Of a DNA stretch of 64,000 nt, positions 1 to 64,000 are shown piece by piece. The stretch is from Negaprion brevirostris (taxonomy: Eukaryota). Location: the NCBI GenBank assembly GCA_030324005.1, contig JARDVH010000193.1:92359807-92423806 (forward strand), read 5' to 3'. Both the position numbers and the translations under genes were made by a program. How positions within the stretch are numbered: position 1 is the stretch's first letter; each line of letters starts with the position of its first letter. Under the pieces are notes generated by a model. It searched no databases. It was given only the letters and a program-made list of their open reading frames with translations, and was not told the DNA's origin.

Positions 1-50
1 AACAATACTTTTTACTGTATACATGTGACAATAATAAATCAAAATCAAAT
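1..50 (+). mobile_element. 3' tail of a Rex1/Babar-like LINE
   Basis: ATACATGTGACAATAATAAATCAAAATCAAA tail; matches the reverse complement of the longer copy at 39030-39390. Confidence 0.5.
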
Positions 51-493
51 TTTATTCGTCCCCACCAGTAAAAATTTTAACTCGTGAGCGGTTTTTTTCT
101 TATCCCAACAGCTTCCTCTACAAACCGAACCATCTACCTATGTTAAATGCCTGATGCTGCTGGAAGCATCAGACCTGTTTTTCAAGCATCTTTAGATGAT
201 TACACAGCTTTGAACATATTGGTTTGTAGGTTTCCAAATGCTGTGTGTCCTTTTCAGTGACTAAATTGGCTTCAAGTGCCTCTGTTTACTTTCCTTTAGC
301 ATGACATGTCATTGACTCAACTGAGAGATAGGGTTCTCTCAGGGTGATTGTTTGTTTCCATTGCTAATTGAGTTATTAATTGAAGTGCATGGCCTTCTAT
401 ACTTCACTGATTAGCTTTGGCTGCTCAGAACAGATTAGTCTGGAAGAGTTATGAACTTTCTGCTAATGTGAATCAGTTTGAGTGGAATTTTTC

Positions 494-712
494 AAAAACA
501 GAAAATGCTGGAAAACCTCAGTGGGTCTGACAGCATCTGTGGAGAGAGAACAGAACCAAAGTTTCAAGTCAGCATGAACTTTGCTGTGACGAAGGGTCAT
601 GCTCTCTCAAAGTTGGCTCTATTCTCTCGCCACAAATGTTGTCAGATCCACAGATTTTCCAGCATTTTCTATTTCTGTTTCAGATTCCTTCATCTACAGT
701 ATTTTGCATTTA
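494..712. mobile_element. Penelope-like element terminal-repeat hairpin (inverted pLTR pair)
   Basis: AAAACAGAAAATGCTGGAAAACCTCAG..CTGACAGCATCTGTGGAGAGAG (494-570) is an imperfect inverted repeat of ~606-675; degenerate TGACGAAGGGTC core between the arms. Confidence 0.7.
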
Positions 713-1614
713 TCTGAGTGAATTTATTGTATGATCTGTTCAACAGGAATAACTCTCGATTTGCCTACTGTTTTATTGGACATAAAGTTTGCAGAGTGAG
801 CGTGTAATTGATAAATTAATTTCTGTACAGCTAAATATGAAGTTGTGCATGTTGGTAGGAAAAATAAAGAGGCCACATACTGCTCGGTAGAGTCTGCGTG
901 GAGTATATTGACCTAGGGGTACATAAAACACAAAGAAGGCTAAGGCTGTTATTTTTTTAAAAATCAGCACTCGACTTAATTTCTAGAGAGCTGGCACCAA
1001 AGAGCAAAGAAGTTCTTTTAAACTGATTAAAGTACACTTGGAATTTTTGCACTTTTGGCCTTCCTGTTACAAAACAAATAAACTTATAACCTGTTGGCAG
1101 AGGCCTGCCATGTTATCTGGATCTTTCCCTCTCCATAGTTACAGCTTGACCTGCTAAATGGTTTGCAGCATTTTCTGTCCTTACCCTTATTTTTCATCAT
1201 TCCCAATTCAACATAATTATTTAAAAATAGGTTTCTTCAAAACTCAGTTGTTTCTGTGGTACAGTCCCTGACAGTTTAGGGGTAAGAATAATCTATTACA
1301 AGAGAAGTGAAAATCAGAGCCTTTGTTTATAGTATTTGATTTCTTCAGTTACTGTTTCAAATGTGTTTAAGTCCTTGATTTTTGCTGATACATTTAAGAT
1401 CGTTCTGACATAGGTTAATAAACTGATATGGAATTTTGCTGCCATCTGATGAACCTGTATTTCACACAGTTGACGGACCACGTGAAGCTTTCAGAGTTTT
1501 AAATTGGCTTTTATTCACATGATATCAAGGAAGTCTGCCTTCCAAGTTTCTTGAGTGATACATGGCATACATGATTAAATCTTTGCTTATCTTGCAAGTA
1601 ATTCATATATACCA

Positions 1615-1931
1615 ATCATAGAATCCTACAGTGCAGAAGGAGGCCATTCGGCCCATTGAGTCTGCACTGACCACAATCCCACCTATCCCCATTACCCCAT
1701 GCATTTACCCTAACTAGCTCCCATTACAATAAGGGGCCTTTTATTGTGGCCAATCCACCTTACCTGCATGCCTTTGGACTGTGGGAGGAAACGAGCACCC
1801 AGAGGAAACCCACGCAGACATGGGGAGAATGTGCAAACTCAACACGTGCACAGTGACCCAAGCTGGGATTTGAACCCGGGACCCTGGTGCTGTGAGTCCG
1901 CAGTGCTAACCACTGTGTCACCATGTCACCC
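1615..1931 (-). mobile_element. HE1-like tRNA-derived V-SINE
   Basis: Minus strand has box A (GGTGACACAGTGGTTAGCAC), box B (GGGTTCAAATCCC), V-domain (GGGTTTCCTCTGGGTGCTC) and CR1-type tail (CCTCCTTCTGCACTGTAGGATTCTATGA). Confidence 0.9.
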
Positions 1932-2243
1932 ACAATGAGAAGCATACATTTGTTCTGAAGTCATTGATATCCGATTGCGACTAGTGGCTCTGATTATTTA
2001 ATTTGTGTCAGATGAATATAATTAACCAGTTATAGCCTCTATCTGCTTGTCTAATTATAATGATGAATTATTAATGAAGTATACCTAAATGGTTACACCA
2101 TCCAAACATACTATTATGGTTTGTGGTTATCACTGTTCTCACCCTCTGTCCTTTGGTCAGCTTGTTTCTGGTTTCTCTATACTTCAGTACAAGCGTGAAA
2201 CATCTTCACAACAGCTTCCCAAGCAGCTGTGCTGTACTTAATT

Positions 2244-3200
2244 ACAGTAAGAAGCCTCACAACACCGGGTTAAAGTCCAACAGGTTTATTTGGTAGCAAA
2301 AGCCACTAGCTTTCGGAGTGCTGCTCCTTCATCAGGTGAGTGGCAGTTCTATTTACAAACAGAGCATGTAAAGACACAAACTCAATATACAAAACAATAG
2401 TTGGAATGTGAGTCTTTACAGGTAATCAAGTCTTAAAAATACAGACAATGTGAGTGGAGAAAGGGTTAAGCACAGGTTAAACAGATGCGTATTGTCTCCA
2501 GCCAGGACAGTTAGTGNNNNNNNNNNNNNNNNNNNNNNNNNNNNNNNNNNNNNNNNNNNNNNNNNNNNNNNNNNNNNNNNNNNNNNNNNNNNNNNNNNNN
2601 NNNNNNNNNNNNNNNNGTATTGTCTCCAGCCAGGACAGTTAGTGAGATCGTACAAGCCCAGGCAAGTCGTGGGGGTTACAGATAATGTGACATGAACCCA
2701 AGATCCCGGTTGAGGCCGTTCTCGTGTGTGCGGAACTTGGCTGTCGGTCTCTGCTCAGCAACTCTGTGCTGTCATGTGTCATGAAGGCCGCCTCAGAGAA
2801 CACTTACCCAGAGATCAGAAGCTGAATGCCTGTGACCGCTGAAGTGTTCCCCAACAGGAAGAGAACACTTGCCTGGTGATTGTCGAGTGGTGTTAATTAG
2901 TCCGTTGTCATAGCGTCTGCATGGTAGCTCCCCAATGTACCATGCCTTGGGACATCCTTCCCTGCAGCGTATCAGGTAGACAACGTTGGCCGAGTTGCAA
3001 GAGTACATACCGTGTATCTAGTGGATGGTATTCTGACATGAGATGATGGCATCTCTGTCAATGATCTGGCAAGTCTTGCAGAGGTTTTTATGGCAGGGTT
3101 GTCTGGTATCATGGTCACTGTTCTCCTGAGGGCTGAATAGTTTGCTGCGGACAGTAGTCTGTTTGGGGTTGTTTGAAGGCAAGAAGTGTGGGTGTGGGAT
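2244..3200 (-). mobile_element. Penelope-like retroelement, 3' part (GIY-YIG endonuclease remnant plus pLTR)
   Basis: Minus-strand translation PCHKNLCKTCQII... and YSCNSANVVYLIRCREGCPKAWYIGE...LPVGEHFSGHRHS (frameshifted GIY-YIG domain); terminal repeat shared with the copies at 21367 and 58148. Confidence 0.9.
2303..2340 (-). ncRNA. Minimal type I hammerhead ribozyme motif in PLE terminal repeat
   Basis: Minus strand reads CUCAC-CUGAUGA-A-GGAG-cagca-CUCC-GAAA-GC-UA-GUGG: intact core, 4-bp stem II, palindromic AGCU stem III, 4-bp stem I. Confidence 0.8.
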
Positions 3201-3204
3201 TGCC

Positions 3205-3280
3205 CCTGTATTGCATCTATTACATCTATTGCACTTGTATTGCATTGATTACATCTGTTTATACCTATTGCATCTGTACT
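3205..3280. repeat. Degenerate ~9-bp tandem repeat (ATTGCATCT)n
   Basis: attgcatct attacatct attgcactt gtattgcatt gattacatct... Confidence 0.6.
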
Positions 3281-3319
3281 TAATTCACAGGGGAACTCTA
3301 CTGCATTCAATAATTTTAA

Positions 3320-3566
3320 CCCCATCATATGTCCTGTCAGTTCCCCTTCAGACCACAAACCATCCTAACTTGGAACAACATCACTGTTCCTTCAATGTTC
3401 CTGTGTTAGAATCCTGGAACTCCTATCCTAACAGCACTCTGGGTGTACCTGTTGCATGTGGACTGCNNNNNNNNNNNNNNNNNNNNNNNNNNNNNNNNNN
3501 NNNNNNNNNNNNNNNNNNNNGCTGGCCTATACAGTGATGCCCACACCCTGTAAGAGGATAAAAAAT
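3320..3566 (+). mobile_element. 3' end of a second LINE family (CR1/L2 group)
   Basis: GTTCCCCTTCAGACCACA..ATCCTGGAACTCCTATCCTAACAGCAC..GCTGGCC..GATGCCCACACCC tail; reverse-complement copies at 32345, 40920 and 59255. Confidence 0.6.
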
Positions 3567-3833
3567 TAACCATGGCACACAGACAACATTTCAGCACTTG
3601 CCACAAGACTGATATGTTTTGATAAAGTGAATTTGACCTTGATAATTCAAATAAAGTCTGATTTTTATGACAAGCAATTCTTTTTTGCCAAGAAATAATC
3701 TCTGGTACCTTACAGTAATTTCCTTTTAGCTGTGAGTCAGCACTTACAGAGAGTATCACTGTCAGGAAGATTTTCTTGCATCAGATATTCAACAGGCATA
3801 ATCCCAGAAGTTGTTGCTAGATATCAGTTGTAA

Positions 3834-4041
3834 TGTCGTAACTATGTCAGTCTGATATAAAAAGAAAATACGTGGTTTGCATAGCTAGATTCAAACAAAC
3901 AGCAACATGGTTATTCCAGGAGCCCTTCTCTGTGTAGAGTATAAACTAAAAGTAAAACGGCTGCAAACAACCCTGTGGTGACATAATCAAATCATGTGAT
4001 GAGTTCTCAGTGTAATCATGCAACCATTTAAATATATAACA
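3834..4041 (-). repeat. 3' LTR (~210 bp) of the Gypsy element
   Basis: TG..CA ends, next to the polypurine tract, homologous to 61838-62036 (TGGTTTGCA..TAGATTCAAA..TTCTCTG..CATTTAA.TATATAACA). Confidence 0.65.
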
Positions 4042-5142
4042 TCCCTTCCCTTTTATTTCTGTGATCATGGCAACAAATGTCTACAATGTTAAACGTAGGA
4101 TCGATGATACTGAAGACTCAGTGCTATGCACTGTTAATCATACACAGTCAATAAGAAAGTTGATCAGGAGTAGGTCTATTCCTCTTTAGTTGTATACAAC
4201 ATTCTGGAATTTAGCTGTCCTTGACCCTGGAAGTAATTCTACACTGTGCTCGCATGGTATAGTAGTGAAGGCACAATCATCAGGCAACTCAGACTCAACT
4301 AAGTCTGCTGTAGCAGATCGCAGAATTAGTGACTAAAGGAGTTGGTACTTCTGGAAATGATTTGGAGAAATGTGTCAGAAAAAAATTAGTTTTTGCTAAA
4401 ACTATTGATTGATACCATTTCTGAATTGCAGCATAATTACATGGTAACACTCAATCTCCTTCTTGAAATGAGCGTTTTGCTCTTGCATCTCATCTAGCAA
4501 CTTGAGATTGTTATTAACAATCAACTATTCTAAAGTTTCTGGAGGTAATAAATCTAACATAGCTCTCTCCTTTCTCTTTAAGAATAGTACTGCAGATGAA
4601 TTTTGGGTAGTCGCACAAATAGTCTTTCTATAAGATGCCAAAAAGCTATTCACAAAATATGTTAATGAAACTTCTGCTTTTAAAGAATATTTCCAGGATT
4701 ATACAAATCTTTCAGCTAATCCATTGGCTAGGATTTTACATGCTGAATACCACTTACTTTGAGATAGTCCTCAAGCTCTTGTGAATTACACTGTGGGCCA
4801 TTATCGCTAACAACATCTACATGCAATTGTTGCCGTGGTGTTTTAGACCACTCCCAAGGCAGTAAAGGAGACAACAGTAGTGTATTTCTTATTTGTACAC
4901 AGGATTGACACCCTCCCACTTTCTTTTCAATCTCAGCATCCAGACACGGCAACCAAAAATAACTACGCGCTAATTTCTTCTTCAGTACCATACCAGGATG
5001 TCTTTCATGTAGTTGTTCAAGAACTTTTCCACACATACTTGGAGAAATAATCACTTTGATTCCCCACAATAAACATCCACTCACTAGAGCGTTTTTTGAT
5101 ACATCTGATTTCAAATCAGGATGCAACAATGCATTCAATGAA

Positions 5143-5420
5143 TCTCAGAATCCCTACAGTGCAGAAAGAGGCCACTTGGTCCATCGTGCCTGTCCCAGCA
5201 ACAATCCAATCCAAACCCTGTCCCTATAACCCCATGTAATTACCCTGCTAGTCCCCCTGACTTTAAGGGGCAAATTTGCATGGCCAATAAACCTAAGCTG
5301 CACATTTTTGGTCTGTGGGAGGAAACTGGAGCACCCAGAGACACAGAGAATGTGCAAACTCCACACAGACAGTGTTGGAATTTTAGCCAGGTCCCTGGCA
5401 CTGAGAGCCAGCTACTGTCC
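5143..5420 (-). mobile_element. HE1-like SINE nested in Gypsy integrase
   Basis: Same V-domain and tail as the 1615-1931 copy. Confidence 0.85.
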
Positions 5421-6461
5421 CTGTCAAAACCATATCCGTCATCTATCCCATCACAGGATCATTTCTGGTGTGTCTCTGAACTTGAGAAGCTGCCATAGGC
5501 AAATGATCTACTAGCAAAAGAGGAAGACTAGTAAAAATAGTAAGTGGCATTTGCTCAATGGGTAAAGATGATCATGATAATGCAGCTGTATTAGTATAAC
5601 ACTCTGACTGAAGATACTTTATCTCATAAGAATGTGCAGGTGAGATTGCATCTTTGCAATCAGCTAGCAGCTAACAATGGTGTGCCTTTACACAGCCCCA
5701 AAAGAGTTGTTAAAGTTTATTGATCAGTCAATAATGTGAAATGACGACCATGTAAGTAATATGCCAAAAGTTATATTCAATGTTTCTATTTCTAGCTGAG
5801 TGTAGTTACATTCAGCACTAATCAGAGTACACAAAACAAAAGCTATTGATCATTCTTCTCCCAAAAGCATTGTGTGTGAAACTACTGTCCCAGTCAATAA
5901 GATGAAGCATCACAAGCAATCAGTAAAGGTAGCTTTGGATTAAAATTAACCAATACTCCAGACTTCTGTAAAGCACCTTTGACGTCTTTGCATGCTGTTT
6001 CTTAATCTGTTGTCTAGTCCTATGACTGTTTCACATGTAGTAAATTATATAATGCCTTCTACAATGAAACTATGTTAGGAACAAATTTATCATAATAATT
6101 TACTAATCCTAGAAAGGACCTCAATTGCATCACCTTGGTGGTACTTTTAAACAAGTGGCCATCTTTTTGGGTGCTTTATGTAGGCTTTTACACATGATGC
6201 AAAAACTGAACTGACGACTGGAAAAAAGTCTTATTTTCTTTCTTGAAGTGCAAACCATGTGCTTGAAAATATTGCAGTGTTGTTTTTAAATTCTTTAAGT
6301 GCTTCTGTAATTAGAATATCATCCAAATAATACTGCGCACCAGCGAGCCCGCTTAAAATCAAATCCATCGAACTTTGGANNNNNNNNNNNNNNNNNNNNN
6401 NNNNNNNNNNNNNNNNNNNNNNATTAAGAAAATTTTTGAGTAACAACTGTTGTGATTCAGC

Positions 6462-6700
6462 TGGTATGATTTGTTAGAGCCAGTTACCATGAATGGTTGG
6501 GCTCCCTCAATCATACTCGTGTTGAAAGCAGATGATTCTGTTCATATTTGTGGTGATTTTAAAACAACCATAAATCCACCGTTGTGTGCTGATCAATTTC
6601 CGCTTCCTTTAATTGAAGATTTGTTCATTGGGTTGTCAGGTAGGCAGAAAATCAGCAAGGTTATATTTCACAGGCACATTTACAGATGAATTATTGTTTC
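6462..6700 (+). mobile_element. Inverted segment of the Gypsy reverse transcriptase
   Basis: LEPVTMNGWAPSIILVLKADDSVHICGDFKTTINPPL..PLPLIEDLF reads on + while the rest of the element is on -. Confidence 0.85.
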
Positions 6701-7183
6701 TTCAGTTAGTTTAGTCATATTTAAAACTCTTCCATATATATGTGAGATGTTTAAATTCAGTAGCAGCATAGAATAATCCAAGGACCAAATTGGTTTTAAT
6801 GACCACTCAGCATTACACATTTTTTTCCTCTTATGTTACCTTAATTTTATTAAATCTTTAAATGATAGGTAATTATAACTCAGAAAATTAAGTCCATGAA
6901 ATTCCTATGTCATCCAGTTTTGAGATGTTAGCCACCTATTTAATTAATTTATTTAAAGCCAAAGTAAATATTCTTTAGGTAAAATGGAAATCTCTTATTC
7001 CAATTGCAGCATTAAATTTGGTGAACAATTAACACACTCGTAATGATGAACCACAAGGTGTGGTAGGATTTCTACTACAAGCTAACCCTGATTTCCTATA
7101 TGCCTTCAAAGTTTCTAACCAGTGTGCCACAATCCTGCTGAAACTTCCAGTAAAAGAAAAAATAAAATTGGAAAATCATACCA
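6700..7183 (-). mobile_element. Probable L1-clade ORF2 fragment
   Basis: Minus strand begins GGTATGATTTTCCAATTTTATTTTTTCTTTTACTGG, resembling the L1 GGxxLPNFxxYYW motif; AT-rich and degenerate. Confidence 0.4.
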
Positions 7184-7490
7184 ATTATTCTTTGATCTTG
7201 GGATGAATTGCATATGGCACCACTCTTAGTTTGAGACTTTTTGGCTGACTATTAGGTTTTATGTTGAGTTTCACTTGAACTCCCATCATTGAGCCAAATG
7301 TTTCTTTAAATACGCTCTTGTATTTATCCAGAAGGTGCTGTAGGTCTGTTTTGACATGAACAAACTCTCCAGTTGAGCTTAATCTTCTCCAACCATGATC
7401 TCCCAAATAAAGCTGGAAAATTACTATGGACCACATGTAGCGACAACTCTACTTTTTGTCCACTCAATTTAAGGTTGGCCATGATGTTGT

Positions 7491-7735
7491 GGGCAGCATG
7501 GTGGCACAGTAGTTAGCACTGTTGCTTCACAGCACCAGGGACATGGGTTTGATTCCACGTTTGGGTCACTATCTGTGTGGAGTTTGCCCTCTCCTCGTGT
7601 CTACATGGGTTTTCTCCCACAGTCCAAAGATGTGCAGGCTGGATTGATTGGCCATGCTAAATTGACCCTAATGTCGGAGGGATTAGTAGGGTAAATAAGG
7701 GTTGCTGGAGTGGAGCCTATACTGTGGGGATTCCA
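7491..7735 (+). mobile_element. HE1-like SINE nested in Gypsy protease region
   Basis: GGGCAGCATGGTGGCACAGTAGTTAGCACTG head, box B and V-domain. Confidence 0.85.
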
Positions 7736-9224
7736 TGTAATCTTTTAGCAGCACAATTTCTTCCATGTAAGTTCTTAAAATCACATTAGCTGGTTTTACT
7801 GGAAGATGCTTCAGCTTTTGTTTACTTGTAGCCTCAGGGATTAAAGATGCAGCAGCATTAGTATCAACCTCCAACCTAATATATTGCCATTTAGTTTCCG
7901 AATTACCCAGAACCTACAATTCACCCTGTATGGATAATACATTCAGTTGGAGCTGTTCATTGTATATCTGGACATGATGATCTTCACAGTCGTAATTCTT
8001 TTCTTCCATGTTGTAAATTGTTTTTGTAGAATTCAATTTGTATTTCTTGAAGACATCCAAATTCTTCCAAATATTCGTCTTAAGGGAAGGTGGTCTGGCC
8101 AAACAAGCTTTAGCAATGCGACTCCTTTTTTTGCCACACCTCTTGCATTGATTATCCTTGCTCCAGCGTTCATTCGTTGAAAGACCCATTTTGGTACATT
8201 TGTGACACGCTTGCTGTTTTGGCGACTTACCGGCAGTTTCCAATTTATGAATCTTCACTCCTGTACTAAATTGTGAAGCCTCTTTAGCAGTCAGTTACAT
8301 TGACGCTGTGATTTCACCTGCTGTCTTTAAAGTCAAAGCATGTTCAATAATCAATCTTTTCTGGATAGCCTCATTTTGGAGACCACAAATGAGATGATCT
8401 CCAAGAGAATCATCTAATGACTCAACAAACTCTTAATGTTGTGCTAGCCCTTTTAAGGTTGCCAAAAATTGAGCAATGCTTGATTAATTCTGAATTGTTC
8501 CATAATGATCAATGGCTTTGGAGGGTAATACTGTTCAAGGACCTTTTGTCAAATCATCATAAGCTTTGATTCCTGGCTTAGCTGAATGAACCAAGTTTCA
8601 GAGCAAATTGAAAGTCTTACTTCCTATTGTATTGAGTCAATCTGGTACAAGCAACTATTTTCAATTTTATTTGTGTGTACAAATTGCTGAAAACAGTCTA
8701 CATAGGAACTCCACGGTTCATTTTTTCATTGAATGGCCCCATGGATCTTAATTGACCTACCATTATTTCTCTTGCAGGCATCAGTGACTTGAGACTACTC
8801 TCAGTATTTTTTTTGTTCCTGTCCTCCCAGTATTCCCTTTTTACCTTGGAGACCATTAACTTGATGTATTTTTTTTCAGACAATCTTGCTGTTCAGCAAA
8901 ACATGTCCCTCTTCAAATATGCCATGTACTACCCGGACACACTCCATTTTCTGATTGGTAAAACCCTCTATTTTAAAATTAGTGTTTTTTTTCTTACTTG
9001 GCTTCCTTCCATGGCACTTTACTCTTTTATCCTGCTGTTGCTTCTCCTCAGCTTTCTAATATTTGAAATAATTTTTGTTTTCTCTACTTAGGATCTTTTT
9101 TTTGATGTTCTCAGTGAAACGAAATCCCGACTCGCTGTTAATTTTTTTTGAAACATCCTAACTGTATCGGTGATTGTGGTTTTTGCACAAAAAGCCCTTC
9201 AAGCGTTCCCCACCTTTCAATACA

Positions 9225-10224
9225 AACTATGCCAGCCTCTGATCCTTTTTCTGTGCCATTTCCCAGTAGTCCTCAATTCCTTGATCTATCAAATATTTAT
9301 CCACCTCTACTTTAAATACTTCTAATGATCGAACCTCCACTACCCTTTGGGGCAGAGAATTCCACAGATTCACCATCCTCTGCGAGAAGAAATTTGTACA
9401 CACCTTACTTTTAAGGTACATACACCCTTTATCTTGTAGCTTTGTCCCTTTGTTCGAGACTCTTGCACTAGTGAAAACATAGAACATAGAACATAGAACA
9501 TTACAGCGCAGAACAGGCCCTTCGGCCCACGATGTTGCGCCGACCAGTTANNNNNNNNNNNNNNNNNNNNNNNNNNNNNNNNNNNNNNNNNNNNNNNNNN
9601 NNNNNNNNNNNNNNNNNNNNNNNNNNNNNNNNNNNNNNNNNNNNNNNNNNGTTAAACAATATAAACAGCTAAATATATCTTACTTGTGCCTCCTCTCACG
9701 GCCAAAAATCGCTGCCTCTCGGAACTGTCAAGCCCCCTCAGGATCTTATGTTTGAATAAGGTCACCCCTTACTTTTCTAAACTGCAAGGAATACAGAAAC
9801 AGACTATTTTGCCTCTCTTGATAGGGCTACCCTTTAATTGCAGGAATTAGTTTGATGAATCTCGTTTGGACTGCGTCCAATGTTTCTATATCTTTTTTTA
9901 AGGTAAGGGAGCCACAATTGTATGTAATATTCCAGGTGAGGCCTCACCAACACCTTTATACAATTGCAACAAATCCTCTCTTACAAGCCTTTGCAATTAA
10001 GGGCAAAATGCTGTTTGCCCTCTTAACTACTTGTTGGACCTGCTTGCTAGTTTTTGTGATTTGTACATTAGAACACCCAGGTCCCTCTATACTTCACTCA
10101 TCTGCAGTGTCTCTCCATTGAGATAATCTGCCTTTTGATTCCTCCAACAAAAATGCAAGGCCTCTCATTTCTCCACATTAAATGCCATTTGCCAGGTTTT
10201 CACCCAGTTACCCAATCTATCTAC
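9225..10224 (-). mobile_element. CR1 LINE 3' region with a younger CR1/HER1 tail nested at 9474-9550
   Basis: NFFSQRMVNLWNSLPQRVVE C-terminal motif; (AGAACAT)n tail repeat at the nested copy. Confidence 0.85.
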
Positions 10225-11566
10225 AAGAACATAAGAATTAGGAGCAGGAGTGGGCCATCTGGTCCCTCGATAAGATCATGGCTGATCTTTTCATGGACTC
10301 AGCTCCACTTACACGCCTGCTCACCATTACCCTTAATTCCTTTACTGTCCAAAAATGTATTTATACTTGCCTTAAAAACATTCAATGAGGTAGCCTCAAC
10401 TGCTTCACTGGGCAGCGAACTCCACAGGTTCACAACTCTTTGTGTGAAGAAGTTCCTCCTCAACTCAGGCCTAAATCTGCTCCCCCTTATTTTGAGGCCA
10501 TGCTCCCAAGTTCTAGTTTCACCTGCCAGTGGAAACAACTTCCCTGCTTCTTTCTTATCTGTTCCCTTCACAATCTTATATGTTTCTATAAGATCTCCCC
10601 TTATTCTTCTGAATTCCAATGAGTATGGCCTGAGTCTACTCAGTCTCTCCTCATAAGCCAATCCTCTCAACTCCGGAATCAACCTAGTGTATCTCCTCTG
10701 TATCCCCTCCAGTGCCAGTATATCCTTTCTCAAGTAAAGAGACCAAAACTGTCCACAGTGCTCCAGGTGTGGCCTCACCAGCACCCTATACAGCTGCAGC
10801 ATAACCTCGTTGTTTTTAAACTCCATCCCTCTAACAATAAAGGACAAAATTCCATTTGCCTCCTTAATTACCTGCTGCACCTGCAAACCAACTTCTTGTG
10901 ATTCTTGCACAAGGACACCCAGGCCACTCTGTACAGCAGCATGCTTCAATTTTTTACCATTTAAATACTAGTCCATTTTGCTATTATTCCTACCAAAATA
11001 TATGACCTCACATTTACCAACATTGTACTCCATCTGCCAGTTACTTAGACTATCTATATCCCTTTGCAGACTTGCAGTATCCTCTGCATACTTTGCTCTG
11101 CCACTCATCTTAGTGTTATCTGTAAATTTTGACACACTACACTTGGTTCTCAACTCCAAATCATCTATGTAAATCGTAAACAATTGCAGTCCCAACACTG
11201 ATCCATGAGGCACACCACTTGTCACTGATAGCCAATCAGAAAAAACATCCATTTACTCCCACTCTTTGCTTTCTGTTAGTTAACCAGTCCTCTGTCTATG
11301 CTAATACATCATTCATAACACCATGCATTGTCTTATGTAGCAGTCTTTGGTGCGGCACCTTGTCAGATGCCTTCTAGAAATCCAGATAACCCACATCCCC
11401 AGATTCCCCATTGTCCACTGCACATGTAATGTTCTCAAAGAATTCCACCAAATTAGTCAAACGTGACCTTCCCTTCATGAACCATGCTTCGTCTTACCAA
11501 TGGGACAATTTATATCCAGATGTTTCACTATTTCTTCCTTGATAGATTCAAGCATTTTCCCTACTA
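10225..11566 (-). mobile_element. CR1 LINE (RT plus 3' end), relatively young
   Basis: SGVPHGSVLG..FTIYIDDL..KFTDNTK; LVRPHLE..RRIRGDLIETYKI..RRNFFTQRVVNLWSSLP; tail AAGAACATAAGAA. Confidence 0.95.
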
Positions 11567-11666
11567 NNNNNNNNNNNNNNNNNNNNNNNNNNNNNNNNNN
11601 NNNNNNNNNNNNNNNNNNNNNNNNNNNNNNNNNNNNNNNNNNNNNNNNNNNNNNNNNNNNNNNNNN

Positions 11667-12381
11667 AATTTATTGGAATTCTTTGAGGACAACGAGAGTG
11701 GTGGACAACAGGAAACCGGTGGATGTGGTGTATTTGGATTTCAGAAGGCATTCGACAAGGTGCCACACAAAAGGCTGCTGCATAAGATAAAGGTGCATGC
11801 CATTATGGGTAATTATTAGCACGGATAGAAGATTGGTTAAGTACCAGAAAGCAAAGAGTGGGGATAAATGGGTGTTTTTCTAGTTGGCATCATTGGTGTG
11901 CCTCAGGGATCAGTTTTGGGATTGCAATTGTTTACAATTTACATAGATGATTTGAAGTTGGGGACCAAGTGTAGTGTGTCAAAGTTTGCAGATGACACCA
12001 AGATGAGTGGTAGAGCAAAGTTTGCTGAGGGCACTGAAAGTTTGCAAAGGGATATAAGTAGTCTAAATGAGTGGGCAAGGGTCTGGCAGATGGAGTACAA
12101 TGCTGGTAAATGTGAGGTCGTCCATTTTGGTAGGGATAACAGCAAAATGGTCTATTATTTAAATTGTAAACAATTGCAATATGCTGCTATCCAGAGGGAC
12201 CTGGGTGTCCTTGCACATGAATCACAAAATTTTGGTTTCCAGGTGCAGCAGGTGATTAAGAAGGAAAATAGAATTGTGTCCTTCTTTGCAAAAGGAATGG
12301 AGTTTAAAGAGAGAGGTTATGTTGCAGCTGTATAAGGTGATGGTAAGGCCACACCTGGAGTACTGTGTACAGATTTGGTCT
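11667..12381 (+). mobile_element. CR1 LINE RT fragment, inverted relative to the 10225-11566 copy
   Basis: VDVVYLDF..KAFDKVPHKRL; GVPQGSVLGLQLFTIYIDDL..KFADDTK. Confidence 0.95.
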
Positions 12382-14315
12382 TGTAACAAAACCCGGTTGC
12401 TAAATAGTGGCATGCACAAGGCAGGCCTCAGTTTGCAGTGAGTGCAACAAAGCCTTTCTGCCAAAGTGCTGTGCTGTTCCTAATGCACTGTACACCACTC
12501 TGCTAGGGCAGACTAGTTCCTGCTGTTCAGCACCATGTTGATCTGATCTTCATGGGCAACACTGTGCTGCTGGATCCATAGACTCTTCTGTGCCACCAAG
12601 TCAGTTCAGTGAACTTTTCACTCAGTCCTGTTGAGATCCAGCTTTCCTCCTGTGGTCTTCCCACTGCCTTCCATTGTTCATTTCCTTCATTGACCTCCTC
12701 TGCCGGTCATCAGGAGCCCTCATTTCCACTGCCGCCGTGCCGCGCCCCCCCCCCCCGCCCAATTCTTGCACAGCCCTCTTTCCACATTGCTCCCTTTGTC
12801 GTCATCAGGCCACCCCAGCCTCCCACCTCATCTCGCACTCTACCCCAGTCAAACTGTGGAGCTTTGTTATGATGACTGCATGAGTCCACCCTAGTGGATT
12901 CATGCAGCCACCATAGTTAAGGAGTGCAGAAGTTGCTTTCTCCCTGATGCCACAAAACNNNNNNNNNNNNNNNNNNNNNNNNNNNNNNNNNNNNNNNNNN
13001 NNNNNNNNNNNNNNNNNNNNNNNNNNNNNNNNNNNNNNNNNNNNNNNNNNNNNNNNNNAAAACAGTATCTATCTGGACAGCACTGTGCTGAGAGCAGTGA
13101 TGCATGATGACCAGCAGACGAGGTCACTGAAGGAAATGAACAATGGAAGGCAGTGGGAAGAACATGGGAGGGAAGTTGGATCTCAACAGGACTGAGTGAA
13201 AAGTTCACAAGCAAGGAGATCCTGGTGACTCAGAGGGGAACTCACTTGTGCATCAATATTGAGATTCCAAGTGCAGGTCCCAGTATTCTGGTCAACAAAA
13301 AAGGTGCCACTGCAGCTGCCCACTTCATCTCAAAAACAGAGAATATTGTCCAATATGTTAATACTTGTCACAAGATTAATATATTTTGATCAAGTCATTG
13401 GTGGATTTGAAATTATACAATACTTTTTTGATCTTGTTAAATGTTTTTACAGTAAAGTATTTATTTAGACAACTGCATTGAGGCAGTTGTTTCATAATGC
13501 ATACAAAAATAACAGGTAAAAGCTATCCTCTTTGCTATGTGAAATGCCGTGTAAAATCAAGTGATATACAGATCATAAATGACTAAATGTTAATCTATTC
13601 ATTAGAACCATGAGAATGCTGTCTGTAAATAGTAACTGGTTAAGATTTAAAAATGAAGAATACAACTTCGGAGAGGCAAAACTTTTTTATAGTACCAATT
13701 TTAAAATTTTTTTAATAAGTAGCGACAATAAGTAATAAGTAGCAAGATGTGATATAAATGAGTTTCATAATTGTATGTTTTTGAGAGTTGATTTTAAAAA
13801 TTCTCAGACTGCTATTTGAACATTCCTCATTCATGAATTTCTTTGAGTGAATATCACAATAGCATTACATTTGTTTGACCCAACTTTGATACTACCTTTG
13901 CAAGATATTTCTGTTTTGCTGAACAAAACCCAGATGTTGCTACAGTTTTCAAAGTACAATTGAGGCCTCAAAGCATATGAATGATGAATAATTCACATAA
14001 TCTTAATGCAAAGATTTGTCAAAATTAGACAAGTTTGATAAATTAATGGTCATTGTAGTGCTTTTGTTCTGACAGTTTTACTTCCATGTTCAGAGATTTA
14101 TCTTGGCCTGAGTTGCATTGTAATTAGACATCATAACTGTATTAACTGCCACAGCAACTTGTCATGCAGCCAGCTTTTCAATTTAACAGGACTGAATGTT
14201 TTAAAGTGCAATTGATTTGTGTGTTTGTACTGATGCAGTACAGTAAATTCACTAATGCATTAAAATCTAAATCATAGTTTTCTTCCTGGATTAAGACAGT
14301 AAAATAAACTTTCTT

Positions 14316-14949
14316 GGCAGAATTTTCCGTTCTGTGCACAGAGTGCTAATTGAGCCGTGAAAAACAGTGCACAGTTTGCAGACTGTACAGCCGGGTTTTC
14401 TCACCAAATCAATCGGCACTCTGTGCAGAAAATAATCTGGAAATGTGACCTATGCCATCATGCTGACAGGGTGGGGCTTATAAAAGCTGGCAGCCAGGAA
14501 TCCTGAGATCGAAAGGACCTTTTAAAAAGGATGCCTCAATCTCTGATACAAAACATGGACACGGAGGTGGGGGACCCCATCCCTCATGCATGGGCATGGA
14601 ATTGTGCAACCCCCAAATGATAAGGTGATCCCTGCACTCCAATAGAGCTAATCAGAAAGACCCCCAGCACTATCATAGGGTAGTTCCAGGGCTATGCTAG
14701 GGTACTGCTGATGCATGTCCCTCTCCTAGGTGAACCTTGCCAATGTGACATCATTGAGGGATGAATTCCAAATGAGAAGGGATAATATGATGGGGAAGTC
14801 TGCTAATTATATTAAAAAGGGCTGAAATTATGTCGCTGAACTTTCTGGGCGGGTATCTCGTTACATCACCAGCGAGGTGCAGAGAGAATCGGAAAATGTG
14901 TACTCGCTGGCTTGATTCTCTTTTCCAAGCCTTGTAAGATTTTGCGCCC
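14316..14949. mobile_element. Non-autonomous DNA transposon (Harbinger/MITE-like)
   Basis: Begins GGCAGAATTTTCC and ends GTAAGATTTTGCGCCC (imperfect terminal inverted repeats); higher-GC interior. Confidence 0.45.
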
Positions 14950-15309
14950 AAGTCTCCAATTGTGCTGATGGCAATTGTGGGCAAAAAGTCACGACAAATG
15001 TGTCTAGCTTAACCAATTGTACAAATTCAGGAGTTCAGTTTAAAAGCAAACATGCCATCTATCTCAATTTTCCCACATTATTTATGTGATAGACAAAATT
15101 TTTTTTGGTTTGGTGGCAGCATCCTGTTAGTGACGAATGTCACTCATGTTGCTACTGCATGTGAAACAGCTAGTTTCACCTGTTGCTCAAATTTACCAAA
15201 TCTACCAATCAGAGTCCACTTGCCAATCAATCAGTACTCTCTTCTCATACATTGTACTGTATTCTTGCGAAGGTGCAAGATGAAAAGCTTCAATAAATGA
15301 ATCTCTTAA

Positions 15310-16511
15310 ACAGTGATGATTGAACATTTGGAAAATGATTTATTGGGCAGAATCAACATGGATTTATGAAAAGACAATCATGTTTGACAATTCTGTTATG
15401 ATTTTTGAAGATGTAACTAGAAGGATAGATAAGGGTGAAATGGTGTATTTCGATTTCCTGGAGGCTTTCAATTACGTCTGACATAGGAGGTTTGTAAGCA
15501 AAATTAGAGCACATGGGATTGGGTGGATTGAGAATTGGTTAATGAGCTGAAAACAGTGAACAGGTCATTCAAGCTGTGACTAGCGGCATATTGCAATGGT
15601 GACTGCTGGGGCCATAGCAATTCACAAACTAGATAATGATTGGGTGTAGGACAAAATGTATTATTTTCAAGTTTGCAGATTACACAAAACTAGGTGGAAA
15701 TATGAGTTGTGAGATGAAAAGGGGCTTCAAGAAGATTTAGGCAGGCTAAGTTAGTGGGCAAGAACATTGCGGCTGGGATGAAGTGTGGAAAAATCTGATG
15801 TTATCCATTTTGATAGGAAAAACAAGAATGCCAAATATTCCTAAATGGGAAGAGATTAGGAGGTGTCAATATCCAAAAGGACCTGGGTGCCCTTGTTCAT
15901 AAGTCACTGAAAGCTAGCATGCAGGTAGAGCAGGCATTTAGGAAGGCAAATGCTTTGTTGGCCTTACTGCAACAGGATTTAAGTACAGGAATAAGGAAGT
16001 CTTGCTGCAATTGTACAGTACCTTAGTGAGACCACACCTAAAGTGCTGAATATAGTTTTGGTCCCCTTGCCTAAGGAAGGATATGCTTGCCAGAATGGAA
16101 GTTCATCAGTTGTGAGGGCAAGATTGCCTAATGAGACATTGAGGGGACTAGGCCTGTTTTCTCCTGAATTTAGAAGAATTGACGCACACACAATTCTTAC
16201 ATATCTTGATAGGTGCAAAAAAGATGTTTCCACTGGTTGGGGGCTGTAGAACTAGCGAACACAGCCTCAGAATAAGAGGTGAGTCATTTAGGCCTGAGAT
16301 TAGGAGGAATTTCTTCAGTAAAAGGGTAGTGAATCTTTCTGAGAGGGTCATGGTGGGTCAGTCAATTGATAGATTTCTGGATATTAAAGATATCAAGGGA
16401 TATGGGGATAGTGTGGGAAAATTGTGTTGTAGTAGATCATCAGCCAGGATCTAGTTAAATGGCAGGATAGACTCAAGGACCCAAATGGCTTACTCCTGTT
16501 CCCTGTGTTCC
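15310..16511 (+). mobile_element. CR1 LINE (RT to 3' end), decayed
   Basis: CAACATGGATTTATGAAA (QHGF), AAGTTTGCAGATTACACAAAA (KFAD), RPEIRRNFFSKRVVNL, tail TGGCTTACTCCTGTTCC. Confidence 0.9.
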
Positions 16512-17524
16512 TGGGGAAAAGAATAAGAGTCACTGGTTACGGAACAGCCTTCACAATATTTAATTGGAGGACATCCAACTTGATGTCAGACAAGCAGTTT
16601 TGATAATTGTTATACGAAAGGATCGAGAGGTGATGGTGAGGTCAAAGAGAGGGTGTTTACGTAAAATAGTCGGTCCTTAGAAAACTCCACAGGTAATGGA
16701 GTAAGAAGAGAAGCCACTGATGGTAACTATCCAGATAGGAAACAAAGGAACCAGGTGAGGGCATCCAACAGGATGATGGAAGCTCGCTGTTGGAACATGG
16801 CGATATGGCCATGTCAAAATTTGGAGACTGGTTTTGAAAGATAAGATGGGGTCCCAAGGTGTGAACTTCTAGAAAAACCCATAAGAGTGCTGGAGAAAAC
16901 TAAAAGTTCGCAAAATGTAATGGCAGTGCATTGGTATGATATCAACAGTATATCAAAACAAGCTAGTTTTATTAATCAAAATAGTCTTTAGAGAATTTTG
17001 GTTGGAATGGAGTTGATGGCATTTACTTATTTAGAATTCTCTTTATTCTTCGTACTGTTCAACAACAAAATAATATTATTTTGCTATAGCTTTGTCACTT
17101 GTTTACTTAAAGTCCTATGCGCTTTCACTGAATCTCAATTAGAAAATTAATGGGACTATAAAAGTCCTCCACTATGCAGGTTTGTCGATAGCCTGTACTT
17201 TAAAGCTTGNNNNNNNNNNNNNNNNNNNNNNNNNNNNNNNNNNNNNNNNNNNNNNNNNNNNNNNNNNNNNNNNNNNNNNNNNNNNNNNNNNNNNNNNNNN
17301 NNNNNNNNNTAAAGCTTGAATGCAGGTGGATTTTCAATTTAAAATCTGATCTCATTAGAATAGTGAAGCTGAGGCTCACGATTAGCAATTTCCGTGATAC
17401 TTATGTTAGTTCTGGTTTTATTATTTGGTTTTCGTATTTAGTAATTACTTCTGCTCCTGCTGCTGCTAACTCTTAGTAATGTGGCTGGGATATTGGAATT
17501 CTAACCAGGGATCAATGTTACAAC

Positions 17525-17845
17525 CATAGAAACCTGAACAGTGCAGAAGAGGCCATTCAGCCACCCAGTCTGCATGGACTCTCTGACGGAGTTTCTCATC
17601 CATGTCTTCTCCCCTACCCTATCCCTATAACCTCCCACATTTACCATGGTTAATCCATCTAACCCACACACCTTGAGGCACAAAGCAGCAATTTAGCATG
17701 GCCATTCTACCTAACCTGCACATCTTTGGACAGGAGGAAACCCACGGAGACATGGGGAGCATATGCAAACTCCACACAGTCAACAAGGCTGGAATTGAAC
17801 TGGGGTCCCTGGCACTGAGAGGCAGCAGTGTGCCACCATGTCACC
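17525..17845 (-). mobile_element. HE1-like SINE
   Basis: Tail, V-domain and tRNA-like head as in the other copies. Confidence 0.85.
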
Positions 17846-19553
17846 TTTTATAATCTACTTGTCCTTTTTTTTTACTGTCAGTTAGATTTCATTCTGTTTT
17901 GCTGCATGGCACAGAATTTGGCTAAATTTGAAACAAAATTATATCCATTCCATTTCCCTTTTAAATGAATAGGAAATGAAGCTTCACCCTGTATCTTAAA
18001 ATTTGGAAAGCAGCAGGAATTCCAGCTCGAACCATTAGTATAAGTTTCTCATTGATTTTTATTCTGCCACCAAAGCAAAAACTCTCAAAAGCTATTGCTT
18101 GTCATTAAGTAATGAATGCTTAAAGAAGCTTAATCTATTTCTTGAATATTCCATGCTGTGTGCATTATGAAAATGAGCATGTTCAAACATTACAGTGTGT
18201 TTGTTTCATGAAGTTCTTCAATCTGTAAAATATAAGTAAGCTCGTAAAAGCTTTTCATTTCGAGCTGTGCGTTGTTTTTGGCACTAATGGTTATTGACCT
18301 GGTCCTGTTTTGGTTGAGTATGTTTAAGAACTGGGCTAAGGCTTAAATCTGCTACATTTTGGCAAGAATATTACTACTGAACCTAACTGACTTAGGTTAG
18401 GCATGAATAACCTATCATAGGAGAAAGGATTTAACTGTCCCAAGCATTTTGGGAAGCTTGAATATTAGATGATTTGTAACAGAACATAATTATCCTTGGC
18501 CTCTTTCTTGATTCTATCTTTGCAGTATGCTTGGAATTTTTAAATTGTTCTTAGGATGCCAGCAGTGCCAAAAAGGTTGCACATTACCCATTCCTATTTG
18601 GTCGGAAAAAGATGGTACCACTTTTTACAAACCACCTTGAGCAACTTTTTATAAACATGGGGGATTTGCTAAACCATTTTAGGGAACATTACAAGCCAGT
18701 CTTCCCTAGGTAGTGCTCTGGAGTATAAATCTGGATTATTTGGTAAAGTCTTTAAACCCACACCTTCTTTCCTAGGCAACAATGTTACCAACTTTGGCAC
18801 CATGAGTTGGCACCAAAAAAATTTAAGTTTTATTGAATTCGTTTTCACAATGCATTGTGACAATATTTGATCTCTCATCTCTGGGTTGTCAGTTGGGTAC
18901 GAGGTCCATTACCCTCCCATATCTTTGACGACCAGTGTGTGTGGAAGGGACTTTACTGGGCAAAAAGAAACTCGAGGATGAAAGCCAAATCTTTTGACTT
19001 CAAAGGAAAATTGTCAAAATTAAATGCATCCTGAAAGGAACGTTTTTGGGTTTTGGGATGTTGGAAGCATTCTGTCGTGCTCCTTTGTGAAAATGAAATC
19101 CTTGGGAAAATGGCACTCGAATTGTCATAGATCTCATTGGAATCATTAGTTCCCAATCTACACAGCATCTTTACCTAGCAAATCCATCTGCAGACCTTCG
19201 ACAATACTGATGTCTTCCTCAAATATTCCATTACCACTTTGCCCATTGTCAGCTGATTCCAGTGCTGAGTTATATAATCTCCCTTGAACTACTTAAGCAA
19301 AAACAAATAAATACTGAAGATGGAAAACACTTCCAAAGTACTTCATTGACTATAAAATTGTTGAGGAAGTAAACACATATAATTGTTTCAGACATGCATT
19401 CCTTCCACACAACTGAAGAATTAAATAGACATTTTAATTGAAAATCTTTATTAAACCAGGGACCATAAATAAAAGAAAACAAACACTGAATGTCTACATC
19501 ACAGCAGCTCTTGTGTTTTAATAAACTTACTTGAAATTAATTTTGTTGTAATG

Positions 19554-20376
19554 TGTTATGGTTCAGGTCAGAAACTCAAATGTTTTACGGAGCCCACCTG
19601 GATCATAAGTTTAGCACCTTGAATTTGGCTGGATAAGCATGAAATGCTTCACATCAGGTATGATTCAAATGACCCACTAGGAGCTTTTATCAAACACAGT
19701 TTAATTAAGAATATAGTTAACATGTATGAAAAGAAAATTAGCAATTAGCTTTTATTAATTTCAAACAAAAATGAAACAATCATGATAATGCATAACCCTC
19801 CACAAATACATCTTAAATGTTCCAATCAAACAAAAGCCATGCCATAGACAGAATCCCTCAGGTTCGTCACAGCAAAGTCTAATGCTCACATGATACTGGA
19901 GTTGAGTCATTTTGGTTGGAGAATTGAAAACTGTCTTGTAAGTTCTAGTAGTCCTCTTGATATACCCAGAACTGTTTGAAGTCAGAACAGTTTCCCAGAA
20001 CCCCAGGTGAACTCTGGTAAAGCCACCAATAGCAGATTTGGAATGCTTTCAGTTAACCTGCAGAATTTCCAAAATCAGGGGGAGAGAGAAACATTTCTTT
20101 TCAGCTTGATGCCCCTTCTAAAACTCAAACCTGCAGCTCAAAACCGAAAATGNNNNNNNNNNTTCTCGCCCACTACTCTTAGCTACTCTAAACGCCTCCG
20201 CTTTTAATTTAACACTTTCCTTCACCTCCTTCGTTATCCCCATTTAAACCACTTAAGTAGAAATAAAAGGACTTCTCGGAGACAACTCCATGCCAGTGAC
20301 ATCAGCTAAGGCTGTGAGAACTGCAGAGATCATGACTTTTAATGAAAATCTTTCTTAAAGCTATACTAATGTCATA
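19554..20376. mobile_element. Probable solo LTR
   Basis: Begins TGTTATGG and ends GTCATA (CA decayed to TA); flanks AATG / AATA (4-bp TSD with one mismatch); no coding potential. Confidence 0.5.
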
Positions 20377-21366
20377 AATATAACTTGTGAAACAAATGTT
20401 CAAATTCTAAGATTATATTCTGAACCAATTTTTTTTGTAGGTATGCATAATTCTCATTGAAAATTAATATTTTTTATTAGCACTTTGAACAATTAAAATT
20501 ATTCTCCTGGAAAAAAATGATGTACTCAAGAGTGCAGCTCAGCTGTTTAAACTGCTGGTAAGCTGCCCTGACCTGCAATTTGGACAACTGATCAATAAAC
20601 TGTAAAAGCCCCACAGTATTGCTGACACTGTCTCATATGCATCAAACTTTAACAATACTAAAGGTGACAGATTTTTTTATTTTGAGCTTCTGTATTCTGA
20701 AACTAGAACTCTCACCGTAGCTCTGTTCAGCATTTACCATCACTTAAAACAGTGCTCTCTATAAGAGAGATTGAGAACTGTTTTATTAACTACAACTGAA
20801 GGGTGACCTAATAGGGGTGTTCAGGATTGCAGATGGTTTTGATAGTATAAAAAGTGTATTATTATTATGAGTAATCTGCAAGATAATGGCCTATAATGTA
20901 TTGCAAAAATAATGGTGAGGAAGAGAAAATTTCAAAATATATTAGTAAAATACTTAAGTTAATGATTTACAAAATGCAACTTTGAGAAGTGGAAAATATA
21001 TATTTCTAACTGTGGTACTTCAACATGCAACTTGAAACTATGAACTTTATTAATTAGTTTGTTTTACTTTTGAACAGGAAACTCATTAATAACTGGCTGA
21101 AAGAAGAATTGTCCCAGACAGCTTGAATAATCTATGGAACAGCTTGTTTTTGACTACAGATGCCACTGAATACCTGGTAAATATCCTTCATCCAGAAGAG
21201 TTGCTCAGTACATGTGGATTAGACTGCACAACAAAATTTGCATATAATGCGCACTTCCGAACTATGGTCTTTATTTCATGCATTGTAATTAAGCAATGTT
21301 TTTTAAAATTAATGTTTAACATTAGAAATGGAAATGTACATGCAAGCACTGCTTAAACAATGCTGT

Positions 21367-21591
21367 CATGATGTGGAGATGCCGGTGTTCACTGGGGTAA
21401 ACACAGTAAGAAGTCTGACAACACCAGGTGTTCTAATCAGTACTCTGTAAACTGTCTGCGCTGTTATATGCTCTGTCTGAGGCCAGAACTCTCCATTCGC
21501 GTGACGAAGGGGCAAACCCCGAAAGCTTGCGAGTTTACTGTCAAATAAATCGCTTGGACTTAAACCTGGTGTTGTCAGACTTCTTACTGTG
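21367..21591. mobile_element. 225-bp non-autonomous Penelope-derived insertion with hammerhead motif
   Basis: Perfect 13-bp TSD TAAACAATGCTGT (21354-21366, 21592-21604); perfect 29-bp inverted repeat 21401-21429 / 21564-21592; terminus shared with the 2244 and 58148 copies. Confidence 0.9.
21495..21534 (+). ncRNA. Minimal hammerhead ribozyme motif with a C3G core change
   Basis: AUUCGC-GUGACGA-A-GGGG-caaa-CCCC-GAAA-GC-UU-GCGAGU: 6-bp stem I (one G-U), 4-bp stem II, palindromic stem III. Confidence 0.7.
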
Positions 21592-21613
21592 TAAACAATG
21601 CTGTATATCATAA

Positions 21614-22690
21614 GCACAATATGCAGATGCTGGAAATCTGAAATAAGCACAGAAAATGTTAGAAGCACTCACATTGAATATAATCTCAATGGAAAAAGTA
21701 ATAGTTGATGCTTTGGACCAATGACCTTTCAATAGGACTGGAAGATGTTAGCTGTGTGACAGGTTTTAAATAAGCACAGGCAGGGAAAAGTGGTTGATGG
21801 GACATAGGTTGAAGTGAAAAGGGAAGATCTGTGATCAGCTGGAAGGCAAGAGTGGTTAAATGACAAAAAAGATGATGAAACAAGGAAACGGATAATAGGA
21901 CAACGAAACAAACAAAAGAAAGATCTCAGATCGGAAAATGGCAAAGGCAGAATCATTACCAGCAACCAGAACAACAACTATGATCAGGATTCAGGACTGT
22001 AAAATGCCTCATTAAAAGATGAAGTTCTGATTCCTGACCCTCTGTTGAGCTTTATTGTAACTCTTTAGGAAGCCACAGCCAGAGTAGGAGTTGGCCAGAG
22101 AATTAGTGACAAAAGCTGGAAGCTCAGACATGCCTGTGGACTGAACGATATTATTAAAAGAGATCAAATATTCTACTTTTCACCTTTAGGGGGCCTCTCA
22201 AGTAAGACTGAGAGATGAAAAACTATTTTCTGAGAGATGTGAATCATTGGAACTCTTTGCACCAGTTGTCAAGGCAGAGTTGTTAAATATTTTTAAAGCG
22301 AAGGTAGATTTTTAATTAACAAGGGAATCAAAGGACATCAGGTTAGGCAAAGTGTGGAGTTGAAGTTACGATCAGATAGACAATAATTTTATTGAATGGC
22401 AGAGCAGGCTCGAGAGCCTGAATGGTCTACTCATGCTCCTAGTTCATATGTTCATATATCTCCCCAAAATACAGAATCGCGAGCAATGGGTTTGGTATGC
22501 TAAAATGTAATAAGCACAAGTAAATCACTGTTTCACCTGGATAGACTGTTTGAGACCCTGGATGGTGGAAAGGGAGGAAGTGAAAACGCAGGCATTGCAT
22601 CTCATGCACTCGCACAGGGAGGTGCCATGGGATGAATTGGTGCTTGGTGTGATGGAGGGAACGCTCCCTTCAGACTCCTGAGAAGAGAGG
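21614..22690 (-). mobile_element. Second Penelope-like family copy, interrupted by a CR1 at 22160-22460
   Basis: HGTSLCECMRCNACVFTSSLSTIQGLKQSIQVKQ*FTC (Cys-rich linker before GIY-YIG); terminal TGCAGATGCTGGAAATCTGAAAT..CAGAAAATG related to the 494 hairpin. Confidence 0.75.
22160..22457 (+). mobile_element. CR1 LINE 3' end
   Basis: TTGGAACTCTTTGCACCAG..GAATGGCAGAGCAGGCTCGAG..TGGTCTACTCATGCTCCT. Confidence 0.85.
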
Positions 22691-23160
22691 CCCTTGTAAT
22701 TGTTATTTCTGCCCTGGGAAAAAGCTTCCAACTGTTCACTTTTATCAGGTCACCCCTCAGCCTCTGTCGTTCCGGGGAGAACAATACCAGTTTATTCACT
22801 CTCTTCTCATAACTAACATCCTGTATACCAGGCAACATCCTGTAAACCTTTTCTGCATTCTCTCCAAAGCCTCCAAAGTCCTTCTGGTAATGTAGTGGCC
22901 AGAATTGGACACAGTATTTCAAATGTGGCCCAACCAACATTTTATACAACTGTAACGTAATTTGCCAACTTCTATATTCAGTGGCCTATCTCATGAAGGC
23001 AAGCATGCCATATGCTTTCATCATCACCTTTTCCACCTGTACTGCCACTTTAAAGGTTCTGTGGACCTGTACTCCCAGATCCCTCTGTGTGTCTGTGTTC
23101 AAGATTGATCTGTCATTTACTCACCTGAATTGGATCTACCAAAATGCATTACCTCGTCTT
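22690..23160 (-). mobile_element. CR1 (HER1-like) LINE fragment
   Basis: YKMLVGPHLKYCVQFWPLHYQKD..RLRGDLIKV. Confidence 0.9.
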
Positions 23161-24169
23161 TGTTTCTTTTACTTAACTGCCTTCCCAGGTCATTCTTTTA
23201 CCTGAATGCTCATTTTTTTTTTTTGGGACTTGCTTTCTCACCCCTACGTTGTCTTGACCTGTACTGGTGATTTCCGTGGTATGCTCCTTGCCTCCTTGTT
23301 AACTTGTTCCAAAACTGACTGACTGTTTCTGCTTTCTCAGTGTGGGGCTCTGGTTGTTATGCAATAGCTTAATTTTTAAAATCCTTAAATTGCAAGTCCT
23401 GGCATTCAAGACAATCCTGGCCTCAACTCCACTTTCTTGTCTATTCCCATAGCTCTAGATTCCCTTGGACACCAAAAATTTGTCTAATTCATCTTGAAGG
23501 TATTCAATAACACAGCTTCCACTGTGTCACTGAATACTCCATTACAATGTAGGCAAGGGTTTAAAATGAAACTAAAGCTAAAGACTTGTAGGCACCTTTG
23601 TTTAACATGAAGCTAAACTGAAGTTATTAATCCTGAGCGCACATATAGAAATACAAATTAATTTTAAACTTGTATGTTATTTCTAATACACAATACAAAT
23701 ATAAATTACTTAAACTATCTCTATTTCCCAACAGTGCGACACAACGGAAGGTCAACTAGTAATTTATTAAGCATCTTAAATCTGTGTGTAAATCCTGTAC
23801 ACACTTCTTGTTATAGTTCAAATGGTCACAATTAACATGTATGCTCAAATAATAATAAAAGCATTTTTTATTTTTTATTTCATATATAAGTTGACCACTA
23901 ACATTTAGCCAAAAGAATCCAAACGCATTGCTCTTACCACTCACTTGCCACTGAAGTCAAACTTTAATGGAAATCTACTTGTTGATATAATCATATATAG
24001 CACGCTATTGAAGGTGGCTGTTCAGCTCATTGTGTTTGTGCACATTAACAATTGATAAAAGTGCTGATTTTTCTTGTGCTACTTTTGGGGGTGGAGTTGT
24101 AGAAGCCGTCTCTAACCTGGCAATTCTGCGATAGTGAGGTGATGGAACAGTGAGAAATTCAGCCCCTCA

Positions 24170-24885
24170 AAAATCCATAAAAAAGCAAACCATACACTAG
24201 GCTTATTTTCTAGAGGAATGGAGTCTGAAAAGTGATACAGATTGTTAAGTGAGTGAATAAAAATTTGGCAGATGGCGCATCATGTGGAAAAATGTGAGGT
24301 AGTCCATTTTGGCAGGAAGATTAACAAAGTAGTGTATTTCAGTGGAGAAAGACTACAAAATTCATCAAGCTAAGACCCCGTTGATCCAGTATAGGAGAAT
24401 CTGGGTGTCCCCTTACACAAAACAGAAAACATCAGTATGCAGTAGAGTATGTAATTAGGAAGGCAAATGAATGTTGACCTTTATTGCAAGGAGGCAAGCC
24501 TTGCTGCAAATGTATAGGACATTGGTGAGACTGCACCTAGAGTCTTGTGTACAGTTTTGCTTGTACCTAAAAGAGGAATGTACTTGCATTGGAAGGAGTT
24601 CAGAGAAGGTTCTCGTGGTGAATCCAGAATTAAGGGACACAGTTTCAAAATAAATGGTCTCCCATTTAAAACAGATGAGGATAAAGTTCTTTGAGGCCCA
24701 TTAATCTTTGGAATTCTCTGCCTTAAAGCACAGTGGAAGCTATGTCATTGAATACTTTCAAGGCTGAATTAGACAAATTTTTGGTGTCCAAGGGAGTCTG
24801 GAGCTATGGGAATTGACAAGAAAGTGGAGTTGAGGCCAAGATTGTCTTGAATGCCAGGACTTGTCCACTGCTTCTTATGTTTTTG
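24170..24885 (+). mobile_element. CR1 LINE fragment, decayed
   Basis: TGGCAGATGGCGCATCATGTGGAAAAATGTGAGG (WQM..KCEV), LLQMYRTLVRLHLESCVQF, 3' tail. Confidence 0.85.
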
Positions 24886-24964
24886 ATGGAAAATGCCCCA
24901 CTGCTTTTGTAAAAGCTGGTTTTCTAACTTTAGAAAGATAGCATGAGACTCTGACTTATGTGGT

Positions 24965-25230
24965 GTCTTTTAGAATTTCAGGATGTTCCAAAATTTTATG
25001 CTTAATGAAGTTCTTTTAAAGTACAGTTAGTATTATAATTCAGAAAACACAGTAGCCAATGTGTGCAGGTCAAGATCCCAGAAACAGTAATGTAGTGTTT
25101 CATGGTGAGTGTTGAGGGATAAATATTAGCCAAAGATATCAGAGAGCATGCCCTTGCTCAAAGTAGGGCTCTGGAGTCTTTTAGTTATGTCTGGAGTCAT
25201 GTTCTAATTTATACAGGAAAGACACACTTT
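24965..25230 (-). mobile_element. Old Deu-domain SINE (SacSINE1-like)
   Basis: AATGAAGTTCTTTT..GTAGCCAATGTGTGCA..AAGATCCCA.AAACAG..GTTGAGGGATAAATATTAGCCA; homologous to 43565-43905. Confidence 0.6.
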
Positions 25231-26129
25231 TTCCAAAGAAGTCATTGAAAGGAGAATATTGGGGCAAAGCAGCTGTATTTTCTCCCACAAATTGGTTGTA
25301 GAGTAACTTTACACTATCGCACTTGCTTCTTCTGCCAGATTATAGAGAAGCATTTGGTATGAACATGCATTTTGCCACAGTTGTGCTCAGTTTATAGTGT
25401 CATGGGCAGATTTTGTGTTCTCTTACTGCCTTTGATTAACATGATTTTTATGGAAAGATGTGCGTATTTTCTTGCTATTGAAGTATGTATTCCAATTAAG
25501 AAGGCTAATTTATTCTCACACACTTATTCCAAATTAAATGCAATGCCACACACCTAGGCCTCATTCAAATCACCCGCACATAGTAAAATTGGATACAGAT
25601 AAAGGTCATCCACTTTTACAGATTAGAGTTATCTCAGTGTCTGATTTATCATCGCATTGATTTATGGACTCCCACACAGAGGTTTGTGGTCTTCTGAATG
25701 GATTAGATGATTTAAAGTTGAAAGAAGGCCTTGGAAAGCATAGCATTCATAGTAGGTTGTGGAGTTCTTGTAGCTAAATACGATGCGTTTGGTTCTCTGT
25801 GAACTTTAAACTGGAACAAGTTACATATTCTAGCTGCCTGATGTGTCTCAGTTTGTTTCTGAGTCTGGTTCACAAACTGGCTAAATAAATGTTTTTGATG
25901 GCTTTAGTGCAACTGCCCGCACTCAGCTTTTAGCAAATCTTTCATATAAAGAAAACATGGCTCTCTCCATATGGCTTTTCACAACTTTAATGCTGTTTTC
26001 AAATAAGATGTAGTGTTTGTGTCAATTCCACATCCTGTATTATGGTTAATACCCTGAGGGTTTGAGACCGTCAGTATCTATATTTTAAAACAATTCATTC
26101 AAATTCTATAAAATCCATCTGATTGGTTT

Positions 26130-27936
26130 CAGGGAAGGGTGTGCAAATCAAATTAGCCATAGTGCCATGGAGGAGGAATTCTTGGAATGTATACGGGATA
26201 GTTTTCTTGACCAATATGTGGAAGAACCATCTAGAGAGCAGGCCATCTTGGAAGGGGTATTGTGTAAATAGAAGGAAATCATTGCCAATCTAGCTGTACA
26301 AGATTCCTTGGAGATGAGCGACCATAACATGGTAGAATTTTTTATCAAGCCGGAGAGTGAAGTGGTTGATTTGGAGACTAGGGTGCTGAATCTTAATAAA
26401 GAAAACTGAGACGTCAGTTGGCCTTGATAGATTGGGCAGAGTTACTTAAAGGGATGACAGTGGATAGACGATGGCAAACAAGCAAAGGATGCATGAGGGA
26501 ACTGCAGCAACTGTTTATTCCTGTCTGACACAAAAGCAAAATGGGTAAGAGGGCCAATCCATGCTTACAAAGGAAACTAAGGAGGCTATCTGAACTAAGA
26601 AAGAAGCTTACAGATTGGCCAAGAAAAATAATAGCTCTGAGGATTGGGAGCAGTTTAGAATTCATCAAAGAAGGATCAATGGATTGATTAATAAGGGGAA
26701 AATCCAATACAAAAGTAAGCTTGCAGGGAGCATTAAGACTGACGTTAAGAGTTTCTACAAATACATGAAGGGAAAGAGGTTGGTGAAGACAAATGAGGGT
26801 ACTACAGACAGAAACGGGGGAATGTACGGTAGGGGTCAAAGAACTAGCCAAGCAACTGAATACATAGTTTGGTTTTGTCTTCACAAAAGTGGATACAAGT
26901 CAGATGCTAGAAATGTTGGAGAATGCAAGATTTAGTAAGAGGGAAAAACTGAGGGAAATCAAAATTAGTAGAGAAATGGCATTGGGAAAGTTGGGATTGT
27001 AGGCTGATAAATCCCCAGGGCCTGATAATCTGCATGCCAGAATACTTAAGGAAGTGGTTCTAGAAACAGAGGATGCATTGGTGGTCATCTTCCAGGATTC
27101 TATAGACTCTGGAACAGTCCCTGCAGATTGAGGGTAGAGAATGTCACTCCAATATTCAAAAAGGGAGGTAGAGAGAAAACAGGGAATTATAGAAACGAGA
27201 AGGCAGATTACTATCTGAATGGCTGTAAATTGGGAGAGGGGAATGTGCAGAGGGACCTGGATGGCCTTGTGCATCAGTCACTGAAGGTAAGCTTGCAGGT
27301 GCAGCAGCAGTAAAGAAGGTAAACGGCATGTTGACCTTCTTTGCGAGAGGTTTCGAGTGCAGGGGCAGGGATGTGTTGTTGAAACTATACAGGGNNNNNN
27401 NNNNNNNNNNNNNNNNNNNNNNNNNNNNNNNNNNNNNNNNNNNNNNNNNNNNNNNNNNNNNNNNNNNNNNNNNNNNNNNNNNNNNNNNNNNNNNNNNNNN
27501 NNNNNNNNNNNNNNNNNNNNNNNNNNNNNNNNNNNNNNNNNNNNNNNNNNNNNNNNNNNNNNNNNNNNNNNNNNNNNNNNNNNNNNNNNNNNNNNNNNNN
27601 NNNNNNNNNNNNNNNNNNNNNNNNNNNNNNNNNNNNNNNNNNNNNNNNNNNNNNNNNNNNNNNNNNNNNNNNNNNNNNNNNNNNNNNNNNNNNNNNNNNN
27701 NNNNNNNNNNNNNNNNNNNNNNNNNNNNNNNNNNNNNNNNNNNNNNNNNNNNNNNNNNNNNNNNNNNNNNNNNNNNNNNNNNNNNNNNNNNNNNNNNNNN
27801 NNNNNNNNNNNNNNNNNNNNNNNNNNNNNNNNNNNNNNNNNNNNNNNNNNNNNNNNNNAGCCATGATCATAATGAATGGCGGAGCAGGCTCGAAGGGCCA
27901 AATGGCCTCCTCCTGCTCCTATCTTCTATGTTTCTG
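26130..27936 (+). mobile_element. CR1 LINE (endonuclease to 3' end) with internal RT deletion at ~27190 and an assembly gap
   Basis: EEEFLECIRDSFLDQYVEEPSREQAIL, LEMSDHNMVEF, KSPGPDNLH, VTPIFKKGGREKTGNYR joined directly to NEKADYYLNG. Confidence 0.95.
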
Positions 27937-30900
27937 TGACTGATCAGTCTAGAATATTCTTTGGTTCCCCCTTGAGACAAGGGAAGTAGATCTAACACAC
28001 GAGATGTAGGTGACTTTGGGTGGTCATCTTTTCCAGCCTTTATGCAGTTTAAAAAAAATAAAATTAGTTTGAAGTTCAGAATATGAAATGCTGGTACGGT
28101 GCATAACATCAGTATTGGTAACACACCATTTGTGTTTTCTGCATTGATGTTTATTAATGTACAATATGACACTATCTCCCACTTAGTAATGTAAAATTTA
28201 TTAGGCGATACTTGGGAAAGTTGGTTTTGTACTGTTATTAATGTTCACAGCTGCATTGTAACTGGTGTCAATATGTTTCTGGCAACAATGAATTAAATAC
28301 ATAGTGAAAAGGGATGGAAGTGTGTTTTTGTAATCGGAGCTATATCTGAGCATTTTGACATGTATAATGATTAGAGTACCACTTGTTTAATAAATTGAAG
28401 ATGGGAAAATGACATGTAAAGACACCCTCTTATCTCAAGTACATTTATATGGAACTGCATAATATTCAACATTTCTGAATAGTGCAATGACAGATTTTAC
28501 TCTACGCTTACATGTGGCATTCGATCAAAACCAAGAATGTAATTGGAGAGTTAAAGCTCGTAGTAGCAAACGTGAGGGCAGTTGCTCTACTCATTTCTCC
28601 ATTCCACGGTCTTTCACCATCCTCTTCAGTTGCTTGTAAAAGCCTGCCAGTTTCAATTTCAATGAAAGAAAAGACTGGAGAACATAATACATTAGGTGGT
28701 TTCTCAATGCCTTTTCATGTGTATTTAAAGGAAGTATAAATCCACTTTTGGAAGCTTCCACTATCACCAATTCGTTGATTTCACTGTTGATCGTAGCTTG
28801 TAACCCTCAGCATGAGCTGTTCTGGGATGATCACCCCAAGTCTCCATTGACCCTATAACCCTTAAAAAGGATGTCACCTGTTTACCTGCACAGGGTGCAT
28901 TAGAAATGAGTGCTATTGGCTTCTGCAATATGGAATAAGATGATGTCACAGTATCTTGGAGCACTATCTTGAGGAGTAGAAGTTGGATTTGTTTCCCTTT
29001 CCCTTTATTTCTTTTCTGATCTGGATGCACTGTTATTGAAAAGTGCCAAGTGGAAAGAAAAAGAGAAGGGGAATCTGATGGCAAGATATTAGCTGATATT
29101 TTGTATCCCTGAAAACTGTATTGATTTGAAGACTGATACATCCTGAGTTTAAATTGGGAAGTGAAATTGGCAAAAATGGTGGAGCAAGTTCAGTGAGCCA
29201 AGTGGCTTCTCTACCATTGTTCCTCTTTGGATGAAGTAATAATGGAGCTGTGCTAGGCAGGTGAAAAACTGGATGAAGTTATTTAAATATTCAGCTTGAA
29301 AACTGTGCCCTACAATGATACCTAATTGTCACTCAAATGCAATACTTATGGCAGAAACTGCCTCTCATTAATTAGTCTTCTCAACGGCCAACACCATGTC
29401 ACTAACCCATTGCCAATAGATTCACTCCATCTCGTGTGGTTGGAAGGCTGCCAATAAATTTCTTACTGAGGCTATAAAAAAACATTTTTCAATGACATAA
29501 AATATTGCGAATAATCTCTAGACCATATTTCATTTCCCTGTCTTCAAGAAAGATGAGGAGAAAATTCAACTGAGTGACCCCAGAAATTACAACATGGTGA
29601 TGCATGACAAGTGTTCTTAAAATCATTAAATTTGAATTTGGAGAAGCTTTTAGTGATGTATTTCTATTGGTCTTGTCCTGTTGTAACTCAACAAATATCC
29701 AGTGAGACTGTTATAGCCAAATTGCACTCCTAGTGGTAGTGTGCTGAAGTGTTTCTCCAGTATTAATAAAACTTATTAATTAGTAATGTTTTTTTTAGAT
29801 TGCATTGAATTTCATAGAACATAGGTGACAATTGTTGCTTTTAATAATTTTTTTTATTTAGAGTAGTTTTCCCCCCACCCCTTATCTAATTCATTTAGCT
29901 AAGGAAGCAAATTCTGTGTAACAGCTGGCAGTTCTGCTTCATGATTCTCCAGCAGTTGCTACGGTTTAAGTATAGTAAGTTTGATGGCTTGTATCTTTTG
30001 TCAGCATAAGACAGGCCATTCCATCTGAAATCCATGTTGATAACTGGTAGAACATTATTGATATAGGCAACTAAGATTAAAATTTAGGCCATCAACTGCT
30101 TCAGTGTTGTTTTAACATGATTGAAATGTTATCGTTTTCAAAATATGATTAATAAAAACATAGTGCTTTCTAGTATTGCTGTATTACAAATGGAATGTGT
30201 AATCTGCTTCACAGTTGCATATCTAGCTTTTACTTCTTTTTGTACCCCATCACTATTTCAAAAATCTTTATAATCTAAGGAAATGAATTTTATTGGAATC
30301 ACAAGAACTGTGAAGAATTATTCAGTGTTTGAAACTATTCTAGCAAAGTACAAAGGCCAGTACTGTATCCTTAAGACAAATAAGCTGTTATACAGCTGAA
30401 ATCCATTAGTTGATGCAGTATTTAAATATATTGACTAGATTGAGATTTACCAATTACTGTATCAATTTTAAATTCTGTAATGTTTTCCTTGACTGAATCG
30501 CCTTGATTCAATGCTAAGGTTGTTGTGGGTTCCAAGGTCCATTTTCAGTTATCCGTAAAGCAATGAAATGTAGCCTGTGTTTATCCAAGTTGTTTTGCTT
30601 TACCATCCTCTCGTTGGAGAGCAGCTCAGCAGGCTGTGCTCTGTTTGGAGGAGCTCTTTGCAGGCATGCAAATCATGAGTTCCTGATTTGCTGCTTGTGT
30701 ACTGCTTCTCAAGGCATTGATGTATGAAATCCCTTATGAATTCACAGATGAGCATAGTGCTAATTGCTTTCCCACCTGCCCTTCCCTTTCCCTGAACAAG
30801 TCAGCCCTTAGCTGTCACTCAACTCTAGACAGATGATGACACATGCAGCACTGGATCAGAAGAGCCAATTCTAGCCTATGCCCTGAAGGTTCCTGTAATT

Positions 30901-32344
30901 TCCATTGCTTCCCTTTTGTGTGGTGGTATTAGTAGGATCTCTTCTTTGACTGTGTTTGCAGTTAGCTCTGTTGCTTGCGTGGTGTTGAGAAATTTAAGAG
31001 CATAAAAACAGAGCTTGGCTTTGGCAGCTCCTTTTCGCAGCCTATGGAACAGATATTCTAGTCATTAAGAAGTGATTGGGAATGTTTCTTGTACAATATA
31101 CAGGTAATGTAAGTCCTTTGGTTTATGCTTGAGACACTGTTTCAGTATGTATATTTTCTGTTTTGCAGGCAGTATTCCAGTGGAATGCTGTCTGAAAGTC
31201 AAAGGGATTCACAGCTGAAAGATGCTGTCCAATGTTGAGACAAAAAGACTGGCTTGTTGATTTGAAGTACCTTTGTGCTTTTATTTTAAGCCTTTGCTTG
31301 AAACTACCAATTTTTTTGAGACTTGGTAGAAACAATTGATAATTCTGCAGTCTAAGAATTTCAGTCTTCTTGCTCCTTGAACTATTATTATTTGTTTGAT
31401 TTTACTCAATCCAGTATTTTTACAGAATTTACAAGATGATGAAATATTGTTTGCTGGTTGTTATTTTTAGCCCCCAGCTTTGCTATGAAGGTTAATGGGG
31501 ACTCATGACTAATAGCTTTTTGTTAGAGTAGCTACTGAATATTATGTTTAATTAAATGACAAGGAACGATTGAACTTTATCATTACATGTTGATTTTGAA
31601 AAAGGACTGTACTTTGTGCATCTGTATGAATTATACTATTAGTGGACTTCTGGATTGGATTTTATTTGTCAAGATGCCGGATAGAATCTGCCGTGTTGTA
31701 CAGAATGGATTGTCATTACCATTGCCTTTTAAAGGATACTATGTACTACAGGGAGGTTGCAGCATAGTTTAAACTAATGCAGAACACATGTATTTTCAAG
31801 TATAAGGTTTGATTTTGTGTCATTTTTGAATACTATATTTGAAAGAACCGCAGAGATGTCTTTGTACTCCCGGCTGGCATTTAGTCACAATACTCTTGTC
31901 ATTTTATCAGCCTGTGAATTGTACAGAGTTGCTTATTGACCTCAGCGTTGTTATTAGTAGTTAGGAAATGAAGATATCAAGAAAAAGGTATTATGCAAAA
32001 TTATACATCCTGTAATGTGCTCAAACCTCTTAAAATAAACATGGCTTTTAACACCTTTCTTCCCTTTGAGGTTGTAAATTTTTATGGATGAAAATGGTTG
32101 GTTGAGTTAGTATAACTAGATTGATGAAAAATATGAATGCTTACTTTTTGGCCAGGTATATATGGTTCTTGGCCTCTCATGATATTCCTCAACACCCTGA
32201 TGGTTGAGGTTTCAAGTAAATAAAATATTTGAAATCATTTGGGTAGTTTGAGATTCTAGCTCCGCAATTCTCCATATGGTAAAAATCGTGATTTAAAATA
32301 AAGAGCTTTTATAAGAATATACAAAGAAAGAGAATAGCTTTCTT

Positions 32345-32482
32345 TATTTTTTTCATGGTGTGCGAATATCACCAGAAAGGCCAGCATTTGTTGCCCATCC
32401 CTCATGGCCCTTTAACTGGGTGGCCTGCTAGGCAATTTCAGAGGGTAATTAAGAGCCAACTACATTTCTATGGATCTGGATT
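32345..32482 (-). mobile_element. LINE 3' end (same family as 3320-3566)
   Basis: GGCCAGCATTTGTTGCCCATCCCT..GGCAATTTCAGAGGG. Confidence 0.55.
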
Positions 32483-32689
32483 GTTTCACTTTGTTATTAG
32501 TTGTGGGGCAGGCCTGAATGATGCTAAGTCTGCCATCGTATCCAGCTACAATATTGAAAAGGCATCTAACATCACTGATCATTGAAGAAAGAAGGTGGAC
32601 CTCCTGAAAATGAAGATAACCCCTGGGAGCACTCTGAGACTGGAAGATGGGACCTCCTGAGAACAAAAATAGATCTCCTGGAATCTGGA

Positions 32690-33830
32690 TGGTCCACCTG
32701 CAGATGCACCTCCTGACTCACTGCTGTGGTATTCTAAAAGAAGTACATGCAAGGGTTGTGGATGTGCGGGCTGAGATTTTCCAAAATTCTCTAGCTGCTA
32801 TAATGGTCTCAGCAGATTGGTAATCAGAAATGTAACTCCACTATTCAAGAAAGAGAGAGAAAATGGGGAACTATAGACCAGCTAGCCTGACATCAGTTAT
32901 TTGAAAATTGCTCAGGTCTATTTTGAAGTTTTAACAATGCAGTTAGAAAATCAAACCAAGATGAGACGTGGTCAAAATGGTTTTACGAGAGAAAAATTGT
33001 GTTTCACATGTTTATTGTAGTTCTTTGAGGATATAGCTTGTAGAGTAGATAAAGGAGACCCAGCAGATGTAGTATACGTTGTTTCCAAAAGTCATGTTGA
33101 TTTCCAAAAGTCTAATATACAAGATAGTAACTCATGGAGCTGGGGGNNNNNNNNNNNNNNNNNNNNNNNNNNNNNNNNNNNNNNNNNNNNNNNNNNNNNN
33201 NNNNNNNNNNNNNNNNNNNNNNNNNNNNNNNNNNNNNNNNNNNNNNNNNNNNNNNNNNNNNNNNNNNNNNNNNNNNNNNNNNNNNNNNNNNNNNNNNNNN
33301 NNNNNNNNNNNNNNNNNNNNNNNNNNNNNNNNNNNNNNNNNNNNNNNNNNNNNNNNNNNTCTTATTGAATGGCGGGGCAGGCTCGAAGGGCTGGATGGCC
33401 TACTCCTGCTCCTATTTCTTATGTTCTTATGAAAGACGGTGTGGATTCGATGAGCCAAGTGGTCTCCTGCATTGTAGGGGTTCTGTGGGTAGAGAATTGG
33501 TTAACGGACAGGAAGCAAAGAGGAGATTTGAATGGAGATTTTCAAGTTGGTAGGCTGAGACTAATGGAGTGCCGCAAGAATCGGTGCTGGTTATTTGCAA
33601 TCTATATTAATGACTTAGATGAAGAGACAGAGAGCAATGCATCAGGTTTGCTGACAATGCAAAGCAAGGTGGAAATCTGAAGTGTGAGAATAAGGTCTAC
33701 AAAATGATGTTGATGGAGTATAATGTGAGGAAGTGTAAGGTTAATCACTTTAGCTATAAGAATTAAAAAGGCAGAATGTTGTATACAAAGCATGAAACTT
33801 GTCTGTCAATTTTAGTGACTTGGGTGTGCT
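32690..33830 (+). mobile_element. CR1 LINE RT remnant with nested CR1/SINE tails (33360-33485) and a gap
   Basis: AATGTAACTCCACTATTCAAGAAAG..AACTATAGACCAGCTAGCCTGACATC (NVTPLFKK..NYRPASLTS), IYINDLDE. Confidence 0.85.
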
Positions 33831-34166
33831 GGTGTTGTATTTCCATTAGATTGATGTGTTTCTTGGCATTTCAACAAAATTAAACTTTATCTAATTGATT
33901 TGTATGAAACTTGTAAAAGCTAATGTGTATGGAAAGTAAGTTCTGTTATTTGCAAAGAATATTTGTCACTCAAGTGTTAGAATAGTTTTGAAGGGGATTA
34001 TCAACCAGGAGGAGCATTTTTTTCAGGCAAAATGGTCTTTTTTCCCCAATCGACACACATTTTATTTTTTAAAAATTGGCATGACTTTACTTACTGAAGA
34101 TACTTCAAGCTGTGTCAATTACAAATCATCCTGAAAATCCAACTCAAGTTTGCTGAGCTTTGAAGA

Positions 34167-34335
34167 AGTCCAAAGATATGCAGGTTAAGTGAATTGGCCA
34201 TTCTAAATTGCCACTTAGTGTCAGGGGACTAGTTAGGGTAAATGCATGGGGTTATGGGGATAGGGCCTGGGTGAAATTGTGGTCAATGCAGACTCGATGG
34301 GCCGAATGGACATCTCCTGAAACGAAGGATTCCTA
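34167..34335 (+). mobile_element. 5'-truncated HE1-like SINE
   Basis: GTCCAAAGATATGCAGGTTAAG..GCAGACTCGATGGGCCGAATGG. Confidence 0.8.
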
Positions 34336-34834
34336 AGAACTCTGGAAATGTTGGAGTGTTTGAGAACTTGAAAAAAATCTAAGTTCCAGTAGTTGACCTC
34401 AACTTTATCTTCTGCCTTCTTAAAATGTTCTTCATTACCCTTTTTCAGTTATCCCTCAAATTCATTTCCATCAGCTATTTCAAAGGCTTGCTTAATTTTT
34501 TAAATGTTTATCAGCTTTGTCGCATAAATATAATATTTATAGGTTGTCATTAAAATTAGATTCTTGGTTGTTGGGAAAGGAAGAAATCCAACATTCAGCA
34601 GCAGTATAGTACTTGAATCAGAATTTTGCTTCTGATGGGCAATTTCAGGAAAAACAAACCTGGGTGGCTAAAGAAAAGCGCAAATGTAGCATGCAAAAGC
34701 ACTGAACACTGAAAACAAGAACTTATAAAAAACAATACTTTATTCAGGAGTTGAGCAGCTACTCCATGATTGTGCTGTGGCGAGAATGCCTGTGCTGTGT
34801 CACATGATCTGTTTTGTAGCACATCATCATCCTA

Positions 34835-35068
34835 AAAGTCCTATGGTGCAGAACAAGGCATTCAACTCATCGAACAACCACCGCCGACAGTCTCACCCAG
34901 GTTCTATCCCCGTAACCCATGCATTTACCCTGCTATTCTCCTTGACACCAACAGACAGTTTAGCACAGCCAATCAACCTAAACTGCATATCTTTAGACTT
35001 TGGGATAAGCCCGAGCACCTGGAAGACATGGAGCACCACGCAGACACGAGGAGAAGGTGCAAACTCTA
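34835..35068 (-). mobile_element. Degenerate HE1-like SINE
   Basis: CTATCCCCGTAACCCATGCATTTACCCTGCTA..GCAGACACGAGGAGAAGGTGCAAACTC. Confidence 0.75.
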
Positions 35069-35254
35069 CATCGATATTTACCCAAATCTATTCCTCAAAA
35101 CAAAGGAAAACAATGTGGGTGTTTCAATATACTTAAAAAGAACTATAAATATCAGAACTATAAATATGTTGCATTCCAAGGCTGCATTTAGCAACAACAT
35201 TGTCTTCAGAAGTCACCACTATGATGTAAATGAAGTTGATGCATATTTTAGATC

Positions 35255-35564
35255 ATGTCAGATAGAGGGAAAGGTGGTAAAAGGCTTGGTAAAGGTGGAG
35301 CCAAACAGCACTGCAAGGTGCTCCGTGACAAATATTCAAGGCATTACCAAGCCTGCCATCAGGCATCTGGCTCGCCGCAGAGGCGTCAAGTGATCTCCAG
35401 CTTGATCTACGAGGAGGTCCGCAGGGTGTTGAAGGTGTTTTTGGAGAATGTGATCAGGGAATTGGTGACCTACACTAACGTGTCAGCACAAAACAGTGAC
35501 CACCATGGATGTGGTGTACGCGCTAAAGCGCCAAAGGCGGACCCTGTATGGCTTTGATGGTTGA
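35255..35564 (+). pseudogene. H4: Histone H4 pseudogene (orphon), full length but frameshifted
   Basis: [25 protein letters not shown] / [20 protein letters not shown] / [28 protein letters not shown] / [24 protein letters not shown]; at least three frameshifts and many substitutions in an almost invariant protein. Confidence 0.95.
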
Positions 35565-35720
35565 GGACTGTGTAAAGGGGAGCAGATGACCAAACAACTC
35601 CATAAGCACATTGATGTTGTCAAATCTATCCTGTCGCCTACATGGGACACATTCAGTGCCTCAAGAACTATGGTTTAGTTTTTGGGCCTCCTTCAATTAT
35701 TGCAAAAATTTATGATTAAC

Positions 35721-35760
35721 ATCGCTTCTCAGCCTTTTCGGCTAAGATCAAGTGTAGTAT
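35721..35760 (+). ncRNA. U2 snRNA 5' fragment (nt 1-39), not a full gene
   Basis: ATCGCTTCTCAGCCTTTTCGGCTAAGATCAAGTGTAGTAT versus vertebrate U2 ATCGCTTCTCGGCCTTTTGGCTAAGATCAAGTGTAGTAT (one substitution, one insertion); homology stops after the branch-point pairing sequence. Confidence 0.9.
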
Positions 35761-36034
35761 GGACATGCTGTGCTGGTTGAAGTCATTAGGTTACATTTTT
35801 GCTTCATTTGAAGCAATTTTTAAAAGTGGCATCTTGGCCTTTTGGCTAAGATGCAGATGAGAGCAAGCCTTGGAGGAAGAGCTATGCCTACTCCAGTCAG
35901 CTTGGATCATGTTGATCAAGCCCAAGACAGGAGGTGAGAGCCTTGTATTGTCAGCTTGGATTGGGAATGCCTCTGAGACCCTGAATTGGACTTGATTGGA
36001 TTGAATTGGAATAAAAAAAGGATTTTAAAAAAAA
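35721..36034 (+). mobile_element. Candidate U2-headed SINE-like retroelement
   Basis: U2 head, second U2 stem-loop I at 35829-35854, further hairpins, (TTGGA/TTGAA)n, AATAAA and A-rich tail; no convincing TSD. Confidence 0.5.
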
Positions 36035-37029
36035 CAATAGCAACAAGAAATTAACCAAAATTATAACTGTTTCAAATAGTGTTAGGAATTGCAATAGAAA
36101 CTAAGCAAATGCATTCTTCCATTTTAAAAGAAATTTTGAGTATTTTTGGTATTGGAAATGTAATGCACAGGTGCAGGCAGGAATAGTTTTACTTAGAGTA
36201 AATTGCATTTTTTTAAAAAGTGTGTTTTTAGGCAGGTGACAGCCTGTTTCTAGAGATGCCAGTGAAAGTAAAAGTAAGTATTATAAATTGTTACAGTATT
36301 TTCAGTTAGAGTTGTAAATGTAATAAGTAGAAAATATTTCCTACTGAAAGCCTCACTATGTTACTTGGGGCCAGCCAGTAAAATAGTAGTCCGTACGCAG
36401 TATATACTTACATGCTTCTTTAGATTACATTGACTTTTCACTAAATATAAACAGCTGTTGGTTGAAAGAGCAATGCCAGTTTATTGATACAATAGGTGAA
36501 TCATTTGAATGTGTAAGCCGTGGTTGCTAGATCCTTGAGACATACTTACGTTGTGCAGTAATAATGAGAATGCTGAGTTCCATAGGTGGCTTTTTTGGCA
36601 AGGGATAAATAATGTATTAGTCTTTTGATATATGTTTAGGTTACCCACCCTTTGTGTATTGCCACAGTATCACTGAAATTTGGATAAACTACCACTACAT
36701 CATATTGAATAGTCTCCAGTCTGAGATTCCATTTTGGGATTAAAAGCATTGATGCTATAAGTGTATACATTAATGATTTGTTTTGTGTGTGTCTCAGGTC
36801 ATTGGCTATGTGTATCTTTAAAATGGGATAATGTGAAACTTTCACTTTATCCTTGAAATGTGGATGCACATGGCAAGGTAAACGTTAAACAGGATTGATG
36901 TCAAGAAAATCCGTTTCATCTGAGACAACCATTTTAAAAGAAAATGTTTTAGCATTAAGCTTGATTTTAAAATTGTGAAAAGCAGAATATGAAGGCCATC
37001 CATTGAATTAGTTGTCATGGTACAGAAGG

Positions 37030-39020
37030 AGGCTACCATCAGATCCAGCAATGCCTTCTTCCTAGCTGGTTGGAGAGCATACTGGTCAAGAAAGTTCTCC
37101 AGAACACATTCAGAAATTCTCCTTATCCCTACTCTAATATCATGCCAGTCAATATTCAGATAGTTGAAAGATCCCCAATATCACCGCTATTGTGCATATC
37201 AGATTTCTCAGCAGTTTTGCTCCTTTATCTCTCTCTCTCTCTCACACTATCTGGAGGCCTATCACATGATTCCTTTATTGTTGTCAACTCTGGATTCCAT
37301 CCTACCTTTCTAATATTGCAATGACTTCCCTAATCAGTGCTCCATTCCATCATTTTTCCCTTCCGTATCTCTTTTGAGCACTTTGTACCCCCAGTATTTA
37401 AGTGCCCAGTCCTCACCACTTCAAGTCACAATTTTGGTATTGTCACTACCCCATATTCTCTCATGACAATTTGTGTTGCACGGTAGTTGACCAACCTTAC
37501 TCACTGCACTGTGTTTACATACATGCACTCTAAACCTGCACTTGAGTTTCGTGCATTGCTTCTTAGTCTGCTGCTATATATTTTTTTCCAATGCTATCAA
37601 AAATACCACACCTCTATACACCTTACCCATGTTTTGATCTCTCTATGCTGGTGCCCATTCCTCTGCCAGTTAAGTTGGAACCTTCACTAACTACAACAGT
37701 AAACCTCCCCATGACGTTGGTCCTAATTCTGTTGAGGTGCAACCTGTCTCTTTGAATTGGTACCTTCTACCCATTTCAATGCCCAAGCAATAGAAGCCCA
37801 TCCTTCTGCACCATGCCCAAAGTTATTCACTGATCCTCCTTATCTTCTTATGTCTGTTCTTTCAGCATGTGGCACTGGAAGTAATCCAGAAATTACTACC
37901 TTTGAAATCCTATTTTCAAACTTCCCTATCACCTGAAATTTGGGCTGTAGATTCTCAATGTTGCTTTTTGCATGTCATTGGTACTGATCTATGCCACAAC
38001 TCCTGGCTCGCCCTTTTCCCCTTTTTTTCATCCACTCCATGATATTCTTTGCCACATAGGTAACATCATTTTGAGGATTTAATGGAATTTGGAGAAATGC
38101 TTATCTAAGGTTCATCAAACCGTGGACTGCAATTCTATTCTATTCTATTCTTTTCCTTTCCATCCTGTGAGGTCCCTTACCCATTTGTGTTGAGGCCTGG
38201 ACCACGTTCTTTTACGCTATCGAAACAATGTCCGCAGCCAAATACTGATTTGAGAGTACCTCTTCACCACTAACTTTAATCCTTCCTGTGCTGTCTTTTC
38301 TTTGGGAAGACTGGAGCCAATTGCCTTTGGCCCTGTTGCAATGCCTGTACTTTTTCATTGCCTCCTTTCTGACCATGATCAATGGCTGATACAGAGTTTT
38401 GAAATCTCTATACCCTGCTTAACCCTGAGCTGACCTGCCAGCCTTGTAGTGTCTCCATTGTGAAGATCACCTGCTTGTATTTGGATAAGAGTTTATGCGT
38501 TCCTTTTAGATCCTGTTTATTAGAAATTTTGCGTTTTATTTTTGTTGTCGCTGATATTTTCTCTTAAGGTAAGAGTTTGCCATGTATTTTGTTTTCTGCT
38601 ATTTTACATTTAGCAATGTACTTTCTCTTAATTCCTTGTCAAATTTTTGAGAGCATATCATTTTGTTCTCTTCCTTTCAGAGATTGTGGTGTGGCATGTT
38701 CTCTTTTTGTGGCTTGCTTCTTCCAAGACTCATCAGATTTTATCTTTGTGTTTCCATTGTTCATGTATCGTCTGTTTTCCTTTCCCTTTTGACTTCAGTC
38801 AGAGTTTCTCACTTCCGTAAGGCACTCAACTTACTGCCTTCAGAAATAATGTCAAGCCTCTTGCCTTTTGACTATCCAAATCATGATTTCCAGTACCCTG
38901 GCATGCTACTCAATTTTATTCCTTCTCCAAACCTCCCACTTAGAACTCCTTTTATATAGAAACAATGTGATGCAATCAGAATGTGGTCTTCTCACCATGC
39001 TACTACTGAATCATAGTTCC
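37030..39020 (-). mobile_element. Old CR1 LINE fragments (ORF1/endonuclease region)
   Basis: Reverse complement of EFLNVFWRTFLTSM-like endonuclease region homologous to 26170-26260; downstream CR1 linker segments; heavily decayed. Confidence 0.65.
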
Positions 39021-39029
39021 AGCCATTTT

Positions 39030-39392
39030 TTGATTTTGGTTAATTATTGTCACATGTATTAGTATACAGTGAAATGTATTGTTTCTTGCACACTAATCAG
39101 ACAAAGCATACCGTTCATAGAGAAGGAAAAGAGAGAGAACAGAATATATTATTACAGTCATAGCTAGGATGTAGAGAAAGATCTATTTAATGCAAGGTAG
39201 GTCCATTCAAAAGTCTGATGGCAGCAGGAAAGAAGCTGTTCTTGAGTGGAACCTGCCCTTGACTTTTATATCTTTCCCAATCGAAGAAGATGGAAGAGAG
39301 AATGTCCTGGTTGCGTGGAGTCCTCAATTATGCTGACTGCTTTGCTGAGGCAGTGGGAAATGTAGACGGAGTCAATAGATGGGAGGCTGGTT
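39030..39392 (-). mobile_element. Rex1/Babar-like LINE 3' end
   Basis: TTATTGTCACATGTATTAGTATACAGTGAAA..GGCAGCAGGAAAGAAGCTGTTCTTGAGT. Confidence 0.6.
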
Positions 39393-39714
39393 GAATCCCT
39401 GAGCTGAAGCAGATATTTGGAATGAGCCACTTCAAGTTAAATAAATTTTAATGTGAGAAATGTCGATACTGTCAACCACCACTGCTGCAGGCTGAATTAA
39501 AGTCTGCCTAATTATTCACCTCTCTACTTTTTCTTGAGGTGCACATCTATTGTTGCTCTGAGAGATGGTGATAACAAGTGTTCCATAATCATGTGACTTG
39601 TTAATTCAATTTAAAGGATGTTAAGAATCAGCCATGTTGTGCGGAATTGGAGTCAAGCATAGATCCAGTCAGAGTGGTAGATTGTTTTCCCTGAAGGATG
39701 TTAGTGAGCTAAAG

Positions 39715-39860
39715 TCAAACTACTCCAGATGCTTGAAATTTGAAACTATGACCAGAAATAGCTAGAAATACTCGCCTGAAGCATTGAAAGACTGACCTTT
39801 ATTTCTCCATAGATGCTGCCTAATCTGATGAGTATTTCGAGCAATTTGTTGTATTGCTTG
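39715..39860. mobile_element. Degenerate Penelope pLTR hairpin
   Basis: CAGATGCTTGAAATTTGAAA..GCTAGAAATACTC inverted against CTCCATAGATGCTGCC..GAGTATTTCGAGCA. Confidence 0.55.
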
Positions 39861-41044
39861 ATTTTAATAATAATTTATCAATTTGCATAGTCATAGTTTG
39901 AACGTTAGAAACACAGATAATCACGTTTATTGAATCCAGGTGTGCAACTTGTGAACTCCCAACCCCTGGGTTGCCAGTCCAGTACTATGGCCGTTAAACT
40001 ATTGTGTGCATACGATCTACAAAGTAAGTCGCCGTAACATAAGAGTATGTTAATGTACTGAAGCTATTTTGAGGCAGTCCTGTGCTTTGGCAAGCTTTTG
40101 CTATGGATCTCAGTAGCATATTTCATTACCATGTTATTCCTGGTAACTATTTAATTAAACAGCTGTACCCTGACCTATGTGTTGCTAAATCCTAGGCATT
40201 CGGGACACAATTTCACACATTAATCCAGCTANNNNNNNNNNNNNNNNNNNNNNNNNNNNNNNNNNNNNNNNNNNNNNNNNNNNNNNNNNNNNNNNNNNNN
40301 NNNNNNNNNNNNNNNNNNNNNNNNNNNNNNNCAATTTCACACATTAATCCAGCTATTTAAGAAACATTTCACAACTTCAAACATTTTTAATTCCTTGCTT
40401 AAATAATTCTTAAAAGCAACAGATCATTGTGGGGGTTGGCATATCACTGTGGGAGTGCTGTGGTAGGGTTGCATTGCTTATCATATTTAAGTGTAACAAT
40501 ATTTTGGTAAGCTGAAGAGTGGATAAGCATATTGACCGTGGTGTTATCGCCAAGAATTTGACTAAGTCATATAATGCGCTGCTCAAGATACTTTCTCTCA
40601 GATTCTTAATGCATCTGAAATATTATTGCTGACCCTTTTAGTAAATCCTATTATCTAGGATCAGGTATTGCTGAAGTATTTCCTAAAATGAAATTGACAG
40701 AAATGTAGATACCATCCTCTGCCATGTTCAAAATTAGGATAATGAATTAACTTTTGGAGGTTTTACTGTTGATAGTCAATGAAAGTCTCAGTAGTCTGCT
40801 GAAAAACTCAGCAAGAACGTCTTGGATGTGATGCTGGTCCACTAGGAAGTCTGATCTTGACTGCGACACTGACAAAATAGCACAGATGGCCTCAACCTTC
40901 TAGGTTAGGAAGCAATAACATTTTTTAAAAATTCATTTTACAGGACCAGCATTTATTTCCTATCCCTAATTGCCTGCCACTTCAGAGGGCATTTGAGAGT
41001 CAACCACAATGCCTAACTATAAACTGGCTGAGTGCCAATTCTTC

Positions 41045-42110
41045 AAAAAAGAACTGCTTCAAAAACTCAGCAGAAAAGGCAGCACCTGGGGAGAAAAAGA
41101 AACATTTCAGGTATAACTATTAGTAACTGGAAGATATTACGGACTAACAGCTTAAAATGAGCAGGGGAAAGGAAGAGGGTGGTGAAGTGCAGTGAGGGAT
41201 ATGAGGAAAAGAGAGACCACGCACAGCAAAAAGTACTGGCCTTCAATGAGGTGAAGAGCAGATGATGGTTAAATGGCAGACTTGTTCAATGCTTAAGGCA
41301 AGATAAGTGAAATCAGAGAAATAAAAAATTTATATGCGATTCAATGTGTAAATTATTAAACCAGAAAGAAGGCGGCAGAGTGGTTAGCAGTGCTGCCTCA
41401 CCGAGTCAGGGGCCTGGGTTCAATTCTAGCCTTGAGTGACTGTCTGTCTGTACAGAGTTTGCTTCCTCTCCCATATCTGTGTGGGTTTCCTCGGGTACTC
41501 TGGTTTCCTCCCCCAGTGCAAAGATATACAGGTTAGGTTGATTGGCCATGGTAAATTGCCCCTTAGTGTCAGGGTGATTAGCAGGGTAAATATGTGAAGT
41601 CATTGGGGTAGGACCTGGGTGGGATTGTTGTTGGTGCAGTCACAATGGCAGAATGGCTTCCTTCTGGACTCTATGATTCTAATCTGTAATTTCAGCTAAG
41701 TGTAGGGGGAAGCACAGGTTCCAGTAGTCAGAAACCTGGTGGACAAAAAAGACTAGGTAACACCAAGGATATAAGTGCTTCTCTCCCCAACAACCCACAT
41801 CTTCCCCAGTCCAAATGCCGGTATACCCATTCTACAGATCCGTAGTTAAGGTCTGAAGTTAGGGTAGTCAATATTAAGAGAGGTCCAAACTAGTTATTGG
41901 AAAGATGAGGTGTTATTCATAAAGCTGGAGTCTAGCTTCATTGGAACAGTGTAGAAAGCGAAGGAGACACAGACCAAAGCAAGAGTGGCATAAAAAGTTA
42001 AAATAATAGTTATTGGCTTGGAGTTCAGGGCAGAACACAGTTGTTCAGGAAAGAAATCATTTAAACTAGATTTGATCTCCTTGGCATAGAGCCCATATCA
42101 TGATCAGTCA
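41045..42110 (-). mobile_element. Old Penelope-like element fragment interrupted by a SINE
   Basis: AAAAACTCAGCAG..GGCAGCACCTGGGGAGA terminus; GGAAAGATGAGGTGTTATTC..AGCTTCATTGGAACAGTGTAG similar to 22010-22070. Confidence 0.5.
41371..41680 (+). mobile_element. HE1-like SINE
   Basis: GAGTGGTTAGCAGTGCTGCCTCAC..GGGTTCAATTC..GGGTTTCCTCGGGTACTCTGGTTTCCTCCC..tail. Confidence 0.9.
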
Positions 42111-42142
42111 GAATAAAATGCATCAGATGCATGAAAGAAAGA

Positions 42143-42670
42143 AACAATAAACTTGTCTTTATGTAACATGCCTTTAATGTAACAAATTGTCTCAAAACGG
42201 TTATAAGAGTGAATAGAGCCAAATTTGCTGCTGTGCTACATAAGGAGTATTAATGCAGATGACCAAACTACATAAATAAGGTAGGTTTTAAGGAACACCT
42301 TGAGGAAAGAGAGGCAGAAAGATTTGGAGAAGTGTCAGAGGGATTGGTGGGTAAATATGTGGGGTTATGGGGAAAGGGCCTGGGGTGGGATTGTAGTCGG
42401 TACAGGCTCAATGGGCCAAATGGCCGCCTCCTGCACTGTTGGGATTCTGTGAACCCCTGAGCTAAAAACCATGTGGCAGATGGATTCAAAACAGAAATGC
42501 ACAAGAAATCCATGTAGAAATGTTGCAGGTGGTAAGAGATTTCAAGAAGGGAGGAATGAGCCAATGGCAATTCAAAGCGGATGAGAATATTAAAATTGAG
42601 GTGTTAATTAACCTGCAGCCACAGCAGATTAACAAGTTCAGGGGTCATGAGTGAGCAGATTTTATTTTCA
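42143..42670 (-). mobile_element. L2-type LINE 3' end with a SINE fragment nested at 42330-42451
   Basis: AACAATAAACTTGTCTTTATGTAACATGCCTTTAATGT..GATGACCAAA..GTAGGTTTTAAGGA. Confidence 0.55.
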
Positions 42671-43564
42671 GGTAAAAGTAAGTTTAATACTTTGCATTAT
42701 TAATTTATGATTTTGGCCAATTGAACATTTCTCTATTGAACTACAATAGTTAAACTTCAAGTCTCCTTCCGTATCTTCCTAATGTAAATTTCCATTCATG
42801 ATGCTCACTAGGCATCTTGGCTCTGCTCATCTTGTTTCAAAATACTTGCTTTCGCACCTAACCCCTTTTTGATGTTTTTAAACCTTACAGTCTAATTGTC
42901 TTCAGTTCAGTTAAATTAATCACACTGATGCACACAAGCCTGTTTCACAGTATATAAAAGAGATATTGGAGACACATTAAAAACATTTTCATCATGGGGT
43001 GTTTTCCCTCTTCCAGGTAACCTTGAGGTGAGGGAAATAATGATGCCTCATTTTTTGTCAGATTTTAATAGCATATTCCCTTGAATAAAAGGAGAAAGCA
43101 AGTGCAGAGAATTTTAGTAAAGTTTATAATTTAAAGCACTATCAAAAGCTTTCTGTCAACACAATAGCCTTGAAACTTTGTGATTGTTAATGTGAGCTGA
43201 CTGTGACCATTCTATTCCCTTTGTGTCTTTAGTGCTTTCAAATGTGTTCCTTGAATTCAGTGAGGCATTTACAGTTTTTTATTCAGTGCTACTCAATCCA
43301 TGAAGTACTTGTAAGAACAGCTGGAGGGTTTTACTGCTGACCTTCACTTGCAGCTTTCAATAGTGTTTGTTCAGTGGTGCATAAACTAGTTGTGTCAAAT
43401 TTCAATGGGACACAATTCCTGCTCTATGTATGTACACTAAGCACAAATGATTTAAACTAACATGACATCTGGACTAATCATGGAAGCACTTAAAATTGCA
43501 ATTTTTGCAGTGCAATTTATATAAACAATAACATTAAATCAAAAGCATATCGCAGTATCAGGAG

Positions 43565-43905
43565 AGAATTTGCATTGAAGGCACCTCTCATATACTTAAA
43601 CCATCCCAAATTGCTTTTCAATTTTAATCATCACTGTAGGCACATGTGGCAGCCCATTTGTACTGAGCGATATCTTCTAAAGAGCAGTGAACTAAATTAC
43701 CAAAATATCTACTCTGGTGTTTAAGGGATAACTCTTGCCCAGGATACCAGGAGAATAACTCTTCCTTTTGGAATAAAGCTGAAGGGTATTTTACATTCCA
43801 CTGAATGAGTAGTTAAAGCTTTGTTTAGCATATTATCCAAAAGACTACACCGCTGGCAATGAAATGTTCTGTTGGTACCACGCAGAAGTATCAGCCTCGA
43901 TTAAG
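43565..43905 (-). mobile_element. Old Deu-domain SINE (SacSINE1-like)
   Basis: GGCAGCCCATTTGTAC..AGGGATAACTCTTGCCCAGGATACCAGGAGAA..TTTTACATTCCACTGA..ATCCAAAAGAC..TCAGCCTCGATT. Confidence 0.65.
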
Positions 43906-44914
43906 TATTCNNNNNNNNNNNNNNNNNNNNNNNNNNNNNNNNNTTCTGGCAAGTGTGTTATTACTAAATCAAAGCTAATACTTGAAAATTCAAAATTGAA
44001 AATTACTCCCACATACATACTGTCCCCAATGCAGCTCTCCAAAAACCAGAGTTATCTGAAAACTGGGTAGTTTTATAAGCTGCCATGATGAATTTAAATT
44101 GTTATTCAGTGAATCAAATAATTTACTGGGATAATTCAGCTATGTGCTGTATTGATGTGGTGACCTGCCAGACTAGTTATCAGCTTCACGCATTCTTCTT
44201 TTCCTGTGCTCTAAGTGATCTGAGCAATTGTTGAACCCATTGGAATGTATTTGGCCAATCTGCTTTTACAAATGTTATTTCTTCATTATCATCTATTATT
44301 GACAAAAACAAACTTGATTTCTTGTGCTCCTATTAATTGAACTAAGGTTCCAATTTTTCCTCCCATAAACCAGGAAGATGCAACACCGATTTGTCCCAGT
44401 GTTGCTAGATTTGTGACACTACTATAATTGCTTCGGTCTTGGTTTTACAGAAATAAATTTCTCATTTGATTTGAAGAAATATATATTTAACTGCTTGTAG
44501 GTATTTTGACATTGTGATAGTGAATATTGTTAGCAAATTTTGTCCAAATGGTGGATAAATCATTCTCTAAAATAAACACTAGCTGTTAGAACATCAGTCT
44601 GATCATTTTGTGCTCTACAAGTGCATTTANNNNNNNNNNNNNNNNNNNNNNNNNNNNNNNNNNNNNNNNNNNNNNNNNNNNNNNNNNNNNNNNNNNNNNN
44701 NNNNNNNNNNNNNNNNNNNNNNNNNNNNNCTCTACAAGTGCATTTATATTTTATTTTCCTGTTTTAATTTGTTGTGGTTTAGAAATAATGGTCATCTGGA
44801 AGTAGCCACATTTCATCAGTAGTTCTGTTGCTTCACTATAAAGATGCAAATAACACGCCGCTGAAATTTTTTTTTTCTCAAAATTTTTGTGGTAGATATG
44901 ACAGTGAAGACTTG

Positions 44915-45255
44915 AATCAAATGCAGCTTGTTCATTCAAGAGTCCACTTCCCATCTCAGTTGCTTAATCTCACCCATTGCCCTGGATCCACCCAGCTCCA
45001 TTGTCACTGCCTCTCTGGTTCCCAATGTAAAATTCTTATCCTTGTTTACCATTACTTATATGAGTACCTTCAGTATACGGTGTGCACTTTTCCCTAGACC
45101 GAGACCAGTACTCTAATTACTCTATTTAAAACAAAAATCCTGTCCAGACTTTTCTTTTCAGATGTTTGGTCAGCTCCTGCTGAATCCTGTCTGCCTTGTG
45201 AATAGCGACTTGAAATATTATACTACATTAGAAATGCTATTCCAAATCTAGTTAT
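44915..45255 (+). mobile_element. Old L2-type LINE 3' fragment
   Basis: TCACCCATTGCCC..AAAATTCTTATCCTTGTTT..TTTGGTCAGCTCC..ACTACATTAGAAATGCTAT. Confidence 0.45.
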
Positions 45256-46764
45256 TAACAATGGTTTGCATTTTGCGGTTTAGTAATTGGGGATAAAAAT
45301 GCAGTTTTCTGTAATAAGAGGAAAGTAAACTGTTGTGTGAATGTGAGATAGACAGGATATTTTAATGGTTAGTTTGCAAATCAGGTTCATAAACTTCCGC
45401 TGGAAGAAAGCTCACATGCAAATATTAAATTGAGTCAGCCTATCATGTGGATTTGAAGCTCTTTTTTAAGTATCTGTGATGGTGCAGTTTTGTTCGTTGG
45501 GATATTCTTTACAGTTCCCCATTGTTAATACCCTTATNNNNNNNNNNATCCAAATTCTACTTCTGTAAAATGCCATATCTTCTAGTCTGGCTATGAAATG
45601 ACAACATTAATAGTTTGCTTATAGGACAATATGGACTTTATCCTACAAGACTGCCTACTGGATATCAAGAGAGAAAGTTGACCAGAGGAAATAAAGATCT
45701 CAAGGTCAAAAGCAACAATTACTGAGTAGTATTGCATGTACTGATTTTAAATTTCAGGAAGCAGGCATATCGCCTATAAAAACACAGGCAAATAGAATAT
45801 ACTTTCTGGAGTTTTGCTGTTTTGATAGCTGAAGACTTCTCGAGCTTAATTTCATAGTGCAGGCCAGATACTTCTGAGGGAATAAAATTAAATTTCAACA
45901 AAAGCACAGAAGTGGAAGTAAAGCTTGCGTCTTAGGCTCACTAAGAATTATTTAATCAAATTTCTGCTTAAAGATCTGGAAAGGGTCAGAGTCCATATGT
46001 ATATTATCTGGTTATGTTTTCACCAATTTCTGTATCATTAACAATTATTTCATTTTCGTACTCAATTAAATAGCTCATTTACACATGAAAACCAAAACAC
46101 ATGAAACCAATTAGAAATGATTCACAAAGGAACAAATCTTATTAAATCTTTAGAATTATTTTTTAGTTGAGTTTGGAGTTTAACGATTTTAAAAAGTGAA
46201 AAATGATTGTAATACAGTACTGGAATTCAAGACAAAAGAAATGTAACAACCTATAATTAAGTGGTGAGAGCATACATGACCAGGTTGTAAGTGAGACCTG
46301 ACAGGTCAATTATATTTAGTTCTTCTGTTATTAACACTAATTTGCCACTTAACACTTGTTATCATCAAGCAATAACATTTATTATCACATGATAGGTTGT
46401 TGGTAATGACAGGCAGCTTAACTGAACTGTATAACTGCTATCGATCTATCATTTTTTTCTTAACTTGCAACCTAATCATATATGTTCTTCATAATTTAAT
46501 TTTTTTTACATGATTTTGAACCTCAATGTATAATGCACAACAGTCTTTTTCATTTATTATCACTGAACCTTAAATTCACAAATGAGAATAAAACAAACCA
46601 TAAAATAGCTTTGAGCGGTTAATGGATCTTTCCTTGTTGTGACTGATATGGATTATTGCTAATTGTTTCATAATGTTAATCAGTTTAATGTATTTGGTTG
46701 AATTGATAAGACTGTTCCTTTGTTTCTGATTTTGTCTGACTGCTAGTCTGTTGTCCAATATTGG

Positions 46765-47030
46765 ATTAGCAGAAATTTCCTCCAATTAAATATCGAGAAG
46801 AAACCATTGTTTTCTGTTATCGCTGCAAGCTCTGGTCTCGAGCTAACAACTCCATCGTTTCTTAGCAGGAGTCTAAGTCCAAATCAGTTGGCTAACAGTC
46901 TTATCATCATATTTAACCCTGAGATGAGCTGCTGACTTCACTTACTCCATCCCTAAAACTGTCTATTTCAACCTCTCTTGACATTACTCAATTTCATTGC
47001 TGTCTCATCTGCTTCTGACTGTGTCTGAGA
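46765..47030 (+). mobile_element. Old L2 RT fragment
   Basis: CTCCAATTAAATATCGAGAAG (LQLNIEK)..ATATTTAACCCTGAGATGAGC..TATTTCAACCTC. Confidence 0.5.
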
Positions 47031-47336
47031 AGTTTTTAATGGATTGGGTGCTTGAACAGCACAGTGACATCCCTGCAGCTTGGTGCTAGAAATGCTCAAT
47101 AAATAACACTGACAAGAAGGGATGAAAGTCCTCATCACAGAGATCACATGAACTGAGCACAGAATTCTTTAAGGCCAATGAAGAATACACTGACCTACAT
47201 CTAGGCCATGAGCTATTTATTCTGTGGCCATGTGTTATCTGACTTGCTGCCTATCTTGATTTATGTTTACATTTTTTACCAATATAAATATGTGGTATGA
47301 CATATTTAAGTAACTGTGCTGTTAAATTATAGCCCG

Positions 47337-48499
47337 TGTTATGACCACCGCAGATGTTAGTTGCTGAGTCAACCAAATCCCAGAGGAAAATTTAGCTCAC
47401 AGACCATAACCCACCTTCTTGTCTTCTGAAAATTAGAAGATACCTACTGAACTCAACAGCATAGAATTCCAGTACTACCACTGGTATTTAAAATATTTAA
47501 AATTTGTTAACTAGAAAAGAAACAATCTGCACACATGATTGCAGTCACATAGTTAAAATAGTCTTCGAAAATATTCCCTAAAAACCCTACTTGGGTAGAT
47601 CCACAAATAAACACCTACCAGGCAACACTCGCACGATGTTTTAATTATAAAATTCCAGTAAAATTACCCAAGGCAAAACTGTTGTCATCACTGTATTAAA
47701 AGTATACCACACAAACTCTCAAAATCTTTCCCAGTCTGCTGTGTAAATCCAAGTAACCTCAGAAACAAGGCTGCTTTCTGAAATCCAAGACAATTCTGGT
47801 TTGACTGGATGACATTCAAACTTTGTACCTTTTCCCAGCACAAAGCTGGTTCTAGGAGGTCTTCCTCATGCAGTGAACACCATTCAGCTCAACATCTTTC
47901 CTTAAATATACTTTTTCTCTTTCATCTTTGATTCTATTGTCCTCAGCATCACTATGAACTCAGAGTCATAAGTTTATAACATGGAAACAGGTCCTTCAGC
48001 CCAATTTGTCCATGCCACCCTTTTTTTTTAAACCACTAAGCTAGTCCCAATTGTGTGTATTTTGTCCATATCCCTCTATACCCATCCTACCCATGTAACT
48101 GTCTCAGTACTTTTTAAAAGAAATTTGGCTTTCCTGAAATATAAGGTTCGCTCATGTTTTTCCTGTTGTCTCTTTAAGGGTCAAATAACATTTAATGGCC
48201 TTCCTGTGTTTACTTCTGCAACCTTTGCAAACTGTAAAAGCCTTTTAACTTCCCTTGAAATTTAACAGCTGAGAAAAACCAAGTCCCCCTCTATCTTCTC
48301 ATACAAATTTCTAAACTTATAAATCCATTTGACCCTTGCTTCGTTACAAATGCATGCATTTAGCGCCTCTACTCCTTTCATTTTCCCTGACAAGTTGTTT
48401 CCATTAACCTTTCCCCAACTTAATTACATAATTTACAGACACACAACCTGTTTTACAAAATAACCCCAGGAACATTAAAAAATAATATCCATCCTTACA
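47337..48499. mobile_element. Possible solo LTR with a CR1/HER1 tail nested at 47960-48120
   Basis: TGTTATGACC start, CTTACA end; TSD poor (CCCG / TCTG). Confidence 0.4.
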
Positions 48500-48689
48500 T
48501 CTGTTATAACTAGTTCATAAGCTTGTGTCAAAACCTGACAGAAGAGTTAACAGCTGACCATTTGTCTTGGGGCATAGTATCACAATAGATGACTTTGAAG
48601 GAGCATGAATTAGTTGGGTGTTGCAAGTTCCTCAAGTGGAAGAAATATTTGTTCTGTTCATCTCATTAATATCAAGACAAAAGCAATAA

Positions 48690-49555
48690 ATTAGAATCAA
48701 TGTAATGTGCATTGAGACAGGATTAATCAATAACCTCATTCTAGAGGAGCACCTCCAGATAACCGATCATAACCTGATTGAATTTCACATTCAGTTTGAA
48801 GGTGAGAAATGTGGATCTAAGACTAGTGTTCTAAACCAAAATAAAGATAATTATAAGGGTATGAAAACAGAGTTGGCTAAAATGGGCGGTGAACTTGATT
48901 AAAAAGTAAGACAGGAGAATGCAGCAGCAGACTTAAGGGGCAGTGTCCTAGGGCCACCCATCTTCAGCTTCTTCATCAATGACCTTCTTGCCATCATAAG
49001 GTCAAAAGAGGGGATGTTGGCTGATGATTATACTGTTGAGCACTGTACATGNNNNNNNNNNCTCTTCAAATACTGAAGTAGTGTATGCCCAGATGCAGGA
49101 AGAGCTGGACAGTGAGAGAATCTAACCATCTTCTCTTGACATTCAATAGCACCAGCATCACTGACTTCCCCATCTCTATATCCTGGGGGTTATCATTGGT
49201 CAGAAACCAAATGATCTAGCCATATAAATACAGTGGCTATAAGAGCAAATCAGAGGCTGGGAATTTTGCGATGAATAATTCACGATCTAACTCTGCAAAG
49301 CCTATCCATCACCTACCAAGCATAGGCACGAGTGATGGAATACTCTTCACTTCTGTGGACAAGTATAGCTCCACCTAAACTCAAGAAGCTTGCCATCATT
49401 CAGGACAAAACAGCTGAAACCTCCCATTCAAGGTAAATCTTCACTGAACTTCTCCCAACACACTTGTATCTTTCCTTAAATAAGAAAACCAATATTATAC
49501 ACAGTACTTGAGATATGATATTTTTATATTCTATGTAACCTCTCTATTTTTGCAA
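48690..49555. mobile_element. Cluster of LINE fragments (CR1 endonuclease +, second-family RT +, CR1 -)
   Basis: TDHNLIEFHIQFE; GGGCAGTGTCCTAGGGCCACCCATCTTCAGCTTCTTCATCAATGACCTT (GSVLGP..FINDL) and GCTGATGAT. Confidence 0.75.
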
Positions 49556-50165
49556 TCAGTTCTGCTCCCCGATCCTACTCATTCACCCAGCCCCTCAGAC
49601 TCTTCCTACCTCCCCATCTCAGCACTCTGCCCCCCTCACCTTTCGTGGCCCTCACTCTCTCCACCAACCTCATTGCAGAAGTCCCCGTTTCCCCCTCTCA
49701 TTCTAGTCTCTCTCCCCTTTTGCTCCAATTGCCTACTCGCCAATCCACTCCAATCCCAATCCTCTTCCCTTCCCCATTTGCTGTCCTCCTCACTTAGCTC
49801 CTGTCTCCCACCGATCCCACTTCCCCCTCATTTCTCATTCCCTTTCCTTCCTCATTATGGCCTTCTCCTCCATTCCTTTCCATTCCACTTTTCTCCCACT
49901 CACCTCTCCACCCTCTTATCCCTCTCTCTCCCCTTTCCTTTACGCCTCCCATTTTGTACTCTTCCTTTCAACCCATCCCTCCCCTGCTGTCTCTGCTTCC
50001 AACTATCCCTGACACTCGCCTCCTCTACCCCTCTATCACACCTAGCTGTCCCTCCCTCTCTCTCACTTCCCCGTCCCCCTCTCCTCAATCCTTATTTCCT
50101 CACTCACTTTCCATGCACTTCTCCTCTCACTACTTATCTCTTCCATTTGCCATTCTCCTTTATAG
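49556..50165. repeat. ~600-bp C/T-rich low-complexity tract
   Basis: Strong pyrimidine bias on the + strand with no fixed period. Confidence 0.85.
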
Positions 50166-50365
50166 TGTCTGCATGACTTTCCTCCAGGTGCTCCGCTTTC
50201 CCCTCTCACTCCAAAGATGTGCAGGTTAGGCTGATTGACCATGCTAAATTGACCCTTGGTGTCAACGTGATTAGCAGGGTTATGGCTTGGGTGAGATTGT
50301 TTGTCAGTGAAGCCTGGATAGATCAAATGACCTCCTGCACTGTATGGATTTTATTATTCTATCTA
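50165..50365 (+). mobile_element. 5'-truncated HE1-like SINE
   Basis: TTTCCTCCAGGTGCTCC..TCCAAAGATGTGCAGGTTAGG..tail. Confidence 0.8.
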
Positions 50366-50945
50366 TGTAGCTCATTGAGGTTCAATCTTAAACCTGTACA
50401 TAAGTTGGGGAAGTAACCAGTATGAAAATTCATTTAAGTTCTGATTTAGTGGCTTTCCTTCAGTTTTTTCGCTACAGTCTGCTTCTTAAGTATTGCTTAA
50501 TTACTGTGCAATTTACATAATTATTAATGTCATGAGCTTTTCAATGACACAAATTCTCAAACACTCGCCTGTGAAGTAAGGTGCATTCTAAATCATAGTT
50601 ATTGCAACCATTTTAACAGATGGTGCTGTACCCATTAGGCTGGCTGACATAATTAAAAAATGGGTTGTATTTTAAAACGAAATGAAACTTCATTACTGTG
50701 GAAGTTTGTTGATTTACCCATAGTCATATTTCATAAAGGTATGACTATTGAACAGAATTAAGTTAAAGTCTAAAACAAAGTTCAATGATTATCAACGTAT
50801 AATGTAATCAAACATTCAGATGATTTATATGTTGAACACACAGCAGATATGGAGGTGTAATTAATTTGTATTTGAGAATTTATGTAAAGGTTGTAAGTTT
50901 CCTTTTTAGCTCCTTGCCAATCTTTTATGCTGAATACTTTATATC

Positions 50946-51160
50946 GGGTGGCACGTTAGCACAGTGGTTAGCACTCCTCCCACAGTCCAAAGGTTGATTG
51001 GCCATGCTAAAAATTGCCCTTAGTGTCCTGAGGTGCATAGGTTAGTGGGTAAATATGTAGGGAAATTGGGGTAGGGCCTGGGTGGGATTGTGGTTGGTGT
51101 AGACTCGATGGGCTGAATGGCCTCTTTCTGCGCTGTAGGGTTTCTATGTTTTTTTATGTT
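50946..51160 (+). mobile_element. HE1-like SINE with internal deletion
   Basis: GGGTGGCACGTTAGCACAGTGGTTAGCAC joined to CCTCCCACAGTCCAAAG; tail GGTTTCTATG. Confidence 0.85.
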
Positions 51161-51209
51161 CTTATGGAGTGACATGGCACAGTTCTCCAAAACAGCTTTT
51201 CTCAATTTT

Positions 51210-51531
51210 GTGGTAACAGTGGTTAGCACTGCTGCCTCCCAGCACCAGGGACCCAGGTTCGATTCTGGCCTCAGACGTCTGTCTGTGTGGAGTTTGCACA
51301 TTCTCATTGTGTCTGTGTGGGTTTCCTCCGTGTGCTCGGGTTTCTTCCCACAGTTCAAAGATGTGCAGGTTAAGTTAATTGACCATGCTAAATTGCCCAT
51401 TAGTGTTAGGGGAATTGGTAGGATAGAAACGTGGGGTTACAGGAATAGGTCCTGGGTGGGATTGTTGTCGGTCCAGGCTCAATGGGTGCATGGCCTCCTG
51501 CTGTACTGTAGGGATTCAATAATTCTATGAT
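51210..51531 (+). mobile_element. HE1-like SINE
   Basis: Box A, box B (GGTTCGATTC), V-domain and tail ATTCTATGATT. Confidence 0.9.
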
Positions 51532-52049
51532 TATTTTAAAAGTAACAATCTTTAAAGGTCAACCTGTATTTTGTGGTTTGGCTTTGTTAATAAGAGGAGA
51601 AATTTATCATTTTCTTTAGTGGTAAAGTAATGTTGGGCAGTATTTTCTGGTCCCACCAATGACATGTTTTGTGGTTGTGGGAAATTCAAAGCGGGTCCAA
51701 AAGTCAGATTGCCGTCAGCGGATAAACAAGTCAGAATGTTCTCCTTGCCATTTTTATGGCAGGTCAGCTTTCCTATTAATTCATATCATGGAAGCTATTT
51801 TCATGCATTAGCTTATCATGAATACTCATTAAAACCACAACTTGCCAGAATCACATTTCCGCTTCCCAACTACATGCCACACTGGCCAGAAGTTATATCT
51901 GTCTAAATCATGACCAGATATAAATGGTCTGAAGCTGTCTACCCTCACTTCATTCGTGACTTTGAGGTAAGTGCAACATTCATAGCCTGCCTGCAACAAT
52001 ACTGCTCCACTTCCTCAGCAATGCCAGTGTTAGCCCAAACTGGTGCAGT

Positions 52050-52257
52050 TGTATGATGAGGCTGCTCACAGTGGCTGTCTCAGCAGTTGAGCTGGGCTGT
52101 TCATAGTGGCTGCCTTGGGTGTTGAGCTGGGCTGTTCATAATGGTTGCCTCAAGTTTTGAACTGTCCTCTTCTGTTTGCAGTGGCTGCCTCCAGTGTTGA
52201 GCTGATCTGTTCACAGTGACTTCCTTGGGTGTTACACTGGGCTGTCTGTAGTTACTG
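52050..52257. repeat. 35-bp minisatellite, about 6 diverged units
   Basis: GTTGAGCTGGGCTGTTCATAGTGGCTGCCTTGGGT units start at 52086, 52121, 52156, 52196 and 52231. Confidence 0.85.
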
Positions 52258-54539
52258 TGATTGCCGTGCTACTGTGGAAGAACAATATTGTGTGCTGCAA
52301 GTCATGGGCAGGCCTGCATTGTAGAACACAAGACAGTATAGCAACCAAGGTTTAGGGGTGAGAAGTGACACATATGGGGGTGAAGGAGATTTGGTAGGAT
52401 TTGAAATGGAGGGAATGACAGCAGAATCAGTAGGATGAATTGGATTTGGGAGGGTTAGGGTGGGGAAGGGATTTATGACAGACATTGGGGTTCAATTTGC
52501 ATGAAGAGGAGGGGGTGCACACAGAGTGTGGAGTACAAAGGCAAGAGTTAGTATGGCATAAGAGGGGTGGGTTGCACAGACACTCATTGAGCGGGGTGGG
52601 TGGAGGAGATGGGGAAGGGAAATGGTCTTGGGGTCATTTATTGAGGAGCCAGATAGAAGAATGAAAGTCAGTCATTGTCTGGGACTGAGGTCAGGATGAG
52701 AGACTAAAGACAGTACTGGAGCTCTTTGGACTTCCTAGTCAGGGTGAAACATTAAAAGAAGTACTGGGGCTCTGTGGGCCATGCTTCAGAACTATGCATG
52801 GCATGCAAGTCATTCTGCTCCATGAAATGGCAAGGCCTGCTTACTCTACAGGACTCAGGCACAGCAGGACGTAATTGTAATAGGTTAACAGCTCAATAAT
52901 GGGCTGCAAATGGTGATCATCAAGGGAGGAATCTTAAGTCTGTAAATGGGGAAACCGTAATAAAAGTGGATACTCTATTATGTGGGGAGGTGACCACGTG
53001 CACACTCTAGAGATGGGGACTGGTGAAGTGCACTTAGGGCATGAGAATGTCAACAGCCATAAGTTCAGTGGGGAGGGCAGGAATATCCACTACACCAGGT
53101 AGACTTGATGCAGTCATGACCTCCTAAATGAGATGCTGCTTGGTATCTCAGATGTGTGCACATGGCTGGGGAAACCATCATGGCTGCAGGTCTTTGGCAC
53201 AAACAATGAAGACAACTATATGATAATGCGGCAACCCTGCAATACAACTGAGCAAATGTACTCCATGGTGCCTTTAAATGAAAATCACTTCCTAATGGTT
53301 TGCAACCAGTTTCAATGGAGAATTTGACATGCCCCCTGACATTAGATAAGGGATGAGTAGATAATCTGAGTCAGTTAGACATCACATGTATGTGAGGCTC
53401 ACAAAGGGAGGCCACATAGTTGCATATGCATGACAGTCCCAATGACAAGACCATGCATTTATGTAGATGCATGATATATGCAGTTAGTGAACACCCAAGA
53501 TTGAACACCCATGACCCACAAGTATCCAGAATACTTAGTTTTTCTAATCTCACTGTTATATCTTGGAAGATCCCCGACATCCACAGCAGAGATCGAGGCA
53601 GCCTGCTCACTGCTACATCTATTGCTTTTGACTTTATCAGGTCTTCTCTGGAGGGTCCTGGGCTGCTTTGTGTCTCTTGCTCTCCTCCACCTGTGCAGCT
53701 TGAGGTGATGGGAGTCACATGCAGAGGGAATTGGGATTTACTGAACATTTGCACAGTCACCTGAGTGGATGTTCCCAGATGTCCAACTGCAGGTCTCCTC
53801 CCTTTTAGTGCTTGAAGACTACTCCCTGCCTGACTCTGAGAAGAAGGGGTATCAGGAAGGAGACAGGTGCCCCTTCTCCCACTGCTTGCCTAACCACTGA
53901 TGGATCCTAAAATTGGATAGTGAAAGTCTAAGCGAAAATCTGGCAAAACCTCCTTGATTAAGGCCTCTAAGGCACCTTCCCATGGAGACTTCAAGGTGCT
54001 CGCATGTCAGACAACAGCATTTGATAGAATGCAGACAAATTCCTCCATCCTTCACTATGGTCTGTTGACTGCCTACCACAACTCTACCTGATGTTCTGCT
54101 GTCTGTTTACAACAGTCAGTTTACAGCATGTTTACGACAGTCATTCCTGGCTCATCATCTGACCCAGACTTAGTGAATGCATGTTCTCCAGCAGTCCTGG
54201 GCTGTCACTGCCTCTGACTGTTGTGGAGATGTGTCCGTGAGATGTTCTCCAGAAAGTGACTCCAAATCTAATCTAGATCTGTGACCCACTGGGGTGTTTG
54301 TCTTTACACTGCTGGAAGGTGCAGGTGAATGCTGTGATTGGTCTTTTTTCAAATGGATCCTCAGCATCCTTCTCAGATGTTTTGGGGCTGAAGCTTATGT
54401 TACCTATGTTGGTCTGTCTGTACGTGCAACTATCTGTAAAGAGAAGCTGATGAACAGGCTGAGTACAACATTGCAAGTCACTCACCGGATGTTAGGATAT
54501 GATTAACACATGGAGGGCTAATCTGTACTAGCTGGGAGA

Positions 54540-54670
54540 AGCTGGTTAGGTGCATTGGCCCTGCTAATTTCTCCCTTTGAGTACCCAAAAAGGCACCAGA
54601 ATATGGTAACTAGGGGATTTTCGCATAACTTAATTTGCAGCATTAATGTAAGCGTACTTGTGACAGTAAA
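54540..54670 (+). mobile_element. 3' part of a V-SINE variant with a different tail
   Basis: GCTGGTTAGGTGCATTGGCC..CTAGGGGATTTTC..TTAATGTAAGCGTACTTGTGACA. Confidence 0.6.
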
Positions 54671-55816
54671 CTTCATAATTTTTTATCTCGTATTTGCTAC
54701 AAAAGACCTGTCCTCCCCTGCCAATTCGAAGGTATCTTCCTAGAAGTTGGAGAACTTTGACCTCATAAGGTGCCGGCGAGCAGATGAATTAGTGCCCACC
54801 CTGTCATGTGATTCAGTGAACAGCTCACTTATGTATAGTTGAAATTTTATGCACAAGATTGAGAATGTGAACATGATGTGCCATTCATAGGGATACTTGC
54901 TGCTAATTCCATCTACCACTGCAATTAGACTCTAGAGTAGAAAAGTCAACCCCTTATGTGAAATTGGAGTTTAAATATTAGGAGGTGTTAATAAGTAAAT
55001 ATTAACACTAAAAGGATTGCAGTTTAAACATAAATTGTTAGACATAATACTTTGCATGCGCTGAAGCATCTTAACATTTTATTTTTTACAGCATCTGAAT
55101 GTGGTATGTAAATTGGTACTGGTATCCTCGAGCAATGCTGGAACCTTTTTTACTGACCAATAAAATAACCGTACTCTTCCAATGTTTATTTGAACTTAAA
55201 TACACCAATGAAAATGAGTTAACTTGGTGTCAATTTTAATAACCCTAGTACTTGTGAATATTAAGGGCAATTATGATGATCAGTAAGTAGATTTTAATTC
55301 AAATGATAAAATATCATTCCCCTTTGATTTCCTTGCTCTCTGCAGTTTCTGCCATCAATTGTAAGATGCTTTGAATTCTAAAACCATATTAAAAGTGGTG
55401 CAATAAAGAAAGGGAGCCATGTCTGGTTTATTTGATAAGTGAGCCTTCAACATGTAAATTTTGATACCATTGAAGTGTTCTATCATTTCTGTTCATTGAC
55501 GCACAATTTTAATGCTGATTAATCCTGGGAAAATTTATTATGTCAGAGTGACCGAAAGAGAGTGCAGTAGCAAATTCAGCAATGGGAGCAAGTTTAGAGC
55601 CTGAAGGCATTTGAGGCTGGTTCGAACACATTCTGGATTGATTTCTGTGATTTTCACCATTTATCTGTGAGAACTGAAACTCAGTGGCCTCAATTATTGT
55701 TCTATGTTCATTTGTTAATGCACTTAATTATCCACTTTGTGATAGCTGATATCAGTGACTGTTTGAGGCGTGGCAGGTTTTTTGTTTAAATAGTGTACAC
55801 AGGAACTGATTAGAAG

Positions 55817-55893
55817 TTTTTTTTCCAAAAATATACTTTATTCATAAAAATCTCAATTAATCTATTGCAAACGTACAGGCCATTAAATAGCAA
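55817..55893 (-). mobile_element. 3' end of an L1/Tx1-type LINE, cut by a gap
   Basis: Minus strand TTTATGAATAAAGTATATTTTTGGAAAAAAAA (polyA signal plus A tail). Confidence 0.55.
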
Positions 55894-56683
55894 NNNNNNN
55901 NNNNNNNNNNNNNNNNNNNNNNNNNNNNNNNNNNNNNNNNNNNNNNNNNNNNNNNNNNNNNNNNNNNNNNNNNNNNNNNNNNNNNNNNNNNNNCCATAAA
56001 TTCTTCTAATGACCTTCCTGCAATTATAACTACTAATTAGAGTGCAAAAGAATATCTACAGATCACAAGCAAAGAATAAAATAAGCAAATATCCTAACCA
56101 TTGATGTTTAAGATCTCACCATTTGAAATAATGGCTATTTGGACATCTTTATATATTTAAGAATCATGATACATTAAAAATAGACAAAGTAGAGACATGT
56201 CTCGAACAAACTCCCTGCCTGACTATATGTCTAAGACACCTGATATTCAAACAGACTCTAAGAATATTAAATCACATGCTTGGTGTTAAAACACATTTTG
56301 CCATGGAACATTACTTAATGCAAGAGATAAACGCACAAAGCAACCTATTGTACCAAATATGTATGTAAACAGGCAGAATCTACAAACTTGCCACTCATTC
56401 TATCTCCTGCTAAGAGTGCAGTCAACAGAATTCTGTTCTGCAAGGCCTCTTCGTCAACAAAGATCCTTTTGTTTATTTGTAAGTATTAAACTTCTTAGAA
56501 ATGTATTATAGATTGATATGAGATACTTCAAGATTTTCCATGTTTAGACGTATCCTTCTCTTAGAGAAGTTAGTTTGTTAACAGATGACAAAGGACTGTT
56601 AATCAATTTATAGTTTTAAATCTGCAATTCTGTACCTGACAATTGAGAGTATTTTATAATAAAATACTATTAGAAATAAACAG

Positions 56684-57475
56684 TGTAATCATAATTTCAC
56701 AAATCTTAGATCCTAGACGCTCATTTAGGATGAGACAAGGATTCATGTCCAACAGAGATAGGGGGTTTAGTTATGAGTGACAAATCCAAATATTGTCTAT
56801 TAGAAAGGAACTGAAATCCTGTTTAACTGTTTGAGACATAAAAGTCATCTCCCCCTTGTGACAGCTATTCTGAGTCTTAGCAGAGAAACAGATTTCCCTC
56901 TTTTGGTGGCTTAGCTTGATATCGGCTTGTAAGATAGCCCCTTCGGATCTGGAATACCTGAACTGCTCACAGTGGCTGTTAAGAAACAACAGCAGACATT
57001 GCAATTGCAGGTGAGAAGAGAGTTCTCCACCTTAGTTCTCCACTAGGGATATGAAGAATTGGGAGCATTTTCATTCCTCCACAGGACAACTATAACTCAG
57101 CAAAAATGCATTAACAAACTGTTTCAGGCCCAAGAATAGTACAATATATGAAACAATTCTCTTTCAGTGCACTGAGGAAGAAATAAATGAGGTAATTGAT
57201 TAGTATTGTATGCAACTGTGGCCACCAGATATCAAATATGACTTTGGTGATGTTGAACAGAAAATCAAAACACAGGTATTCAAAGGTTGTCTCTCCTGCT
57301 AACTGTATCAAAAAGCCAAGACAGAAAGATGTCAGAGCTGCTGGTGTTAACAGGAACAATTCTAGAGCAACTTAAGTTGAAGCAGTAGCTTCCAAACTTC
57401 AAGTTCAATCTTCTGAAAAATGTCATTAATCACAGACCAAGAAATCAGTTCCAAAGTGACAATAATGGTCTCACA
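56684..57475. mobile_element. Possible solo LTR
   Basis: TGTAA..TCACA ends with AACAG / GACAG flanks (5-bp TSD with one mismatch). Confidence 0.4.
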
Positions 57476-57789
57476 GACAGAACTTTGACTTGTCTGAGCA
57501 GTCTTCCACTGTGGGGTGGTGCTTCAGTGTAAAAAGGTACAGCTCACCAGGCAAAATGTCATGCTGCTGGCAAACTATGTAAAACTTATGGAAAACTCAA
57601 ATCACTTGGCTTTTGGTTTTTGCTCATTAGCAATGTCAAATGTGAAGACAAATACGACCAGAAGAGTCCCACATACAATTATCACAGCAAAAAGATGAGA
57701 CAATGTAACCAACGTAGAGACCCTGAATGCTCCTTGATATACTTTTGTGCTCTCTTTCAGATAGAGCACCAGCTACATGTGACAGTGAC

Positions 57790-58140
57790 CACTGGTTGCT
57801 TGTATGTAGGTGCTTTCATGGGTACGGTGACAAACTAATTGTGCTGGAGCCTCAACATTTTACAATTTAAATAACATAATATAAAAGACTCATAATAGGA
57901 ATTAATTCAGCAGCTGAGGCATTTCAGCTCACAATATTCTGTATTTCAAGGCATGTGGAACTTTGGTGATGATCTGCTCCTACAAATAATCCTACATGCA
58001 TGGTAACAATGCCTTAGAGAATATAAATCTACCTTGGACAAAGATAAATGTTTAATGAAGGCAGAATCTGATAATTTGGTCATATGAAAGTTTAGCACCT
58101 GATCCAAGGAAAGATGAAACCATTGCAAATGCTGTGGATC
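57790..58140 (+). mobile_element. Old CR1 RT fragment
   Basis: GTGCTGGAGCCTCAACATTTTACAATT; TGCCTTAGAGAATATAAATCTACCTTG..TGGTCATATGAAAGTTTA. Confidence 0.5.
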
Positions 58141-58147
58141 TTATGAT

Positions 58148-58293
58148 CATGATGTAGAGATGCCAACGTTGGATTGGAGTAAACACAGTAAGAAGTCTCA
58201 TAACACCAGGTTAAAGTCCAACAAGTTTATTTTGTAGCATAAGCCACTAGCTTTCGGAGCACTGCTCATTCACCTGATGAAGGAGCAATGTTC
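58148..58293. mobile_element. Penelope pLTR with inversion point inside the hammerhead core
   Basis: CATGATGTAGAGATGCC..ACAGTAAGAAGTCTCATAACACCAGGTTAAAGTCCAAC..CCACTAGCTTTCGGAGCACTGCTC then CACCTGATGAAGGAGCA on the opposite strand. Confidence 0.9.
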
Positions 58294-58870
58294 GTGTAGT
58301 ATAGGAAGCCTCGATTCCCCCCGATGGCAAAATTGGAGGGTGGATGCAGAAGGCCTCCCTTGGGGTCAGTCTTCAGAGTCACTGTCACCTGTCTTTTACA
58401 GGTCCAGATCCCGTATTTGTCCATGACGTCCACGCTCTCTCCCTTCACCGCCACATACCTGGAGAGGGATGTCAGCACATCAGCCACAGGGACATAGGGT
58501 TTATATATCTGAAATATGATAACCTGGTTCCGCTGGGACGGCATGGTGAACAGGGGCTCCGCCGTCAGAATAGAGAGGGGCCCCTCTTTGCTTTTCTCCT
58601 TCAAGACTGTTAGGAACTTAACGCTTCCTGACAGGCTCCTGAAACTGACATCCATGTAGAGCTGGTTGCTGTATTCAGCCACACTGTAGACGTCTGCTGC
58701 TTGGAACCCGCAGCACTCGAACAGTACCTTCTTCACGACAAAGTCGTGGCCCACGGGTGAGTCTCCTCCCGAAGCCTTCACCCGGATGGTGTTGGGCAGC
58801 TCTTGGCCTGTAGCTCTCGATGCAGCTGCAGCCATAGCTCGATGAGAAGTTACTGAACTTCGTGACAACT
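58293..58870 (-). mobile_element. L1-Tx1 clade ORF1 (ZCCHC3-like) fragment, open frame, 3'-truncated before the zinc knuckles
   Basis: MAAAASRA..NTIRV..FVVKKVLFECCGF..DVSF..YKPYVPVADVLTSLSRY..DKYGIWTCKRQ..HPPSNFAIGGNRGFLYY; probable ATG at 58835; GC-rich relative to flanks. Confidence 0.85.
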
Positions 58871-59254
58871 CTTTTTGTGATATCTGCTACCATTCATTAA
58901 GTTTTCTTACACCATTAACCTCAATATTCCTTCCATTAAGTCTGTCTCTGAATCAACAGTGCTTAATTAATAAAAGAAGATTAAATCATGAAATGGTATT
59001 GAAGTGAATCTTCATTTAATTAACTGTTTATTTTGAAAAGGAGCTGAGATAGTGGATGATTTTCATTCTGTATTACCAATATTTAATTTCTCAATTATTC
59101 ATTCACTCACACACCCTCCCCCAAACTGCCCACTAAATGCAAAAATTGTATCTTAATCTTGATGTTTTCAGTAATTTTGTATGTCAACTTAGATCCAAAC
59201 TGGCAGAATGACAAATTTTGCTTTTAGAAGCTTACTTGGGCTTAAAGTGATTAT

Positions 59255-59733
59255 TTTATTATTTGTTCATGGGATATGGGCATCATTAACAAGGCTGCTA
59301 CTTATTGCCAATCCTGAATTGCCTTGGAATATATAATGATGAGTCACGTTCTTGAATCCAAGTGGTGCAAGTGCATCCTCAGTGAAGTGTTCAAGGATTT
59401 TAACTCAGCAACGATGAAGAAAAGTTGATGCATTTCCAAGTCAAAGTGGTACTTGTCAGGGAATGTGAATGCAGTGGTGTTCCATGTGTCTGTTGCCTTT
59501 GCTCTTTTAGATGATAGGTATCATGGATTTGGGGGATTTAGGAGAAGCCATGGTAAATTACTGCAGCGCATCTTGTCGATGGAGCACATTACAGGCACAG
59601 CATATTAGTGATAGTGCAGGAGTGAATGTTTAAATGAGTGGATTGATTGCCATTCAAGCAGGCTGCAATGTCCTGGATGATGTTGAGTTTTTGAGTGTTT
59701 TGGCACTACAATCACCCAAAAAAAAGGGAGTAT
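59255..59733 (-). mobile_element. LINE 3' region (same family as 3320-3566)
   Basis: TTGTTCATGGGATATGGGCATC..TTCAAGGATTTTAACTCAGCAAC..CAAGCAGGCTGCAATGTCCTGGATGATGTTGAG. Confidence 0.7.
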
Positions 59734-59736
59734 CAA

Positions 59737-59935
59737 GGGGCAGCATGGTAGCATAGTGGCTCGCACTGCTGCCTCACAACACCAGGGACCCGGGTTCGGT
59801 CACTGCCTGTGTAGAGTTTGCATGTGCTGCCGTGTATGCATGGGTTTCCTCCGGGTGCTCCGGTTTCATCCCACATGCTGAAAGATGTGCTGGTTAGGTG
59901 CAGTGACCCAAATGGTGGTGGGGGGACAGGGTGAT
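59737..59935 (+). mobile_element. tRNA-derived V-SINE
   Basis: GGGGCAGCATGGTAGCATAGTGG..GGGACCCGGGTTCG..GGGTTTCCTCCGGGTGCTCCGGTTTC. Confidence 0.85.
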
Positions 59936-60444
59936 GGTTCAATACTAGCAGCAGAATTAAGGTGATGTCTCCACCTTGCACCCTTGCCATCTTACTTTCA
60001 TTCACTTTTGCACGGAACTTTGCATATAGTGGAAAGATTAAAAAGCCACAACTTTGGGAAAATTGTGCTTTTACAAAAATATTTTGGTTAGTTTATTCCA
60101 TGCACAAGGGTAAATATTTCTCTACCCCAATATCTTGTTTTTGCCCAACTCCAGAAGATAAGCTCGTGAATCAATGTGACAATTCTGGACCAAATATTGT
60201 GGATTTCAGAGTGAGATTGACAGTTAATTTGAATTCAATGCATTGTTATGGACCCAAGTCTACAAGGAGCTGAGTTGCCTGGCCAATCTCATTTGAAATA
60301 GGCGCCTCTATTGCCAGAAGTGAGGGCTTTTATTCCTTCAAACTGAATTGGATTCAACAGAAGGATCCAAAAGTGAGACAGAAATATGCTAAGTGGTACC
60401 AATGAGTATCATTGCACATTGTTAGAAGAGATGTAAATGCAAGG

Positions 60445-60830
60445 AGATTGGGAAATGGAAGGATTCGGCCATTTGAGCCTGCCTGCCATTTAACTAGATC
60501 AGGGTTGATCGTCTACCTCAATGCCCTCTTCCTGCATTGTCCCTGTATCCCTTGAGATCATTGGTATTGAAAAATCTGTCAACCTCTGCTTTGAACATGC
60601 TCAGTGACTGAGTCTTCACATATCCAGGGATAGACAAACCCAAAGATTCACCAACTTTTGACTAAAGAAGTTCCTTCTTATCTTGGCCCTAACTGGACTG
60701 TCTCGTATTCTGAGCTGGTGTCCTCTAGTTTTAGACCTGGTCAATCAGAGGAAATATCCTTCTTGCATTCCTGTGTATAACCCTTGTCAGCCTTGTAAGA
60801 ATTTTGCACACTTCAATGATATTTGACCGT
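60445..60830 (-). mobile_element. CR1 LINE 3' end
   Basis: GCCTGCCTGCCATTTAACTAGATCAGGGTTGATC..CCAAAGATTCACCA..AAGAAGTTCCTTCTTATCT. Confidence 0.8.
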
Positions 60831-61837
60831 GGATATACACCATTGTGCTTCTTGAACCTAATGTTGTTGAATGCACACCCTTGTATTAAAGTATAATCAA
60901 AGCTCCTCCAAGTATACAAGAGACAAAAATGGCTTGAACAGACATAAAGTAGAAGTGCATGTAAAAGTAGTAAGTCTCAGATTATCCGCTGACTAGCATT
61001 AAGTTTCACACAGTTAACATTACACATTGATTGGTATGTGTTATTTATGTCTTGATCCCTGATGGAGTGTACCAGAAATAATCCCTTCCAGATCAAGTTC
61101 AAATTTTTCATGGGTCCTTATAGGCATTGGTGCAAAATAGTTAGGCATATTTCAGCACCAGTTATCAGTGTACTTCTCAAAGAGCCTTCTTTTTGATTCT
61201 GCCTTTACAGGTATAAAATATTGTAGAATGTACAAATATTTTCAAAGTCCTGGGAATGAATCAGGAAATTGTGATCTTCAGAAATCCAAATAAGTTGTTG
61301 CTTTCTGCTCAAACTTGAATTGAAGTGATAGCAACTGCAAATATAAAAGAATTACCCTCTTCTGATCTTCCTCTTTAATATTACCTGACCAAAATGTTAT
61401 TATCTGGCAGCATCTTTTAAAGTCATGTAACAAGTTATTCCACCAGTGCTTGCTATTTGAAGTAGTGTGCTGAAATTTCAACAGATAGAAGAGAGACCTA
61501 ACCAATTAAATTGACCTCATTTAAAATTGTGGTAATGGGATCACTAGCAGATTTGAGATTCCAGCTGGCATGGCTGAAGGTAAATTAGAGGACCTCTCTC
61601 TGATCCACCTGCCCATAGATGGAATTTGTCTAGCTTCTCCACTTGATCCTCCCTGAGATTCTTCTCCCAGATGAAGAGAAATTGAAAGATTTTTGATTTG
61701 AATGGGAATCCTAACTGAGGTAGTCAATACTCCGAGATAAATTTATTTCTGGCAAGGTCTGGAGTCTTTTCTTTTGCCTCAGCAGAGTTCAAGCAATTTG
61801 GCAGACATGAGTTATAAAATGCCCTAACAATGTTCAG

Positions 61838-64000
61838 AGTTGTATGTTTTACACAAGAAGAAGAAGACATGGTTTGCACACGTAGATTCAAAGTAAAAGG
61901 CGACAGGTGTATTGAAAAACCTTTTCTCTGCATAGAACAGAAATTGAAACTAAACAGCAATAATGAAACACCGTAATGACATCACCGTCATATCATATAT
62001 AATCAGTTCTTAAAGCAATCATTTAAGTATATAACATCCTTCTCCCCTTTACTTCTGTAGTCATGACCACATATTAATACAATGTTATACGTAGGATCAA
62101 TAATACTCTAGACACAAATTTATGCATCATTAGTTATTATACATAGTCAATAAGAAAGTTGATCAGGAGGGGATGTCAGTTCCTCTTTGGTTGTTATTGA
62201 CGTTCTGAAATTTGGCTGTATTTGACTCTGGAAGTGTAATTTGGAACAAATTCTGCATCATTTTCACATGGTATAGTAGCAAAGATAAAATCATCAGGCA
62301 ATTAAGACTCAACTAAGCTTTCCGTAGCAGTATTCGTAACACTCGGGANNNNNNNNNNNNNNNNNNNNNNNNNNNNNNNNNNNNNNNNNNNNNNNNNNNN
62401 NNNNNNNNNNNNNNNNNNNNNNNNNNNNNNNNNNNNNNNNNNNNNNNNCCGTAGCAGTATTCGTAACACTAGGGATTAAAGAAGTTAGTACTTCTGGCGA
62501 TGATTCAGAGAAATCATGTCAATATGACAACAGTTGGTCAGCATGCTGTTGCCAAACTAGCTCATCTTGGCTTTGAACTGAGAGAAATTGGACCTTTTTG
62601 TTTAAACTATGGCTAGCACCCATTTCTCAGTTGTGGCATAATTATGTGCTAACGCTCGGGCCTCCATGTTGAGATGAATGTTGTTTTGCCCTAACGTCTT
62701 ATCTAGCAACTTGAGATTGTTGTTGACGCTCTAGTATCCCTGAAGTTCTGGAGGTAATAACAAATCAAATGTAGTTCTCAACTTTCTCTTTTAGAGTAGT
62801 AATGCAGGTGAACTTTGGTTAATTATGTGTAGTGATTCTATAAGATGCCAAGGAAGTATTCACACGACATGACAACGAACCTTGCTCTTTTCAAGCTTTT
62901 AAAGAATTATTCAAGGATTGTACAAATTTTTCAGCTAACTCATTACTTGATGGGTGATGAGTTGTGGATTTTATATGCTGAATACCATTTACTTTAAGAT
63001 AATCTGCAAACTTTTGTGAAGTAAACAGTGTATTGGTATCGCTAACAATTGGTTCTGATTCACCAAATCTTGCTAAAATTTCATCAAGTTTTTCAATGGT
63101 TTGTTCAGTTATAGTAGATTTCATGATAACGTCTGGCCACTTTGCATCAATTATAACTAAGAACATGTAACCCACAAATAGACCAGCAAAATCTACATGC
63201 AATCATTGCCATTGCGTTTTAGGCCACTCCCAAGGTTGTAAAAGAGACAACAGTGGTGTACTACAACTTGCTGCCCAAGATTGTCCCACTTCTTCATCAA
63301 TGTGAGCATCCAGACACAGCTACTAAAATTAACTACATGCTACTTCCTTCAACCATACTATACAAGCATGTCCTCCAAATAGTTGTTCAGGAACACTTCC
63401 ATTCAGACTTGAATGTGCACTTGGATTCCCTACAATTGACAACCCACCTTGGACAGTCAACTCAAGCTTTCTTGACACAGATGGTTTCAAATCACGATAC
63501 ATGTGATGTGTTCCAGCTATCATTCCTTTTAATCCCATACCTATTACCTTTCCCATCACGGGATCATTTCTGGTATATCTCGAAACTTAAGAAGCTATTA
63601 TAAGCAACTGATCTCCTAGCAAAAAGTAAGAAGTTTTAGCAAAACTAATTGGTGGCATCTGCTCAATGGGTAACGGTAAACATGATAATACATCAGCATT
63701 AGCTTGGCATTCGGATTGATGATAATTTATATCGTAGGAGTGTGCAAATAGGATCAATAACCATCTTTGCAATTGCTAGCAGCTAATGACTGTATGCATT
63801 TGTATGGCCCATAAATAGACGTTTGGCGCCGATCAATTAGTAATGTGAAATGACAACCGTATGAGACAATGATGAAATCCTTGTACACCAAAAAGTATAC
63901 TCCATGCTTCTTTCGCCAACAGAGCAGAGTTAGTTTCAGGTACTTTATGTTGGCCTTTACTATCAATGCCAAATATTAGACTGATGACTGGAAAAAGTCA
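61838..64000 (-). mobile_element. Second decayed Gypsy element (RNase H-integrase-PPT-3' LTR), runs off the window
   Basis: QRWLLILFAHSYDINY..NADVLSCLP; HVDFAGLFVGYMFLVIIDAKWPDV..IVSD..HHPSSNELAEKFVQS; polypurine tract 62037-62050; LTR ~61838-62036; colinear with 3834-6230. Confidence 0.9.

Follow-up and report, generated by a model that had tools for sequence, protein, structure and literature searches.

The U2-headed element in the window

The sequence at positions 35,721 to 36,034 of the window (the whole 64,000-nucleotide stretch of Negaprion brevirostris DNA that was analysed) opens as U2 snRNA and continues as something else, which raises the question of whether it is a chance truncation beside unrelated DNA or one copy of a retroelement family and, in the latter case, how such a family is transcribed and moved. 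That the genome is a shark's is borne out by its RAG2, which among 90 matches is 95% identical to a smoothhound protein, 69-82% to proteins of other cartilaginous fishes and no more than 60% to any other. The head differs from a U2 gene of the same genome (L031) by one G-to-A change and one inserted C, and alignment to that gene bears out what the initial annotation had proposed, namely a start at U2 nt 1 and a loss of homology at nt 39. The head accounts for the sole Rfam match in the window, which is U2 at 46.4 bits (cut-off 46; a true U2 gene scores 188); the alignment breaks after nt 39, and stem IIa, the Sm site and the 3' stems are not intact as they would be in a functional U2. A hairpin-rich body of about 250 bases lies between the head and AATAAA (36010-36015), and the hairpin arms, the repeated GTCAGCTTGGAT, the TTGGA/TTGAA repeats and the A-runs (to 36034) that had been pointed out are all present (Table 1); no tandem repeats were found inside the element. 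The target site duplication (TSD) suggested earlier (ATTAAC at 35715-35720 and 36050-36055) is at chance level, a score of at least 6 being reached by 19 of 117 mismatched flank pairs.

Table 1. Parts of the U2-headed element, and LINE fragments elsewhere in the window
Feature	Position	Strand	Basis
U2 snRNA head, nt 1-39 (stem-loop I and branch-point-pairing region)	35721..35760	+	Rfam, U2 alignment
4-nt loop and antisense arm, predicted pairing with U2 nt ~12-39	35761..35793	+	Folds
Spacer with small hairpin and T-run	35794..35828	+	Fold
Second U2-derived piece (U2 nt ~7-27), extended to a closed hairpin	35829..35854	+	21/21 identity in copy L011
Hairpin unit 1 (GATCAAGCC ... TCAGCTTGGATC in the family)	35859..35908	+	Homology to unit 2
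Hairpin unit 2; 3' arm aligns to U2 nt ~44-60 via older family B	35914..35962	+	
Hairpin corresponding in position to U2 stem-loop IIb, and TTGGA/TTGAA repeats	35965..36009	+	Three-way alignment
AATAAA and A-rich tail	36010..36034	+	Common to the family
Keno-type LINE 3' end and poly(A), off-target	55817..55869	-	87% to L079 3' UTR
Keno-type Tx1 LINE ORF1 fragment	58293..58840	-	81% to L091; ZCCHC3-type RNA-binding domains

The alignment to U2 of the last segment before AATAAA stops shortly ahead of the Sm site; the hairpin in this segment has a 7-nt deletion in the window copy. The ORF1 fragment of the Keno-type LINE is not physically linked to the SINE copy. A histone H4-like copy that has decayed, with stop codons and frameshifts in it (35319-35564, plus strand), ends about 160 bases upstream of the element; we take it to be H4 from its translation, and Pfam gave no match on the frame searched. 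Other retroelement fragments in the window are an integrase zinc-binding domain (4731-5144, minus strand) and a reverse transcriptase (RT; 11868-12332, plus strand).

A dispersed family with a fixed head

With the body alone as query, 2790 candidates were found in the genome, and all 40 of those scored were near full length (the query itself and 39 others at 89-90%). Among 30 body matches that were fetched, 29 carry the U2 head and the thirtieth is nested inside another copy, so the body is neither single-copy nor headless. In 28 of the 30 copies the last U2 nucleotide of the head is one of nt 34-40, and in 20 the first is one of nt 1-8. Exact matches to a 22-letter pattern that spans the junction of head and body number 900, as against none for its reversed control; since the pattern matches 13 of 48 junction-spanning copies (9 of 29 and 4 of 19 in two samples), about 3,300 headed copies are estimated for this gappy assembly. 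When 29 copies were chosen by their tails alone, 19 spanned the U2 head, seven stopped at assembly gaps and one at a contig end, one had a head remnant and one started at the junction. The dispersed, non-autonomous, U2-chimeric retroelement that had been postulated is thereby shown to exist, as a poly(A)-tailed family of about 305 bp in which the U2 head has a fixed end at nt ~40.

The window copy is 93% identical to the family majority sequence. Two samples of 18 and 19 copies, chosen without regard to likeness to the window copy, average 92-93% identity to the majority with a best value of 97%, at which the family looks no longer active. At least half of the sampled words of a copy occur in 17 DNA-type or unlabelled sequencing runs under seven organism labels (some runs being unlabelled), and this word content suggests that the family predates several speciations; six runs guessed to be RNA hold 0.22-0.30 of the copy's words, a figure that weighs neither way. 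TSD candidates of 10-14 bp (score of at least 10) were found in 3 of 30 copies, one of them A-rich and two of the 30 copies being unsearchable, and in none of 117 mismatched pairs. The flanks of 32 loci, compared with one another in view of the preference of crocodilian SINEU families for Mariner-N4 targets, share scattered common repeats only, at no fixed distance.

The copies have in common an snRNA head, a length below 500 bp, a non-coding sequence, a 3' poly(A) and a dispersed distribution, and the fixed junction, the subfamilies and a short form identify them as a family derived from master copies and not as independent chimeras. They have no internal Pol III promoter: the B box is absent, two loose A-box-like matches to a simple pattern are present, and the element contains four T-runs.

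The body is largely derived from U2

About 230 bp of the body had been described as unrelated to U2, which proved incorrect, as the antisense arm, a second U2 head and, by way of an older family, the 3' half all derive from U2. Hairpin units 1 and 2 are homologous to each other (0 of 3000 shuffles scored as well), and locus L204 is a short form of the element that begins at the second U2 head. The older family (family B; about 225 bp) opens with U2 nt 1-33, which a hairpin separates from a degenerate stretch of U2 nt 44-170 that includes the Sm site (0 of 1000 shuffles); 13 short copies are 86-92% identical to their own majority sequence, and a 29-letter pattern with two mismatches allowed has at least 815 matches. 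The 3' half of the window family aligns to family B (0 of 1000 shuffles) and ends just before the Sm site. Direct comparison of the window family with U2 is weak (42 of 2000 shuffles; 361 of 1000 when unfocused), so the homology of the 3' half to U2 is transitive, via family B. Family B is older than the window family, and the pair forms two layers of different age, the first a whole U2 that has been remodelled, the second a composite descendant.

Two other placements of U2 in the window copy were rejected: a full-length Rfam alignment, in which U2 41-191 matched the body no better than in 361 of 1000 shuffles, and an assignment of the spacer after the antisense arm to the U2 Sm region (532 of 2000 shuffles, not significant). 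Family B loci include L184-L199 and L180-L183, L185 and L188, and some copies have an extra inverted-repeat insert of about 130 bp after the head.

A Keno-type LINE at the same U2 site

Keno belongs to the Tx1 clade and was reportedly described by Kojima and Fujiwara in 2004. The genome contains a LINE with a ZCCHC3-type ORF1, an AP endonuclease and RT (Pfam), the proteins of which are 43-45% identical to fish Tx1-type proteins; one of these is named transposon TX1 149 kDa, and the name Keno is on none of the LINE's protein matches. The 3' flank of Keno within U2 is given as TCTGTTCTTATCAG in PMC6136364, and the 3' end of the shark LINE adjoins U2 at this flank in L079/L135 and L101, and abuts U2 5 nt further in at L202. 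The LINE thus resembles Keno in its AP endonuclease, its RT and its published 3' flank, and its insertion site is U2 nt 38/39, although most copies are off-target. Utopia, which had been named as another possible partner, is not implicated: according to PMC4640811 it inserts at the same U2 site with a restriction-like endonuclease, whereas the endonuclease of the LINE found here is of the AP type.

U2 pieces of varied length are present on 26 of 29 LINE 5' ends. In the series examined (L150-L179) the U2 heads are 34-58 nt long, even far from U2 genes, and at L152, L155, L165 and L171 they are stacked two to several times, which likely reflects repeated template jumps of the Keno-type LINE onto U2 RNA.

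The SINE shares the site of this LINE. An A-run adjoins U2 from nt 39 onward in nine places, where it follows the Keno 3' UTR twice, a full family copy three times (L136, L138, L141), and a family B copy, a SINE-like tail after a gap, a gap and a bare head once each; a fourth family copy followed by U2 from nt ~39 onward is L214. L138 and L141 lack U2 upstream DNA and terminate downstream where ordinary U2 retrocopies do; like L136 and L214, they are equally well explained as read-through copies of a U2-embedded master or as insertions into U2 retrocopies, both of which need the Keno site. The same position within the head of the SINE has itself been a target, of the SINE at L104 and L143 and of a Keno tail at L103; these are among nine distinct places with an A-run before the body, of which four have plain or truncated heads and two (L145, L146) were counted neither way. 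Nested A-run junctions number two, against 900 ordinary ones. Insertions at the U2 site are a small minority, with about eight loci seen among thousands of copies, and by our own arithmetic the probability that chance would put one of some thousands of copies in 2.7 Gb at a given base in any of a few dozen U2 copies is of order 1e-4. The overlap at the U2 site is 0-3 nt. Two gapped patterns had no matches in the genome, being too strict for the loci that were found afterwards.

The U2-site copies do not cluster in a poorly resolved, star-like tree of 76 copies (L141, with too short an alignment, was left out); a tail variant noticed post hoc in 4 of 5 U2-site copies and 3 of 80 others is suggestive only.

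The body had been thought to come from the LINE, and this idea was abandoned: no match to the LINE 3' UTR was found in the body or tail of 30 SINE copies, and the likeness to the Keno 5' hairpin, though apparent by eye, was equalled in 779 and 309 of 5000 shuffles. The SINE also differs from Keno in encoding nothing. Without likeness to the Keno tail or 5' end, the assignment of Keno as mobiliser is drawn from the target sites only. Apparent joins of Keno to the SINE at L078, L081, L085 and L093 were discarded, as they run across assembly gaps.

Copies behind U2 upstream DNA

A tandem array of variant U2 genes (L036-L038 and L241; G000:C157, ~37.355 Mb) has a 492-bp unit with 84% identity to the main U2 and a different upstream sequence, and most of the insertions of Keno and of the SINE that follow upstream DNA are in decayed relatives of this array. 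Three further high-scoring U2 genes (L032, L033, L034), two of them on tiny contigs, have one more A ahead of the branch-point sequence and dissimilar flanks; they may stem from a contaminant, perhaps a parasite.

Upstream DNA of the variant array was found in 12 places. It is followed by a full copy of the family from +1 at L208, by U2 nt 1-39 and then a headed copy that runs to the contig end at L202, by the short form at L204, and by an older relative after a gap at L201; of the other places two have Keno 5' ends, one has Keno tail pieces, one a bare head and one an intact array, and three have spacer only. L208 (91.6%) and L202 are decayed. The main U2 promoter, examined in five places, is nowhere followed by a full copy, and the first array search (seven places) yielded no full master. 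At L055 the main U2 upstream DNA is followed by U2 nt 1-40, 14 family-like bases and a truncated Keno-type LINE. The suspected tie of the element to U2 promoters and to a Tx1 element that targets U2 is strongly supported by these copies behind U2-array upstream DNA together with those at the Keno site; the array upstream DNA is itself a putative promoter.

The L055 remnant lies upstream of, or is intronic to, exons that resemble the C-terminus of a MutL-family protein (L095; G000:C115, 499-509 kb, minus strand), presumably MLH3. Keno tail pieces joined to U2 by a few bases like the start of the SINE body, as at L055, are found in L079 (6142-6175 and 6578 onward, as oriented), and template jumps from Keno RNA to SINE RNA possibly produced the joining bases at both loci.

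How the family may be transcribed and moved

The genome thus contains the family with its fixed head and the LINE, both with copies at U2 nt 38/39, and copies of the family behind U2 upstream DNA. The element in the window is a decayed, dispersed copy of a family that was probably copied by the enzymes of the Keno-type LINE and probably transcribed from U2 promoters when a copy lay in a U2 gene. By this account the Keno endonuclease would occasionally open a U2 gene at nt 38/39, and a copy placed there would have the external snRNA promoter and U2 nt 1-39 in front of it; the U2-embedded locus would then act as a master, the RNA of which would start at U2 +1, so that the element would need no internal promoter, and would end at the AATAAA and A-tail or read on into the rest of U2. 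The Keno RT would prime on the A-tail and, being loosely specific here, would scatter most copies off-target, where they would be dead.

Transcription by other means is unlikely. Keno could move an element whose RNA arises by read-through from host genes or from flanking promoters, with the copies in U2 genes as by-products and not masters; flank-driven transcription was proposed by Kojima for SINEU-2 (PMC4494074), and both the dispersal of most copies and the lack of an intact master behind the main U2 promoter agree with it. However, the many heads that begin within the first eight nucleotides of U2, in copies with no shared flanks other than other repeats, are as expected of a start at U2 +1, and L208, L202 and L204 do lie behind U2-array upstream DNA.

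A different mover is improbable. If L1 or another Tx1 family moved most copies by their poly(A), with Keno responsible for only a few U2-site insertions, then the lack of homology to the Keno tail would be explained, as would TSD candidates of 10-14 bp at some dispersed copies where the U2 site has the short overlap given above. However, Keno is itself mostly off-target in this genome, so a second LINE is unneeded for dispersal, and the crocodilian SINEUs likewise have no tail homology to their Tx1 partner, according to PMC4494074.

It is highly improbable that a reshaped U2 variant serves sharks as a functional non-coding RNA gene and that the family consists of its processed pseudogenes. The fold of the majority sequence (z = -5.5), the star-like tree, and the stems kept with both sides changed between the window family, family B and U2 would suit such a gene, but the subfamilies, the short form, the older family and the nested copies are typical of SINE evolution, and no near-identical conserved source locus was seen, the best copy being that at 97%. 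That independent template switches joined U2 RNA to a headless element each time is scarcely credible and largely refuted by the fixed junction, for although Keno 5' ends have variable and sometimes multiple U2 heads and L030 and L202 have been re-headed, the 900 junctions are exact, the body opens with an arm antisense to the head, and headless full bodies are rare.

Comparison with known systems

The crocodilian SINEU-1, -2 and -3 families (Kojima 2015, PMC4494074) are reported there as found in crocodilians only and as tied to Tx1-Mar and Mariner targets, and their mode of transcription is left open in that account. Like them, the shark family is short and poly(A)-tailed, with a U2-derived head and T-runs and without a Pol III promoter or a LINE tail; like SINEU-1 it has stacked U2 pieces and partial duplications, and family B, like SINEU-3, is a remodelled U2. 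In both cases a Tx1 partner is proposed from common targets, and the partner LINEs have snRNA heads (PMC4494074). On these class features, compared by description, the shark family works like SINEU.

Among other elements, R2 SIDEs are deletion derivatives of a LINE of the ribosomal DNA that enter a multicopy RNA gene by way of a site-specific LINE and are transcribed by that gene. The shark element is likewise non-autonomous, with a probable site-specific LINE partner and a multicopy RNA gene as target, but R2 SIDEs stay in their target, whereas the shark element consists of sequence from the target RNA and is for the most part scattered. U2 retropseudogenes and U2/U6-L1 chimeras also have a 5' piece of snRNA joined by reverse transcription, but are described in PMC4494074 as one-off products with variable junctions, unlike a junction fixed in at least 900 copies. 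The tRNA-headed shark SINEs SacSINE1 and CmiSINE have A and B boxes and an L2 tail (PMC5499810), unlike this U2-headed family with no B box.

Keno is reported from frogs, fish, lancelet and hydra (PMC4494074, PMC4640811, PMC6136364), and sharks go unmentioned in the passages of those papers that treat it. No shark snRNA-headed SINE was found in the literature searched, which included the relevant passages of PMC4640811, PMC6136364, PMC4758252, PMC5499810, PMC7245038 and PMC4889948; within that literature the design has so far been described in print only from crocodilians, and a curated entry in Repbase or Dfam, both outside the scope of the search, is possible. The shark family extends the class of snRNA-headed SINEs from crocodilians to sharks and links it to a target-specific LINE, and the candidate source loci, with the element at +1 of U2-array upstream DNA and at the LINE cut site, make the question of transcription testable.

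An antisense arm predicted to cover the branch-point-pairing region

In the spliceosome U2 nt ~31-38 pairs with the branch point. The arm that follows the head is predicted to pair with U2 nt 25-39 in a 15-bp core with 5-6 G-U pairs. Of 58 copies 51 were alignable, and in these 97.6% of cells are paired, or 61.2% if G-U pairs are not counted. All six departures of the arm from the exact complement face G or U: they affect 6 of the 9 positions of that kind and none of the remaining 6 (p = 0.017, rising to 0.042 when one departure is counted as CpG decay). Such G-U-tolerant changes fit selection for RNA pairing or A-to-I editing of the duplex, four of them being A to G. As plain DNA the arm is no more similar to U2 than 548 of 2000 shuffles; it is visible only as RNA pairing.

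In the modelled structure the antisense arm would fold over the branch-point-pairing sequence and would prevent the RNA from behaving as a defective U2. More tentatively, with chances that we put a little below even, the family may have been a self-renewing parasite made from U2, lacking a promoter of its own, re-entering U2 genes through Keno and masking its branch-point pairing with the arm. The predicted masking suggests how a retroelement could carry a spliceosomal RNA without harm; the parasite, if real, would mean that snRNA-headed SINEs arose independently in sharks and in crocodilians, and would answer how such elements are transcribed.

The folding z of the whole window copy is -2.4 on the sense strand and -3.85 on the antisense strand, and does not single out the sense strand. 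The first 80 bases of the majority sequence fold with -27.3 kcal/mol on the sense strand and -8.3 kcal/mol on the other, and those of the window copy with -18.9 and -13.3 kcal/mol.
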